Shown here: positions 1 to 64,000 of the stretch, piece after piece
Numbering within the stretch: position 1 is the first letter of the stretch
How the letters are laid out: every line of letters begins with the position of its first letter
Program-made: the position numbers and the translations under genes
Notes under the pieces: generated by a model
The model's database searches: none
Told to the model about the DNA's origin: nothing
What the model saw: the letters and a program-made list of their open reading frames with translations, nothing else
NCBI GenBank assembly: GCA_964516515.1
Contig: CAZEYA010000002.1
Location: 1,075-65,074 of the forward strand
From: an uncultured Kineosporiaceae bacterium
GTDB taxonomy: Bacteria; Actinomycetota; Actinomycetes; Actinomycetales; JBBAYJ01
Length of the DNA stretch: 64,000 nucleotides
Reading direction: 5' to 3'

Positions 1-1
1 C

Positions 2-163
2 GAACCACTCCCGGCGCCGGCTGTCAGAGACGACGTCCATGGATCGCTGGTGGAGCTGTGGGCGGTCATCGAGCGCGAGGTCATGGCCGCCGGAATTGCG
101 GACTGGGAGATGTGGCTCGAGTTCGACCGGATGCTGCCCGAGTCCGTGGCGGGCCACGTATGA
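2..163 (+). CDS. C-terminal fragment of an upstream gene of unknown function (5-prime end outside window)
   Basis: Frame is open from the window edge and reads ...GSLVELWAVIEREVMAAGIADWEMWLEFDRMLPESVAGHV*. Its TGA (161-163) overlaps the ATG (160-162) of the next gene. No family recognised. Confidence 0.3.
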   Translation, partial: EPLPAPAVRDDVHGSLVELWAVIEREVMAAGIADWEMWLEFDRMLPESVAGHV

Positions 164-933
164 GCCGGACCGTCATCGAGGTCCATGCGCTGCGGAAGAC
201 CTACGCCGACGCGCGCGGGATCGAGGTCCACGCGTTGCGCGGTGTCGATCTCGTGGTCGAAGCCGGCGAGTTCGTTGCGGTCATGGGGCCGTCGGGCTCC
301 GGCAAGTCCTCCCTGCTCCACATCGTCGGCGCGCTCGACACCGCCACCTCGGGGGATGTGACGGTGGGCGGCACAGACCTGGTCCGATGCGGGGAGCGGG
401 AGCGCACTACCTTCCGGCGAGAGCAAGTCGGCTTCGTCTTCCAGGCGTTCCACCTTGTCCCCAGCATGTCCGTGGCCGAGAACGTCGCCCTCTCGGCTGT
501 GGTGGCCGACCACCCGCCGTCGACGTGGCGCGGCAGGTCCCAGGAACTGCTCGACGCGATCGGACTGGGCGACCTCGCCGCCCGCTACCCGTCCGACTTG
601 TCGGGTGGGGAGCAGCAGCGCGTCGCTGTCGCGCGTGCGATATTCGGACGGCCTGCGGTCCTGCTCGCGGACGAGCCGACGGGGCAACTCGACGCCGCCA
701 ACGGAGACGCCGTGCTGAAGCTCATGGGTGCGAGTGTGACCGCCGGCCCAGGCTCCTGCGGGGTGCTCGCCACTCACGATCCACGGGCCGCGAGCCATGC
801 CCACCGTGTCGTGGCCATGCGCGACGGCGTGGTCGTCGACACCCTGAACCTCACGCGACCCGGCGCCCCCGCGGGGGGTGACGATCATGCTGCGGACCGC
901 ATTCGTTCGTGGGTTGCGTCAGCTCAGGCTTGA
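160..933 (+). CDS. ABC transporter ATP-binding protein (MacB/LolD-type NBD)
   Basis: Walker A GPSGSGKSS, signature LSGGEQQRVAVARA, Walker B VLLADEPTG. Start placed at ATG 160 (MSRTVIEVHAL...) rather than ORF-track start 58. Confidence 0.9.
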   Translation: MSRTVIEVHALRKTYADARGIEVHALRGVDLVVEAGEFVAVMGPSGSGKSSLLHIVGALDTATSGDVTVGGTDLVRCGERERTTFRREQVGFVFQAFHLVPSMSVAENVALSAVVADHPPSTWRGRSQELLDAIGLGDLAARYPSDLSGGEQQRVAVARAIFGRPAVLLADEPTGQLDAANGDAVLKLMGASVTAGPGSCGVLATHDPRAASHAHRVVAMRDGVVVDTLNLTRPGAPAGGDDHAADRIRSWVASAQA

Positions 934-3400
934 CGCCCGCCGGCATCTGCTGCCGGCGTTCGCACTGACCTGTGGCGTGGCGTTGCTCTTCGGCACACTC
1001 GTCAGCAGTAGCGGTGTCCAGCAACGTCTCGCCGAGGGAGCGGACTCACTGGGTGGCCTCGGTGAAGTGGGGGTCGTCCCACGACTACCCGGCGGGCTGC
1101 TGTCCGAGGCCGAGGTGGCTGCCGTGGCCGACCTTCCAGGTGTGGCCACGGCGGTCTCTACCTACAGCGAGAGCACGACGATCCGTTCGGTGGGGGTCCC
1201 GGTCGCCCGATCGGAGCGGGACATCACCGTCACCGGCTATCCCACCGACCTGAACAGCACACTGCTCGCGCTGCCGTCGTCGGGCCGCCTTCCGGCGCCG
1301 GGCACCGCGGAGGTGGCCGTGCCTGACGACATCGCCGATGACCTCGGGCTCGAACCCGGCGATCAACTGGAGGTAGCCACGACCACCGGCACCGTCAGAT
1401 GGTCCGTGGTGGGCATTCTGCCGTCCGCCGACCTCGGCGTCCTCGCCGTCGACAACGTCTTCGTCGACATCGACACGGCACGCACAGCCTTCGCGGCGCC
1501 GGATGCGGCGACGCGCGTCGACCTGATCCTGGCCTCGGACGTCTCGGTCGGAGACTGGACGGCTGCGGCCACGCCAAGCCTGCCGTCGGGTGTCCGGGTG
1601 CAGGACACCTCGGCGTTGCGTACGTCGTTCGAGCCGCTCCTCGACGCCGTCACCGTGGTTCTCGTGGCCACATCGCTGGTGACCCTCGGGGTGTCCACCA
1701 TGCTCGGATCCTTGGCCTTCGCCTCCGCCGTCGATGCGCGGGGGGCCACATACGCCACGATGCGTGCCGTCGGAGCCTCCAGGGGGTGGCTCGCGCGCAT
1801 CGTTCTCGCCGAGGCACTCGTCATCGGGAGCATCTGCGTGGGACTCGGCCTCGTCGCAGGTCTCGGCGTCGCTGCCGTACTCACCAGGGTCCTCGCCGCG
1901 GCGGGGAGCCTACCTGTGGCGACGGCAGGCATCGACATAGGCTCGCTCGTCGTCGCGGGGGCCGTCGGTCTGGTCGCAGCGGTCGCCGGCTCGCTGGTGG
2001 CGATTCTCCAGGTCGTGCGCCAACCTCCGACCCACGGCCTGCGGGGGACTGCGGTACGTCACCGGCGATGGCGTCCGGCGGTCGTGACCGTCGCCGGTGG
2101 GCTCGTGGCAGGTGGCATCCTCGTCCTGTTGGCCGGGCGGTCGGAGCTGGCGTTGGCGGGAGTCGCCGCCCTGCTGGTCGGGGCCGCCATGCTGGCGCCG
2201 ACCGCCCTGGTGGGTCTGGCGTTCGTGGTCCGGCCCAGGAGCTGGACCGGACGGGTAGCTGCAGTGCGCCTGCGCACCCACCAGGCATTGGGCCCGGTGA
2301 CCGGATTGACGACCCTGGTCGTTGCTCTCAGCGCCGCCCTCATCGTGAGTGTGGCGGCCATCGACACGGCGATGCGGACCCAGCTGGCGCGCCAGTTCGG
2401 CGCCGACGTGCAGGTCTCCTCCCCGGTTCCCGACGCACGGGTGACGGCGTCCATCGAAGCGGACGACAATGTGGCAGCGGTCTCAGGTACCGCCTTCGGA
2501 GAGGCGCGTCTCGTCATCGGCGATCCGAGGGACACCACGGCGGCCGAGCGTGACGAGGGCACCGCGGTCACGGTGCTCGCCGTCGATCCGGACACCTACT
2601 TCGACACCGCGCAGCTGCCGTGGCGCGAGGGCGATGACGTCAGCACCCCGGCTGCTCTGTCTGCCGGGGGAACCGTGGTGCTCCCGGCTGCGCTGGCGCA
2701 GAGCCAGGGCCTGGTGCTGGGTGACACCGTGACGTTGGAGGCGGCGACGGCGGCGCGGCAGCTCGAGGTGGTCGGGACCTACGCCTCGCTGGTCACCGGC
2801 ACCCAGGTGGTGGTCGACCGGGAGACAGGCGGGACGCTGGGTGTGACAGCCGTCACCGACTGGAACGTCCGCGCCGAGGAGGGCGTGGCGCCCCAGGAAT
2901 TGCGGGACGAGCTCGCCGCCGCCCTCAGTGGAGTCCCCGGGGTGTCCGTCATCACGGCGGCGGACCTACTCGAGCGGGCCTCGTCGGAACTGGCGGTGTA
3001 CGTCACAGCCGTCGCCGCCATCGTCGTCCTCGCCCTGACCATCGGTGCGACAGGGGCCGGCGGGGTCTTCGCCCTGGAGATCGCCCGGCGGCGGCGGGAG
3101 CTGGGCGTCCTGCGGGCCGTGGGTGCCACCCCGGGGGCCATGCGCCGGCTCGTCGCCTGGGAGGCAGCCCTGGTCGCCGTTGCCGCCGTCATCGTCGGTC
3201 TCGTCGTCGGGCAACTGGCCGGGGCGCTCCTGACGACCGTCATCGCCGAAGCGCTCGGCGCAACCCTCGTGCCGTCGTTCCAGCCGTTGGCCCTGATCGG
3301 CGTCGCCGTCGTCACCGCTGCGGCCCTACAGGTGGCAGCCCTCGCGCCGGGAGCCCGTGCCGTACGCCTCCAACCAGTCGCGACCCTCCGGACGGAGTGA
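878..3400 (+). CDS. FtsX/MacB-type ABC transporter permease (840 aa, duplicated FtsX-like module)
   Basis: Two hydrophobic 4-TM-like blocks separated by large soluble domains. The C-terminal block RRRELGVLRAVGATPGAMRRLVAWEAALVAVAAVIVGLVVG is typical of FtsX-family permeases. Its start (GTG 878 or ATG 887) overlaps the 3-prime end of the ATPase gene. Confidence 0.85.
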   Translation: MTIMLRTAFVRGLRQLRLDARRHLLPAFALTCGVALLFGTLVSSSGVQQRLAEGADSLGGLGEVGVVPRLPGGLLSEAEVAAVADLPGVATAVSTYSESTTIRSVGVPVARSERDITVTGYPTDLNSTLLALPSSGRLPAPGTAEVAVPDDIADDLGLEPGDQLEVATTTGTVRWSVVGILPSADLGVLAVDNVFVDIDTARTAFAAPDAATRVDLILASDVSVGDWTAAATPSLPSGVRVQDTSALRTSFEPLLDAVTVVLVATSLVTLGVSTMLGSLAFASAVDARGATYATMRAVGASRGWLARIVLAEALVIGSICVGLGLVAGLGVAAVLTRVLAAAGSLPVATAGIDIGSLVVAGAVGLVAAVAGSLVAILQVVRQPPTHGLRGTAVRHRRWRPAVVTVAGGLVAGGILVLLAGRSELALAGVAALLVGAAMLAPTALVGLAFVVRPRSWTGRVAAVRLRTHQALGPVTGLTTLVVALSAALIVSVAAIDTAMRTQLARQFGADVQVSSPVPDARVTASIEADDNVAAVSGTAFGEARLVIGDPRDTTAAERDEGTAVTVLAVDPDTYFDTAQLPWREGDDVSTPAALSAGGTVVLPAALAQSQGLVLGDTVTLEAATAARQLEVVGTYASLVTGTQVVVDRETGGTLGVTAVTDWNVRAEEGVAPQELRDELAAALSGVPGVSVITAADLLERASSELAVYVTAVAAIVVLALTIGATGAGGVFALEIARRRRELGVLRAVGATPGAMRRLVAWEAALVAVAAVIVGLVVGQLAGALLTTVIAEALGATLVPSFQPLALIGVAVVTAAALQVAALAPGARAVRLQPVATLRTE

Positions 3401-4542
3401 CAACCATGGCGTCGGTCGACGGTTCGCGAGGCGTGTCGCCACTGCGCCCCCGCCTGCGCGACAGCGTCCTCGTGTTCCAGCGGCACGAGCGCCTGCTGCA
3501 GTTCCTCTGTCTCATGGATTTGAGGGTGAAGGAGTTCGACGCCCCAAGCTTCGTCGCCGATCTGGTTCCGTTGCTGGACGGCTCCCGGACCTGCGACGAC
3601 CTCGCGGTGGCCCTGGACGGTTCCCAGGAGTTCTCGCTGGCCGGTCTGAGCGACGTGCTCAGGGTGATGCGCGACGAGCGCCTGCTCCACCGGGCAACCG
3701 ATGACTCGCAGAGCGCTGGGGGGCGTTACGAGCGCCAGGGCCGGCTCCTCGAGGAATTCATCGCCTCCTTCGATCACCTGCCGGCCTCGGTCCAGCAGTT
3801 GCAGCGCAGGTTGCTCGACTCCCATGTCGTCGTGGTCGGTGCCGGTGGCCTGGGCGGGCTCGTCCTGCAGTCTCTCGCCGCGGCCGGGGTAGGTCGACTG
3901 GAGGTCTTCGACCCGGACGTCGTCGAGCAGACCAACCTCAACCGCCAAGTCATCTACGGCCCCGCCGACCTGGGTGCGCCGAAGGTAGAGGCGGCCGCAC
4001 GCCGCCTCGAGGAGTTGAACCCGGACGTCATGGTGATCCCGCGACGCGAACGGATAAGCAGACCGGCGGACCTTGACGAGGCCGCTGTCCGGGCAGACCT
4101 TCTCATCAACTGTGCCGATGAGCCCAACGTCGGCGCCGTCTCCGATCTGGTCGCGGACGCGGCACACCCGGTCGGCACACCACACCTGGTCGGTGGGGCC
4201 TACGGCGCCAACCTCGGCGTCGCCGGCACGAGCGTCGTCCCTCATCGGACGACATGTTGGCGGTGTATTCGATCGGTCACCCGTAACGACCATGCACGAC
4301 TGGACGGTGTCGCGCTCAAGGGGCGTGGCCGTGGGAGTGGGACTCTCGCACCCATCACGAGCCTGGTCGGCAGCATCGTCGCGTGGGAGGCCTTGCGCAT
4401 CCTGCTCGATTTACCACTGGGCCTGGCCAACCAGGTCCGTGAGCTCGACATCTTCTCGCTGGAGTGGCGGGTACGAGAGATCAGCCCGCGCGACGGCTGC
4501 CCCCGCTGCCCGGACCGCGCGCTGGACCATGGCCGGATCTAG
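3397..4542 (+). CDS. ThiF/MoeB/MccB-like E1 adenylyltransferase with N-terminal PqqD-like (RRE-like) domain
   Basis: The N-terminal ~90 aa contain VADLVPLLDGSRTCDDLAVAL, resembling the PqqD/RRE motif. The core has the Rossmann motif VVVVGAGGLGGLV plus NLNRQ and LLINCADEP motifs of E1-like adenylating enzymes. Two CxxC pairs (CWRC, CPRC) fit a structural Zn site. GTG 3397 overlaps the permease stop (GTGA); ATG 3406 is an alternative start. Confidence 0.75.
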   Translation: MTTMASVDGSRGVSPLRPRLRDSVLVFQRHERLLQFLCLMDLRVKEFDAPSFVADLVPLLDGSRTCDDLAVALDGSQEFSLAGLSDVLRVMRDERLLHRATDDSQSAGGRYERQGRLLEEFIASFDHLPASVQQLQRRLLDSHVVVVGAGGLGGLVLQSLAAAGVGRLEVFDPDVVEQTNLNRQVIYGPADLGAPKVEAAARRLEELNPDVMVIPRRERISRPADLDEAAVRADLLINCADEPNVGAVSDLVADAAHPVGTPHLVGGAYGANLGVAGTSVVPHRTTCWRCIRSVTRNDHARLDGVALKGRGRGSGTLAPITSLVGSIVAWEALRILLDLPLGLANQVRELDIFSLEWRVREISPRDGCPRCPDRALDHGRI

Positions 4543-4548
4543 GCGGGG

Positions 4549-6384
4549 GTGAACGTGGTGACAGACCGCGAGCCCGGGGCGACCCCGGGCCCGGACAGCA
4601 GAGCCGGCTGGAGCCGGCGGGCGCGCATCCTCGTCGAGCCCCTCTTCACTCATCGGATCGACCTTGCTGTCCTCGCCGGCATCAGTCTTGCCAGCGCGGC
4701 AGCCGCCTTGGCTCAGCCCGTCGTGGTCAACATCATCGTCGGCGACGTTTCGAACGGGCAGGGCGTGGGTCCGTTGGCCTGGCTACTGCCCGCACTTTTC
4801 CTCATGGGCGCGCTGCTGCGCTCGGTCGAGGAGTACCGCTTGCAGTCCATGGCCGAGGACGTGGTCCTGGCCGTCCGGCGCCGCCTGGTCGAACACGTGC
4901 TGCGGCTGCGGATCGCGGAGTTCGATCAGCACCGGACGGGGGACCTCGTCGCCCGCCTCACGGCAGACGCCGGCGCCATCCGGAATGCACTGGTGCACGG
5001 GCTCTCCTCCGCGCTTAGTGGCACCTTCGTATTCGTGGGGGCACTCATCGGCATGCTGATCGTCGATCCCCTCCTGCTGGTGGTGACAGTTGCCGTCATC
5101 ACTGGAGCGACGCTGGCCGTTCTCGCTTTCGCTGGTCGCGTATCCCGCGCCAGTGCCGCTGTCCAGTCACTCGTCGGTCGCGTCGCCGCCATGTTGACTC
5201 GTTCGCTGGATGCCCTGCGGACAGTGCGGGCAGCGAATGCTACCGAGCGCGAAACGACCGCGCTGGTCGCACAGTGTGAGGACTCCCATGCCGCCGGGCT
5301 GAGACTGGCGCGCGCGCTCGCCCTCATCGCGCCTGCTTCCACCGTCACGATCCAGGTGTGCGCCGTCGCGATCATCGGTGTCGGGGGACTGCGGGTGGCC
5401 GCGGGGCAGTTGTCGGTCGCGGATCTCGCGACCTTCCTGCTCCTGCTCTTCTTTCTCCTGGTCCCCCTGACGCAGGCTTTCGGCAGCATCAGTGCGGTGG
5501 GCACGGCCGTCGGCGCTGCCGGACGTATCGCCGAGATCCTCGATCTGCCCCTGGAGAACGGGCGGCCTCCCGTTCAACGTGACCCGGTACCGCGTGGCCC
5601 CGGGTCCGACGACATCGCCGTCGCATTTGACGACGTCCATTTCTCGTACCCGGGAGCGATGTCTGACGGCCAGATGGCGACCCGCCCTTCTGGACCTGCC
5701 GCGCTCTGCGGGATCTCCTTCGATCTGCCGCGGGGAACGCGACTGGCGATCGTCGGTCCCTCGGGTGCGGGCAAGACAACGGTGCTCAGCCTGCTCGAGC
5801 GGTTCTACGAGCTCGACCGCGGTGTCATCCGCGTCGACGGCGTGGACATCCGGCAGTTCGATCACCGGGAGCTGCGGAGTCGCATCGGATACGTCGAACA
5901 GGGGGCGCCGGTGCTCGCTGGGACGTTGCGGGACAACCTTCTCCTCGCGTCACCGCACATGTCGGACGACGAGTGCGAGGCTGCGCTCGACGCGGTGGGT
6001 CTGTGGGCGCTGCGTTCACGCGGGACGTACTGGCTCGACCTCGATGTCGGTGAACGCGGCATCACACTGTCGGGTGGCGAGCGACAGCGGCTGGCCCTCG
6101 CCCGCGCCCTTCTCGGACGACCCCCCATCCTGCTCCTGGACGAATCCACCTCCAGCTTGGACAGTCGCAGTGAGAAGTTCGTAGGCCGAGCCGTCTCCCG
6201 GGCGACGACCGGGTGCACGGTGATCATCGTGGCCCACCGCCTGGCGACGGTCGTCGACTCCGACGCCATCCTCGTCCTCGATGAGGGTCGTGCTGTGGCC
6301 TACGGCACGCACGATGACCTCCTGAAGACGACGGCCCTGTACCGGCAGCTCGCCGAGCATCAACTTATCGCCAGCTTCGCGTAG
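4549..6384 (+). CDS. ABC exporter, fused permease/ATPase (MsbA/MdlB-type half transporter)
   Basis: N-terminal multi-TM exporter domain followed by an NBD with Walker A GPSGAGKTT, signature LSGGERQRLALARA, Walker B ILLLDEST and H-loop IIVAHR. Starts 7 nt after the ThiF-like stop. Confidence 0.9.
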   Translation: MNVVTDREPGATPGPDSRAGWSRRARILVEPLFTHRIDLAVLAGISLASAAAALAQPVVVNIIVGDVSNGQGVGPLAWLLPALFLMGALLRSVEEYRLQSMAEDVVLAVRRRLVEHVLRLRIAEFDQHRTGDLVARLTADAGAIRNALVHGLSSALSGTFVFVGALIGMLIVDPLLLVVTVAVITGATLAVLAFAGRVSRASAAVQSLVGRVAAMLTRSLDALRTVRAANATERETTALVAQCEDSHAAGLRLARALALIAPASTVTIQVCAVAIIGVGGLRVAAGQLSVADLATFLLLLFFLLVPLTQAFGSISAVGTAVGAAGRIAEILDLPLENGRPPVQRDPVPRGPGSDDIAVAFDDVHFSYPGAMSDGQMATRPSGPAALCGISFDLPRGTRLAIVGPSGAGKTTVLSLLERFYELDRGVIRVDGVDIRQFDHRELRSRIGYVEQGAPVLAGTLRDNLLLASPHMSDDECEAALDAVGLWALRSRGTYWLDLDVGERGITLSGGERQRLALARALLGRPPILLLDESTSSLDSRSEKFVGRAVSRATTGCTVIIVAHRLATVVDSDAILVLDEGRAVAYGTHDDLLKTTALYRQLAEHQLIASFA

Positions 6385-6447
6385 ACACATCGCGGGTCGC
6401 GGCATGTCGACTTCACACTCGGACGGCCTCACTCGTCTGATGAGAGT

Positions 6448-7218
6448 ATGGATTTGACCGAACCCGTGACATCGACGGCCATGACCACCCTGATCGACGA
6501 GCGGGGGGAGCACACCCGCGGATTGACCATCTTGCGCCGGGCGGCAGACGTGGCCCTGACAGCAGGATCGAGGGGCGCCGTGCGGTTGAACACGGACGCC
6601 CGCGTCGAGGAGACCGGCCTCGAGCTGCGGTGGAGCGAGGCCTACGTCGTGGACACGGCGGGAGGGGCGCTGAGCGTCGTCAAGGCACAGATCCCCGCAG
6701 ACCGGATCGCTGCGCTGCGGGCCGGTCGCCCGCTGCGGTGGCCGGCGCCGTCCGCCCGGCCGTCCACCAGAGCCATCGCGGGCGTCATCGCCCAGTTGGC
6801 CCGAACCGGTGGGCCGGCCGCGGCCGAACCCGTCGACGTGGTGGCCCGTTACATCGAGGAGTTCAAGAACCAGTCACGCTTCACCGTCTTCCCAAAACTG
6901 TTTGGCCCCGACTTCCGCCACCACTTCGATTTTCCCGGCCGGGGACCCGGGTTCGAGTCCTTCATGAGCGTCGGCCGGGACCTGCTCGGTTCGTTCAAGG
7001 AGTTGCACGTCACCGTGGATGACCTGTTCGGCGAAGGGGAGCTGGTGGTCGAGAGCAACACGGTCCACGCCGTACACCGGGGCGACTTCGCCGGCGTCGC
7101 GGGCACCGGCCGCCCGGTGACGTGGACGGAGATCCACTTCTACCGGGTAGTGGCCGGCCGCATCGTCGAGAACTGGCCGACCGTGGACGTCGAACGGCTC
7201 GTCGGGTCGCTCGGGTGA
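6448..7218 (+). CDS. SnoaL-like / ester-cyclase (NTF2-fold) domain protein with unrecognised ~125-aa N-terminal extension
   Basis: The C-terminal part (VDVVARYIEEFKNQSRF...FMSVGRDLLGSFKELHVTVDDLF...VTWTEIHFYRVVAGRIVENW) matches predicted ester cyclase/SnoaL-like proteins. The N-terminal half has no motif I recognise, so the start is uncertain. Confidence 0.65.
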   Translation: MDLTEPVTSTAMTTLIDERGEHTRGLTILRRAADVALTAGSRGAVRLNTDARVEETGLELRWSEAYVVDTAGGALSVVKAQIPADRIAALRAGRPLRWPAPSARPSTRAIAGVIAQLARTGGPAAAEPVDVVARYIEEFKNQSRFTVFPKLFGPDFRHHFDFPGRGPGFESFMSVGRDLLGSFKELHVTVDDLFGEGELVVESNTVHAVHRGDFAGVAGTGRPVTWTEIHFYRVVAGRIVENWPTVDVERLVGSLG

Positions 7219-7835
7219 GCCTGGCCCAGGATCGGCATGTCGACGACCTTGCCCTGGTGGCCCGCTGCCTGGACGCCCGGTTCGAGGCATGGGAGGAACT
7301 GATCCGCCGGTTGCAGCGGCCGGTGTACACCCTCGTCGTGCGGTTCGTCTGGTCCGTCCACGACGCCGAGGACGTGACGCAGGAGGTGCTGCTGAAGGTG
7401 GTCACAGTGCTGCACTCCTATCGCGGTGAGGCCGCGTTGACCACGTGGGCCTACCGCATCGCCAGCCGGCACCTGATCGACCTGGCCCGCCGCCCGAGCG
7501 AGGCGCTGACGTTTGACGAGGGCCGCGAGCACCTACTGGTGGGCCTGGCGGAGCCGGAATGGGCTGGTCCAGAGGCCACCGCACTGGCCGGGGAAGTCAA
7601 GATCGGGTGCTCTACGGCCGTGCTGGACCTGCCGGGACCCGACGCCGCCTGGGTGCTCGACGTGGATCCCACCGTGCACCGCAAGCGGCCGGTCCGGGGC
7701 CAGGCGCGGCGGCTGGTGGCCGACCTCGACACCCTCGGCGACGACCTGGCGATCATGCGCAGCAACCCCGACCTCGACCCTGTCAATTCGGTGCTGACCC
7801 GGCTGCGGGAGCTGGTGACCACGGGTGGTCTGTGA
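7215..7835 (+). CDS. ECF-type sigma-70 family protein with atypically short region 4
   Basis: Region 2 motifs are DAEDVTQEVLLKVV and TTWAYRIASRHLIDLARR. A KIGCSTAVL box is followed directly by DLPGPDAAWVLDVDPTVHRKR, a possible 4.2 HTH. GTG 7215 overlaps the TGA of the upstream gene (GTGA). Confidence 0.6.
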   Translation: MSLAQDRHVDDLALVARCLDARFEAWEELIRRLQRPVYTLVVRFVWSVHDAEDVTQEVLLKVVTVLHSYRGEAALTTWAYRIASRHLIDLARRPSEALTFDEGREHLLVGLAEPEWAGPEATALAGEVKIGCSTAVLDLPGPDAAWVLDVDPTVHRKRPVRGQARRLVADLDTLGDDLAIMRSNPDLDPVNSVLTRLRELVTTGGL

Positions 7836-7905
7836 CGAAGAGACCAAGGTGGCGGGCTGTGGGGGATAGCCAACACAGTGGTCGATTCGGCCAAGCGCTG
7901 CGCAC

Positions 7906-8160
7906 TTAGCCGGGTCCGTCCGTGCCAGCCCGCGCGTCAGCTGTAGGTGGATCCAGCAGGCGAGCCAGATGGTCGACCAGGTTGATCAAATCGTCGAGGC
8001 CAGCCAGGTTGTCCAGCACTAGGGCGTCGTCGACATCGGCGTACCGGTGCACCAGGACGTTCCGAAATCCCGCGGCCCCCGCCAGCCGTCGGCCCAGTCC
8101 CGGGTCGATCGACCCGCCACGACCCAGGGCGACGAAGGCGTCGGCGTTCGACGACGGCAC
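7906..8160 (-). CDS. DUF86/HepT-like HEPN domain protein, apparently N-terminally truncated (possible pseudogene)
   Basis: Contains the RNxxxHxY motif (GFRNVLVHRYADVD) typical of HepT toxins. The motif sits ~33 aa from the N-terminus of an 84-aa ORF. The frame stays open upstream into the Uma2 gene 3-prime end without an ATG, GTG or TTG. No MntA-like partner is adjacent. Confidence 0.5.
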   Translation of the reverse strand: MPSSNADAFVALGRGGSIDPGLGRRLAGAAGFRNVLVHRYADVDDALVLDNLAGLDDLINLVDHLARLLDPPTADARAGTDGPG

Positions 8161-8239
8161 TGGGCCGCCTTCGGTCGCCAGGACGATGTCAGCAAGGAAG
8201 GTCGCTGCGCCACCGTATGGCTTGGGCGGTGATCTGTTG

Positions 8240-8827
8240 TCAGCTGTAGCTGCCCAGATCCGTGACCGTGAGCGCCACCCACGGCAGTGCGGGGTCGCTC
8301 ACCACGTCGTCACCTCCACTGCGGTGGGTGCCGATGCGCTGGTATGCGCCGTTGATGAGGTGATGCACGGTCACCCTGGTCTCTGGCGCCAGTTCGACGA
8401 GCCAGAAGGACGCAATGCCGGCTAGGGCGAACTCCCGTGGCTTCTCCCGGTGGTCCGCCGTGGCAGTGCTGGGGCTGACCACCTCGACCGCCAGCACGAC
8501 GTCTACGGCCGGTGTACTGGTGACGTCCCAGGTCTGCCCGGGCGTCACCCGGGCGACGACGACATCGGGGATGCGGGCGGCGACGGGGACAGTTGACAGC
8601 ACGACGATCTCCTCCTCCAGCACCCGCATATCGCCGGGCGCGCAGGCGCGCAAAGCAGCGGCGATGAGACTCTGGATGTTGCGGTGTCGTTGCGTGGCAC
8701 GGGTCATCGGTCGCAGCACCCCGTCGATGATCTCGGCCCTGGTGTCCTCCGGAAGGGCGAGGTACTCGGCCAGAGACAGCGGTGTCCCAGCGTCGATCAC
8801 CGACCCTGGGCGTTCGAGCAGCATCAT
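8240..8827 (-). CDS. Uma2 family (DUF820) endonuclease
   Basis: LSLAEYLALPEDTRAEIIDGVL...IPDVVVA...VVLAVEVVSPST... is typical of the Uma2/PD-(D/E)xK family. Start set at ATG 8827, which is preceded by AAGGAGG with 5-nt spacing. Confidence 0.85.
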   Translation of the reverse strand: MMLLERPGSVIDAGTPLSLAEYLALPEDTRAEIIDGVLRPMTRATQRHRNIQSLIAAALRACAPGDMRVLEEEIVVLSTVPVAARIPDVVVARVTPGQTWDVTSTPAVDVVLAVEVVSPSTATADHREKPREFALAGIASFWLVELAPETRVTVHHLINGAYQRIGTHRSGGDDVVSDPALPWVALTVTDLGSYS

Positions 8828-9037
8828 GCGCGCCTCCTTCGTCATCTCCAGTGTAGGCAGCGGGCCCTGTGGACAACGGTCGCACGCTCCGCCTGTGGAC
8901 GGATCCGCCGTGCGGCGAACCCCCTCCCTGCCGGCGAAGGGACGCCGGGAACGCGACCTCAGCGCGGGTCCGCTCGGCAGGGAGGATGACGGCGGGCCCG
9001 AGTTCACACTGACACCCGCTGCTGCGCCTTACAGGGC

Positions 9038-9444
9038 ATGGACTCCTCCTCAGGCACCGTCGACGTGGTCGCGCGCTACATCGAGGAGTTCAAGAACAAG
9101 TCGCACTTCGCTGTCTTCCCGACGTTGTTCGCGTCCGACTTCCGTCACCACTTCGATTCCCGGGCCGTGGCCCCGGCTTCGAATTCTTCACGAGTGTGGG
9201 ACGCGACCTCCTGGGATCGTTCTCGGAGTTGCACGTCACGGTGGACGACCTGTTGGGCCACGATGATCTGGTGGTCGAGAGCAACACGGTCCGCGCCGTG
9301 CACAGCGGCGCCTTCGCCGGCGTCGCCGCCACCGGACGGCCGGTCACGTGGACGGAGATCCACTCCTACCGTGTCGTGGCCGGGCGCATCGCGGAGAACT
9401 GGCCCACCGTCGACGTGGAGCGACTCGTCGGGTCCCTCGGGTGA
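9038..9444 (+). pseudogene. Frameshifted paralogue of the SnoaL-like gene (copy 2)
   Basis: VDVVARYIEEFKNKSHFAVFPTLFASDFRHHFD (frame of 9038) continues as GRDLLGSFSELHVTVDDLL...VTWTEIHSYRVVAGRIAENW in the frame of 9196..9444. Relative to copy 1 (cacttcgattttcccggcc) copy 2 reads cacttcgattcccgggcc, so there is an indel near 9160. Confidence 0.7.
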
Positions 9445-9622
9445 CCCAGGCCCAGGACCGGCATGGCGACGATCTCGCGCTGGTGGCCCGGCGCGCCGGC
9501 TGGTGGCCGACCTCGACGCCCTCGGCGACGACCTGGCGATCATGCGGAGCAATCCGGACCTGGATCCTGGCGAATCGGTGCTGGCCCGGCTGCGGGAGCT
9601 GGTGACCACCGGCGGTCTGTGA
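9441..9622 (+). pseudogene. Remnant of ECF-sigma paralogue (copy 2) with ~0.45-kb internal deletion and frame change
   Basis: Starts VTQAQDRHGDDLALVAR (compare copy 1 VSLAQDRHVDDLALVAR). It then jumps, in another frame, to RRLVADLDALGDDLAIMRSNPDLDPGESVLARLRELVTTGGL*, which matches the last 42 aa of the 7215..7835 product. Confidence 0.65.
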
Positions 9623-9645
9623 TCCGACGGCGGCTGCGGCCGCCG

Positions 9646-10530
9646 TCAGGTCAGGTCACGCTCCCGGTACAGCCCCTCTTGGGCGACGCTGATGGCCAGC
9701 CGGCCGTCGCGGCTGAACATCCGGGCGTTGTTGAGCCCCCGGCTGGCCGAGGCCGAGGGGCTGTGCGTCACCGACAGCAGCCAGTCGTCGGCGCGGAACG
9801 GGCGATGGAACCACATGGCATGGTCGATGCTCGCGATGGATAACCCCGAGGCCAGCCATGAGCGGCCGTGCGCGCGCAGCACCGGTTCGAGGATGCCGTA
9901 GTCGCTGGCGTACGTCGCGACCGCGGCGTGCAGCAGCGGGTCGTCGTCGATGCCGCCCGCCAGCCGCCACCACGCCATGCTGTCCGGGGCGGGCGGGTCC
10001 TGCGGTGCCAGGAAGATCGACGGTGTCACGAACCGCAGGTCGAGCGGCTGGCTGTACGCCCAGTGTCGGGCGTTGTCATGGTCGATCTCGCCGTACAGGT
10101 CGGCCATCGAGGGCAGGCTCAGCGGATCCGGCGCCGCCGGCATGGCATCCGCGTGCTCGACGCCGTCAGCGGCCACCTGGAACGACGCGATCATCGACAG
10201 GATCGGCACCTCGTCCTGCAGCGCGTGCACCCGGCGGGCCGAGAGCGACCGGCCGTCCCGCAGTCGCTCCACCGCGAGCACGATCGGCTGGTCCAGGTCA
10301 CCAGGTCGCAGGAAGTACCCGTGCAGCGAGTGCGGCAACCGTTCGGCTGCCACTGTCCGGCCGGCCGCCATGAGCGCCTGCCCCAGCACCTGGCCACCGA
10401 AGACCCGCGGCGCGGTGTGACGCTCGCTGCGCGCGACGAAGGTGTCCGCGGCGTCGCCGGGCTTGACGTCCAGCAGATCCAGCAGCGCGGTGGTGCGCTC
10501 GACAGCTCGGGGCAGCGTCGACTCGGTCAT
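9646..10530 (-). CDS. tesB: Acyl-CoA thioesterase II
   Basis: RVFGGQVLGQALMAAGRTV...HSLHGYFLRPGD...ERLRDGRSLSARRV is the typical TesB double hot-dog signature. Start set at ATG 10530 (MTESTLPRAV). Confidence 0.85.
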   Translation of the reverse strand: MTESTLPRAVERTTALLDLLDVKPGDAADTFVARSERHTAPRVFGGQVLGQALMAAGRTVAAERLPHSLHGYFLRPGDLDQPIVLAVERLRDGRSLSARRVHALQDEVPILSMIASFQVAADGVEHADAMPAAPDPLSLPSMADLYGEIDHDNARHWAYSQPLDLRFVTPSIFLAPQDPPAPDSMAWWRLAGGIDDDPLLHAAVATYASDYGILEPVLRAHGRSWLASGLSIASIDHAMWFHRPFRADDWLLSVTHSPSASASRGLNNARMFSRDGRLAISVAQEGLYRERDLT

Positions 10531-10579
10531 TACCGAACGGTAACCGAGATCGGGCCGGCGACGATCGGACCATGGCAGC

Positions 10580-11032
10580 ATGCCCGTCATGCCTGGCCCG
10601 CTCACCGTTCGCGTCGCGCTGCGCTGGTCGGACATGGACGTGTACGGGCACGTCAACAACACTGAATTCCTCCGGCTGCTCGAACAGGCACGGGTGCAGG
10701 CGCTGCCGTTGCGGCGCGAGCCCGGCGTCACCGGCTTCCTCGTGGTCCGTAACGAGATCGAGTACCTGCGGCCGCTGCCGTACCAGGACGAGCCGGTGAG
10801 CGTGGTGATGTGGTGTACGGCGCTTCGCGGTGCCGACTTCGACCTCGGCTACGAGGTCGTGACCGACCCGGGCGCAGCCGCGACGGTCCACGCGATCGCC
10901 GCGACCACCCTCGTGGCCTACGACTTCCCGACCGAACGGCCGCGCCGGCTCACCACGGACGAGCGCGAACACCTGGCCGCGATCAGCGGCCCGCCCATCG
11001 AGTTCAGGAGGAGACGCCCAACCACACCGTGA
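10580..11032 (+). CDS. 4HBT/YbgC-type acyl-CoA thioesterase (possible DHNA-CoA thioesterase)
   Basis: VRVALRWSDMDVYGHVNNTEFLRLLEQAR is the classic hot-dog 4HBT N-terminus. The link to the men pathway rests on genomic context only. Confidence 0.75.
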   Translation: MPVMPGPLTVRVALRWSDMDVYGHVNNTEFLRLLEQARVQALPLRREPGVTGFLVVRNEIEYLRPLPYQDEPVSVVMWCTALRGADFDLGYEVVTDPGAAATVHAIAATTLVAYDFPTERPRRLTTDEREHLAAISGPPIEFRRRRPTTP

Positions 11033-12689
11033 CGTCGGTGGGGACGGCGAGGCCGGCGTCGGTGTGGATCAGCTCCGCGCTGGCCACCAGCACAGTGGCG
11101 CCGTCCGGCACGGCCACCGGCTGCTCACCCAGGTTGGCGATCACCAGCACCCCACCCGGGCGGTGCAGCGCGATCGTCTCGAACGAGTCGTATCCCTCCG
11201 CCCACGTGAGCTCGCCGAGCCCCAGGCCGAGGCTGCGACGCAACTCCAGCGCCGTCCGGTACAGCTCCAGCGTCGACCCGTCGACCCCGGTCTGCGCCGC
11301 GCGCGACAGCGCCGCCCACTGCGCAGGCTGCGGCAGCCACGAGGTCTCAGCCGGACCGAAGCCGTACGAGGGCGCGTCGCCATGCCATGGGATCGGTACC
11401 CGGCAGCCATCGCGGCCCACCATCTCACCGCCGGTCCGGACGTACGTCGGGTCCTGGCGCCGTTCGTCGGGCAGCGTCGTGTGCTCGGGCAGCCCCAGCT
11501 CCTCGCCCTGGTAGAGGTACGCCGAGCCGGGCAAGGCCAGCATGACCAGGGTCGCCGCCCGCGCCCGCAGCAGCCCCAGCTCGGTGTTCGGCTGTGGGGA
11601 GCGGCTGCTGATACCGGCGTGGCCGGCGGCGGTGGGGTCGTGCGGCGGGTACCCGAAGCGGGTGGCGTGGCGGATCACGTCGTGGTTGCTCAGCACCCAC
11701 GTCACCGGCGCACCCACCGCGCCCGACTCCTTCATCGACAGGTCGATGACCGCCCGCTGCTCCTGCGCCGCCCAGGACGTTTCCAGGTACGGAAAGTTGA
11801 AAGCCTGGTGCAGCTCGTCCGGCCGCGAATAGCGCGCCAGCCGGGAGTACGGGAAGACCCATGCCTCGGCGACAGCGATCCTGTCACCGTCGTAGGAGTC
11901 CAGCAGCCGGCGCCACTCGCGGTAGACCTCGTGCACCTCCTCCTGGTCCCACATCGGGGGCAGTGCACCGCCCTCGTTGGCGGTCGCGAACGGGTCGTGG
12001 TGCTCGGTCGGGTAGTGCCAATCCGGCAGGTCGTCCACCTTGATGAGGCTGTGCGCGACGTCGACGCGGAAACCGTCGACGCCGTGGTCGAGCCAGAACC
12101 GCATGACGTCCAGCACCTCCTCGTGCACCTCCCGGTTGGACCAGTTGAGGTCCGGCTGCGAGGAGTCGAACAGATGCAGGTACCACTGCCCGTGGCCGCC
12201 GTCGGCCTCGGTGACCCGGGTCCAGGCGGACCCGCCGAAGACCGAGCGCCAGTTGTTCGGCGGCTGGTCGCCCGCCGGGCCGATGCCGTCGCGGAACAGG
12301 TACCGCGCCCGCTCCCGGCTGCCCGGGGGCGAGGCGAGCGCGGCGGTGAACCAGACGTGCTCGTCCGAGGTGTGGTTGGGGACGAGATCGACGATGAGCC
12401 GCATGCCGAGCCGGTGGACCTCCTCGATCAGCGTCCTCGCGTCCGCCAGGGTGCCGAACCGGGGGTCTACCTGCCGGAAGTCGGCCACGTCGTAGCCGGC
12501 GTCGTGCATCGGCGACAGATAGAACGGCGAGAGCCAGATGGCGTCCACGCCCAGCTCGGCGAGATCACCCAGTCGCGAGGTGATGCCGGGCAGGTCGCCC
12601 ATCCCGTCACCGTCGGCGTCCGCGAACGAACGGGGATAGATCTGATAGAAGACCGCGCTGCGCCACCATTCCCGACCCGATTCGCTCAC
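11004..12689 (-). CDS. GH13 alpha-glucosidase / oligo-1,6-glucosidase family
   Basis: WWRSAVFYQIYPRSFADADGDGMGDLPGITSRLGDLAELGVDAIWLSPFY, then DLVPNHTSDEH, GFRVDVAH and EAW motifs. Confidence 0.9.
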   Translation of the reverse strand: MSESGREWWRSAVFYQIYPRSFADADGDGMGDLPGITSRLGDLAELGVDAIWLSPFYLSPMHDAGYDVADFRQVDPRFGTLADARTLIEEVHRLGMRLIVDLVPNHTSDEHVWFTAALASPPGSRERARYLFRDGIGPAGDQPPNNWRSVFGGSAWTRVTEADGGHGQWYLHLFDSSQPDLNWSNREVHEEVLDVMRFWLDHGVDGFRVDVAHSLIKVDDLPDWHYPTEHHDPFATANEGGALPPMWDQEEVHEVYREWRRLLDSYDGDRIAVAEAWVFPYSRLARYSRPDELHQAFNFPYLETSWAAQEQRAVIDLSMKESGAVGAPVTWVLSNHDVIRHATRFGYPPHDPTAAGHAGISSRSPQPNTELGLLRARAATLVMLALPGSAYLYQGEELGLPEHTTLPDERRQDPTYVRTGGEMVGRDGCRVPIPWHGDAPSYGFGPAETSWLPQPAQWAALSRAAQTGVDGSTLELYRTALELRRSLGLGLGELTWAEGYDSFETIALHRPGGVLVIANLGEQPVAVPDGATVLVASAELIHTDAGLAVPTDVTVWLGVSS

Positions 12690-12726
12690 CCGGTCAGCGA
12701 ACCACAGGTGCCCGCCGGATGCCCTG

Positions 12727-13122
12727 TCAGAGCGCAGGCAGGGTGTTGACCATGCTCTGGGCGGCTCGTTCGAGGTAGTCCCACAACTGGGCCTCGTACA
12801 GCGGCGGCAGGTCCAGCGACACCACGGCCGCCCGCATGTGCCGCAGCCAGCGGTCCCGGGCGTCGGGGTCGACCGCGTACGGGGCGTGCCGCATCCGCAG
12901 CCGTGGGTGGCCCCGCTGGTCGCTGTACGTCGTCGGCCCGCCCCAGTACTGCTCCAGGAACAGCAGCAGCCGCTCGGCGGCCGGGCCGAGGTCCTCCTCG
13001 GGGTACATCTCGGTCAGCACGGGGTCGGCGGCGACACCGGCGTAGAACCGCTCGACGAGCCGCCGGAACGTCTCGTGCCCGCCGACCGCGTCGTAGAACG
13101 TCTGCGTTGCCGGTTCGTTCAC
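12727..13122 (-). CDS. glbO: Group II truncated haemoglobin
   Basis: [28 protein letters not shown]...[21 protein letters not shown] is the trHbO signature. Confidence 0.85.
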
Positions 13123-13427
13123 TGCTCGCTCGCGTCACGACGAGCGGGTGGCGGGGTCCGGGAGGCGTCGGCTGCGGCGTCCTCGGCGGCGGCATCCGTC
13201 CGGAGGAACTCCGAGAACCGCTCCCGGGGTGGCGCCTCGCGTCGCTGCAGCAGGGCGGCCGCGACGGACTCGCGCTGCCGGCGGAGCAACACATAGGACA
13301 GCGCCAGCGACACCACGGCCGCCAGGCCGACGGCCAGCAGTCCCTGGGCGCCGAGGGCGCGGAGACCGACGTAGGCGACGACGAACAGGCCGATCCGCAG
13401 CGCCGAGTAGACGGCTATGGGGCGCAT
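13119..13427 (-). CDS. DUF4229 domain membrane protein
   Basis: Two-TM N-terminus [22 protein letters not shown]...[24 protein letters not shown], typical of DUF4229. 4-nt overlap with glbO. Confidence 0.7.
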
Positions 13428-13459
13428 GAGACCAGCGTAGGCCGCCTTACGCTGGCCTC

Positions 13460-13657
13460 GTGCTCTGGCTCCGCGCTGCCGTCGTGCTCGTCGTGGTCGG
13501 GCTCACCGTCTACGCCTTCATCGACTGGTTCCAGACACCACCGCCGCAGGCACGGGCGCTGCGTTACGCCTGGTGGATCGTCATCATCCTGCTGCTGCCG
13601 GTCGTCGGACCGATGCTGTGGCTGTGGGCGGGCCGGCCGTCCAGCTCGCCGCCGTAG
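13460..13657 (+). CDS. PLD nuclease N-terminal domain (PLDc_N) small membrane protein
   Basis: 65 aa, two TM segments, WWIVIILLLPVVGPMLWLWAGRP motif. Confidence 0.7.
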   Translation: MLWLRAAVVLVVVGLTVYAFIDWFQTPPPQARALRYAWWIVIILLLPVVGPMLWLWAGRPSSSPP

Positions 13658-13756
13658 ATCTCCGCTGGGTCACTGGTTCGCCACGGTCGGCCCATCGTGG
13701 AGAGTCAGTCGCGTACCACTGGGACCCTGTCGATACTGACTGCTGTGGCCACCGGG

Positions 13757-14461
13757 TCAGTCGATCGGCCCGCGCTGGCGCACGATCGTCATCCGGCGCA
13801 CGTGCGGCTCCACGACAGCCGGCGCCGCCAGCCAACGCAGCACCGCGGGAGCGTGGCTGAGTACGAGCTCCGGCTCGCGGGTCCCTTCCAGCACACCGCC
13901 GAGAATCGCGCGCCGCCGCCGTCCCCGGGCTCCCAGCCACGCGGCGGTGACCAACGCCGACCGTTCCGAGCCGTTCAGGTGGCGATCGATCAGCGGTGCC
14001 AGGCTCCACTCGACGAGGTCCAGCGCGGCCAGCAACGGTTGCCGCATCGCCTCGATCGTGGTGCCGCACTGCTTGGCGTCCGTGGCGCGGCCGCCGTCCT
14101 GCCAGCGCAACGCCGCGCCCTGCGCGCGCTCGCGGGGCGAATCCAGCGCGGCCAGTCGCTGCTGCGCCCGCGCGACGACCGCTGCCGGCCGGCCGTCATC
14201 GCCGGCCGAGCTCGGTAGCCGTTGCTGCAATGCCGGCCACAGCGTGCTGCTCTGGGCCTGGCGATAATGGTGCAACGAGTCCAGCACCTCCCACACCCAC
14301 GAGCCGACGACCCGGGCGCGGGCCTCGTCACCGTCCGGGACGGCCAGGATGACGTCGGGCAGCAGGTCGAACTCGCGCCGGAACATCCGGTGGATGTCGG
14401 CGACCTCGGCCCCGAACGCGCCCCCCGCCTCGTCATCGGTCACGGGTTCGTTATCGGTCAC
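13757..14461 (-). CDS. Hemerythrin-like domain protein (tentative)
   Basis: [14 protein letters not shown]...[16 protein letters not shown] resembles actinobacterial hemerythrin HHE-type proteins. GTG 14461 overlaps the menA stop (GTGA). Both the start and the family call are tentative. Confidence 0.5.
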
Positions 14462-15357
14462 GGTGCCGCCAAGCTTAGTCCGAGGCCCAGCAGCAGGCCG
14501 TGGGCCAGCTGGTACTGCCCGGTGGTGGCAAGCACCGGGATCAGTGCCGGACCCGTGGCGCCGGCGGCGACGGTCCGTGCGGCCACCACGCCCAGCAGCG
14601 ACGCCGGCAGCGCCAGCAGCGCCCAGGGCGTGGCCAGCAGCGCAGCAGCGACGGTCGTCACCAGCGGGGTGAGCAGCAGCGCGAGGTAGAGCCGCCAGGT
14701 ACCGCGATCGCCGAGGCGGACCGCGAGCGTGCGCTTGCCGGCCCGGGTGTCGGTGGGGATGTCGCGCAGGTTGTTGACCACGAGCAGGGCGCAGGCCAGC
14801 GCCCCGACGCCGACGGCGGCAGCGGCGGTGGCGGCCTCGACCCGGTCGGCCTGGGTGTACGTCGTGCCGAGCACCGCGACGAGACCGAAGAAGACGAACA
14901 CCGACACCTCGCCGAGCCCCGCGTAGCCGTAGGGTCGCCGGCCTCCGGTGTAGAACCACGCAGCCGCGATGGCGGCCACCCCGACCACCAGCAGCCACCA
15001 GTGGCCCGACACGGCGATGAGCGCGAACCCGGCCAGCGCGGCGACACCGAAGGCGATCAGCGCCGCGGTCAGCACGGCGCGAGGCGTGGCGGTCCGGCTG
15101 CCGACCAGGCGCAGCGGACCGACGCGTTCGGCGTCGGTCCCGCGGATGCCGTCGGAGTAGTCGTTGGCGTAGTTGACGCCGACCTGCAGCGCCAGCGCGA
15201 CGACGAGTGCGAGGACCGCCCTACCGGGCTCGGTCGCCCCCAGTCCGATGGCGCAGCCGGTGCCGGCCGCCACGGGGGCGAGCGCGGCGGGCAGGGTCCG
15301 CGGCCTGGCGCCCGTCACCCAGTCCTGCGCCGTCCCCACGGTCAGCCATCGTGACAC
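14458..15357 (-). CDS. menA: 1,4-dihydroxy-2-naphthoate polyprenyltransferase
   Basis: UbiA-fold membrane protein: [35 protein letters not shown], and a second Asp-rich motif NNLRDIPTD. Confidence 0.9.
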
Positions 15358-15369
15358 GCGGGAGCCGAT

Positions 15370-15699
15370 TCAGCGGCGGTCTTCGTCGGATGCGCCGTCG
15401 CCGTCGTCGAGGTCGCGGCCACGCTCTGCGCGATTGTTCAAGCCGCGTAGGAAATCCGGATCGTCGTCCGGTCCCAGCACACTGGGTGTGGCGCGAGGTC
15501 CCGCGCCGGGTGGCCGCTGCGGGCGCGGGCGACCAGCGATCAGCCAGGCTACGCCGCCGAGGATCGGCACCAGGACGATGAGCGCCACCCAGGCCAGTCG
15601 AGGCAGTCCCCGGACTTCCGGTCCGGGCGATCGCGAGACATCAAAGAGGCAATACAGTGCGAATCCCACGATGATGAGGGTGGGCAGGTATCGCAACAT
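15370..15699 (-). CDS. PLDc_N domain small membrane protein (paralogue of 13460..13657)
   Basis: MLRYLPTLIIVGFALYCLFD...WVALIVLVPILGGVAWLIAGRP followed by an acidic tail. Confidence 0.7.
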   Translation of the reverse strand: MLRYLPTLIIVGFALYCLFDVSRSPGPEVRGLPRLAWVALIVLVPILGGVAWLIAGRPRPQRPPGAGPRATPSVLGPDDDPDFLRGLNNRAERGRDLDDGDGASDEDRR

Positions 15700-15703
15700 C
15701 TTG

Positions 15704-16936
15704 CTATCTTCCCTCGTTCGATGCGTCCTCGACAGCCGGGGGGGTCCGGGTGCCGGCGAGCAGTGCCGACACGGCGCGCCGGTCAGGCTTGCCGGGTCCC
15801 GTGACGGGCAGTAGGTCCACTACATGGATCTCCGGTGCCGCCCACCGGCCGAGTTGCGTGACCACAGTCCGCCGCCACTGGTCGCGCCGTCGCTGCGTCG
15901 CGGTGGCGCCTCCCGCGACGACGATCGCGGCGGCAACCCGTTGCCCCCACCGCGGATCGGGAAGCCCCACGACGACGACGTCGGCGACGCCCGGCTGGGC
16001 ACGCAGGACGTCCTCAACGGTTCGGGGCGACACCTTGTACCCACCGGTGACGATCATGTCGTCAGCGCGCCCGACGACCTCCAGCCGGCCGTCCTGCCAG
16101 CGTCCGAGGTCGTCGGTGACGAAGCTTCGGGCCCCGCTCGGCGTACTGCGGAAGGCGGGGTCGCCTGGCCTGCCCCGGTACCCGCGGGCCACCACGGCTC
16201 CGGAGATGACGATGCGCCCGCTCGGATCCACCGACACCGACACCCCGTCCAGCGCCGTGCCGTCGTAGACGCACCCGCCGCATGTCTCGCTGGCGCCGTA
16301 CGTCTCCACCAGTCGCACGCCAGCGGCCCGCGCGGCCTCGCGGGTCGTCGCCGGCAGTGCCGCACCACCGACGAGGACGGCGTCGAAGCTCGCCAGGGCC
16401 GTCACTGCTGCGGCGCCACCGGCGAGCACACGCGAGACCTGGGTGGGAACGAGTGAGGCATAGCGCCTGGCGCCACGCGTGGCGTGGGTGCGGGCGGCCG
16501 CTTGCAGGAAGACCTCCGGGGTGAAGCCTGCTCTCAGGTCGCACGAGACCGGTGTGGTGCGGGCGATGAGGGACCGCACGCACACCATGACCCCGGCGAC
16601 GGTGTGCGCGGGCACGCCAAGCAACCAGGTGCCGGGGCCGCCCAGACGGTCGTGGGTCGCGCCGGCCGAGGCCAGCAGCGCGGACGCGCTGAGCAGGGCC
16701 GGCTTGGCCGAGCCGGTGGAGCCGGAGGTGGACACGACCGCTGCGGTGGGGTCCGCGGTGTCGTCCTCGTCCTCGCCGAAAGGTGTGCCGGCGGCCACCT
16801 CGGCAGGGGACGGCCGGTCCGCCGGGTGCGGGTGGACCGCTGGGCCGGCACCGGACAGCGCCTCGCGCAGCGCGGGGAGCAGGTGCGTGGTCGCGTCGGA
16901 GTCGCTGACGATCGCTAGCGCCAGTACCGACCTCAT
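15704..16936 (-). CDS. menE: o-succinylbenzoate-CoA ligase
   Basis: AMP-binding motifs STSGSTGSAKPA, YGASET and GYKVSP. Short actinobacterial MenE architecture in a men gene context. Start ATG 16936 (16954 is an alternative). Confidence 0.85.
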   Translation of the reverse strand: MRSVLALAIVSDSDATTHLLPALREALSGAGPAVHPHPADRPSPAEVAAGTPFGEDEDDTADPTAAVVSTSGSTGSAKPALLSASALLASAGATHDRLGGPGTWLLGVPAHTVAGVMVCVRSLIARTTPVSCDLRAGFTPEVFLQAAARTHATRGARRYASLVPTQVSRVLAGGAAAVTALASFDAVLVGGAALPATTREAARAAGVRLVETYGASETCGGCVYDGTALDGVSVSVDPSGRIVISGAVVARGYRGRPGDPAFRSTPSGARSFVTDDLGRWQDGRLEVVGRADDMIVTGGYKVSPRTVEDVLRAQPGVADVVVVGLPDPRWGQRVAAAIVVAGGATATQRRRDQWRRTVVTQLGRWAAPEIHVVDLLPVTGPGKPDRRAVSALLAGTRTPPAVEDASNEGR

Positions 16937-16979
16937 CGAGCGAGTGACGCCCACGCGAGCCTCGTCGCCGAGCGGGGCG

Positions 16980-17786
16980 TCAGGGGGTCGCCGTAGCGGG
17001 CGCGCCGCGGCGAGCCGCCGCGGGTGCCAATGGGCAGCCGATGCACGCGGGGGAGTTGGGGTCGTGCCCGCCGCACCCGACGCCGGTGCTGCCGGCGCCC
17101 GCGCTCGCCGACACGCGACTGCCTCGTATCCCGAGTGCGGCGACGACCAGCAGCAGCGTGACGTGACCGGCGACGGCGACGCCGACCCAGCCGGTGATGA
17201 CCACGGCCAGGCCGAGGACCAAGCCGGCGAGGGTCGCCGTTACGGTGGCGCCGCGGCCCCGGGTCAGCCGGGTGGCACCGAAGGCCAGTGCAGTCAGCGC
17301 CACCGCGGGCACGGCGGCCATGCCGCTGGCCAGCAGCCAGCCGAGCACCGCTCCCCGGAACAGCACCTCCTGGGCGGCGGCGCCCACCAGGGCGGGCAGC
17401 AGCTGACCCGCGCGTGTGGGTGCGGCGGTGCGGACATCTCTGGAGCTGGACCCGGACCTGGACCGTGCCGGAGGCGGCGCTGCGGGGCGGGTCAGGACGT
17501 ACCCGAGTGCGGCCGCGCCGAGAGCAGCGATCGCGGACGCCGACACGAGCGTCGCCGGCCGGGCGGTTCCCGCCCAGTCGACGTCCGCCAGCGACACCGT
17601 GATGACGCCGACCTGCGCCCCGACGACCGTCGCCACCGCCACCAGCCAGCGCGCGCTACGGCGGCTGCGCTGCACGACGTGGATCGGCCGGGGGTCGTGA
17701 GCCATTCGGCGAAGCAGCACGTGCTCGAAAAACGTCCCCGCCATGATCAGGACGAGCAGGGCGGCGCCGGCCGCCCACCACGCCAC
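16980..17786 (-). CDS. CPBP family intramembrane glutamic endopeptidase (start uncertain)
   Basis: Multi-TM protein with the AAAQEVLFRG motif (the EExxxR-like CPBP signature). Candidate GTG starts lie at 17837, 17834 and 17786, and ATG starts at 17744 and 17705. Confidence 0.55.
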   Translation of the reverse strand: MAWWAAGAALLVLIMAGTFFEHVLLRRMAHDPRPIHVVQRSRRSARWLVAVATVVGAQVGVITVSLADVDWAGTARPATLVSASAIAALGAAALGYVLTRPAAPPPARSRSGSSSRDVRTAAPTRAGQLLPALVGAAAQEVLFRGAVLGWLLASGMAAVPAVALTALAFGATRLTRGRGATVTATLAGLVLGLAVVITGWVGVAVAGHVTLLLVVAALGIRGSRVSASAGAGSTGVGCGGHDPNSPACIGCPLAPAAARRGAPATATP

Positions 17787-17879
17787 CGAGGTCGTCGGGA
17801 ACTGGGTCGTCGCTGCGGACAGCACGGAATCCACCACCGGCACCCCAGCAGCGTAGGCCGGTGGGAAACACTGCCTGCT

Positions 17880-19529
17880 GTGGACTCCCCGTCGACCGCG
17901 ACCGTGACCGCCCGCTCGCTCGTCGACGGCCTGGTCGCCGCCGGGGTGCAGGAAGTCGTGCTGTGCCCCGGGTCGCGTAGCGCACCGCTGGCCTATGCGG
18001 TGCACGCCGCTGACGCCGCGGGCCTGCTGCGGCTGCACGTCCGCATCGACGAACGCTCCGCCGGCTTCACCGCGCTAGGGATGGGCCGGGTGACCGGCCG
18101 CCCCGCGGTGCTCGTGACCACGTCGGGTACCGCGGTGGCCAACCTGATGCCCGCGGTACTGGAGGCGCATCACGCGGGGGTGCCGCTGCTCGTGATGTCC
18201 GCCGACCGGCCCGAGCGGTTGCGTGGCACGTGGGCCAACCAGACCTCGGATCTGCAGCCGGGGTTGTTCGGCCCCGCGGTCCGGTGGTCGCGTGACGTGA
18301 CAGCCGCCGCTGAACCCGCGTGGGGGTCATTGGTCGCCGAGGCTGTCGCCGCGGCGACCTCGCCCGCCGGTCCCGTCCACCTCAACGTCGGATTCGACCA
18401 TCCTCTGGTACCGCCCGACCTGTCGTGGCGACCGGCGGCGGCTCCCGGGCGGCCCGCTTCGCCAGGCCCCACCGCGCCACCGCCGCTGGCGCATGCATTG
18501 CCGCAACTGCTGCCGCTCGGCGCGCGGACGGTCGTGGTAGCCGGGGACGGCGCGGGCCCTGATGCGCGGGCACTCGCCGAGGCGGCTGGCTGGCCGTTAC
18601 TGGCCGAACCCACCTCGGGGTCGCGCGGTGGGCCGTGTCGGATCAGCGGTTACCGGCTGTTGCTCAACGGCCCACTGGGCAGGGCGGTCGAGCGTGTGGT
18701 GGTCTTCGGCCGGCCGACGCTGTCGCGGCCGGTGACCCAGTTGTTGGCACGCCCCGATCTCGTCCTCGTCGTCGTCGGACGGGGGGCGCATTTGGCGGGC
18801 GCGCCAGGTCGTGCCGCGCAGTCAGTGCCCGGCCGGGTGGGAGTCGACAGCCGGGAGGATGGCGGATGGCTGGACGCGTGGCGCCATGCCGGGCGGGAGG
18901 CGGCCGAGGCCATCGAAGCGGTGCTGGGTGAGTCGCGGGCCGCCGACGGGCTGGCCGGCTACGACGTCGCTCGCGAGGTCACCGCCGCCACGGGTCCCGA
19001 TGTCGGTCTCGTCCTCGCGGCGAGCAATCCCATCCGTGACGTCGACCTCGCTGCAGGTGACGTGGCCGCCCGCTTCGCGATCGCCAATCGGGGCCTGTCG
19101 GGCATCGACGGCACGGTGTCCACGGCCGTCGGCGCGTCCCTGGCTATGGGCCCCGTCCGGGTGCTGGTGGGAGACCTGGCGTTGCTCCACGACAGCAACG
19201 CCCTGCTGCTGGGTCCGGGTGAACCTGCGCCCGCGCTGCAGGTCGTCGTGGTCAACGACGGCGGCGGCGGCATCTTCGGGTTGCTGGAGCACGGCGAGGA
19301 CCGGTTCGCGGCCGCATACGAGAGGGTCTTCGGGACCCCGCAGCGGGTCGACTTGCAGGCGTTGTGCGCGGCCCACGGCGTGCGCCAGACGACGGTCAGC
19401 GACATCACGGGCCTGTCGCGGGCATTGGCCACGTCGCCTTCACCCGGGATCGAGGTGGTCGAGGTGCCCGTCCGGCGGGACCGCGAGCGGAAACTGGCCG
19501 AGCGACTCGCCGCTGCCGTCGCCAGGTAG
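17880..19529 (+). CDS. menD: SEPHCHC synthase (2-succinyl-5-enolpyruvyl-6-hydroxy-3-cyclohexene-1-carboxylate synthase)
   Basis: ARSLVDGLVAAGVQEVVLCPGSRSAPLA...LVTTSGTAVANLMPAVLEAHHAGVPLLVMSADRP, with a ThDP motif GDLALLHDSN...NDGGGGIF. Start at GTG 17880. The long 5-prime extension of ORF 16479 is antisense to menE and the CPBP gene and is rejected. Confidence 0.9.
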   Translation: MDSPSTATVTARSLVDGLVAAGVQEVVLCPGSRSAPLAYAVHAADAAGLLRLHVRIDERSAGFTALGMGRVTGRPAVLVTTSGTAVANLMPAVLEAHHAGVPLLVMSADRPERLRGTWANQTSDLQPGLFGPAVRWSRDVTAAAEPAWGSLVAEAVAAATSPAGPVHLNVGFDHPLVPPDLSWRPAAAPGRPASPGPTAPPPLAHALPQLLPLGARTVVVAGDGAGPDARALAEAAGWPLLAEPTSGSRGGPCRISGYRLLLNGPLGRAVERVVVFGRPTLSRPVTQLLARPDLVLVVVGRGAHLAGAPGRAAQSVPGRVGVDSREDGGWLDAWRHAGREAAEAIEAVLGESRAADGLAGYDVAREVTAATGPDVGLVLAASNPIRDVDLAAGDVAARFAIANRGLSGIDGTVSTAVGASLAMGPVRVLVGDLALLHDSNALLLGPGEPAPALQVVVVNDGGGGIFGLLEHGEDRFAAAYERVFGTPQRVDLQALCAAHGVRQTTVSDITGLSRALATSPSPGIEVVEVPVRRDRERKLAERLAAAVAR

Positions 19530-19557
19530 CGCTCCCGTCACCCCCCTCACTCCTCTC

Positions 19558-19682
19558 CGCCATTTGTCGACAAACGGTGGCCCGGCAGGCCCTGCCCGCC
19601 TGCGTTTGTGGACAAATGGCGGTGGGGGGAGGCCCTCAGGCGTGCGTTTGTGGACAAATGGCGACGAGGGGGGGGTCAGGCG
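19558..19682. repeat. Intergenic repeat cluster: three copies of a 19-nt element (one inverted) containing a TTTGT-N2-ACAAA palindrome
   Basis: cgccatttgtcgacaaacg (19558-19576) is the reverse complement of cgtttgtggacaaatggcg (19603-19621 and 19645-19663), matching at 18 of 19 positions. Copies 2 and 3 lie within a ~41-42-bp tandem unit. Confidence 0.85.
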
Positions 19683-20566
19683 CCGAAGTTCTGGACCCAC
19701 CAGGGTCCGCCGCTGCCCTCGGCATAGCCGACACCGAGATCGGTGAAGGCGCAATTGAGGATGTTGGCCCGATGGCCGCTGCTGTTCATCCAGGCGTCCA
19801 TCACGGCCGCGGCGTCGCGTTGGCCCTGAGCGATGTTCTCGCCCGCGGTCCGGTACGAGTAGCCGGCCGCGGTTATCCGGTCGAAGGGGGAGCGACCGTC
19901 CTGACTGTCGTGCGAGAAGTACCCGTTGGCCTTCATGTCCTCGGCGTGGCCGTCGGCTGCCGCGGTCAGGGCGGGGTGCAGAGAAAGCGCACCACATCCG
20001 GCGCCGGCGCGTTGCGCGTTGACCAGGTCGAGGATCTCCTGCTCCACGGTGGCAGCCCCAGCAGCCGGCGGAGCAGGGGCCGTGGTGGGAGCCGGTGGCG
20101 GCGGCGCCGTCGTGCCCGGCGGCGGCGTTGCCGACGTGGGCGCCGGTGCAGTGGTCGCCGGCGTGATGCTCGGCGGCGCCGCCCCGGTGGTCGTCGGGCT
20201 GGAGCTGGGCGCCGCCGCCCTCGACGGTGCGGGCGCCGCCGAGGTCGGGGCTGTGGCCGAGACCGACACCGACACCGAGGGATCGGGCGTCGATGGCGTG
20301 CCCAAGGCCACCCGCGGGGCTCGGGTACGCGTACCGGCCCGGCTCGCTCCCGGGGCGGTGCGATCCGGAAACACGACCGAGGCCGTCGGGCGTCCGACGT
20401 CGGCGACGACGAAACCCCCGCGGCGCGCCTCATACGCCATGGCCAGGCCGGTGATGGTGCCGAGCGTCGTCACGGCCGCCAGGATCCAGGCGCCGAGCCG
20501 CACCGTGGCCCGGCGACGCTCGTCACGCCGACGGGCCCGCCGCGGACCTGACCGGGCCGAGGTCAT
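19676..20566 (-). CDS. CAP/SCP/PR1-like domain protein with N-terminal TM anchor and Pro/Ala/Thr-rich linker
   Basis: LVNAQRAGAGCGALSLHPALTAAADGHAEDMKANGYFSHDSQDG...GENIAQGQ...MNSSGHRANIL. Confidence 0.85.
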   Translation of the reverse strand: MTSARSGPRRARRRDERRRATVRLGAWILAAVTTLGTITGLAMAYEARRGGFVVADVGRPTASVVFPDRTAPGASRAGTRTRAPRVALGTPSTPDPSVSVSVSATAPTSAAPAPSRAAAPSSSPTTTGAAPPSITPATTAPAPTSATPPPGTTAPPPPAPTTAPAPPAAGAATVEQEILDLVNAQRAGAGCGALSLHPALTAAADGHAEDMKANGYFSHDSQDGRSPFDRITAAGYSYRTAGENIAQGQRDAAAVMDAWMNSSGHRANILNCAFTDLGVGYAEGSGGPWWVQNFGA

Positions 20567-20670
20567 CGGCTACTCCGGGCTCGCAGCGGCGGGGCACATA
20601 TTCAGACGCACGACTCACACACGCCGCGCGGGGCCCGGCAGGTTTCAGCTCGACCGCGTCCGGGGGCCCG

Positions 20671-21714
20671 TCAGTGGCTGTTCCCCGTGTCCGTAGCGAC
20701 AGGAAGCCGTAGCTCGAAGCGGCAGCCCCCGATGTCCTGATGGGCCATGAGAATGCCGCCGTGAGCCTCGGTGATGCCGCGGGCGATCGCCAGGCCGAGC
20801 CCCGCGCCTCCGGTCTCGCCGTCCGCCTCGGCCCGGGGACGTGACGACTCTGCCCGGTAGCCGACCTCGAACAGCCGCTCGATCGGACCATCGATGGCGC
20901 CGCAGCCGTCACGCACCGCGACCAGCGCCTCACCTCGCCTGCCGTGTCCGATCCGCGCGACAGACACGCTGACCGCCGTGCCGGCTCGGCTGTACTGCAC
21001 GGCGTTGGTGACCAGGTTGCGCAGGGCGCGGGACAGCTGCTCGGGGTCGGCGTCGACGACGACCGGGTCCGCCGGTCCCGTGACATCGATCGCGATGCCC
21101 TTGGCCTGCGCCGACGGCCCACTGGCTGCGACCGCCCGGCGCGCCGCCTCGGTGGCGTCGATCGGTCGGCGGTCCAGCCGCAGCGCTCCCGCCGCGATGC
21201 GCGACAGCAGGAACAGGTCGTCGACCAGGCGGGACAGATGCATGGTCTCGTCAAGGATCTGCCGGTGGTAGCGCGCGACGGTGTCTGGGTCGGTCACCAC
21301 GTCGTCCAGCAGCGCCTCGGCCATGGCCCGCAACGCCGCGAGCGGGCTGCGCAGGTCGTGACTGACCCACGCCACGAGGTCGCGCCGCGACGCCTCCAGC
21401 GCGCTCTCCCGCTCGTGCATCAGCGCCAGCCGGTGCTGGCCGAGGAAGCCGGCCAGCACCAGACCCATACAGGCCGAGGCGACGACGGCGGCGACCAGGG
21501 TCGCCAGGATGCGTGGCGAGTCGATCATCAGTGAGCCGGTGATGATGACCGAAGCGACGACGACGATGGCGGCCACGACCGCCACCACCCCCAGCACGAC
21601 CACCGTCGGGCGATTGCGTAGGAACCGCAGCGCCAGCAGCCCCGTCAGGCCCCCGATGACCGCGACGCCGAGCGCACCGCCGACGGTCGCGGCGACCTCA
21701 GGCCCCGTGATCAT
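20671..21714 (-). CDS. Sensor histidine kinase (intramembrane-sensing type; no obvious extracytoplasmic domain)
   Basis: H-box [16 protein letters not shown]-box LVTNAVQYS and G-box [15 protein letters not shown] 21714 overlaps the regulator stop (ATGA). Confidence 0.9.
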
Positions 21715-22442
21715 CAGGGGTCGAGTCGTCCGTGGAGCGGGCCGATCGGCTCGTAGCGGTATCCGACGCCCCAGACGGTCGCGACCCGGTGATGGTCGGT
21801 GCCGGCGTCCTCGCCCAGCTTGGCGCGCAGCCGCTTGACGTGGACGGTAACCGTCGAGGTGTCGCCGAAATCCCAGCCCCACACGTCCTTGAGCAGCTCC
21901 TCGCGGGTCATGACGGTGCGCGGGTGGCGCATCAGGTGGACGAGCAGGTCGTACTCGCGGATGGTCAATGAGATGCCCGTGCCGCCGAGCTTCACCTGCC
22001 GGGCGGTCTCGTCGACCATGAGGTCACCGTCGACGAGTGGCAGCGTGTGCCCGCCGTCCGCTGATCCCCCCGGTACCGCGCCGCGGCGCAGCACCGCCGA
22101 GATCCGCAGGACGAGTTCGCGCGGGCTGAACGGCTTGACGACATAATCGTCCGCGCCCACCTCGAACCCTGCGATCCGGTCCTCGGTCTCGCCGAGCGCG
22201 GTCAGCAGGATGATCGGTGCCTGGCTGAACGCCCGCAACCGACGGGCGACCTCCAGGCCGTCGATTCCCGGCAGCATGATGTCGAGGACGACGAGGTCGG
22301 GCTCGGTGTGACCGGCCAGGTCCAGCGCGGTGACGCCGTCGGCAGCAGTGGCGACGGCGTACCCCTCGTGCCGCAGATATCGGGCCAGGACGTCGGTGAT
22401 CGTCGGGTCGTCGTCGACGACGAGGACGCGGGCGGCGGTCAC
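21714..22442 (-). CDS. OmpR/PhoB-family response regulator
   Basis: Receiver domain VLVVDDD...[14 protein letters not shown]...KPF, then a winged-helix output domain [26 protein letters not shown]...[12 protein letters not shown]. Confidence 0.9.
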
Positions 22443-22509
22443 GGCGTCACCCTAGGCGCGAACAGCCCGCAGCGTTCGGTCGCTCCGAGTGCCTGCCTAC
22501 AGTTCGGCC

Positions 22510-22833
22510 ATGCTCATCGCCTTCTCGATCGCCCCATCGGTGTCCGACCCGGATGGCCTGGTGACCGATGCCGTGGCCCAGGCAGTGGCCATCGTGCGGG
22601 CGTCGGGCCTGCCGAACCGGACCGACGCCATGTTCACCACGATCGAGGGCGAGTGGGACGAGTGCATGGCGGTCGTCAAGGCGTGCGTCGACGCTCTGGC
22701 GGCCTCGGCGCCGCGAGTCAGCCTGGTACTCAAGGCCGACATCCGGGTCGGCGCCACCGGTGAGCTCACGGGAAAGCTGGGGCGGTTGGACGCGGCGCTC
22801 GTCGGCCGTCCCGGTGATGCCGTCACCGGGTGA
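22510..22833 (+). CDS. MTH1187/YkoF-like thiamine-binding family protein
   Basis: MLIAFSIAPSV...VRASGLPNRTDAMFTTIEGEWDECMAVVKACV...RVSLVLKADIR. Start set at ATG 22510. Confidence 0.75.
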   Translation: MLIAFSIAPSVSDPDGLVTDAVAQAVAIVRASGLPNRTDAMFTTIEGEWDECMAVVKACVDALAASAPRVSLVLKADIRVGATGELTGKLGRLDAALVGRPGDAVTG

Positions 22834-23299
22834 CGAATGAGCCGTCGAGGATCTCGCCCTCCAGCGTGATGGTCGATTCCGACCAGCTGACGTCGCCCTC
22901 CACGGTGAGGTCCCCGAGGTCGGCGCCCGCGGTGTTGTCCAGGACGAGGCTCGGCTCGGCGCACTGCGGCGGGAACGATTCCGCCAGGGCGGAGCACAGT
23001 CGCTCGCCGGAGGCGTCGGCGAGGTAGAAGGCCTGGACGAGGAAGGGGCCGTCGATACCGGCGGCGACCGCGTCGGCGAGCAGCACCGATCCGTCGGGCT
23101 GTGAGGACGGCCCGCCGGTGCCGCTGGGAATGTCCTCGCAGTCGGTCGAGCCGGTCAGGCAGGCGCCGGCGGCCGCATCGCCGCCGGTGGTTTCGCCGGC
23201 GGCGCTGTCGCCGTCGGTGGTCGCACCGCAACCGGTGACGGCGGCGATGGCGAAGCCGGCCACCAGCAGTGCGAGAAGGGGGGCCTGAGGTGATCTCAT
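22823..23299 (-). CDS. Putative lipoprotein, unknown function
   Basis: Signal peptide with lipobox LLVAGFAIAAVTGC. Start at ATG 23299. Confidence 0.6.
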   Translation of the reverse strand: MRSPQAPLLALLVAGFAIAAVTGCGATTDGDSAAGETTGGDAAAGACLTGSTDCEDIPSGTGGPSSQPDGSVLLADAVAAGIDGPFLVQAFYLADASGERLCSALAESFPPQCAEPSLVLDNTAGADLGDLTVEGDVSWSESTITLEGEILDGSFVTR

Positions 23300-23409
23300 G
23301 GCGATTGGACGTTCAGTCACGTGCGGCGGTTCCGATCGCCCGATATGAGACGTGCTGTGCGATGTCGTCCGGCTATCGTGTCGCGCACAACAGTGGGGAG
23401 TTGGGGGAC

Positions 23410-25116
23410 ATGGGCGACGGTGTATCTGATGCCGATTGGGACCAGGGAGCGCAATCCGCCGGCGGTGTGAGCCGCCGGGCCCAATTGATCGTCTTCGGCG
23501 CTGCGGCCCTCGTCATCCTGGCCGCGGCGGTGTGGGGCTTGAGCAGCGTGTTCGGTGGCCGCGGCCCCAACCTGGCATCGCAGGCCGCGGCGCCCTCCTC
23601 GGCCCCGGCCCCGACGTCACCGACGCCCTCGCCCTCGCCCTCGCCGGCGTTCGTCGATCCGGCGCAGGCCGCCGACGTCGCCATCGACTTCCTCCGTGCC
23701 TGGGAGGCGAATGACTACGAGGCCATGCAGGCACTCGCCGCCGATCAGACCGACGACGTCGCCGGCGCCTACTCCGGGATGGCGGAGCGGCTGGCGATCA
23801 CCGACGTCGTGGTGACGCCGGGGACGCTGGACCCGGTGACCTCGGTGCTGCCGTACGACGTGACCGTGACCCTCGACGGCGCGGGGCCGGCCAGCTGGAG
23901 CAGCGCAGTCACGGTGACCCCGCAGGCCCGGGTGGCGTGGAGCGCCGCCACGGTCTATCCCGGCCTGCTGCCGGGTCAGTGGCTGGACCGCGTGCCGGTG
24001 CCGTCTCGTGGGGACATCGTCGACCGCTCGGGTGCGTCTGTCTCGGCCGATCCCGACCTCACGGCCAACCTCATCGGTGACGTCGGGCCGGACGGCGTCG
24101 GCACCTCGGGGCTGCAACGCGCGTACGAGGACGTGCTGGCCGGCCCGCCGGGAACGGCCCTCGCGGTGACCAATCCGGTCACCGCGGAGGTCATCACGAC
24201 CATCGAGCAGTGGCCGGGGGCGCCTGTGGCCCCGCTGGTCACGACGCTTGACCTGCGGGTGCAGCGGGCTGCCACCGCCGCGCTCGCCGGAGCGGCGGGC
24301 CGGGCGGCCCTGGTGGCCGTCGACACCGGGTCGGGTGACGTCCTGGCGATCGCCAACAATCCGGTCGAGGGCCTGCCAGCGGCGCTGGCGGGGGAGTACC
24401 CACCCGGTTCGACCTTCAAGATCGTCACAGCATCGGCTGCGCTGCGGGCGGGCTTCGCGCCCGGCTCGGCCGTGGACTGTCCGGCGTCGTTGTCGGCGGG
24501 CGGTCGGACCTTCTCGAACGCATCGAGTGTCGTGCCCGGTCCCACCACTCTGGCGGGCGCCTTCGCTGTCAGCTGCAACACGGCGTTCATCGAGGTGGGC
24601 CGACAGGTGGGGACGCCCGCGCTGCTGGCTGCGGGCGAGTCCTTCGGGTTCGGTTTCGGACCGCCGTTGCCGGTCGCCAGCGTGTCGGGGTCGGTGCCGG
24701 AGCCCGATTCCGACGTCGTGGCCGCAGCGGACGCCATCGGCCAGGGAACCGTGACGGCGAGCCCGCTTCACATGGCCTCGGTCGCTGCTGCGGTGGCCAA
24801 CGGGGCTTGGGTGCAGCCGCATGTCGTGGCCTGCGGGGAGTGCGACAGTCGCTCGATCTCCGGTGCAGCCGGATTGCGCGACATGATGCGCCAGGTCGTC
24901 ACGGCGGGTAGTGGTCGCGCGGTGGCCGGCGTCCGCGGTGGCCCGGTGCACGGCAAGACGGGTTCCGCCCAAGTCGCCGGTGGCGGCGCCCACGCCTGGT
25001 TCGTCGGCTGGCAGGGCAGCGTGGCATTCGCCGTGTTCGTCGAGTTCGGCGGGTCGGGTGCGGAGAGCGCGGCTCCGCTGGCCGCCGCGTTCCTCACCGA
25101 GTTGGCTGTGGGCTGA
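23410..25116 (+). CDS. Class B penicillin-binding protein (NTF2-like MecA_N domain plus transpeptidase)
   Basis: TM anchor, then AADVAIDFLRAWEANDYEAM (NTF2-like), then transpeptidase motifs STFK, SCN and KTGSAQ. Start at ATG 23410. Confidence 0.85.
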   Translation: MGDGVSDADWDQGAQSAGGVSRRAQLIVFGAAALVILAAAVWGLSSVFGGRGPNLASQAAAPSSAPAPTSPTPSPSPSPAFVDPAQAADVAIDFLRAWEANDYEAMQALAADQTDDVAGAYSGMAERLAITDVVVTPGTLDPVTSVLPYDVTVTLDGAGPASWSSAVTVTPQARVAWSAATVYPGLLPGQWLDRVPVPSRGDIVDRSGASVSADPDLTANLIGDVGPDGVGTSGLQRAYEDVLAGPPGTALAVTNPVTAEVITTIEQWPGAPVAPLVTTLDLRVQRAATAALAGAAGRAALVAVDTGSGDVLAIANNPVEGLPAALAGEYPPGSTFKIVTASAALRAGFAPGSAVDCPASLSAGGRTFSNASSVVPGPTTLAGAFAVSCNTAFIEVGRQVGTPALLAAGESFGFGFGPPLPVASVSGSVPEPDSDVVAAADAIGQGTVTASPLHMASVAAAVANGAWVQPHVVACGECDSRSISGAAGLRDMMRQVVTAGSGRAVAGVRGGPVHGKTGSAQVAGGGAHAWFVGWQGSVAFAVFVEFGGSGAESAAPLAAAFLTELAVG

Positions 25117-25206
25117 CCGCGCCCGGGGTCCGCGCGCCGAGTAGCCGCAACCAGCAGCTGCTGACACCGGTCCGCGGCTTCAGCACACTCCCGCCGGCTT
25201 GACACT

Positions 25207-25240
25207 TCTCATTACTGAGAGCACTCTCTCATTTATGAGA
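25207..25240. promoter_or_regulatory. Two 14-bp palindromic candidate operators upstream of and overlapping the start of the wHTH-NTase gene
   Basis: TCTCAttacTGAGA (25207-25220) and TCTCATttATGAGA (25227-25240) are 20 bp apart centre to centre, in a locally AT-rich patch. TTGACA sits at 25199-25204. The second palindrome contains ATG 25235. Confidence 0.55.
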
Positions 25241-25822
25241 AGCGCTCCGCCTCCGCTCCTACCGATCTTCCGGTCGGATGCCCAGGCGCGGCTACTCGCG
25301 GAACTGTATCTGCGGGGTGGGCAGGCGCGTCCGATCAGCCAGGTAGCCGTCGCGGCCCACGTCCCCATGCCGAGCGCCCACCGTGAGATCGAACGGCTGA
25401 TCAACGCCGGTCTCGTCCGTGAGCAGCGAATCGGCCGGCAGCGCCTGGTATCGGCGAACCCCGGCAGTTCATATTTCGAGCCGCTGCGCACGCTGCTCCA
25501 CCGGGCGTTCGGTCCGCCCACGGTGCTCGCCGATGCGCTGCGGGGGGTGACGGGTCTTCGCTTTGCCGCGATCTATGGCTCGTACGCCGCTCGGCGCGTC
25601 GGGGAGGAGGGTCCGGCACCGAACGACATCGACCTGCTGGTTGTGGGTGACGTCGACGCTTCGCAGGTGTACGAGGCAGTCGAGAACGCGGAGCGCCAGC
25701 TGTCGCTGCCGGTCAACGCCACTGTGCTCAGCGACGAGGAGTGGGCGGCCGATACCGGCTTCACCCGCCAACTGCGCGCGCGGCCCCTCCTGCGGCTGGG
25801 CGATGACGACATTCGGTCATGA
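25235..25822 (+). CDS. Winged-helix (ArsR-like) DNA-binding domain fused to a MNT-type nucleotidyltransferase domain (candidate antitoxin)
   Basis: wHTH: RLLAELYLRGGQARPISQVAVAAHVPMPSAHREIERLINAGLV. NTase motif: IYGSYAARRV...NDIDLLVVGD. Start at ATG 25235 (TTG 25199 is an alternative). Confidence 0.75.
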   Translation: MRSAPPPLLPIFRSDAQARLLAELYLRGGQARPISQVAVAAHVPMPSAHREIERLINAGLVREQRIGRQRLVSANPGSSYFEPLRTLLHRAFGPPTVLADALRGVTGLRFAAIYGSYAARRVGEEGPAPNDIDLLVVGDVDASQVYEAVENAERQLSLPVNATVLSDEEWAADTGFTRQLRARPLLRLGDDDIRS

Positions 25823-26277
25823 CCGACGAGATCGAGAGCCTCCTCGGGGGCCGCAAGATCGTTGCCATCCCGGCCGACCCGGACGGCGCTGAACAGCACC
25901 TGGCCAGGGCGAGGACGACTCTCGAGCAGGCCCGGCTGCTCACCGACGCGGCATTGCAGGAGAGGTTGCGGTACGAGGCGGGTCTGCACCTGGCACTGGC
26001 CTTGATGGCCGCCGACGGGTACCGACTGCGGAGCGGGCCGGGGCATCACGAGAGCGCGGTGGCCTACCTTCGCGCCAGACTGGGCCGTGACCCTGGCCTC
26101 AAGGCGGCCGTCCGGGTCCTCGACATGACTCGCCGCAACCGCAACAGTGAGCTTTACCGAGCCGTTGAGGTGGGGGCGGCCGCGGCCGAGGCCAGCGCGG
26201 CGGCGGTGGCCGTCCTGCTGCGGGCCGTCGCCATCGAGCTCGAAGCGTTGTCGGGTCGGACGACGGAGCGTCAGTAA
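25819..26277 (+). CDS. All-alpha HEPN-like protein (candidate toxin partner)
   Basis: ATGA overlap with the upstream NTase gene. The helical sequence has a candidate Rx4H motif (LRSGPGHHESAV). The family call is tentative. Confidence 0.5.
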   Translation: MTDEIESLLGGRKIVAIPADPDGAEQHLARARTTLEQARLLTDAALQERLRYEAGLHLALALMAADGYRLRSGPGHHESAVAYLRARLGRDPGLKAAVRVLDMTRRNRNSELYRAVEVGAAAAEASAAAVAVLLRAVAIELEALSGRTTERQ

Positions 26278-26337
26278 TGCCAGGGATGGAAACGACCAAA
26301 GCGGCGCAATGGTCGGTCACGTGCCGTATCCGAGGCT

Positions 26338-26395
26338 CGGGGCACGTCCGGGGCACGTCCGGGGCACGTCCGGGGCACGTCCGGGGCACGTCCGG
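26338..26395. repeat. 11-bp tandem repeat (cggggcacgtc) x5 plus a partial unit
   Basis: Read directly: cggggcacgtc repeated perfectly five times from 26338 to 26392. It is intergenic between convergent genes, and the unit length is not a multiple of 3. Confidence 0.95.
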
Positions 26396-26579
26396 CGAGT
26401 ACCAGGGCAGCATGGTCATCGAGGAGGCGGGTGAGCAGGCGTCTCCGGTGATCCTCGAGATCCCGACCGAGTCCGCGCGTGCCGGATCGACGGAGGCATC
26501 GACGCAACGCTGGCCCGTCTCGCCGACGCCCTCTGTGGCGGGCTGACCGCCGGACACCACCGGTCGGCAGGGCTGTGCA

Positions 26580-27356
26580 CTACGCGGGCGCGCCGCCGTC
26601 CACCGGCCCGGATTGCGGGCGCGTGGCGCCCCGCCACAGTAGGCGGCCCGAGCGGCGCAGCGCCGCGGCGATCGGGCGGGATGGGTCGCAGGGGTCACAC
26701 GTGGTCAGGCATTGATTGAGCCAGACACCCTCGACCAGGCTGGCGAGTGAGGCGGCCAGATCGGTGACTGTCGTACCGTCCTGCAGCGTCACGTCGAAGT
26801 GTTCCAGCGCGTCGGTGAACAGCTGTTCCAGTCTCCGCACCCATTGGATGTGCTCGGCCATGCTGGGTTCGGCGATCTGCTCGCTCCACAGTCCGTACGG
26901 CACTGCCGTAAGCCACAGCGCCCAGAGAAAGGCGTAACTGACGGTCGGCGCGGCGCCACGCTGCGGTCCTCGCGACGATTCGTGGTCGAGTAAAGCGTCG
27001 AGCCAGTCCTCCGCCGTGGCGTAGCGGCCCGGCTCGGGATACTGGATCTCCGCGATTGCGTCACCGACGCTCAGCGCTAACGCCATGGTCTCGGCTTGGA
27101 ATGCCGCCTGGCTTCCGAAGAGGTTGGTGATGACTCCGCGGGTCTTGCCGTCGTGGGCGGCGACGGCTCCGGCGTCGAGCCGAGCGAAGGGACCGACCGC
27201 GAACGGTCGGGTGTCCAGCGCCTCGGAATCACTCTTGATCTGTTGCAGGACCACGAGCTCGCCGATGTCGACGTAGCGCTGTCGCGCCTCGTCCTTCGGC
27301 AGCGCCGACCGCTGCGAGCGCTGGCTGACCACGATGATCTCCGGCCTTCCTGTCAT
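26580..27356 (-). CDS. TetR-like transcriptional regulator (divergent family member, tentative)
   Basis: The GVITNLFGSQAAFQAE segment resembles the end of a TetR HTH, and the C-terminal half is long and helical. Divergently paired with a membrane protein gene. Confidence 0.45.
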   Translation of the reverse strand: MTGRPEIIVVSQRSQRSALPKDEARQRYVDIGELVVLQQIKSDSEALDTRPFAVGPFARLDAGAVAAHDGKTRGVITNLFGSQAAFQAETMALALSVGDAIAEIQYPEPGRYATAEDWLDALLDHESSRGPQRGAAPTVSYAFLWALWLTAVPYGLWSEQIAEPSMAEHIQWVRRLEQLFTDALEHFDVTLQDGTTVTDLAASLASLVEGVWLNQCLTTCDPCDPSRPIAAALRRSGRLLWRGATRPQSGPVDGGAPA

Positions 27357-27378
27357 GTCGTTGGCGACGCACGACCAG

Positions 27379-27420
27379 TTGACACATCAGGTAACGTACG
27401 TACCGTATGTACGTAGCGAT
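27379..27420. promoter_or_regulatory. Candidate divergent promoter/operator (TTGACA plus ACGTACGT-rich inverted repeat)
   Basis: TTGACA at 27379-27384, a 16-nt spacer, then TACCGT at 27401-27406. The imperfect inverted repeat cgtacgtac-cgtat-gtacgtagc overlaps it. The patch is locally AT-rich. Confidence 0.35.
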
Positions 27421-28096
27421 GCACGAGCCGGGAGTCGGCATGTTGATATCACACGGCACCATCGGCACCCACCATCCTCGGTGGGCCAACGCCGGCAGAT
27501 GGGCACTGACCCTCGCCGCCACGGCGGTGTCCATGTTCGCGTTGGACGCGGTCAGCGCGGCATCGGGATTCGTGTTGTCGGCCTCCGGACTGCTCGGGGA
27601 CCTCGACCACGTGTTGCTGCTGGTGCTGCTCGCCGTCACATATCTCGCGTGGGCGGCGGCATTGCGGGTCAATCTGCGAGCCAATTGGACGCTTCTCGTC
27701 GCCACGGGGACAAGCACCAACGTGCTCTCCAAGGTCGCCTTCGACGCCATACGGCGGGTGACGAGCAGCAGGACGAGCAGCAGGACGAGCAGCAGGACGA
27801 GCAGCAGGCGAGCGCAGCAGCTGGCTGCCTCGGCCGGTTACGTCGTCACCGAATTGGCCAAAGAGTTGCCCTATTATTTCGGTGCCTTCGCCACGGCTGT
27901 CGTGAGCGATTCGGTCTCAGCCAACGACGCAATCGTCTTCCTGGCAGGGGCGAATATCGGGGCCGCGGTGTACGAGTACGGTCTGGCGCGCATCACGCGG
28001 GCCATTCTGCATCGCAGTACGTCATGTCGTGTTCACGCGGACGGCACGACCTGGACGGCTCGGACGTCCATGCCGACGACATTGTTGACGAAATGA
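27407..28096 (+). CDS. Hypothetical membrane protein with (TSSR)4 repeat
   Basis: Hydrophobic segments WALTLAATAVSMFALDAV, VLLLVLLAVTYLAWAAAL and LPYYFGAFATAVV. A central SSRTSSRTSSRTSSRR stretch is encoded by a 12-bp x4 tandem repeat. Start uncertain (27407, 27419 or later). Confidence 0.5.
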   Translation: MYVAMHEPGVGMLISHGTIGTHHPRWANAGRWALTLAATAVSMFALDAVSAASGFVLSASGLLGDLDHVLLLVLLAVTYLAWAAALRVNLRANWTLLVATGTSTNVLSKVAFDAIRRVTSSRTSSRTSSRTSSRRAQQLAASAGYVVTELAKELPYYFGAFATAVVSDSVSANDAIVFLAGANIGAAVYEYGLARITRAILHRSTSCRVHADGTTWTARTSMPTTLLTK

Positions 28097-28432
28097 CCGG
28101 GTTGCAGGATCGACCACGCCCCCCACGTCACCGAGCGTAAGGGAGACGTCGGCGGACACGGTGTCGAGTGGTCCACGGAGTCCCAGCGGCCAATACGGCG
28201 ACAACGTTGACACCGGTCGGGGCATCCGTCAGCATCCACGCTGACACCCCCCGTGCCGTGAATGGCAAGCGGGGGGCCGAGGGGGTTCAGAATTCGCGCC
28301 CAAGGGGCGTGAGGGGGGCACATCGGGGCACGGAATCGGATACAGGGCTGAGTAGCACTGCCGAGTCCTAGGAGGCGTCGTGGCTGCTCACGGCCGATAT
28401 CACGGCCAAGAACAGCACGGCCCAAGGTCTGC

Positions 28433-29374
28433 TTAGTAGTACCAGGGAAACGACGACCAGTTGGGACGGCGTTTCTCCAGGAACGCGTTGCGGCCCTCCA
28501 CCGCCTCGTCGGTCATGTACGCGAGCCGGGTCGCTTCGCCGGCGAAGACCTGCTGGCCCATCAGGCCGTCGTCGACGAGGTTGAAGGCGAACTTCAGCAT
28601 GCGCTGGGCGGTCGGCGATTTGCTGTTGATCTCCGCGGCCACCTCCAGCGCCGTGGCTTCGAGTTCGGAGTGGTCGGCGACGATGTTGACCGCCCCCCAC
28701 TGCGCCATCGTCTCGGCGTCGTAGGTGCGGCCCAGGAAGAAGATTTCCCGCGCCCGTCGCTGGCCAACCAGCCGCGCGAGGTAGGCCGAGCCGTAGCCGG
28801 CGTCGAAGCTCCCGACATCGGCGTCGGTCTGCTTGAACGCCGCGTGCTGCCGACTGGCGATCGTCAGGTCGCAGACGACGTGTAGCGAGTGCCCGCCGCC
28901 CGCCGCCCAGCCGGGCACCACGGCCACGACCACCTTGGGCATGGTGCGGATGAGGCGCTGCACCTCCAGGATGTGCAGCCGCCCCCCCTCGGCCGCCGTG
29001 CGCCGCTCGTCCACCGTGTCGGCGCCCTCTCCGGCGGCGTACTGGTAGCCGGTTCGGCCGCGGACGCGCTGGTCGCCGCCCGAGCAGAACGCCCACCCGC
29101 CGTCCTTGACGCTGGGGCCGTTGCCGGTGAGTAGGACGCAGCCGACGTCGCTGGTCCGGCGGGCGTGGTCGAGCGCCCGGTACAGCTCGTCCACGGTGTG
29201 CGGGCGGAAGGCGTTGCGGACCTCGGGGCGGTCGAAGGCGATCCGGACCGTCCCACCGGCCGGGCCGGGCCGTATGCAGCGGTGATACGTGATGTCCGTG
29301 AGGTCCTCGAAACCGCCCACCGTCCGCCACGCCTCGGGGTTGAAGATGACAGAGACCTCGGGGCGGGCTGGCAT
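28433..29374 (-). CDS. menB: 1,4-dihydroxy-2-naphthoyl-CoA synthase
   Basis: DITYHRCIRPG...VRIAFDRPEVRNAFRPHTVDELYRALDHAR...LLTGNGPSVKDGGWAFCSGGDQ...PNWSSFPWYY. Start at ATG 29374. Confidence 0.95.
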   Translation of the reverse strand: MPARPEVSVIFNPEAWRTVGGFEDLTDITYHRCIRPGPAGGTVRIAFDRPEVRNAFRPHTVDELYRALDHARRTSDVGCVLLTGNGPSVKDGGWAFCSGGDQRVRGRTGYQYAAGEGADTVDERRTAAEGGRLHILEVQRLIRTMPKVVVAVVPGWAAGGGHSLHVVCDLTIASRQHAAFKQTDADVGSFDAGYGSAYLARLVGQRRAREIFFLGRTYDAETMAQWGAVNIVADHSELEATALEVAAEINSKSPTAQRMLKFAFNLVDDGLMGQQVFAGEATRLAYMTDEAVEGRNAFLEKRRPNWSSFPWYY

Positions 29375-29421
29375 GCGTCGGAGCCTATGGCTCCGCCGGT
29401 CGATCGGGCAGGCTGAGGGCC

Positions 29422-30243
29422 ATGGCGGGTACGGGCAGCACCGCGACCTTGATCGCCGCACTCTGGGACCACGGCGACGCGGCCGGTAGCGAGGCGCGTT
29501 TCGTGGCCGCCCTCCGCTCGCGGGACCTCGACGAGGACGGTCACGTCGAGGTGACGACGCAGGTGGCGCGAGCGATGGTGCTGCAGGAACGCAGCGAAGA
29601 GGCGCTGGCCTTGCTCCGCGACGTGGGCGACGGCATCGACGAGCGGGGATTGCGGGCCCGTATCCGGTGGCAGTTGGAGAGCGGCCGGGCACTGGCGTCG
29701 GCGATGCATGGCAACGACCCTGCCGGGGCACTGATCCACCACGAGACCGCGTGGCGACTGGCAGACCAGGACCAGGGTGCCGACGACCTCGCGGTGGACG
29801 CCGCTCACATGGCCTCGATCGTCAACCTCGACCCGTCGGGCAAGGCGCGGTGGCTGGCGCTCGCTCTCGAGCGAGCGTCCGCCTCAAGCGAGCCGCATGC
29901 CCAGCGCTGGCGCGCGAGCCTGCTCAACAACCTCGGGATGCTCCAGCACCAGGGCGGTGACGATGCCGCAGCGCTTGCCTCATTCCGTGAGGCTCTGGCC
30001 TGCCGCTTCGCCGACGGGGCTGCAGCGGGGGACATCTTCGTCGCCGAGTGGATGGTCGCCTGGGCGCTGCGCCTCACAGGTGAGCACGAGGCCGCGCTGG
30101 CGATTCTGTGGCGGCTGGAGGCCGCAGCGCGCGAACGCAACGACCCCGACCCATACGTCTTCGAGGAGTTAGGTCAGCACCTGCTCGAACAGGGCCGCGA
30201 CGACGAGGCCGCCGTCTGGTTGGGCCGGGCCGGACGGACATGA
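29422..30243 (+). CDS. TPR-like helical repeat protein, unknown function
   Basis: All-alpha sequence with repeated A/L-rich helical hairpins (NNLGMLQHQGGDDAAALASFREAL, ELGQHLLEQGRDDEAAVWLGRA). Confidence 0.5.
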   Translation: MAGTGSTATLIAALWDHGDAAGSEARFVAALRSRDLDEDGHVEVTTQVARAMVLQERSEEALALLRDVGDGIDERGLRARIRWQLESGRALASAMHGNDPAGALIHHETAWRLADQDQGADDLAVDAAHMASIVNLDPSGKARWLALALERASASSEPHAQRWRASLLNNLGMLQHQGGDDAAALASFREALACRFADGAAAGDIFVAEWMVAWALRLTGEHEAALAILWRLEAAARERNDPDPYVFEELGQHLLEQGRDDEAAVWLGRAGRT

Positions 30244-30330
30244 CCGTGCGGGTGGCAATCACGGCGGACGCGACGCCGGGGGACCGCCGAATACAGTGAC
30301 GGGCGTGAGGACCAGGCGGGGCGCAGGCAG

Positions 30331-32931
30331 GTGACGGCGTCCACCTCGACCGACGTCCTGCTTTCGACTCTCCTGCCGCCCCCCGCCGCGACGCCGGACG
30401 AGGCCGACCCCGACGCGATCCTCGAAGCCTTCGTCGCATGGACGGCCGGGCACGGGTTGACGCTCTACCCGCACCAGGAGGAGGCGCTGCTCGACGTGGC
30501 TGCCGGCTCGCACGTCGTGCTGGCGACCCCGACCGGCTCGGGCAAGTCCCTCGTGGCCACCGGCGCCCACGCCGCCGCGCTCTCCCGCGGCGAGCGGTCG
30601 TTCTACACCGCCCCGATCAAGGCGCTGGTCAGTGAGAAGTTCTTCGCGTTGTGCGACGTGTTCGGCGCCGACAAGGTCGGCATGATGACCGGGGACGCGG
30701 CCATCAACTCCGGCGCCCCGATCATCTGCGCCACCGCCGAGATCCTGGCCAACCTGGCGCTGCGCGAGGGCCCGGCGGCCGACGTGCAACAGGTGGTGAT
30801 GGACGAGTTCCACTACTACGGCGATCGCGACCGCGGCTGGGCCTGGCAGGTGCCACTGCTCGAACTGCCACGGGTGCAGTTCATCCTCATGTCGGCGACG
30901 CTCGGCGACGTCAGCGACCTGTCGAAGAAGCTGGCCGAGCGGACCGGGCGCCCCGTCGAACTCGTCACCTCCGCGCAGCGCCCGGTCCCGCTGACGTACG
31001 AGTTCGTCTTCGAGCCGCTTCCCGAGACCGTCGAACTGCTGATCCGCGACGGCAACGCCCCGCTCTACGTCGTCCACTTCACCCAGGCTGCGGCGCTGGA
31101 GCACGCCCAATCGCTGCTCGCCGCACCGATCATCACCAAGGACGAGAGGGCCGCGATCCATGCCGAGATCGGCGCCTTCCGGTTCACCGCCGGTTTCGGG
31201 CAGACGCTGCGCCAGCTGGTCCACCACGGCGTCGGGGTGCACCACGCCGGGCTGCTGCCCCGCTACCGACGGCTGATCGAGCGGCTCGCGCAACGCGGCC
31301 TGCTCAAGGTGATCGCCGGCACCGACACCCTCGGCGTCGGGATCAACGTGCCGATCCGCACCGTCGTGCTGACGGCGCTGACCAAGTACGACGGCCGCCG
31401 GATGCGGCTGCTGTCGGCGCGGGAGTTCCACCAGATCGCCGGGCGTGCCGGGCGGGCGGGGTACGACACCGCCGGTCACGTCGTGGTCGAGGCGCCCGAG
31501 CACGTCATCGAGAACCACCGCGCCGTGGCTCGCGCTGGCGATGACCCCAAGAAGCTGCGCAAGATCGTCAAGAAGAAGCCGCAGGACGGGGTGGTGTCGT
31601 GGAACGCGGCGACCTTCGACCGCCTCGTCAGCGCCGAGCCCGAGCCGCTGCGCTCCAGCTTCTCGGTGTCGCACGCCATGCTGCTCAACGTCATCGGCCG
31701 CTACCCCGACGGGACCGGCGGCGACGCGTTCACCGACATGCGGCACCTCATCGAGGACTCCGACGAGTCCCGACAGCGGCAACTGCATCACATCCGCAGG
31801 TCCATCGCCATCGTCCGGTCGCTGCTGGCGGCGGAGGTGGTGCAGCGGGTGCCGACTCCTGAAGGCATCCGGTTGCGGCTGACCGTCGACCTGCCGCGCG
31901 ATTTCGCCCTCAACCAGCCGCTGTCGCCGTTTGCGCTCGCCGCGCTCGATCTGCTCGACGCCGAGTCGCCGACGTATGCCCTCGATGTGGTCTCGGTGAT
32001 TGAGGCGACCCTCGACGATCCACGGCCGGTGCTGATGACCCAGCTGCATCGGGCTCGTGGCGAGGCGGTCGCGGCGATGAAGGCGGACGGGATCGAGTAC
32101 GACGAGCGGATGGAGCTGCTCGATGCGGTGAGCTGGCCGAAGCCGCTGGAGGAGCTGCTGGACCACGCCTATGAGACCTACCGCCAGTCGCACCCGTGGG
32201 TCTCGGAGTACGAATTGTCGCCGAAGTCGGTGGTCCGGGACATGTACGAGCGGGGGGCGACCTTCACCGAGTACATCCGCGCCTACGACCTGATGCGCTC
32301 GGAGGGCGTGGTGCTGCGGTACCTCGCCGACGCCTACCGTGCGCTGCGGCAGACGGTCGGCGAGGCGTCACGGACCGAGGAGCTCAACGACCTCGTGGAG
32401 TGGCTGGGCGAGCTGGTGCGGCAGGTGGACTCCTCGTTGCTCGACGAGTGGGCGCAGCTGGCCGAGGGCGCGGGGGTCGGGGCCGAGGTGCGGGCATTCG
32501 TCGACGACGGTCCGCCGCCCGTGACCCGCAACGTCCGCGCGTTCCGGGTGCTGGTCCGCAACGCGATGTTCGCCCGGGTCGCACTGGCGGCGAGGCAAGA
32601 CTGGCGGCGGCTCAGCGAGCTGTCCCAGCCGGTTGAGGGGACGCACCGCCAGGTGGTGGCTGACCGGGTGTGGGACGCCGACGCCTGGGCCGACGCGCTC
32701 GACCCGTACTTCGACGAGCACGACGAGGTCGGCACCGGGCCCGCCGCCCGCTCACCGGGTCTCTTCGTCGTCGACACCGGGTCACCGGCCGAGCGGGTGT
32801 GGCGGGTCAAGCAGATCCTCGACGACCCCGACGGCAACCACGACTGGCAGATCTGGGCCGAGATCGACCTGGCCGCCTCGGACGAGGTCGGTGAGGCCGT
32901 CGTCCGGGTGACGCGGGTGGGCGCGCTGTAG
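30331..32931 (+). CDS. DEAD/DEAH-box (Ski2-like) helicase with DUF3516-type C-terminal region
   Basis: Motif I ATPTGSGKS, motif II MDEFHYY, SAT, and HHAGLLP...GTDTLGVGINVP...QIAGRAGRAG. Confidence 0.9.
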   Translation: MTASTSTDVLLSTLLPPPAATPDEADPDAILEAFVAWTAGHGLTLYPHQEEALLDVAAGSHVVLATPTGSGKSLVATGAHAAALSRGERSFYTAPIKALVSEKFFALCDVFGADKVGMMTGDAAINSGAPIICATAEILANLALREGPAADVQQVVMDEFHYYGDRDRGWAWQVPLLELPRVQFILMSATLGDVSDLSKKLAERTGRPVELVTSAQRPVPLTYEFVFEPLPETVELLIRDGNAPLYVVHFTQAAALEHAQSLLAAPIITKDERAAIHAEIGAFRFTAGFGQTLRQLVHHGVGVHHAGLLPRYRRLIERLAQRGLLKVIAGTDTLGVGINVPIRTVVLTALTKYDGRRMRLLSAREFHQIAGRAGRAGYDTAGHVVVEAPEHVIENHRAVARAGDDPKKLRKIVKKKPQDGVVSWNAATFDRLVSAEPEPLRSSFSVSHAMLLNVIGRYPDGTGGDAFTDMRHLIEDSDESRQRQLHHIRRSIAIVRSLLAAEVVQRVPTPEGIRLRLTVDLPRDFALNQPLSPFALAALDLLDAESPTYALDVVSVIEATLDDPRPVLMTQLHRARGEAVAAMKADGIEYDERMELLDAVSWPKPLEELLDHAYETYRQSHPWVSEYELSPKSVVRDMYERGATFTEYIRAYDLMRSEGVVLRYLADAYRALRQTVGEASRTEELNDLVEWLGELVRQVDSSLLDEWAQLAEGAGVGAEVRAFVDDGPPPVTRNVRAFRVLVRNAMFARVALAARQDWRRLSELSQPVEGTHRQVVADRVWDADAWADALDPYFDEHDEVGTGPAARSPGLFVVDTGSPAERVWRVKQILDDPDGNHDWQIWAEIDLAASDEVGEAVVRVTRVGAL

Positions 32932-33067
32932 CGACGGCGGCTCCCACACTGCCCTGCCGGTTGTCATGATGGTGTCCTCTGGAGCACGTGCATCAGTACG
33001 CCGAGTTGGATCACGAGTGGGGTGAGGGCTTGCCGACCGGCACCGACGGACCTGTGACGCAGACCTG

Positions 33068-34135
33068 ATGAGCAACTTGCCGCTGCTGCGAATGACGCAG
33101 ACGACTCCCACCTGTCTATGGAACGACTCTGCCGACCCTACGGAGCTGTCGGCGGCCATCGGGTGGGGTGCCGTGGGTGCCACCTGCAACCCCGTCATCG
33201 CCCTGGCTGCACTCAATGCCGACCCGAAGACATGGCATGCCCGGATCGCCGAGCACGCCGGCGCCCGTCCCACCGCCACCGAGTCCGATATCGGCTGGGC
33301 CATGGTGCGGCGCCTGTCCGTCGAGAGCGCGGCGCTGCTGGCACCGGCGTTCGCCCAGCATCGCGGCCGCAACGGACGGCTGTCGGTCCAGACCGACCCT
33401 CGGCTGCACCGTGACAGCTCCGCCCTGGTCGAGCAGTCCGTCGAATTCGCCGCACTCGCCCCCAACATCATCGTCAAGCTGCCGGCGCTGGAGCCCGGCA
33501 TCGCGGCCATGGAGGAGCTGACGTACCGCGGGATCAGCGTCAACGCCACGGTCTCCTTCACCCTGCCCCAAGCGCTGGCCGTGGGCGCGGCGATCGAACG
33601 CGGTCTGCAACGACGCGAGGCCGAGGGGCTGGACATCTCGGCGATGGGACCGGTGTGCACGATCATGTGCGGGCGGCTGGACGACTGGCTCAAGGTCTCC
33701 GCCGAACGCGAGCAGGTGACGATGGACCCGGGTTACCTCGAATGGGCCGGTGTCGCGGTGTTCAAGAAGGCGTACGCGATGTACGTCGAGCGTGGCTACC
33801 GCACGCGGTTGTTGTCGGCGGCCTTCCGCAACCACATGCACTGGAGCGAGTTCGTCGGCGGAGATGTGGTGATCTCGCCACCCTTTGGCTGGCAGGTCCG
33901 GCTCAACGCGAGCGGGATCACGGCCGAACCTCGGATGGGGGAGCCAGTGCGGCCGCTGGTCGTCGAGACCCTCCACGCGAAACTGCCCGAGTTCCGCAAG
34001 GCCTACGACGAGGACGGTCTCTCGCTACCGGAGTTCGCCGAGTTCGGTTCGTCGCGGCGGACCATGCGGCAGTTCCTCGCCGCAAATGCCGAGCTGGAGG
34101 CATTCGTTCGGGACGTGCTGGTCCCCGAGGCCTGA
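33068..34135 (+). CDS. Transaldolase family protein
   Basis: TCLWNDSADPTEL...GATCNPVI...VKLPA... is typical of the actinobacterial transaldolase-like family. Confidence 0.8.
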   Translation: MSNLPLLRMTQTTPTCLWNDSADPTELSAAIGWGAVGATCNPVIALAALNADPKTWHARIAEHAGARPTATESDIGWAMVRRLSVESAALLAPAFAQHRGRNGRLSVQTDPRLHRDSSALVEQSVEFAALAPNIIVKLPALEPGIAAMEELTYRGISVNATVSFTLPQALAVGAAIERGLQRREAEGLDISAMGPVCTIMCGRLDDWLKVSAEREQVTMDPGYLEWAGVAVFKKAYAMYVERGYRTRLLSAAFRNHMHWSEFVGGDVVISPPFGWQVRLNASGITAEPRMGEPVRPLVVETLHAKLPEFRKAYDEDGLSLPEFAEFGSSRRTMRQFLAANAELEAFVRDVLVPEA

Positions 34136-34155
34136 TCGGCCGGGCGAGCTGTGGC

Positions 34156-34782
34156 TCAGAACTCGCCGCCACCGAACTCGCCGCCACCGAACTCGCCGCC
34201 GCCGAAGTCGCCACCGGCGCTCGGGTCCTCGCCATAGCCGCCGGCCGAGACGTCCTCACCGCCTGTGCCGTCTCCGCTCTCGGCGCCGGCCTCATCGCCG
34301 GCCGCCGCCGGGTCGCCCTCGTCGGACATGCCGTCGAGCATGGATCCGGCGATCGCGGTGCCGATGAAGGAGCCGGCGACGCTGGCGAGCAGGCTGCCAG
34401 CCAGCACCCCGCCCAAGCCCATGCCGCCACCCATGCCACCGCCGCCTGAGAAGCTGCGTTCGAGGGTGCCCGGCTGCCGCATCTCGGCGCGGGTGGCCAT
34501 CCTGGCCAGCGACTTCGGGTCGTCGTCGCGGGCTCGCTCGGATACCGGCACTTCGGCACTCAGACTGGTGAGCACCTCACGCCGCTGCTCGAAGGTGAGG
34601 TTGGCGAAAGCATCCTCGTGGGCCTGCTCGATCTGCTCCGGCGGTGCGGTGCGCAGCAGGTAGCGGTATCGCTCGACGGCTCGATCGTCGTCTGAGCCCG
34701 CTGTCTGGCGTGGCGCTGTCGGTGGCGCCGCCGTCGAGGTCTGCGGTTCCTCGCGTCCCAGGAGCCTGTCGATGAAACCCAT
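34156..34782 (-). CDS. Conserved hypothetical Gly-rich protein with C-terminal (GGGEF)n repeat
   Basis: MGFIDRLLG...AVERYRYLLRTAPPEQIEQAHEDAF...GGGGMGGGMGLGGVLAGSLLASVAGSFIG, ending GGDFGGGEFGGGEFGGGEF. Start at ATG 34782. Confidence 0.55.
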   Translation of the reverse strand: MGFIDRLLGREEPQTSTAAPPTAPRQTAGSDDDRAVERYRYLLRTAPPEQIEQAHEDAFANLTFEQRREVLTSLSAEVPVSERARDDDPKSLARMATRAEMRQPGTLERSFSGGGGMGGGMGLGGVLAGSLLASVAGSFIGTAIAGSMLDGMSDEGDPAAAGDEAGAESGDGTGGEDVSAGGYGEDPSAGGDFGGGEFGGGEFGGGEF

Positions 34783-34832
34783 GGCGAGAGCCTGACATCG
34801 ATGGAGCGTCGACGCAGAATCGGCGTGGCGCC

Positions 34833-35087
34833 TCAGGCGGCGCGGACCTCGCCCAGGCTCTCGGCATCGTGCAGGTAGGCCGTCATGGCGGCGAGCGCCC
34901 GCCGGAAGCGACCGTCGACAGGCTGGCTGAGCAGCGAGCACTCGACCCACATGGTCTCGCCGTGCACGACCGCCGTCATGGGGCGGCCGCATTGGCAGGT
35001 CGGGTGCTTGTCGATGCCGCGTTCGATCATGTCGGTGGTCATGCCGTCGGTGGTCGTGCTGTTGGTGGTCACGCTGTCGGTGGTCAT
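34833..35087 (-). CDS. Small hypothetical protein (84 aa), Thr-rich N-terminus, Cys motif CQC...C
   Basis: ATG 35087 is preceded by GAGGAG with ~6-nt spacing. Divergent from the TetR gene. Confidence 0.45.
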   Translation of the reverse strand: MTTDSVTTNSTTTDGMTTDMIERGIDKHPTCQCGRPMTAVVHGETMWVECSLLSQPVDGRFRRALAAMTAYLHDAESLGEVRAA

Positions 35088-35102
35088 GGCATCTCCTCTG
35101 TT

Positions 35103-35220
35103 GATACGGACCGTATCGTATCGTAGAAGAGTTCGACGACAGATGCAAGACGCTCCGTATCGGAAGGCCGACGGTCGCGGCGGCGCCGACGTTTGGGCTC
35201 GATACGGTGCGTCTCGTATC
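35103..35220. promoter_or_regulatory. Candidate TetR operator array (GATACGG/CCGTATC half-sites)
   Basis: Perfect 15-bp palindrome GATACGGaCCGTATC (35103-35117). Further half-sites at cgtatcgtatcg (35112-35123) and ccgtatcgg (35155-35163), and a second inverted pair GATACGgtgcgtctCGTATC (35201-35220) just upstream of ATG 35226. Confidence 0.55.
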
Positions 35221-35225
35221 ATCGG

Positions 35226-44016: not shown

Positions 44017-45342
44017 CTAACCGGTCAGGGCGTCGCGCATCGGGACGAACTTGGCGGCGGACTCGGCCAGCTCGGCCTCGGGATCGGATCCGGCCACGAT
44101 CCCGCACCCTGCGAACAGGCGGACCTCGCGCCGATCCTCGCTGACCCGGCCGCAGCGCAACGCAATCGCCCACTCGCCGTCCCCCGAGGCGTCCAGCCAC
44201 CCGACGGGACCGGCGTAGCGGTCGCGGTCCATCCCCTCGATCTCGGTGATGACCGCCTGCGCCACCTTGGTCGGCGTGCCCCCGACCGCCGCCGACGGGT
44301 GCAGCGCCGCGGCGATGGCCAGGGATGACACCGAATCGGCCAGCACCCCCGTGACGTCTGTCGCCAGGTGCATGACGTTGGCCAGGTGCAGCACGTACGG
44401 CCCCTCCGGCACGTTCATGCCCGAGCACAACGGCCGCAGCGAGTCGGCGACGCTGCGCACCGCGAACTGGTGCTCGACCAGGTCCTTGCCGGATCGGGTC
44501 AGCGATGCTGCCAGCGCGAGGTCCCGCTCGTCGTTGCCGGAGCGGCGGATCGTCCCCGCCAGCACCCGGGAGGCCACCAAGCCCCCTTCGGTCCTCGCCA
44601 GCATCTCCGGTGTCGCGCCCAGGAGGCCGTCGACCGCGAACGTCCAGGTCGTCGGGTAGCGCTCGGCCAGTCGGCGCAGCACCGCTCGCGGATCGACGGG
44701 TTCGGCCGCGCGGGCGATGAGGTCGCGGGCCAGCACGACCTTGTCCACCTCGCCGGTCTCGATCCGTGACACCGCGGTGGCGATCACGGACTCCCACGCC
44801 GGCCCCGGCAGAGCGCCATCGACGAAGACCACATCCACGGGATCCGGCGCCGGCCGCGGCCGCAACGGCTCCATGCTGCCCGGCAACTCGCGCCCGGTCG
44901 TCACCCGGGTCAGCCAGCACCGGCCGTCACGCTGTCCGACCAGCACCGACGGCACCACCAGAGCGCCTCCGGCGGGGGAGTCGTCGGAGAAGGCGAACGA
45001 GCCCAGCGCTACCAGTCCGGTGCCGCGCCGCCGGACCTCGTCGCGCACCACCGCGTGCCGCACGACGTCGCGCCAGGCGTGCTCGGCCTCGATGAACCGG
45101 CCCGCCCCTGCCGTCCCGATCCGCAGCGCCTCCCCCCAGGCGACCAGGCCCTCGCCGTTTCGCACCCACGCATGCGCCGACGGATCGGGGGCCAGATCGA
45201 GCAGCGGTCCAGGGTCGTCGATCTCCACGGTCCGCACCACGAGCTGGGCGAGCGCCGGGATGTCGACGGGGACGCCACGAAGGGCGGCCGGCGGAATGCG
45301 CACGCCGCCGCGATCATCGTCGGTCCGCGTGGACATCAACAT
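44017..45342 (-). CDS. menF: Isochorismate synthase
   Basis: Chorismate-binding fold: LLGATPEML..., GTPT, and a C-terminal FAGCGIVAGSDPEAELAES motif. Men gene context. Start at ATG 45342 or 45336. Confidence 0.85.
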   Translation of the reverse strand: MLMSTRTDDDRGGVRIPPAALRGVPVDIPALAQLVVRTVEIDDPGPLLDLAPDPSAHAWVRNGEGLVAWGEALRIGTAGAGRFIEAEHAWRDVVRHAVVRDEVRRRGTGLVALGSFAFSDDSPAGGALVVPSVLVGQRDGRCWLTRVTTGRELPGSMEPLRPRPAPDPVDVVFVDGALPGPAWESVIATAVSRIETGEVDKVVLARDLIARAAEPVDPRAVLRRLAERYPTTWTFAVDGLLGATPEMLARTEGGLVASRVLAGTIRRSGNDERDLALAASLTRSGKDLVEHQFAVRSVADSLRPLCSGMNVPEGPYVLHLANVMHLATDVTGVLADSVSSLAIAAALHPSAAVGGTPTKVAQAVITEIEGMDRDRYAGPVGWLDASGDGEWAIALRCGRVSEDRREVRLFAGCGIVAGSDPEAELAESAAKFVPMRDALTG

Positions 45343-45416
45343 CAGAGTAGGACCCGGCCCGACTCCGGTCACGGGTGGCCCGGACCGCCCCGCACCGCGC
45401 GTGTCACGATTGGTCC

Positions 45417-46154
45417 GTGGTGAGCCAGGTGCACGCACCCGACACCGGGTCCGACGACACCAGGGCGCAGCTGGACAAGCAGCCGCACGAGGTTGCCGCG
45501 ATGTTCGACCAGGTGGCCCCGAAGTACGACCGCACCAACGCCCTGCTGTCGCTGGGCTCGGACCGCCGGTGGCGACGCCTGGTCCGCCGTGCCCTCGACC
45601 TCCGTCCAGGTCAGCGGGTCTTGGATCTTGCCGCCGGGACCGGGACCTCGACGGTGCCGTTCGCCGAGGCGGGGCACGAGGCGCTCGGCTGCGACTTCAG
45701 TCTCGGCATGCTCGCGGTCGGTCGTGCCGCCCGGCCGACGCTGCCGCTGGTCGCCGGGGACGCCACTCGGCTCCCGTTCGCCGACCAGTCCTTCGACGCG
45801 GTCACGATCTCCTTCGGATTGCGGAACGTCGTCGACCCGGACGCCGCCCTGACCGAGATGTGGCGGGTCACGCGGCCGTCGGGCCGTCTCGTGGTGTGTG
45901 AGTTCTCCCACCCCACCAACAGGGCGTTCCGCCAGCTGTACGAGAGATACCTGATCCGGGTGCTACCTGCGGTGGCGGAACGGTCGTCGAGCAACGCCGA
46001 CGCCTACGACTACCTCGCCGAGTCCATCCTGGCCTGGCCCGATCAAGCCCAGCTTGCCCGCCGCATCGAGCGGGCCGGCTGGGGTGCGGTGGAGTGGCGC
46101 GACCTCACATTCGGCGTGGTCGCCCTGCATCGCGCGATGCGGCCCTGGCACTGA
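45417..46154 (+). CDS. menG: Demethylmenaquinone methyltransferase
   Basis: [29 protein letters not shown]...[11 protein letters not shown]...ISFGLRNV. Start at GTG 45417. Confidence 0.9.
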
Positions 46155-47280
46155 CGAGCGACGCGCGGCCCGGTGACAGAGCTGCCACCACCTCGGTGTC
46201 GACCGGCGGTGGGGCGCCGGTGACGAGTGCGGCAGCCAACTCGCCCATTGCCGGCGCGGTCTGGATGCCGTAGCCGCCCTGGCCCACCAGCCAGATGAAG
46301 GCCGGCTCGTCGGGGTCGCCGCCGACGACCGGCACCCGGTCGGGTGCGAACGTCCGCAGCCCCGCCCATGCCCGCGACACCGACCGGATGCCCAGCGTCG
46401 TCCGTTCGTTGATGGCCTCGATCGCGCGAGCGATGTCCACCTGGTCGGGGCGCGCGTCACCTGCGGGCACCGGGGTCTCATCGGCCGGTGAGCACAGCAG
46501 CAGTCCGGCATCGGGCTTGACGTACCAGGCCTCCGCTGCGTCGTTGATCAGCGGCCAGTCGGCTGCCTCGGGCGGCGCCGTCACCAGGAACGCCGTCCGG
46601 CGCAGCGGTGACAACCCGAGCGGCTGCAGCGCGGCCAGCGCCGCCACCTCGTCCCCCCACGCGCCGGCCGCGTTGACCACGGTCCCGGCCGAGACCGCGC
46701 CCTTTGGCGTCGTGATCCGCCAGGACCCGTCGTCGCGGCGGAGGCCGGTGACCGGGGCCGAGGTGATGACCGAGCCGCCCGCGGCGCGCAGCCGCTTCAG
46801 GTGCAGCTGATGCAGGGCGTCGACGTCGATGTCGGCCGATCCGGTGTCGAGGGTCGCGGCACTGACATACCTGCGCCGCAGGGCCGGGACCAGTGCCACC
46901 GCCTCGTCGGGGCTCAGTGCCGTCAGCGGCGTGCCACTCGCGGCGGACTGCGCCAGCACCTCCTCGAGGTGCCATTCCTCGCCGGGTGCGGCGACGCTGA
47001 GCACGGCACGGGGCCGCAGCAGGGGGCCGTTGACAGAATCCGCGGGCGGATGAGCGAGCAGATCGTGGCTGGCCGCCGTCAGCGCCCACACCGCGGGCGG
47101 CCCGTAGGTGGGGATGTACTGGGCGGCGGACCGCCCTGTCGAGTGATACCCCGGCTGGCTCTCGCGCTCCAGCACCATCACACCAAGGCCGGATCTGACG
47201 AGACAGTCCGCCGCGGCGGCCCCTGCAATGCCGGCCCCGATCACCACCACGTCCACCGTTGCGGGCAGGTCGAGCACCAA
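46105..47280 (-). CDS. FAD-dependent oxidoreductase (DAO/glycine oxidase-like)
   Basis: Dinucleotide fold [19 protein letters not shown]...VLERE. The 3-prime end overlaps menG by 50 nt (convergent). Confidence 0.8.
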
Positions 47281-47329
47281 CGAAGGCTAGACGTCAGGCG
47301 GCCCGCCTCATGTTCGCTGGCGATCTCGT

Positions 47330-48082
47330 CTAGCGGTCGAGCTGCATCCTGCGCCACGAGAGTGCCGTGAGCACGGTCGCGACGCCGGCGAAGGGGATGA
47401 GCAGCGAGAGCTGCACCGGCGACACCTCGGTGCCGGAGGTCACGGCCCACAGGGCGGGCGCGGCGAGCGGCATCCATCCGCCGAGTCCGGCGAGTACCGA
47501 CACCTGGGCGACCACGACCAGCCCGATGGCGACGCTGACCCCACCGAGGACCGATCGGCTGAGCGTCGCCGCCCAGGCGACCGGCAGCGTGATCGCCGCG
47601 GACATGATCGCGAGAGCGACCTGCCTCGCGAGCGCTTCCCACGTGTCGTGATGAAGCGGGCCGAGACCGCTGATCAGTCCGACGAGGATGAGGACCGCAG
47701 CGAGCAGCACGCTCATGATCACGACCCAGGCTGCGTAGATGAGCAGCTTGGCCATGGCGATCGTCGAGCGCCGGATGGGGAGGGCGAACAGTCCTGTGAC
47801 GGTGCCGTCCCCGAACTCGCGGCCGAACATCCAGGCGAGGACTACCGCGAAGCCTCCCAGCCCCCCGGCGCCGGTGATCTGCGCGGCAGCGAGCATGAAG
47901 CCCTTCCAGTCACCTGTAGCGGCCGGCCCGAGCTTGGCCAGGAGCTGCGGGTCATCGGAATGCGCGGCGAGCAGCATCGACCCGCTCAATACGGCAATGC
48001 CCGCCACCACCGCCAAGGACCCGACCCGCCCCACCGTTGAATGGGCGAGCTTGACCACTTCGGCCCACAGCGCTGCCCTCAT
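47330..48082 (-). CDS. ABC-2 type transporter permease
   Basis: About 6 TM segments. 4-nt overlap with the upstream ATPase gene. Confidence 0.75.
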   Translation of the reverse strand: MRAALWAEVVKLAHSTVGRVGSLAVVAGIAVLSGSMLLAAHSDDPQLLAKLGPAATGDWKGFMLAAAQITGAGGLGGFAVVLAWMFGREFGDGTVTGLFALPIRRSTIAMAKLLIYAAWVVIMSVLLAAVLILVGLISGLGPLHHDTWEALARQVALAIMSAAITLPVAWAATLSRSVLGGVSVAIGLVVVAQVSVLAGLGGWMPLAAPALWAVTSGTEVSPVQLSLLIPFAGVATVLTALSWRRMQLDR

Positions 48083-48798
48083 CGACTCGACTTCTCGTCA
48101 TCCATGCGCACCGACTCGAAGAACGCGTGCTCGATCGCGGGCGTCGACGGATCCAGCCCGCCGATCAGTCGACCGGCGTTCATCACCACGATCCGATCCG
48201 CGATCCGCGCCACCTCGTCGAGATGGTGACTGCTCACGAGGATGGCGGCGCCCTGGCCGGCGCGTCGCAGGAGGCTCTCACGAAGCCGGATCACGCCGGC
48301 CGGATCAAGCCCGTTGGTCGGCTCGTCGAGCACGATCAGCTGCGGATTGTGCTGGAGCGCGGCGGCAAGGCCGACCCGCTGCCTGTTGCCGAGCGAGAGC
48401 GCGCGCACCCGTCGAGTTGCATAAGCTTCGAGGGCGAGCTCGTCGATGATCCCGTCGACCGCAGCGGCGATATCGGGTACACCGCGAAGTCGCGCACTGA
48501 GCTCCAGGTTCTGTCGGGCCGTGAGCTCGGGGTAGGCGAGCGGGTACTCGACCAGGTGGCCGACCTTCGCCCACGCCTCGCGCGGAGCCTCGGCCAGAAG
48601 GTGACCGTAGATGCGAACCTCGCCCTGCTGGGGTCGCAGCATGCCGAGCAGAACGCGCATCAGGGTGGACTTGCCCGCCCCGTTGAGACCGACCAGCGCG
48701 ACGATCTCGCCGAGCGGCAGGCGAAGGTCGAGGTCGAAGACGCCGGCCCCGTTCGCGAATGCTCGCGTCGCGCTCGCGGCGACCAGTACATCGGTCAT
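48079..48798 (-). CDS. ABC transporter ATP-binding protein
   Basis: Walker A GLNGAGKST, signature LSLGNRQRVGLAAAL and Walker B LIVLDEPTNGLD. ATG 48798 overlaps the TetR stop (ATGA). Confidence 0.9.
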   Translation of the reverse strand: MTDVLVAASATRAFANGAGVFDLDLRLPLGEIVALVGLNGAGKSTLMRVLLGMLRPQQGEVRIYGHLLAEAPREAWAKVGHLVEYPLAYPELTARQNLELSARLRGVPDIAAAVDGIIDELALEAYATRRVRALSLGNRQRVGLAAALQHNPQLIVLDEPTNGLDPAGVIRLRESLLRRAGQGAAILVSSHHLDEVARIADRIVVMNAGRLIGGLDPSTPAIEHAFFESVRMDDEKSSR

Positions 48799-49346
48799 CG
48801 TGCCCCTCCCCTGAGAACGCGAAGCGCCGCAGCGATCGCCGTCCCCAACTCGGGGTCGACTCCGTCGGCCCAATCGAGGAGGGCGGCGTTCAACGCGCCG
48901 ACGGTGGCGGACGCAGCGATGCGCGCATCGGAGCCTGATGCACCACGTGCCGTCAACGCGTCGGCAATCGCCGCCTCGGTTTCCGCGCTGTTCCGTGCCA
49001 GGGCACCGCGAAGCGAAGGGGTGCGCGACACGATCCGAAGCCGCTCCCGAACTTCCGCGCTGCCTGGCGCCGGCACCCCGCTCCAGGCATCGACGACACC
49101 GCCGATCGCGGCCGCAAGGGGTGGCAGATCGACCGGCTGACGGCGAATCGCCTCGGCGATGAGTGGGTCGTACGGATCTGCGATGAGCACAGCATCCTTC
49201 GACGTGAAGTGACGGAAGAAGGTCATCTCGGTGACCCCGGCACGCTCGGCGATCGCCGCTGCCGTCGTGGTGTCGTAGCCCCGCTCGTCGAACAGCTCCA
49301 GCGCGGCCCGCATCAACGTGGCTCGCGTTCGCTCGGCTTTGGTCAC
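48795..49346 (-). CDS. TetR/AcrR family transcriptional regulator
   Basis: RATLMRAALELFDERGYDTTTAAAIAERAGVTEMTFFRHFTSKDAVL. GTG start at 49346. Confidence 0.9.
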   Translation of the reverse strand: MTKAERTRATLMRAALELFDERGYDTTTAAAIAERAGVTEMTFFRHFTSKDAVLIADPYDPLIAEAIRRQPVDLPPLAAAIGGVVDAWSGVPAPGSAEVRERLRIVSRTPSLRGALARNSAETEAAIADALTARGASGSDARIAASATVGALNAALLDWADGVDPELGTAIAAALRVLRGGAR

Positions 49347-49353
49347 GGCGTAA

Positions 49354-49368
49354 TGTTAGTGACTAACA
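49354..49368. promoter_or_regulatory. Perfect 15-bp palindrome TGTTAGTgACTAACA, candidate TetR operator
   Basis: Lies 8 nt upstream of the TetR GTG start, in an AT-rich patch of the tetR/menJ divergent intergenic region. Confidence 0.5.
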
Positions 49369-49529
49369 CTCCGAGAGGCAAGCGAGCTCAGGTCTTTCAC
49401 GTCCCTGGACATCACAGGAGCTCGACGGCCGGCTACCCCGGTTGGTGGGTCCGTCGGGGCGTCCGTAGGCTGGTTGTGCAGCAGTGCACAAGCTGGGTTC
49501 CCGTGACCTTGAGAGGGGTTGGCGCCGCC

Positions 49530-50861
49530 ATGTCGCCCACTGATCCCCGCCAGGCAGACGTCGCCGTCGTCGGCGCTGGCCCGGCAGGGTCGACGGTCGC
49601 CGCCTACCTGGCCCGCGCCGGCCTCGACGTCGTCGTGCTGGAGAAGTCGGCCTTCCCACGCGAGAAGGTGTGCGGCGACGGGATCACGCCACGGGGTGTC
49701 AAAGAGCTGGTCAGCCTCGGCGTCGCCCACCCAGAGAGCGACGGCTGGATCCGCAACAAGGGCCTGCGGCTGGTCGGGCACGACCGCAGCATCGAGATCG
49801 ACTGGCCGGACATCACCGGCGTGCCCAGCTACGGACTGGTCCGGCCGCGGCAGGATTTCGACGAGGTGCTCGCCCGCCACGCCGCACACCACGGCGCCAC
49901 CGTCCTCGAACGCCACTCGGTGACCTCACCGGTGGTCGACGACGCGACCGGCCGGGTCAGCGGAGTCACCGCGGCGGTGCTGGACGAGCGGGGGCGAAAG
50001 ACCGGCGAGACGTTGACCGTGAACGCCCCGGTGGTCATCGCCGCCGACGGCAACTCCTCCCGGCTGGGCCTGGCGATCGGCCTTCCCAAGCGGGACGACC
50101 GGCCGTTGGGGGTGGCCGTGCGGACCTACTACACCTCGCCGCGCACCCACGACGACTACCTCGAATCGTGGCTCGAATTGTGGGACGGCGAACCCAAACG
50201 CTCCAACCAGCTGCCCGGCTACGGCTGGATCTTCGGCGTCGGCGACGGCACCAGCAATGTCGGACTCGGCATCTTGTCGACGTCGAAGGCGTTCGGCAAG
50301 GTCGACTACCGCGACCTGCTGCTGAAGTGGCTGGCGACGCTGCCCGAGCAGTGGCAGTTCACGCCGGAGTTCCAGGTCGGCGAGATCCGGGGCGCGGCGC
50401 TGCCGATGGGCTTCAATCGCACTCCGCACTACCACCATGGCGTGCTGCTGGTCGGCGACGCGGGCGGCATGGTCAACCCCTTCAACGGCGAGGGCATCGC
50501 CTACGCGATGGCGAGTTCACGGATCGCCGCCGAGGTCGTGCTGCAGGCCATGGCCAAGGACGACGCGGCCCGGGAGCGGGCGCTGGCCACCTACCGCCAG
50601 GCGGTCGCCGCCGAGCTCAGCTCGTACTACGCCCTGGGGCGGATCTTCGTCCGGTTGATCGGCAACCCGCGGTTCATGGCCGCCATCACCCGCATCGGGA
50701 TGCCCCGGCCGATGGTGATGCGCTTCGCGGTCAAACTGCTCGCCAATGTCTACGAGGCCCGCGGCGGCGACGTGCTGGACCGGCTGGTGGCACTCATGAC
50801 GCGCGTCGTACCGGGCCGGACGGACCTCACCGCCGGCCCCGCCGCTAGGGTGCGCGCGTGA
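49530..50861 (+). CDS. menJ: Geranylgeranyl reductase family flavoprotein (menaquinone side-chain reductase, MenJ-like)
   Basis: DVAVVGAGPAGSTVAAYLARAGLDVVVLEK...REKVCGDGITPRG...GDAGGMVNPFNGEGI. Men gene context. Start at ATG 49530. Confidence 0.8.
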   Translation: MSPTDPRQADVAVVGAGPAGSTVAAYLARAGLDVVVLEKSAFPREKVCGDGITPRGVKELVSLGVAHPESDGWIRNKGLRLVGHDRSIEIDWPDITGVPSYGLVRPRQDFDEVLARHAAHHGATVLERHSVTSPVVDDATGRVSGVTAAVLDERGRKTGETLTVNAPVVIAADGNSSRLGLAIGLPKRDDRPLGVAVRTYYTSPRTHDDYLESWLELWDGEPKRSNQLPGYGWIFGVGDGTSNVGLGILSTSKAFGKVDYRDLLLKWLATLPEQWQFTPEFQVGEIRGAALPMGFNRTPHYHHGVLLVGDAGGMVNPFNGEGIAYAMASSRIAAEVVLQAMAKDDAARERALATYRQAVAAELSSYYALGRIFVRLIGNPRFMAAITRIGMPRPMVMRFAVKLLANVYEARGGDVLDRLVALMTRVVPGRTDLTAGPAARVRA

Positions 50862-51217
50862 GTCCGTACGTCCCACTGCTGATCATGCTGGCACTTGGTG
50901 CCGGGTTCGCGGCGGTCTCGGTGATCGCGACATCGCTGATCGGGCCGGCCCGGTACAACCGCGCCAAGCTCGAGGCGTACGAGTGCGGCATCGAGCCGTC
51001 ACCTCAGGCCAGCGGCGGCGGCAAGGTGCCGATCAAGTTCTATCTGATCGCGATGCTCTTCATCATCTTCGACATCGAGACGGTGTTCCTGTTTCCGTTC
51101 GCCATCGCCTTCAACCAGCTGGGGTTGTTCGCGGTGGTCGAGGTGCTGCTGTTCGTGGCGGCGGTGCTGGCGGCCTACGCCTACGTCTGGCGTCGCGGCG
51201 GGCTGGACTGGGACTGA
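50858..51217 (+). CDS. nuoA: NADH-quinone oxidoreductase subunit A
   Basis: YECGIEP...FYLIAMLFIIFDIETVFLFP. GTG 50858 overlaps the menJ-like stop (GTGA). Confidence 0.9.
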   Translation: MSPYVPLLIMLALGAGFAAVSVIATSLIGPARYNRAKLEAYECGIEPSPQASGGGKVPIKFYLIAMLFIIFDIETVFLFPFAIAFNQLGLFAVVEVLLFVAAVLAAYAYVWRRGGLDWD

Positions 51218-51238
51218 TGAGGCCGAGGGAGATCACAC

Positions 51239-51805
51239 ATGGGCATTGAAGAGAAGGTCCCGGCGGGCATCGCACTGGCGTCGGTCGAGAAGCTCGTGGG
51301 GTTGATCCGCAAGTCCTCGGTGTGGCCAGCGACGTTCGGCCTGGCCTGCTGCGCGATCGAGATGATGTCGACCGGTGGCCCGGACTACGACCTGGCCCGC
51401 TGGGGCATGGAGCGGTTCTCCGCCACCCCCCGCCAGGCCGACCTGATGATCGTCGCCGGCCGGGTCAGCCAGAAGATGGCCCCGGTGGTGCGGCAGGTAT
51501 GGGACCAGATGCCCAACCCGAAGTGGTCGATCGCCATGGGCGTGTGCGCCTCCAGCGGCGGCATGTTCAACAACTACGCGATCGTGCAGGGCGTGGACCA
51601 CATCATCCCGGTCGACATCTACCTGCCGGGGTGTCCGCCCCGACCCGAGATGCTGATGGACGCGATCTTCAAGCTCCACGATCAGATCAAGCACGAGAAG
51701 CTGGGCGCCCACCGCGTGATCGCCGAAGACGAGGCCGAGGCGGTCGCGCTGGCCGCGGTTCCCACCCTGCAGATGCGGGGCCTGCTGCGGGGAGTCGGCC
51801 AGTGA
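51239..51805 (+). CDS. nuoB: NADH-quinone oxidoreductase subunit B
   Basis: [15 protein letters not shown]...[10 protein letters not shown]...PGCPPRPE. Confidence 0.95.
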
Positions 51806-52542
51806 CCGATCAGCCCTCGGTCCCTGCTGCGGTCCCCGGAGCGGCTGCACCCGCAACGGCAACGCCCACCACCCCGACCGTCATCGCCGCCGGCAGCGGC
51901 ATGTTCGGCGCCAGCGACGGCGGCGACACCTCCGGCTACAGCGGGCTGCAGCGGGTCACGACGCTGCCCGGTGCCGGCACGCGTCCCTACGGCGGATACT
52001 TCGACGCCGTCGCCGACGCGCTGCAGGAATCGCTCACCGAGGCCGGTTTCGGCGCCGACGACCCAGACGGGCCGATCGAGAAGGTCGTCATCGACCGCGG
52101 CGAGATGACGCTGACGGTGCGCCGCGCCCACCTCGTCGAGGTGTGCCGCCGACTGCGCGACGAGCCTGACCTGCGCTTCGAGCTGTCGATGGGGGTCTCC
52201 GGAGTCCACCTGCCGCACGACACGGGCCGCGAGTTGCATGCCGTCTACCACCTGCGCTCGGTCACCCACAGCCGCCGGCTCCGGCTGGAAGTGACCTGCC
52301 CGGACGCCGACCCGCACATCCCGTCCACGGTCGCGGTCTACCCGGCGCACGATTGGCACGAGCGCGAGACCTGGGACTTCTTCGGCATCATCTTCGACGG
52401 CCACCCCGCGCTGACCCGGATCGAGATGCCCGACGACTGGCCCGGGCACCCGCAGCGCAAGGACTATCCCCTGGGCGGGATTCCGGTGGAGTACAAGGGC
52501 GCCACCGTGCCGCCACCCGACGAGCGGAGGGCCTACAGCTGA
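51802..52542 (+). CDS. nuoC: NADH-quinone oxidoreductase subunit C
   Basis: [47 protein letters not shown] 51802 overlaps the nuoB stop. Confidence 0.9.
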
Positions 52543-53897
52543 TGGCCGATCAGAGCGTGACCGTGGACACCGACCCGCTCGCGGCGCCGGTGATCACCGG
52601 CGACGACGCGCTGGAAGGCACCCTGGTGACCGTCGGCGGCGGCGACTGGGACGAGGTGGTCGACACGGCCCGCCTCGGCGAGGAGCGGATCGTCGTCAAC
52701 ATGGGACCGCAGCACCCCTCGACCCACGGCGTGCTGCGCCTGGTGCTGGAGATCGAGGGTGAGACCGTCACCGAGGCTCGCGCCGGCGTCGGCTACCTGC
52801 ACACCGGCATCGAGAAGAACATGGAGTTCCGCAGCTGGGTGCAGGGCGTCACGTTCTGCACCCGGATGGACTACCTCTCGCCGTCGTTCAACGAGACCGT
52901 CTACTGCCGAGGCGTGGAGCGGCTGCTGGGCATCGAGGTGCCGCGGCGGGCCGATGTCATCCGGGTGCTGCTGATGGAGCTGAGCCGGATCGGTTCGCAC
53001 ACGGTGGCGCTGGCCACCGGCGGCATGGAGCTCGGCTCGACGACGGTCATGATGGACGGCCTTCGCGAGCGCGACAAGGTGCTGCGGATGATGGAGGAGA
53101 TCACCGGACTGCGGATGAACCAGGGCTTCATCCGCCCCGGCGGGGTGGCCCAGGACGTGCCGGCGTCCACCCTGAACCGGCTCGATGACATGGTGACGAG
53201 CCTGCGCCATGGCATCCGCGAGCTCGAATTGCTGCTGAACGAAAACCCGACGGTGCGCGCCCGCCTGGTCGGCACCGGTTACCTCAACCTGGCCGGTTGC
53301 ATGGCGCTGGGCATCACCGGCCCGGTCACCCGCTCGGCCGGGCTGCCGCTGGACCTGCGCCGCGACGACCCCTACTGCGGCTACTCCGACTACGACTTCG
53401 AGGTCTGCACCCGCACCGACGCCGACAACTACAGCCGGATGCGGATCCGGCTCGACGAGATGTTCGAGTCACTGAAGATCATCAAGCAGGCTACGGCGCG
53501 GCTGCGCAAGGAACCCGGGCCGGTGATGGTCGATGACAAGAAGATTGGCTGGCCCGCGCAATTGGCACTCGGCGGCGACGGCCTGGGCAACAGCCTGGAG
53601 CACATCAAGCACATCATGGGCGAGTCGATGGAAGCCTTGATCCACCACTTCAAGCTGGTCACCGAGGGCTTCCGGGTGCCGGCCGGGCAGGTGTACACCG
53701 CGGTGGAATCCCCCCGTGGCGAACTGGGCTGCCACCTGGTCTCCGACGGCGGCACCCGGCCGTACCGGGCTCACTTCCGCGACCCGTCGTTCAACAACCT
53801 GCAGGCCGTCTCGGCGATGTGCGAGGGCGCGCAGATCGCCGACGTCGTCGCCAACGTCGCCTCGATCGACCCCGTGATGGGAGGCGTGGACCGCTGA
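52542..53897 (+). CDS. nuoD: NADH-quinone oxidoreductase subunit D
   Basis: [14 protein letters not shown]...GYLHTGIEK...RDPSF...[12 protein letters not shown] 52542 overlaps the nuoC stop. Confidence 0.95.
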
Positions 53898-54811
53898 TGG
53901 CCTACCCCACCGAGACCGAGGCGCGGTTGCGCGCCGAATTCGTCGAGATCATCGCGCGATACCCGATGGCCCGGTCGGCCCTGCTGCCGATGCTGCATCT
54001 GATCCAGAGCGAGGACGGCTACGTCAGCCCCCGCGGCATCGGGCTGTGCGCGGAGGTCCTGGGCCTGAGCACCGCCGAGGTCAGCGCGGTCGCCACCTTC
54101 TACACCCAGTACAAGCGGCACCCCAACGGCACGTACACCGTCGGGGTCTGCATCAACACGCTCTGCGCCGTGATGGGCGGCGACGCGATCTGGGACCGGG
54201 TGAGCAGCCACCTCGGCATCGGCCACGACGAGACGACGCCCGACGGTGCGCTCACGCTGGAGCGGATCGAGTGCAACGCGGCGTGTGACTACGCACCCGT
54301 CGTCATGGTCAACTGGGAGTTCTTTGACAACCAGACCCCGGACTCGACCGTCGAGCTGGTGGATCGGCTGGCCGGTGGGCAGCGTGCCGCGCCCACCCGG
54401 GGCGCGGCCGAGGTGGTCGGCTTCCGCGAGATGTCACGAGTGCTCGCCGGCTTCCCCGACGGTCGCGCCGACGAGGGCGTCGGAGCGGGTCCCGAGACAG
54501 TGGTCGGCCTCAAGCTGGCGCGCGAGCGGGGCTGGCATGCGCCGCGACGCGCCGAGGGCACCGACGAGTCGGCCGCGGTCGCGGCCACCGCTTCGAGCAG
54601 CGGCTACGGCCACAGCCGCGAGGAGGGGTCCAGCTCCAGTGACGACCCGGTGGTTCCCGCGGGAGTCGCCGACCGAGGTGGCGCCCTGGCCGGCAAGCCG
54701 GCTGCGGACAGCCGGGGCACGACCCAGCAGCCGACCCGTGAGCCGGCACGACCCGACCCGGGTGGCCTCACCGGCACCGGCACACCCGACCGGACGCCGA
54801 AGGAGACCTGA
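53897..54811 (+). CDS. nuoE: NADH-quinone oxidoreductase subunit E (long Ser/Gly/Pro-rich C-terminal tail)
   Basis: ALLPMLHLIQSEDGYVS...VCINTLCAVMGGD...CNAACDYAPVVMVN. Confidence 0.9.
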   Translation: MAYPTETEARLRAEFVEIIARYPMARSALLPMLHLIQSEDGYVSPRGIGLCAEVLGLSTAEVSAVATFYTQYKRHPNGTYTVGVCINTLCAVMGGDAIWDRVSSHLGIGHDETTPDGALTLERIECNAACDYAPVVMVNWEFFDNQTPDSTVELVDRLAGGQRAAPTRGAAEVVGFREMSRVLAGFPDGRADEGVGAGPETVVGLKLARERGWHAPRRAEGTDESAAVAATASSSGYGHSREEGSSSSDDPVVPAGVADRGGALAGKPAADSRGTTQQPTREPARPDPGGLTGTGTPDRTPKET

Positions 54812-56133
54812 TGGCGACCACCCTCACACCGGTCCTGTCGTCCTTCTGGGACGACCCGAAGTCCTGGACGATGAAGACCTACCGCGACAACGACGGCTAT
54901 TGCGCGCTGCGCACGGCGCTGGGCATGGCACCTGCCGCGATCATCGACGCGGTCAAGGCCTCCGGGCTGAGGGGCCGCGGCGGCGCCGGGTTCCCCACCG
55001 GGATGAAGTGGGGCTTCCTGCCGGCACCCGACGGCGGCCCTCGCTACCTCGTGGTCAACGCCGACGAGTCCGAGCCCGGGACCTGCAAGGACACCCCGCT
55101 GATGCTGGCCGCGCCGCACATCCTCATCGAGGGCGTCGCGATCACCTGCTACGCGATCGGGGCTGAGCGGGCGTTCATCTACCTTCGCGGTGAGGAACTG
55201 CACGTCTACCGGCGGCTGCTGCAGGCCGTGGCCGAGGCGCGGGCCGCAGGCTACCTCGGCACCGACGTGCTCGGCTCCGGGCGGACCATCGAGGTCGTCG
55301 TGCACGCCGGCGCTGGTGCCTACATCTGCGGCGAGGAGACGGCACTGCTGGACTCGCTGGAGGGCCGCCGCGGTCAGCCCCGGCTCAAGCCGCCCTTCCC
55401 GGCCGTCGCCGGTCTCTACTCACGCCCCACCGTTGTCAACAACGTCGAGACGATCGCCAGCGTCCCCTCGATCATCGCCAACGGCGCCGAATGGTTCTCC
55501 GGCATGGGCACCGGCAAGTCCACCGGCTACGGGCTGTTCAGCCTGTCCGGGCACGTCAAGCGCCCGGGCCAGTACGAGGCGCCGCTGGGCATCACGCTGC
55601 GGGAGCTGCTCGACATGTGCGGCGGCATCCGCGAGGGCCACGAACTGAAGTTCTGGACCCCGGGCGGGTCGTCCACCCCGATCTTCACTGCCGAGCACGT
55701 CGACACGCCGCTGGACTTCGAGAGCGTTGGCGCCGCCGGGTCGATGCTCGGCACCCGCGCGCTGCAGATCTTCGACGAGACCACGTCGGTGGTGCGCGCC
55801 GTGCTGCGGTGGACCGAGTTCTACGCCCACGAGTCCTGCGGCAAGTGCACGCCGTGCCGCGAGGGCACGTACTGGCTCACCCAGGTGCTGCGACGCGTCG
55901 AGGCCGGCCATGGCACGGCCGAGGACATCGACGTCCTGCTGGACACGTGTGACAACATTCTCGGCCGTTCCTTCTGCGCGCTGGGTGACGGCGCCACCAG
56001 CCCGATCACCAGCGCCATCCAGTACTTCCGTGAGGAGTTCGAAGCCGGCATGCACACCCCGGCGTGGGAGCTGTTCCCGTACCACCGCTCGGCGATCGTG
56101 CCGGTGGGCGAGCTGGTGGGGGCCAGTCGATGA
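54811..56133 (+). CDS. nuoF: NADH-quinone oxidoreductase subunit F
   Basis: [16 protein letters not shown]...[12 protein letters not shown]...[12 protein letters not shown]. Confidence 0.95.
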
Positions 56134-58871
56134 CACTGACCACCGGCGCATCCGCCTCGGGCCTGAGCGCTACCCAGCCGAACCCACAGGACCTGGTCAA
56201 GGTCACGATCGACGGCATCGACATCTCCGTACCGAAAGGGACCCTGGTGATCCGCGCCGCGGAGCAGCTGGGCATCGCGATCCCACGGTTCTGCGATCAC
56301 CCGCTGCTCGAGCCCGCCGGTGCCTGCCGGCAGTGCCTGGTCGAGATCGCCACGCCCGACCGCGAGGGCAACCTCAAGAAGATGCCCAAGCCGCAGGCCT
56401 CGTGCACGATCACGGTCTCCCCCGGCATGGTGATCAATACCCAGCAGACCTCGCCGGTCGCCGACAAGGCGCAGCAGGGCGTGATGGAACTGCTGTTGAT
56501 GAACCACCCGCTGGACTGCCCGATCTGCGACAAGGGCGGGGAGTGCCCGCTGCAGAACCAGGCGATGAGCAACGGCCGGGGCGAGAGCCGCTTCGTCGAC
56601 ACCAAGCGCACCTTCGCGAAGCCGATCAAGATCTCGACGCAGGTGCTGCTGGACCGCGAGCGGTGCATCCTCTGCCAGCGCTGCACCCGGTTCTCCGCCG
56701 AGATCGCCGGCGACCCGTTCATCGACTTGCAGGAACGCGGTGCCGGGCAGCAGATCGGGGTGTTCTCACCGGAGATCCTCGGTATCGCCGACGGCCGCGG
56801 CCACGGCAGTGGTGATGGCACTGGGCACGGCAATGGCCACGCGCACGGTGCCGAGCACGCGCCTGGCGCCGCCGCCGACGACCCGGGCGGCATCGATGCG
56901 TTGGCCGCCGCGTCGGCCATCGGCGTCAGCCAGGGCCCGGCCGAGCTCGACGAGTCCGGTCAGCCCTTCTCGTCGTACTTCTCCGGCAACACCATCCAGA
57001 TCTGCCCCGTCGGTGCGCTGACCGGCGCCGCCTACCGCTTCCGTGCCCGGCCCTTCGACTTGGTCTCCAGCCCGTCGGTGTGCGAGCACTGCGCGTCCGG
57101 CTGCTCGATCCGCGCCGACCACCGGCGCGGCACCGTGCTGCGGCGGATGGCCGGCGAGGACTCCGTGGTCAACGAGGAGTGGAACTGCGACAAGGGCCGC
57201 TGGGCGTTCCAGTACGCGCAACTGCCGGACCGGCTGCGCACCCCGATGGTCCGTGACGCCGCCACCGGCGAACTGGTCGAGGCCTCGTGGCTGGAGGCGG
57301 TGGCCGTCGCCGCCGCCGGGTTGCGGGATGCAGCCGAGGCGGGTCTGCGGGCCGGGGTGCTGGTGGGCGGCCGGGTCAGCGTTGAGGACGCCTACGCCTA
57401 CTCGAAGTTCGCCCGGATCGCGCTGCGAACCAACGACATCGACTTCCGGGCGCGGCCACACGCCGCCGAGGAGGAGGCGTTCCTCGCCCACGCGGTCGCC
57501 GGGCGCGGCCTCACCGTGACCTACGCCGACCTCGAAGCGGCGCCGGCCGTCGTGCTCGCCGGGTTCGAGGCCGAGGAGGAGTCGCCGATCGTCTTCCTCC
57601 GGCTGCACAAGGCGGCGACCAGGCGCACCCCGACGGCCGTCTTCTCGATCGCGCCGTTCGCCAGCCACGGGCTGGTGAAGCTCAACGGGTCACTGCTGAC
57701 ATGTGTGCCCGGAGACGAACCGCGGCTGTTGGCCTCGCTGGCCGCGACGAGTGGCGGCCAGGGCCTGGACGAGGGACGCGAGGCGTTGCGACTGCCGGGG
57801 GCCGTGCTGCTGGTCGGCGAGCGGTTGGCCGGCGTCCCCGGCGCGCTCAGTGCCGCGCTGAGCCTGGCGCAGGCCACCGGCGCCCGGCTCGCCTGGGTAC
57901 CGCGGCGGGCCGGCGAGCGGGGCGCGGTCGAGGCAGGCGCTCTGCCGGGCCTGCTGCCGGGCGCTCGCCCGGTGGCCGATGCCGCCGCCCGGGTCGACAT
58001 CGCCGCAGCGTGGGGCGTGGATCATGTGCCGTCCTTCGCCGGCCGTGACACCTCCGGCATCATCGCCGCTGCGGCCGCCGGCGCCGCCCTCGTGGTCGGC
58101 GGCGTCGACCCCGACGACCTGCCCGACCCGGCGCTGGCCCATGCCGCCCTGGCGGCCAGCAGCTTCGTCGTCAGCCTGGAGATCCGGGACTCGGCGGTGC
58201 ACCAGTACGCCGACGTCGTGCTGCCGGTCGCCACCGTGACCGAGAAGGCCGGCGCGTTCCTCGACTGGGAGGGCCGGCTCCGGCCCTTCGAGGCAGCGCT
58301 GGCAACGGATGCGCTCTCCGACCACGCCGTCCTCGACGAGATCGCGCGGGAGCTGGGGGTGGACATCGGTGCCGCGGACACCGCCGCGCTGCGGGCCGAG
58401 CTCGCAGCGCTGGGGGAGTGGGACGGCCAACGGATCGACCCACCCCAGGTGGCCGCGAACAGCCCCGCCACGCGGGGCGACGGCGTCGTGCTGGCCACCT
58501 GGCACCAACTGCTCGACGCCGGTCGCGGGCAGGACGGTGAGCCGTACCTGGCAGGCACCGCGCACCGGCCGGTGGCCCGGCTGTCAGCGCCGACAGCCGC
58601 CGCTCACGGCCTGGCCGCGACAGGTCACGTCATGGTGACCGGCCGCACCGGCGCCATCACCCTGCCGGTCGTCGTCACCGACATGCCCGACGGCGTCGTG
58701 TGGCTGCCTACCAACTCTCGGGGCAGCGCGGTGCGCGCCGGGTTGGGCAGCGCCGCCGGGGATCTGGTAAGCCTGTCCGCCGCGGGGCCGGACGCGGCCC
58801 TGGTCGCAGCCGGGACCACGGCCGCGAGCACGGGCAGCGCTGGATCGACGACACCGGGAGGACACGCGTGA
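56130..58871 (+). CDS. nuoG: NADH-quinone oxidoreductase subunit G
   Basis: [22 protein letters not shown]...[18 protein letters not shown]...[13 protein letters not shown] 56130 overlaps the nuoF stop. Confidence 0.95.
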
Positions 58872-60295
58872 TGCTGAGCGCACTGGCGGCCGCCGTGCCG
58901 CCCTCGATCGAAGGTCCGGCGCAGGACTTCAGCAACGACTCACCGTTGCTCGCCGTGGTCAAGGTGCTCGGCGTCTTCGTCTTCCTGGTGCTCAACACGC
59001 TGGTCGCGATCTGGGCCGAGCGCCGCATCCTCGGTCGGATGCAGCAGCGGCCGGGCCCCAACCGGCACGGCCCGTTCGGCCTGCTGCAGTCGTTGGCCGA
59101 TGGCGTCAAGCTGGCGCTGAAGGAGGACATCGTCCCCACCGCGGCCGACAAGCTGGTCTACATCCTGGCGCCCACGATCAGCGTGGCGCCGGCGTTCTTG
59201 GCGTTCGCGATCATCCCGCTCGGTCCCGAGGTCCGGATTCCGTGGTATGTCGATGAGAGCTGGTCCGACGGGCTCAACGGGTCATGGGACCTGATCTCCA
59301 CCCCGCTGCAGGTCACTGACGTCCCCGTCGCGGTGCTGTTCGTTCTCGCGGCGGCCAGCGTCGGCGTCTACGGCATCGTGCTGGCCGGGTGGTCCTCTGG
59401 CTCGACCTACCCCCTGCTCGGCGGGCTGCGGTCAACGGCGCAGGTTGTCTCCTACGAGCTGGCGATGGCGCTGTCGCTGGTGCCCGTGTTCATCTACGTC
59501 GGCTCCATGTCGACGTCGCAGATCGTCGCGGCGCAGGGCGACTTCTGGCTGATCGCGCCGCTCTTCCCCTCGTTCGTCATCTTCTTCATCGCGATGTTCG
59601 GTGAGACCAACCGGGCGCCGTTCGACCTGGCCGAAGGTGAGGGCGAGCTCGTCGGCGGTTTCCACACCGAGTACTCCTCGCTGAAGTTCGCGCTGTTCTT
59701 CCTCGCCGAGTACGTCGCGATGCTGTCGATCTCGGCGCTGGCAGTCACGCTGTTCCTCGGCGGCTGGCAGGCGCCGTGGCCCTTGGGCACGCTGTCCGAC
59801 GGCGCGCTGAACACCGGCTGGTGGCCGCTGCTGTGGTTCTTCCTCAAGCTCTGGCTCTTCATGTTCGTCTTCATCTGGGTCCGTGGGGTGCTGCCCCGGA
59901 TGCGCTACGACCAGTTCATGGGGCTGGGCTGGAAGATCCTCATCCCCGCCGCCATCGGATGGATCGTGGTGCTGACGCTGGCGAGGGGAGTGATCGGCGA
60001 GGGGTTCGTCAGTCAGCGCCAACTGATCATCGCCACGATCGTCGTCGGCGTCATCGCGGTGGTGGTGTCGATGTTCGTCGGTGGTGGTCGGCGCGAGGAG
60101 CCCGCCGAGCAAGCCGACATCGACCCGTTCGCCGACGGCTTCCCGGTGCCGCCGATGCCGGGGCAGCAGATCATCCGGTCCCGCGGCAGCCTGGAGCCGA
60201 TCAGCCCCGAGGACCGGACGGAGCCCGGCGACGCGTCGCCACCCGTGGCCTCAGGAGCCATCACCGCCGGCACGAGAGGGCCCACTGATGAGTGA
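58871..60295 (+). CDS. nuoH: NADH-quinone oxidoreductase subunit H (extended C-terminus)
   Basis: [17 protein letters not shown]...[25 protein letters not shown]. Confidence 0.95.
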
Positions 60296-60974
60296 CGACC
60301 GCTCGCAAGAGCGCCGCGGCAATGCCGCGTCGGACTTCTTCGGGCCGGTGGCGGGCTTCGGCGTGACGTTCTCGACGCTGTTCCGCAAGACCGTGACGAC
60401 GTCCTACCCCGACAAGCCGGCCACGACCCAGGCGCGCTTCCACGGCCGCCACCAGCTCAACCGCTGGCCCGACGGCCTGGAGAAGTGCATCGGCTGCGAA
60501 CTGTGCGCCTGGGCCTGCCCGGCGGACGCGATCTACGTCGAGGGGGCCCAGAACACCCTTGACGAGCAGTACTCGCCTGGCGAGCGCTACGGCCGCGTCT
60601 ACCAGATCAACTATCTGCGCTGCATCTTCTGTGGGCTGTGCATCGAGGCGTGCCCCACCCGGGCGCTGACCATGACCAACGAGTTCGAGCTCGCCGAGGA
60701 CAACCGGGCGGCGACGATCTATGAGAAGCACCAGCTGCTCGGCCCCGTCGAGACCGGCATGCTCCCGGCGCCTCACCCGATGGTCGAGGGCACTACGGAG
60801 AAGAACTACTACCGCAACGAGATCACCGGCTCGACCCAGGCGCAGCGCGATTGGGTGGCCGCCCGCGAGCGGACAGCCGACGAGCACGCCGGGGACGAGC
60901 AGGTCAGGGACGAGCAGGTCAGGGACGAGCAGGTCGGGGACGAGCAGGTCGTCCGGGGGGTGGTCGTGCCGTGA
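60288..60974 (+). CDS. nuoI: NADH-quinone oxidoreductase subunit I (C-terminal DEQV repeat tail)
   Basis: Two 4Fe-4S motifs, [12 protein letters not shown] and [12 protein letters not shown]. The tail reads [20 protein letters not shown]. Confidence 0.95.
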
Positions 60975-61789
60975 GCCTCGGTGAGGCGTGGCTGTTCTGG
61001 ATCCTGGGGCCACTGATGGTCCTGGCGGCGCTCGGCCTGCTGTTTGCGCAGAAGGCGGTCCACGCCGCGATGTCCATGGCGGTCGTCATGATCAGCCTCG
61101 GTGGGGTCTACGTGGCGCTGGGCGCGCCGTTCCTCGGCGTGGTCCAGGTGTTCGTCTACACCGGCGCGATCATGATGCTGTTCCTGTTCGTGCTTATGCT
61201 GATCGGCGTCGACGCCTCGGACTCGCTGGTCGAGACACTGCGCGGGCAGCGGCTCATCGGCGTGCTGGCCGCGCTGGGCTTCGCCGTGCTGCTGATCGCC
61301 GCCGTCGGCCAGGCGTCCTTCCCGCCTGCACAGGGACTCGACACCGCCAACGCCGCGAACAACGGACACCTCAAGGGCCTCGCCGCGCTGATCTTCAGCA
61401 AGTACGTCTGGTCGTTCGAACTGACCGGAGCGCTGCTGGTCACCGCCGCCCTGGGCGCCATGGTGCTGGCCCACCGCGAGCGGCTGACCGACAAACCCAC
61501 CCAGCGCAGCATCTCCGAGCGGCGGCTGCGCGAGGGCAAGCGCTTCACCCCGCTGCCCAGCCCCGGGGTGTACGCGCGGCACAACTCCGTCGACACCCCC
61601 GCGCTGCTGCCCGACGGCACGCCGAGCGAGATCTCGGTGTCGCGGGTCGTCGCCGCCCGCGGCCAGGAGCGCCCCAACACCGACCTCGTCGACGACGTGC
61701 CCGAGATCACCGCGGACATCGACCCGACCCGGCGCGGCACGGTGCTTCGTGGCAGTGCGCCGCCGGTGCGCACCCCCGGAGGTGAGTGA
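60971..61789 (+). CDS. nuoJ: NADH-quinone oxidoreductase subunit J (extended C-terminus)
   Basis: [27 protein letters not shown] 60971 overlaps the nuoI stop. Confidence 0.9.
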
Positions 61790-61801
61790 CCAGTGGACGG
61801 T

Positions 61802-62092
61802 ATGAACTGGCTCTACCTCTCGATGATCCTGTTCACCATCGGCGGCGCCGTGGTGATGCTGCGCCGCAACGCCATCGTCGTGTTCATGGGCGTCGAACTG
61901 ATGCTCAACGCCGCCAACCTGGCCTTCGTCGTCTTCGCCCGGCAGAACGGCTCGCTGGACGGCCAGGTCGTCGCGCTGTTCGTCATGCTCGTCGCCGCCG
62001 CCGAGGTCGTCGTGGGCCTGGCCATCATCATGGCGATCTTCCGGACCCGCCGGTCGGCGTCGGTCGACGACGCCAACCTGCTGAAGTACTGA
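61802..62092 (+). CDS. nuoK: NADH-quinone oxidoreductase subunit K
   Basis: [43 protein letters not shown] (GTG 61793 is an alternative start). Confidence 0.9.
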
Positions 62093-62102
62093 GAGGCCCG
62101 GC

Positions 62103-64000
62103 ATGAGCGTCACCGACCTCACCCTGTCCGACCTGGCGTGGCTGATCGTCGCCGTCCCCGCCGCGATGTCGGCGATCCTGCTGCTGGGCGGCAAGGCGCT
62201 GGACCGAATCGGGCACTGGCTGGGTGTGCTGGCCAGCGCCACCTCGGGGGTGTTCGGCGTCGCCCTGCTGGTCGCGATGATCACTCGGGAGGCCGAGGAG
62301 AGGTCCGTGGCCTCCTCTGCGTTCTCCTGGGTGCCGGCCGGGTCGTTCCAGCTGTCCGCCGGCCTGCTGGTCGACCCGCTCTCGATCGCGTTCGTGCTGC
62401 TGATCACCACTGTCGGGACTTTGATCCACGTCTACTCCGTGGCGTACATGGCGAACGACCCGTCCCGCCGGCGATTCTTCGCCTACCTCAACCTGTTCGT
62501 CGCCTCGATGCTGCTGCTGGTGCTCGCGGACTCCTACCTGCTGCTCTACGTCGGCTGGGAGGGCGTCGGCCTGGCGTCCTACCTGCTCATCGGGTTCTGG
62601 AACTACAACCCCGAGTATGCCAAGGCCGCCAAGAAGGCGTTCGTCGTCAACCGCATCGGTGACTTCGGCCTCTCCATCGCGATCATGGCGATGTTCGCGG
62701 CGTTCGGCACCGTGTCGTTCTCGGGGGTCTTCGCCGGCGCCGAAGGTGCGAGCGAGACCTGGCTCACCGTCATCGGCCTCGCGCTGCTGCTCGGCGCCTG
62801 CGGCAAGTCGGCGCAGTTCCCGCTGCAGAGCTGGCTGGGTGACGCGATGGCCGGCCCCACCCCGGTCTCGGCTCTGATCCACGCCGCCACGATGGTCACG
62901 GCCGGGGTGTACCTGGTCGTCCGGTCCGCGCCGATCTACGAGGGTGCGCCCGCGGCAGCGCTGAGCGTGGCCGTCGTCGGCGCTGTCACGCTGGTGTTCG
63001 GAGCGATCGTCGGGTCGGCCAAGGACGACATCAAGAAGGTGCTGGCGGCGTCGACCATGTCGCAGATCGGCTACATGATGCTCGCCGCCGGCCTCGGCCC
63101 GGCCGGGTACGTGTTCGCCATCGCCCACCTGCTGACCCACGGCTTCTTCAAAGCCGGAATGTTCCTCGGCGCCGGATCGGTCATGCACGGCATGGACAAC
63201 CAGGTCGATATGCGCCGCTTCGGGCATCTCAACACCGCGATGCGGGTGACCTGGGTGACCTTCGGTCTCGGCTGGCTGTCGATCCTCGGCATCCCACCGT
63301 TCTCCGGCTTCTGGTCCAAGGACGGCATCATCGAGGTGGCCTACGAGGGCGAGGGGTGGCAGCCCTGGGTGCTCGGCACCGTGGCGCTGCTGGGCGCGGG
63401 CCTCACGGCCTTCTATATGAGCCGGTTGTTCTTCATGACCTTCCACGGCCGCAAGCGCTGGACCGAGGAGATGCACCCGCACGAGTCCCCGTGGCTGATG
63501 ACGCTGCCCATGGTCGTCCTCGCGATCGGGTCGGTCGGCCTCGGGGCCGTGCTCGTCCTCGGCGGGACGTTCGAGCAGTGGCTGGAGCCGGTCATCGGCG
63601 CGCACAGCGCCGAACCCACTGTGCTGCCGGTCCCGGTGATCATCGGCGCGACCCTGCTCGTCGTGGTCATCGGGCTAGCCGTGGCCGCCCGCAACTACGC
63701 GGTGCAGGCGGTGCCGCAGACCGCGCCGCCGACGCACCTGCTCGGCGCGGCCGCCCGGCGCGACCTCTACCAGGACGACGTCAACCAGCTGGTGGCCATC
63801 GGCCCGGGGACCGCATTGGTCCGCGGCCTGCGCGAGATCGAGGACGACGGGATCGCCGGCGTCGTGCGCTGGATCGGCCGGACGGTGTCCGGTCTCGGCT
63901 CAGGCCTCGGGCGACTCCAGACCGGCTTCGTTCGCTCCTATGCCCTGTCCATGGTCGGCGGCATCGTGCTGATCCTCGGCGCTCTCGTCATCGTCGCGCT
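62103..64000 (+). CDS. nuoL: NADH-quinone oxidoreductase subunit L (partial, runs off the 3-prime edge)
   Basis: Hand translation from ATG 62103 gives [20 protein letters not shown]...[21 protein letters not shown]...[12 protein letters not shown]. The frame stays open to the window end, so it is absent from the ORF track. Confidence 0.9.

Follow-up and report, generated by a model that had tools for sequence, protein, structure and literature searches.

ThiF-like adenylyltransferases are emerging as class-defining enzymes for ribosomal peptide natural products, and five reaction types have so far been described for those that act on RiPPs (PMC12596934). The stretch of DNA analysed here (64 kb, hereafter the window) encodes such an enzyme near its beginning, between the genes of two different ABC transport systems, and raises the question of what the enzyme activates and with which partners. 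An initial annotation had proposed a RiPP-type system. Our analysis supports this proposal, with corrections: positions 2-6384 are likely to be the enzyme and transport part of a RiPP-type operon, of which an RRE-fused ThiF-like adenylyltransferase ('TLAT') is the class-defining enzyme. The similarity of the N-terminal domain to RREs, the linkage to sulfur-carrier genes and the presence of a conserved small ORF in syntenic loci were each checked, and none of the three spoke against it.

Gene organisation of the locus

The ORF listing and the sequence place five tightly packed genes on the same strand between positions 2 and 6384 (Table 1). As first described, an ATGA is present at 160-163, where the ATPase start overlaps the acyltransferase stop, and the ATPase and permease genes overlap between 878 and 933, by 47-56 nt depending on the start; this overlap recurs in homologous loci, and public gene calls start the permease at the position equivalent to 887. 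The GTGA read as an overlap junction at 3397 is in the sequence, but a 5-nt gap between the permease and ThiF-like genes is more likely: public gene calls begin the ThiF-like gene at ATG 3406, 8 nt after a GGAG, which gives a protein of 378 aa. The gap after the ThiF-like gene, whose stop is TAG (4540-4542), is indeed tight, although not of 7 nt as had been given; 6 nt separate the stop from GTG 4549, and 12 nt from GTG 4555, where gene callers start the MsbA-type gene. The unit is not the five-gene operon originally delimited but comprises seven genes (two precursors, the acyltransferase and the four complete genes of the window), in the order two precursor genes, GC hairpin, acyltransferase, MacB-type ATPase and duplicated FtsX permease, ThiF-like enzyme, MsbA-type exporter.

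Table 1 Features of the locus. Coordinates are window positions, except for the precursor genes.
Feature	Position	Strand	Basis
Precursor genes of the window organism	L024:4747-4821 and 4892-4966		contig near-identical to the window
Predicted acyltransferase, 3' end, last 53 codons (TGA stop 161-163)	2..163	+	translation, orthologue alignment
ABC transporter ATPase, LolD/MacB/FtsE type, 257 aa	160..933	+	Pfam ABC_tran 1.5e-31
Duplicated FtsX/MacB-type permease, 837 aa (ATG 887) or 840 aa (GTG 878)	887..3400	+	Pfam FtsX
ThiF-like adenylyltransferase with predicted RRE, 378 aa (ATG 3406) or 381 aa (GTG 3397)	3406..4542	+	Pfam ThiF
MsbA/HlyB-type ABC exporter, 609 aa (GTG 4555) or 611 aa (4549)	4555..6384	+	Pfam ABC_membrane + ABC_tran

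The ThiF-like enzyme has an intact active site and a predicted RRE-type domain

The ThiF-like enzyme matches PF00899 (ThiF) at 2.6e-48 (164.7 bits, cut-off 28.1), with its E1 adenylation domain at about residues 110-375. All the motifs previously noted in the protein are present, namely GAGGLG (148-153), NLNRQ (180-184), INCADEP (237-243) and the two CxxC pairs, CWRC (287-290) and CPRC (368-371), together with the segment described as PqqD-like (LVPLLDGSRTCDDLAVAL, 57-74). In alignments with MoeB/ThiF they correspond to the P-loop, Arg, Lys, catalytic Asp and zinc cysteines, and GxGGxG, D172/D174, R183, K196, D241 and the four zinc cysteines are invariant in 29 family members aligned to ThiF/MoeB, so that the nucleotide-binding and catalytic site of the E1/ThiF domain is intact. 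A family-specific motif, H-[ILV]-V-G-G-[AG]-Y (residues 263-269), is confined, among 238 ThiF-like matches, to exactly the two clades described below.

In front of the E1 domain, residues 15-100 or so form a winged helix. An AlphaFold (AF2) model of the enzyme (pLDDT 87) has three strands (24-48) followed by three helices (52-93), and its best Foldseek/PDB matches are full-length MccB (TM 0.70 over ~370 columns) and PaaA, whereas ThiF and MoeB cover the E1 part only (TMq 0.70 for full-length MccB vs 0.52 for ThiF alone). Profile searches of the PDB with the enzyme also retrieved MccB (1e-39) and PaaA (3e-34). With the N-terminal domain alone, such searches gave weak but consistent matches to PbtF (1.5e-3), PqqD (0.013) and PaaA (0.13), as well as to the LynD RRE, and Pfam recognised PaaA-like_N in 7 and PqqD in 3 of the 16 members searched. 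Consistently with the RRE/PqqD-like domain originally suggested, we assign this region as a predicted RRE-type winged helix, a fused N-terminal RiPP recognition element, mainly on its modelled fold, the sequence matches being weak (E 1e-3 to 0.1).

The E1 domain itself is closest in sequence to E. coli ThiF (1.7e-27) and MoeB (1.6e-22), and the best NCBIfam similarities of the enzyme are ThiF, UbaA and MoeB, as expected if it were an ordinary sulfur-carrier E1 (MoeB/ThiF/MoeZ-like) serving a cofactor or thio-metabolite pathway and lying by chance among transporter genes. We consider this reading extremely improbable, given that the NCBIfam scores are all far under the curated cut-offs (132 vs 275 bits for ThiF, 121 vs 449 for MoeB), that the enzyme carries the additional winged-helix domain, and that neither a ThiS/MoaD (PF02597) gene, in any locus with gene calls, nor a rhodanese partner, in the annotated loci, accompanies it. 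The family is moreover rare and patchy (10 loci in 185,579 species genomes), and the G+C content of the cluster lies 2-6 points under that of its flanks in most genomes. The enzyme was accordingly not classed with the MoeB/ThiF/MoeZ E1s, which are defined by a Gly-Gly carrier and a curated score.

A predicted lipid-type acyltransferase is the constant partner

The enzyme had been described as lacking a partner, but positions 2-163 are, from their translation, the predicted 3' end of a PatA/LpxL-family (PF03279, LPLAT) acyltransferase gene that strictly co-occurs with it. Their product is 51% identical to the C-terminus of an Arthrobacter orthologue, and the family signature W-E-M-W-x-E-F-D is kept. 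The full gene (312 aa) starts ~775 nt upstream of the window and is seen at L024:5066-6004; the contig concerned differs from the window at 9 of 6500 nt.

Family tests were done on orthologues, the window carrying the last 53 residues only. PF03279 scored 23-44 bits (gathering cut-off 22.3), a PDB profile search retrieved PatA (2e-6) and LpxM, and the invariant H136 and E204 align with the catalytic His and Glu of PatA; in an AF2 model (pLDDT 90.5), the sole significant folds by Foldseek were PatA, LpxM and PlsC. Score, fold and catalytic pair all place the acyltransferase in the LPLAT family, within which it forms a small clade of its own (~30 representatives at E<=1e-30 among 1.84 billion). 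The known substrates of the PF03279 enzymes PatA and LpxL/LpxM are lipids or glycolipids rather than peptides. Because this clade always adjoins a ThiF-like gene and a mini-ORF, its linkage suggests a peptide substrate rather than PIM or lipid A. Literature searches found no LPLAT/PatA-type enzyme used as a RiPP tailoring enzyme and no report of a ThiF-like enzyme paired with a lipid-type acyltransferase.

Precursor genes and conservation of the locus

No precursor had been visible in the window, and a six-frame scan of its whole 64 kb with the precursor motif indeed found none; the alternative then offered, a precursor upstream of the window, proved correct. Contigs 99.9% identical to the window (0-9 mismatches where they were compared, over up to 6.5 kb) have, ~0.9-1.1 kb before position 1, a tandem pair of 24-codon genes, MTKTED[AE]TLE[PA]GATLACDNRCLCT, and the predicted precursors of the window organism are MTKTEDATLEPGATLACDNRCLCT and MTKTEDETLEAGATLACDNRCLCT.

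About 20 Micrococcales and metagenome loci (clade 1) combine, in this order, 1-3 precursors, a GC hairpin, the acyltransferase, the ABC ATPase, the FtsX/MacB permease and the ThiF-like enzyme. Such conservation of gene order, with protein identities of 33-57%, goes far beyond what chance would produce, and searches seeded with the ThiF-like enzyme or with the acyltransferase retrieve the same architecture. Every clade-1 locus with upstream DNA has a small ORF of 24-29 codons, in 1-3 tandem copies, 60-130 nt upstream of the acyltransferase gene. The encoded peptides share an N-terminal half, M-x-K-x-x-[DE]-x-x-L-x-x-G, and terminate in C-x(2-6)-C-[ML]-C-[TS]-stop, a motif found nowhere else in those loci. 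All clade-1 precursors (18 checked and further ones listed) end in Thr or Ser rather than in the conserved Asn or Glu that had been anticipated. A GGAGG-type ribosome-binding site lies 5-9 nt before the start in 18/18 precursor genes checked; invariant residues vary among 2-4 codons and each of the three stops occurs, with protein-level selection at the non-cysteine positions L9, G12, [DE]5-6 and the C-terminal T/S. All 10 loci folded have a long GC hairpin, strong in the window organism, after their last precursor gene. The ThiF-like enzyme is therefore linked to a conserved short precursor peptide. The annotated cluster includes no leader protease gene.

In a second clade (Streptomyces, Nonomuraea; ThiF identity 33-35%), the ThiF-like enzyme and its acyltransferase partner are accompanied by an MFS pump and by peptides of 18-19 aa ending in GSC or GSCA, that is, in Cys or Ala. 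In Streptomyces, the ThiF-acyltransferase module is also found beside class I lanthipeptide genes. ACP, KS or glycosyltransferase genes occur near some of the loci.

These neighbours, together with the PatA and LpxM matches of the acyltransferase and with the lipidated cargo generally carried by MacB/Lol-type transporters, would also suit an envelope lipid or glycolipid pathway, in which the ThiF-like enzyme activates a non-peptide carboxylate and the mini-ORF and hairpin form an attenuator leader peptide; a short ORF followed by a strong hairpin just upstream of the first enzyme gene is the classical attenuator layout. An attenuator does not, however, need 2-3 tandem mini-ORFs each with a strong ribosome-binding site, the selected peptide positions argue against it, and the hairpins have neither an alternative-pairing layout nor T-runs. 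As for the lipid pathway, the enzyme carries a predicted peptide-binding RRE-type domain and resembles MccB/PaaA over its full length, and the second clade keeps the ThiF-acyltransferase pair with another short peptide and an MFS pump. We therefore regard this explanation as improbable.

The precursor C-terminus (C-x-C-T) is also Cys/Thr-rich like the cores of TOMMs, and the ThiF-like enzyme has a weak match to the TOMM leader-binding protein TIGR03882 (1.6e-5), several distant homologues being labelled 'cyclodehydratase domain' by JGI. It could accordingly be a leader-docking protein only ('C'/Ocin-ThiF-like) in an azoline/TOMM system, with an unlinked YcaO making thiazol(in)es. This is very improbable: the TIGR03882 score (25.2 bits) is under the cut-off (36.9), the ATP-binding and catalytic residues lost in docking-type proteins are all conserved, and the invariant partner is the acyltransferase. 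A YcaO, already noted as absent from this locus, is likewise listed in none of the loci with gene calls. With its ATP site intact and no YcaO partner, the enzyme was not assigned to the TOMM C-proteins.

Transporters

The ATPase is most similar to the NCBIfam families LolD, YbbA, MacB and DarD, all under curated cut-offs, and its gene is kept at the same position in all clade-1 loci. The permease matches Pfam FtsX (6.6e-21) in two stretches and has its hydrophobic segments in two blocks, and its orthologues show MacB_PCD twice and FtsX twice; a separate ATPase and an FtsX-domain permease with extracytoplasmic domains together make up a MacB/FtsX-type ABC transporter. The MsbA-type exporter is a fused TMD-NBD protein (Pfam ABC_membrane 4e-33, ABC_tran 1e-30) in which Pfam found no C39 peptidase domain. 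Its orthologues (41-49% identity) follow the ThiF-like gene in L016, L017 and L018, and the gene is absent from the Arthrobacter, Leifsonia, Rothia, Sinomonas, Frigoribacterium and Lumbricidophila loci. This pump is an accessory, present in some loci only.

Proposed chemistry and significance

Taken together, the window cluster very probably modifies and exports a tiny, predicted cysteine-rich ribosomal peptide. The winged-helix domain of the ThiF-like enzyme would bind the conserved N-terminal half of the precursor, and the E1 domain would use ATP to adenylate a peptide carboxylate, most likely that of the C-terminal Thr/Ser, as in IndF and EnfB, or alternatively, as in GrcB and PaaA, that of the Asp/Glu present almost without exception at position 5-6. 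Attack on the acyl-adenylate by one of the three invariant cysteines could then close a thiolactone macrocycle, with loss of water. The acyltransferase, with its PatA-like His/Glu pair, may transfer a fatty acyl group from acyl-ACP or acyl-CoA onto the peptide, yielding a lipopeptide, or may use the peptide thioester itself as acyl donor. Export of the product and/or protection of the producer would be served by the MacB-type pump, joined here by the MsbA-type pump. Since the annotated cluster encodes no leader protease, the peptide may be left untrimmed at 24 residues, microcin C and enterofaecin being precedents. A single C-terminal chemistry shared by both clades is not obvious, because their precursors end differently (Thr/Ser vs Cys/Ala).

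LPLAT enzymes normally use acyl-thioester donors, and the two clades, despite their different precursors and pumps, invariably pair the acyltransferase with an E1-like enzyme. These observations bring to mind a ubiquitin/Atg8-style conjugation of the 24-residue peptide through its C-terminus, which we consider unlikely. In such a scheme, the C-terminus, once adenylated by the E1-like enzyme, would be caught as a thioester by a cysteine close by, and the LPLAT enzyme would move the whole peptidyl group to a hydroxyl of a membrane lipid, glycolipid or other acceptor; the resulting C-terminally lipid-anchored peptide would be extracted by the Lol/MacB-like transporter.

Within the preferred RiPP reading, the locus represents an uncharacterised family, the chemistry of which we infer, and is a candidate sixth family of ThiF-like adenylyltransferase RiPPs. 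Its new elements are the three-cysteine precursor C-terminus, the obligatory PatA/LpxL-type acyltransferase and the portable ThiF-acyltransferase module. As a 24-aa peptide and two enzymes make for a small cluster, and culturable hosts exist (Arthrobacter ramosus, Arthrobacter sp. KN11-1C, Leifsonia, Sinomonas terricola and Rothia halotolerans), this chemistry is directly testable, and the cluster could give a new tool for peptide macrocyclisation or lipidation, or a new bioactive compound.

Comparison with known systems

The closest architectural parallels are MccB of microcin C7 (E. coli) and PaaA of pantocin A, which share with the present enzyme an N-terminal RRE-like clamp and an E1 domain with a zinc site, and whose systems likewise have a short precursor and linked pumps and, as for microcin C, no dedicated protease. 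Identity in structural alignment is, however, 17-20%, and MccD/E/F and PaaB homologues are absent here, an obligatory LPLAT acyltransferase being present instead. MccA ends in Asn and PaaP has a Glu-Glu-Asn core; the present precursors have neither, so that phosphoramidate or indolizidinone chemistry is not expected. Assignment to the microcin C type, defined by a precursor ending in an Asn that becomes a peptidyl-nucleotide phosphoramidate, was rejected on the Thr/Ser or Cys/Ala ends, and assignment to the pantocin A type (Glu-Glu-Asn core, PaaB oxygenase partner) on the lack of an EEN motif and of any oxygenase adjoining the core genes in annotated loci.

Every ThiF-like RiPP enzyme adenylates a carboxylate of its peptide; the nucleophile that then attacks this group varies, a Cys, for instance, yielding a thiolactone (PMC12596934, PMC12150305, PMC12250964). 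Among these enzymes, GrcB (streptococcal thiolactone), IndF (indolylamide) and EnfB (enterofaecin) are also RRE-ThiF enzymes that act on a side-chain or C-terminal carboxylate, and an attacking residue within 2-4 positions closes a small C-terminal macrocycle (PMC12596934, PMC12150305, PMC12250964). Their clusters are minimal and include transporters, and that of enterofaecin also lacks a protease. By their descriptions, these systems differ from ours in belonging to Firmicutes, with unrelated precursor motifs, radical-SAM partners or none, no acyltransferase partner and no three-cysteine C-terminal motif.

The only described case that we found of an acyltransferase followed by a ThiF-like adenylating domain (acylation, carboxylate activation, cyclisation) is the OxzAB oxazolone pathway, formed by an N-acyltransferase and a ThiF-nitroreductase; in contrast to the present locus, it does not make a RiPP but converts free amino acids, with no RRE and no precursor peptide (PMC12596934). 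The acyltransferase itself shares the PF03279 fold with PatA, the mycobacterial PIM acyltransferase (TM 0.69-0.74), and with LpxL/LpxM; the catalytic His and the charge-relay Glu of PatA are invariant and, as in PatA, there is no N-terminal transmembrane helix, but identity is ~20% and the HxxxxD/E box reads H-L-G-P-S-Y.

The lipidated RiPPs compared here are known to be made with GNAT N-acyltransferases, with hybrid PKS/FAS systems or through the Lgt/Lnt lipoprotein pathway. Should the acyltransferase of the present locus attach a fatty acid, the cluster product would likewise be a ribosomal lipopeptide, alongside the selidamides, goadvionins, lipolanthines, lipoavitides and DAG-RiPPs (PMC8784127, PMC13056109).

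Gene row, upstream acyltransferase and candidate precursor genes

The row under study (~70% G+C) consists of five same-strand genes with minimal spacing, the permease and ATPase genes overlapping by 47-56 nt (see table). The junctions in the initial annotation were correct overall, except that the ThiF-family protein more likely starts at ATG 3406, the codon chosen in public gene calls, with GGAG standing 8 nt before it (378 aa, 3 codons further in than the start of the 381-aa form), and that the gap after its stop, given as 7 nt, is actually 6-12 nt. No NCBIfam model reached its curated cut-off for any of the five genes, Rfam (gathering thresholds) and ARAGORN gave no match in the window, and a promoter/terminator consensus scan of window 1-7500 returned nothing meaningful. 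Beyond the row (window 6448-9622) lie a SnoaL-like gene (6448-7218), an ECF-type sigma gene (7122-7835), HepT-like (7906-8160) and Uma2-family (8240-9007) genes on the minus strand, and then the SnoaL C-terminus and sigma fragments again, as partial second copies (~9157-9619, 73-87% identical), a layout that looks like a duplication broken by an insertion.

The row had been described as having no partner enzyme. The truncated ORF at its start (53 residues) is nevertheless the 3' end of an acyltransferase gene, sharing 51% identity with the C-terminal end of a 312-aa Arthrobacter ramosus protein that is encoded directly upstream of the ABC ATPase and belongs to PF03279 (lipid A biosynthesis acyltransferase/LPLAT). 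The family profile matched PatA (2e-6) and LpxM in the PDB, and invariant H136 (P-L-H-L-G-P-S-Y) and E204 (F-P-E-L-D-P-R-G) align with the catalytic His and the charge-relay Glu of PatA. An AlphaFold model of the acyltransferase (pLDDT 90.5) matched solely PatA, LpxM and PlsC.

When small ORFs from the 1.5 kb preceding the acyltransferase gene were compared all against all, one proved to be conserved in each of the ten loci. In a scan of all six frames, the pattern C-x(1,10)-C-[MLIV]-C-[TS]-stop matched at that position, as 1-3 tandem copies, wherever a locus includes upstream DNA, and nowhere else in ~20 loci of up to 21 kb; the 64 kb of the window gave no match, in agreement with the earlier statement that no precursor was visible there. 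An exact-sequence look-up of the window ABC ATPase retrieved four metagenome contigs, all extending upstream, with 0-9 mismatches to the window over a compared overlap of up to 6.5 kb. These contigs carry the full acyltransferase gene and a tandem pair of precursor genes (placed in the table on L024, whose position 5842 is window position 1). The pair lies ~1,095-876 nt ahead of the window, which bears out the initial guess of a precursor upstream of it; each gene has a ribosome-binding site, and a -50 kcal/mol hairpin stands behind them.

Genes of the row and precursor peptides of the two clades
Feature	Location	Strand	Sequence or basis
Truncated ORF, 3' end	window 2-163 (stop TGA 161-163)	+	
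ABC ATPase	window 160-933 (start ATG inside ATGA)	+	Pfam
Duplicated FtsX/MacB-type permease	window GTG 878 or ATG 887 to 3400	+	Pfam
ThiF-family protein	window GTG 3397 or ATG 3406 to 4542	+	Pfam
MsbA-type fused ABC exporter	window GTG 4549 or 4555 to 6384	+	Pfam
Precursor gene, first of tandem pair	L024:4747-4821		MTKTEDATLEPGATLACDNRCLCT
Precursor gene, second of tandem pair	L024:4892-4966		MTKTEDETLEAGATLACDNRCLCT
Full acyltransferase gene, 312 aa	L024:5066-6004		
Clade-1 precursor, Arthrobacter			MEMISEDVLEAGATLACNSGCMCT
Clade-1 precursor, Lumbricidophila			MQKISDVALRSGATLRCDRGAGCLCT
Clade-1 precursor, Cellulomonas			MEKTHDEELRSGATLACNDHCMCT
Clade-1 precursor, Frigoribacterium			MNKIESTTLKPGSAARCNGGCLCT
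Clade-2 precursor			MIKKIQVVIARTDKNGSC
Clade-2 precursor			MMKKVATVISRGDKNGSC
Clade-2 precursor			MTKVVEIIVRGDSSGGSCA
Clade-2 precursor			MTKVNEMIVRGESSGGSCA
Clade-2 precursor			MIVKIEETESLRDKTGSC

A GGAGG(T)G-like Shine-Dalgarno sequence stands 5-9 nt before the ATG/GTG in 18 of 18 precursor copies checked. Across 13 equal-length genes, the invariant L9, G12, C17, C21, C23 and C-terminal T/S are each spelled by 2-4 codons and the stop codon takes all three forms, so that selection acts on the peptide and not on the DNA. The last copy is followed in 10/10 loci by a long GC-rich hairpin (stem 11-20 bp) of different sequence in each (z-score -2.4 to -5.5 in 8/10); a hairpin behind the precursor gene is a layout known from other RiPP operons, where it favours precursor over enzyme transcripts. 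Together, ribosome-binding sites, codon variation and hairpins show that the precursor ORFs are real genes; NCBIfam holds no curated model for the peptides. Two loci (L009:3077-3521 and L016:3413-3763) carry three tandem paralogues each, in which the Gly/Ser-rich spacer between the first two cysteines varies from x3 to x6 and nothing is fixed but a G-x-x-x-x-C segment and the three residues preceding the stop; thus the ring size of the first cysteine, if a ring forms, is not conserved.

The ThiF-family protein as a predicted RRE-E1 fusion

All the ThiF motifs named in the initial annotation are present and invariant in the family alignment (29 sequences, 42-57% identity). Aligned with E. coli ThiF/MoeB, they correspond to the P-loop, the Asp pair, the NLxRQ arginine, the lysine and the two zinc CxxC pairs, and the catalytic Asp of the DxxD box is also matched, which makes the adenylation site look functional. 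In an AlphaFold model made from the family alignment (pLDDT 87, pTM 0.85), the E1 domain is preceded by an N-domain of three strands (residues 24-48) and three helices (52-93). Foldseek against the PDB placed all MccB chains on top (E 5e-20, TM 0.70 over ~370 columns), with PaaA at TM 0.62, and ThiF, MoeB and UBA5 covering the E1 part only (TM 0.52); the PDB sequence profile search also ranked MccB first (1e-39), with a PaaA match reaching into the N-domain. A profile of the N-domain alone gave weak but coherent RRE matches to PbtF (1.5e-3), PqqD (0.013, whole domain), PaaA (0.13) and LynD (1.2); designer PPR proteins at the top of that search were rejected as a repeat artefact, in which nine weak stretches around an L-I-D-G motif sum up. 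Pfam detected PaaA-like_N in 7 of 16 individual family members (best 3e-6) and PqqD in 3 of 16, and no PqqD/RRE match at E<=0.01 in the whole window protein. Consistently with the RRE-E1 architecture first proposed, the model and the profiles thus identify the window protein as a probable MccB/PaaA-like RRE-E1 fusion.

Two other roles of an E1-like protein are contradicted. An ordinary sulfur-carrier E1 does not fit the lack of ThiS/MoaD genes in the annotated loci, the additional RRE domain, the equivalog scores below threshold or the patchy distribution, and a TOMM docking protein does not fit the intact ATP site or the absence of YcaO from the annotated gene tables.

Distribution of the acyltransferase-linked clades

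A motif scan for the ThiF family over one genome per species (185,579 species) returned just 10 loci, nine in Micrococcales or related genomes (Arthrobacter, Sinomonas, Rothia, Leifsonia, Frigoribacterium, Ca. Lumbricidophila and the unclassified 'bacterium RCC_150') and one in Streptomyces. The order acyltransferase, ABC ATPase, FtsX permease, ThiF (clade 1, as in the window) was kept in 9/9 of the former and in three more loci found via ThiF homologues, including a Cellulomonas MAG. A metagenome scan, seeded independently with clade-1 acyltransferases only, gave 8 loci, with the four genes in order in all six sufficiently long contigs. Besides the window organism, only three loci have an MsbA-type gene after ThiF (41-49% identity); the exporter is an accessory component. 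A word-indexed search seeded with the acyltransferase had found ~20 relatives, on contigs sized like the ThiF-family ones; this estimate was replaced by ~30 representative clusters after a profile search run exhaustively over 1.84 billion representatives (~30 relatives of full length at E<=1e-30, then grading into general LPLATs). The plasmid collection held no acyltransferase homologue.

In most genomes, including the cluster regions of L005, L009, L010, L013 and L014, the cluster has a G+C content 2-6 points lower than its flanks, which suggests horizontal spread; in Arthrobacter ramosus, a PhdYeFM-type antitoxin gene lies just upstream (L005:5365-5856), and both features are consistent with a horizontally acquired island. 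In the Cellulomonas MAG (GCA_031181165.1; L017:10873-17116), the five-gene row runs on gaplessly into genes for a UDP-glycosyltransferase, a PP-binding/aminotransferase (alpha-oxoamine-synthase-like) fusion, a methyltransferase and another ABC ATPase with permease, and may represent a longer form of the pathway with additional tailoring.

The Streptomyces ThiF homologue (33-35% identity to the window protein) belongs to a second arrangement, clade 2, in which precursor, ThiF, acyltransferase and MFS transporter genes follow one another in Streptomyces, Nonomuraea longispora and two metagenome contigs. Clade-2 precursors have 18-19 residues, each with a GGAGGTG ribosome-binding site. Clade 2 thus shows the ThiF-acyltransferase pair to be the core. 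Of 238 ThiF-like proteins retrieved, 46 contain H-[ILV]-V-G-G-[AG]-Y, and these make up exactly the two acyltransferase-linked clades. Two more distant ThiF homologues without acyltransferase or this signature were assigned to different families: P0045 (L023; methyltransferase plus ThiF) and P0035 of Cryptosporangium sp. In the latter locus (L019:8001-10458), an M50-like membrane protease and an ORF of 40 codons come after a distinct RRE-ThiF-like gene (37% identity in the E1 part), and this may be another, uncharacterised ThiF-linked peptide system.

The second clade also bears on the alternative that the genes form an envelope-lipid pathway with the mini-ORF as attenuator. This is unlikely, given that clade 2 has a different peptide, that the mini-ORFs occur in tandem copies each with its own ribosome-binding site, that non-cysteine peptide residues are under selection, and that the ThiF protein has a predicted peptide-binding domain.

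Around the clade-2 modules, a full-length LanB lies directly upstream in two of four loci (L015:4758-9683, Streptomyces sp. CA-111067, with LanC beside it; L020:5268-8671), accompanied by a divergent LanA-like ORF (MDSEKIKDLFDIDLDAIPFEKDAVAATAEESTPPSFVSVCWWC in L015); these genes and the module are either one hybrid cluster or two adjacent ones. NCBIfam had no model for two unannotated ORFs of the L015 list, one of which (12123-13952) may be mis-framed because it overlaps the region matching the clade-2 MFS gene. In Nonomuraea longispora, divergent KR-ACP-KS-KS genes lie on one side of the module (L021:1-2879) and could be a source of dedicated acyl-ACP; P450, terpene synthase, polyprenyl synthase and P450 genes lie on the other (L021:6755-11566).

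Proposed pathway and comparison with known systems

According to reviews, all known ThiF-like RiPP enzymes adenylate a peptide carboxylate, which is then attacked by a nucleophile, giving the microcin C phosphoramidate, the pantocin bicycle, the GrcB Glu-Cys thiolactone, the EnfB imide or the IndF indolylamide (PMC12596934, PMC12250964, PMC12150305). By analogy, we infer a four-step route: the RRE-like domain would bind the 24-mer by its conserved N-terminal half; the E1 domain would adenylate a carboxylate, either that of the C-terminal Thr/Ser or that of the near-invariant Asp/Glu at position 5-6; a thiolactone would be closed by an invariant cysteine; and the acyltransferase would then acylate the peptide, or take the peptide thioester as donor. 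The Nonomuraea KR-ACP-KS-KS genes and the Cellulomonas ACP-aminotransferase fusion lend weak support to the fatty-acyl option. The MacB-type pump, replaced by an MFS transporter in clade 2, presumably serves product export or immunity.

The tractability of the locus is unusually good, since the core is a 24-aa peptide with two enzymes and culturable hosts exist. As far as we searched, the literature describes no RiPP system that joins ThiF with an LPLAT: of the five TLAT reaction types in the 2025 reviews, none has an acyltransferase partner or comes from Actinobacteria (PMC12596934, PMC12250964, PMC12150305), and the DAG-RiPP paper concerns MNIO enzymes, unrelated to this locus (PMC13056109). 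We regard the locus as an uncharacterised TLAT-RiPP family, in which the partner enzyme and the precursor motif are new. A precedent for pairing an acyltransferase with a ThiF protein, as here, is OxzAB, which, unlike this locus, is a non-RiPP pathway.
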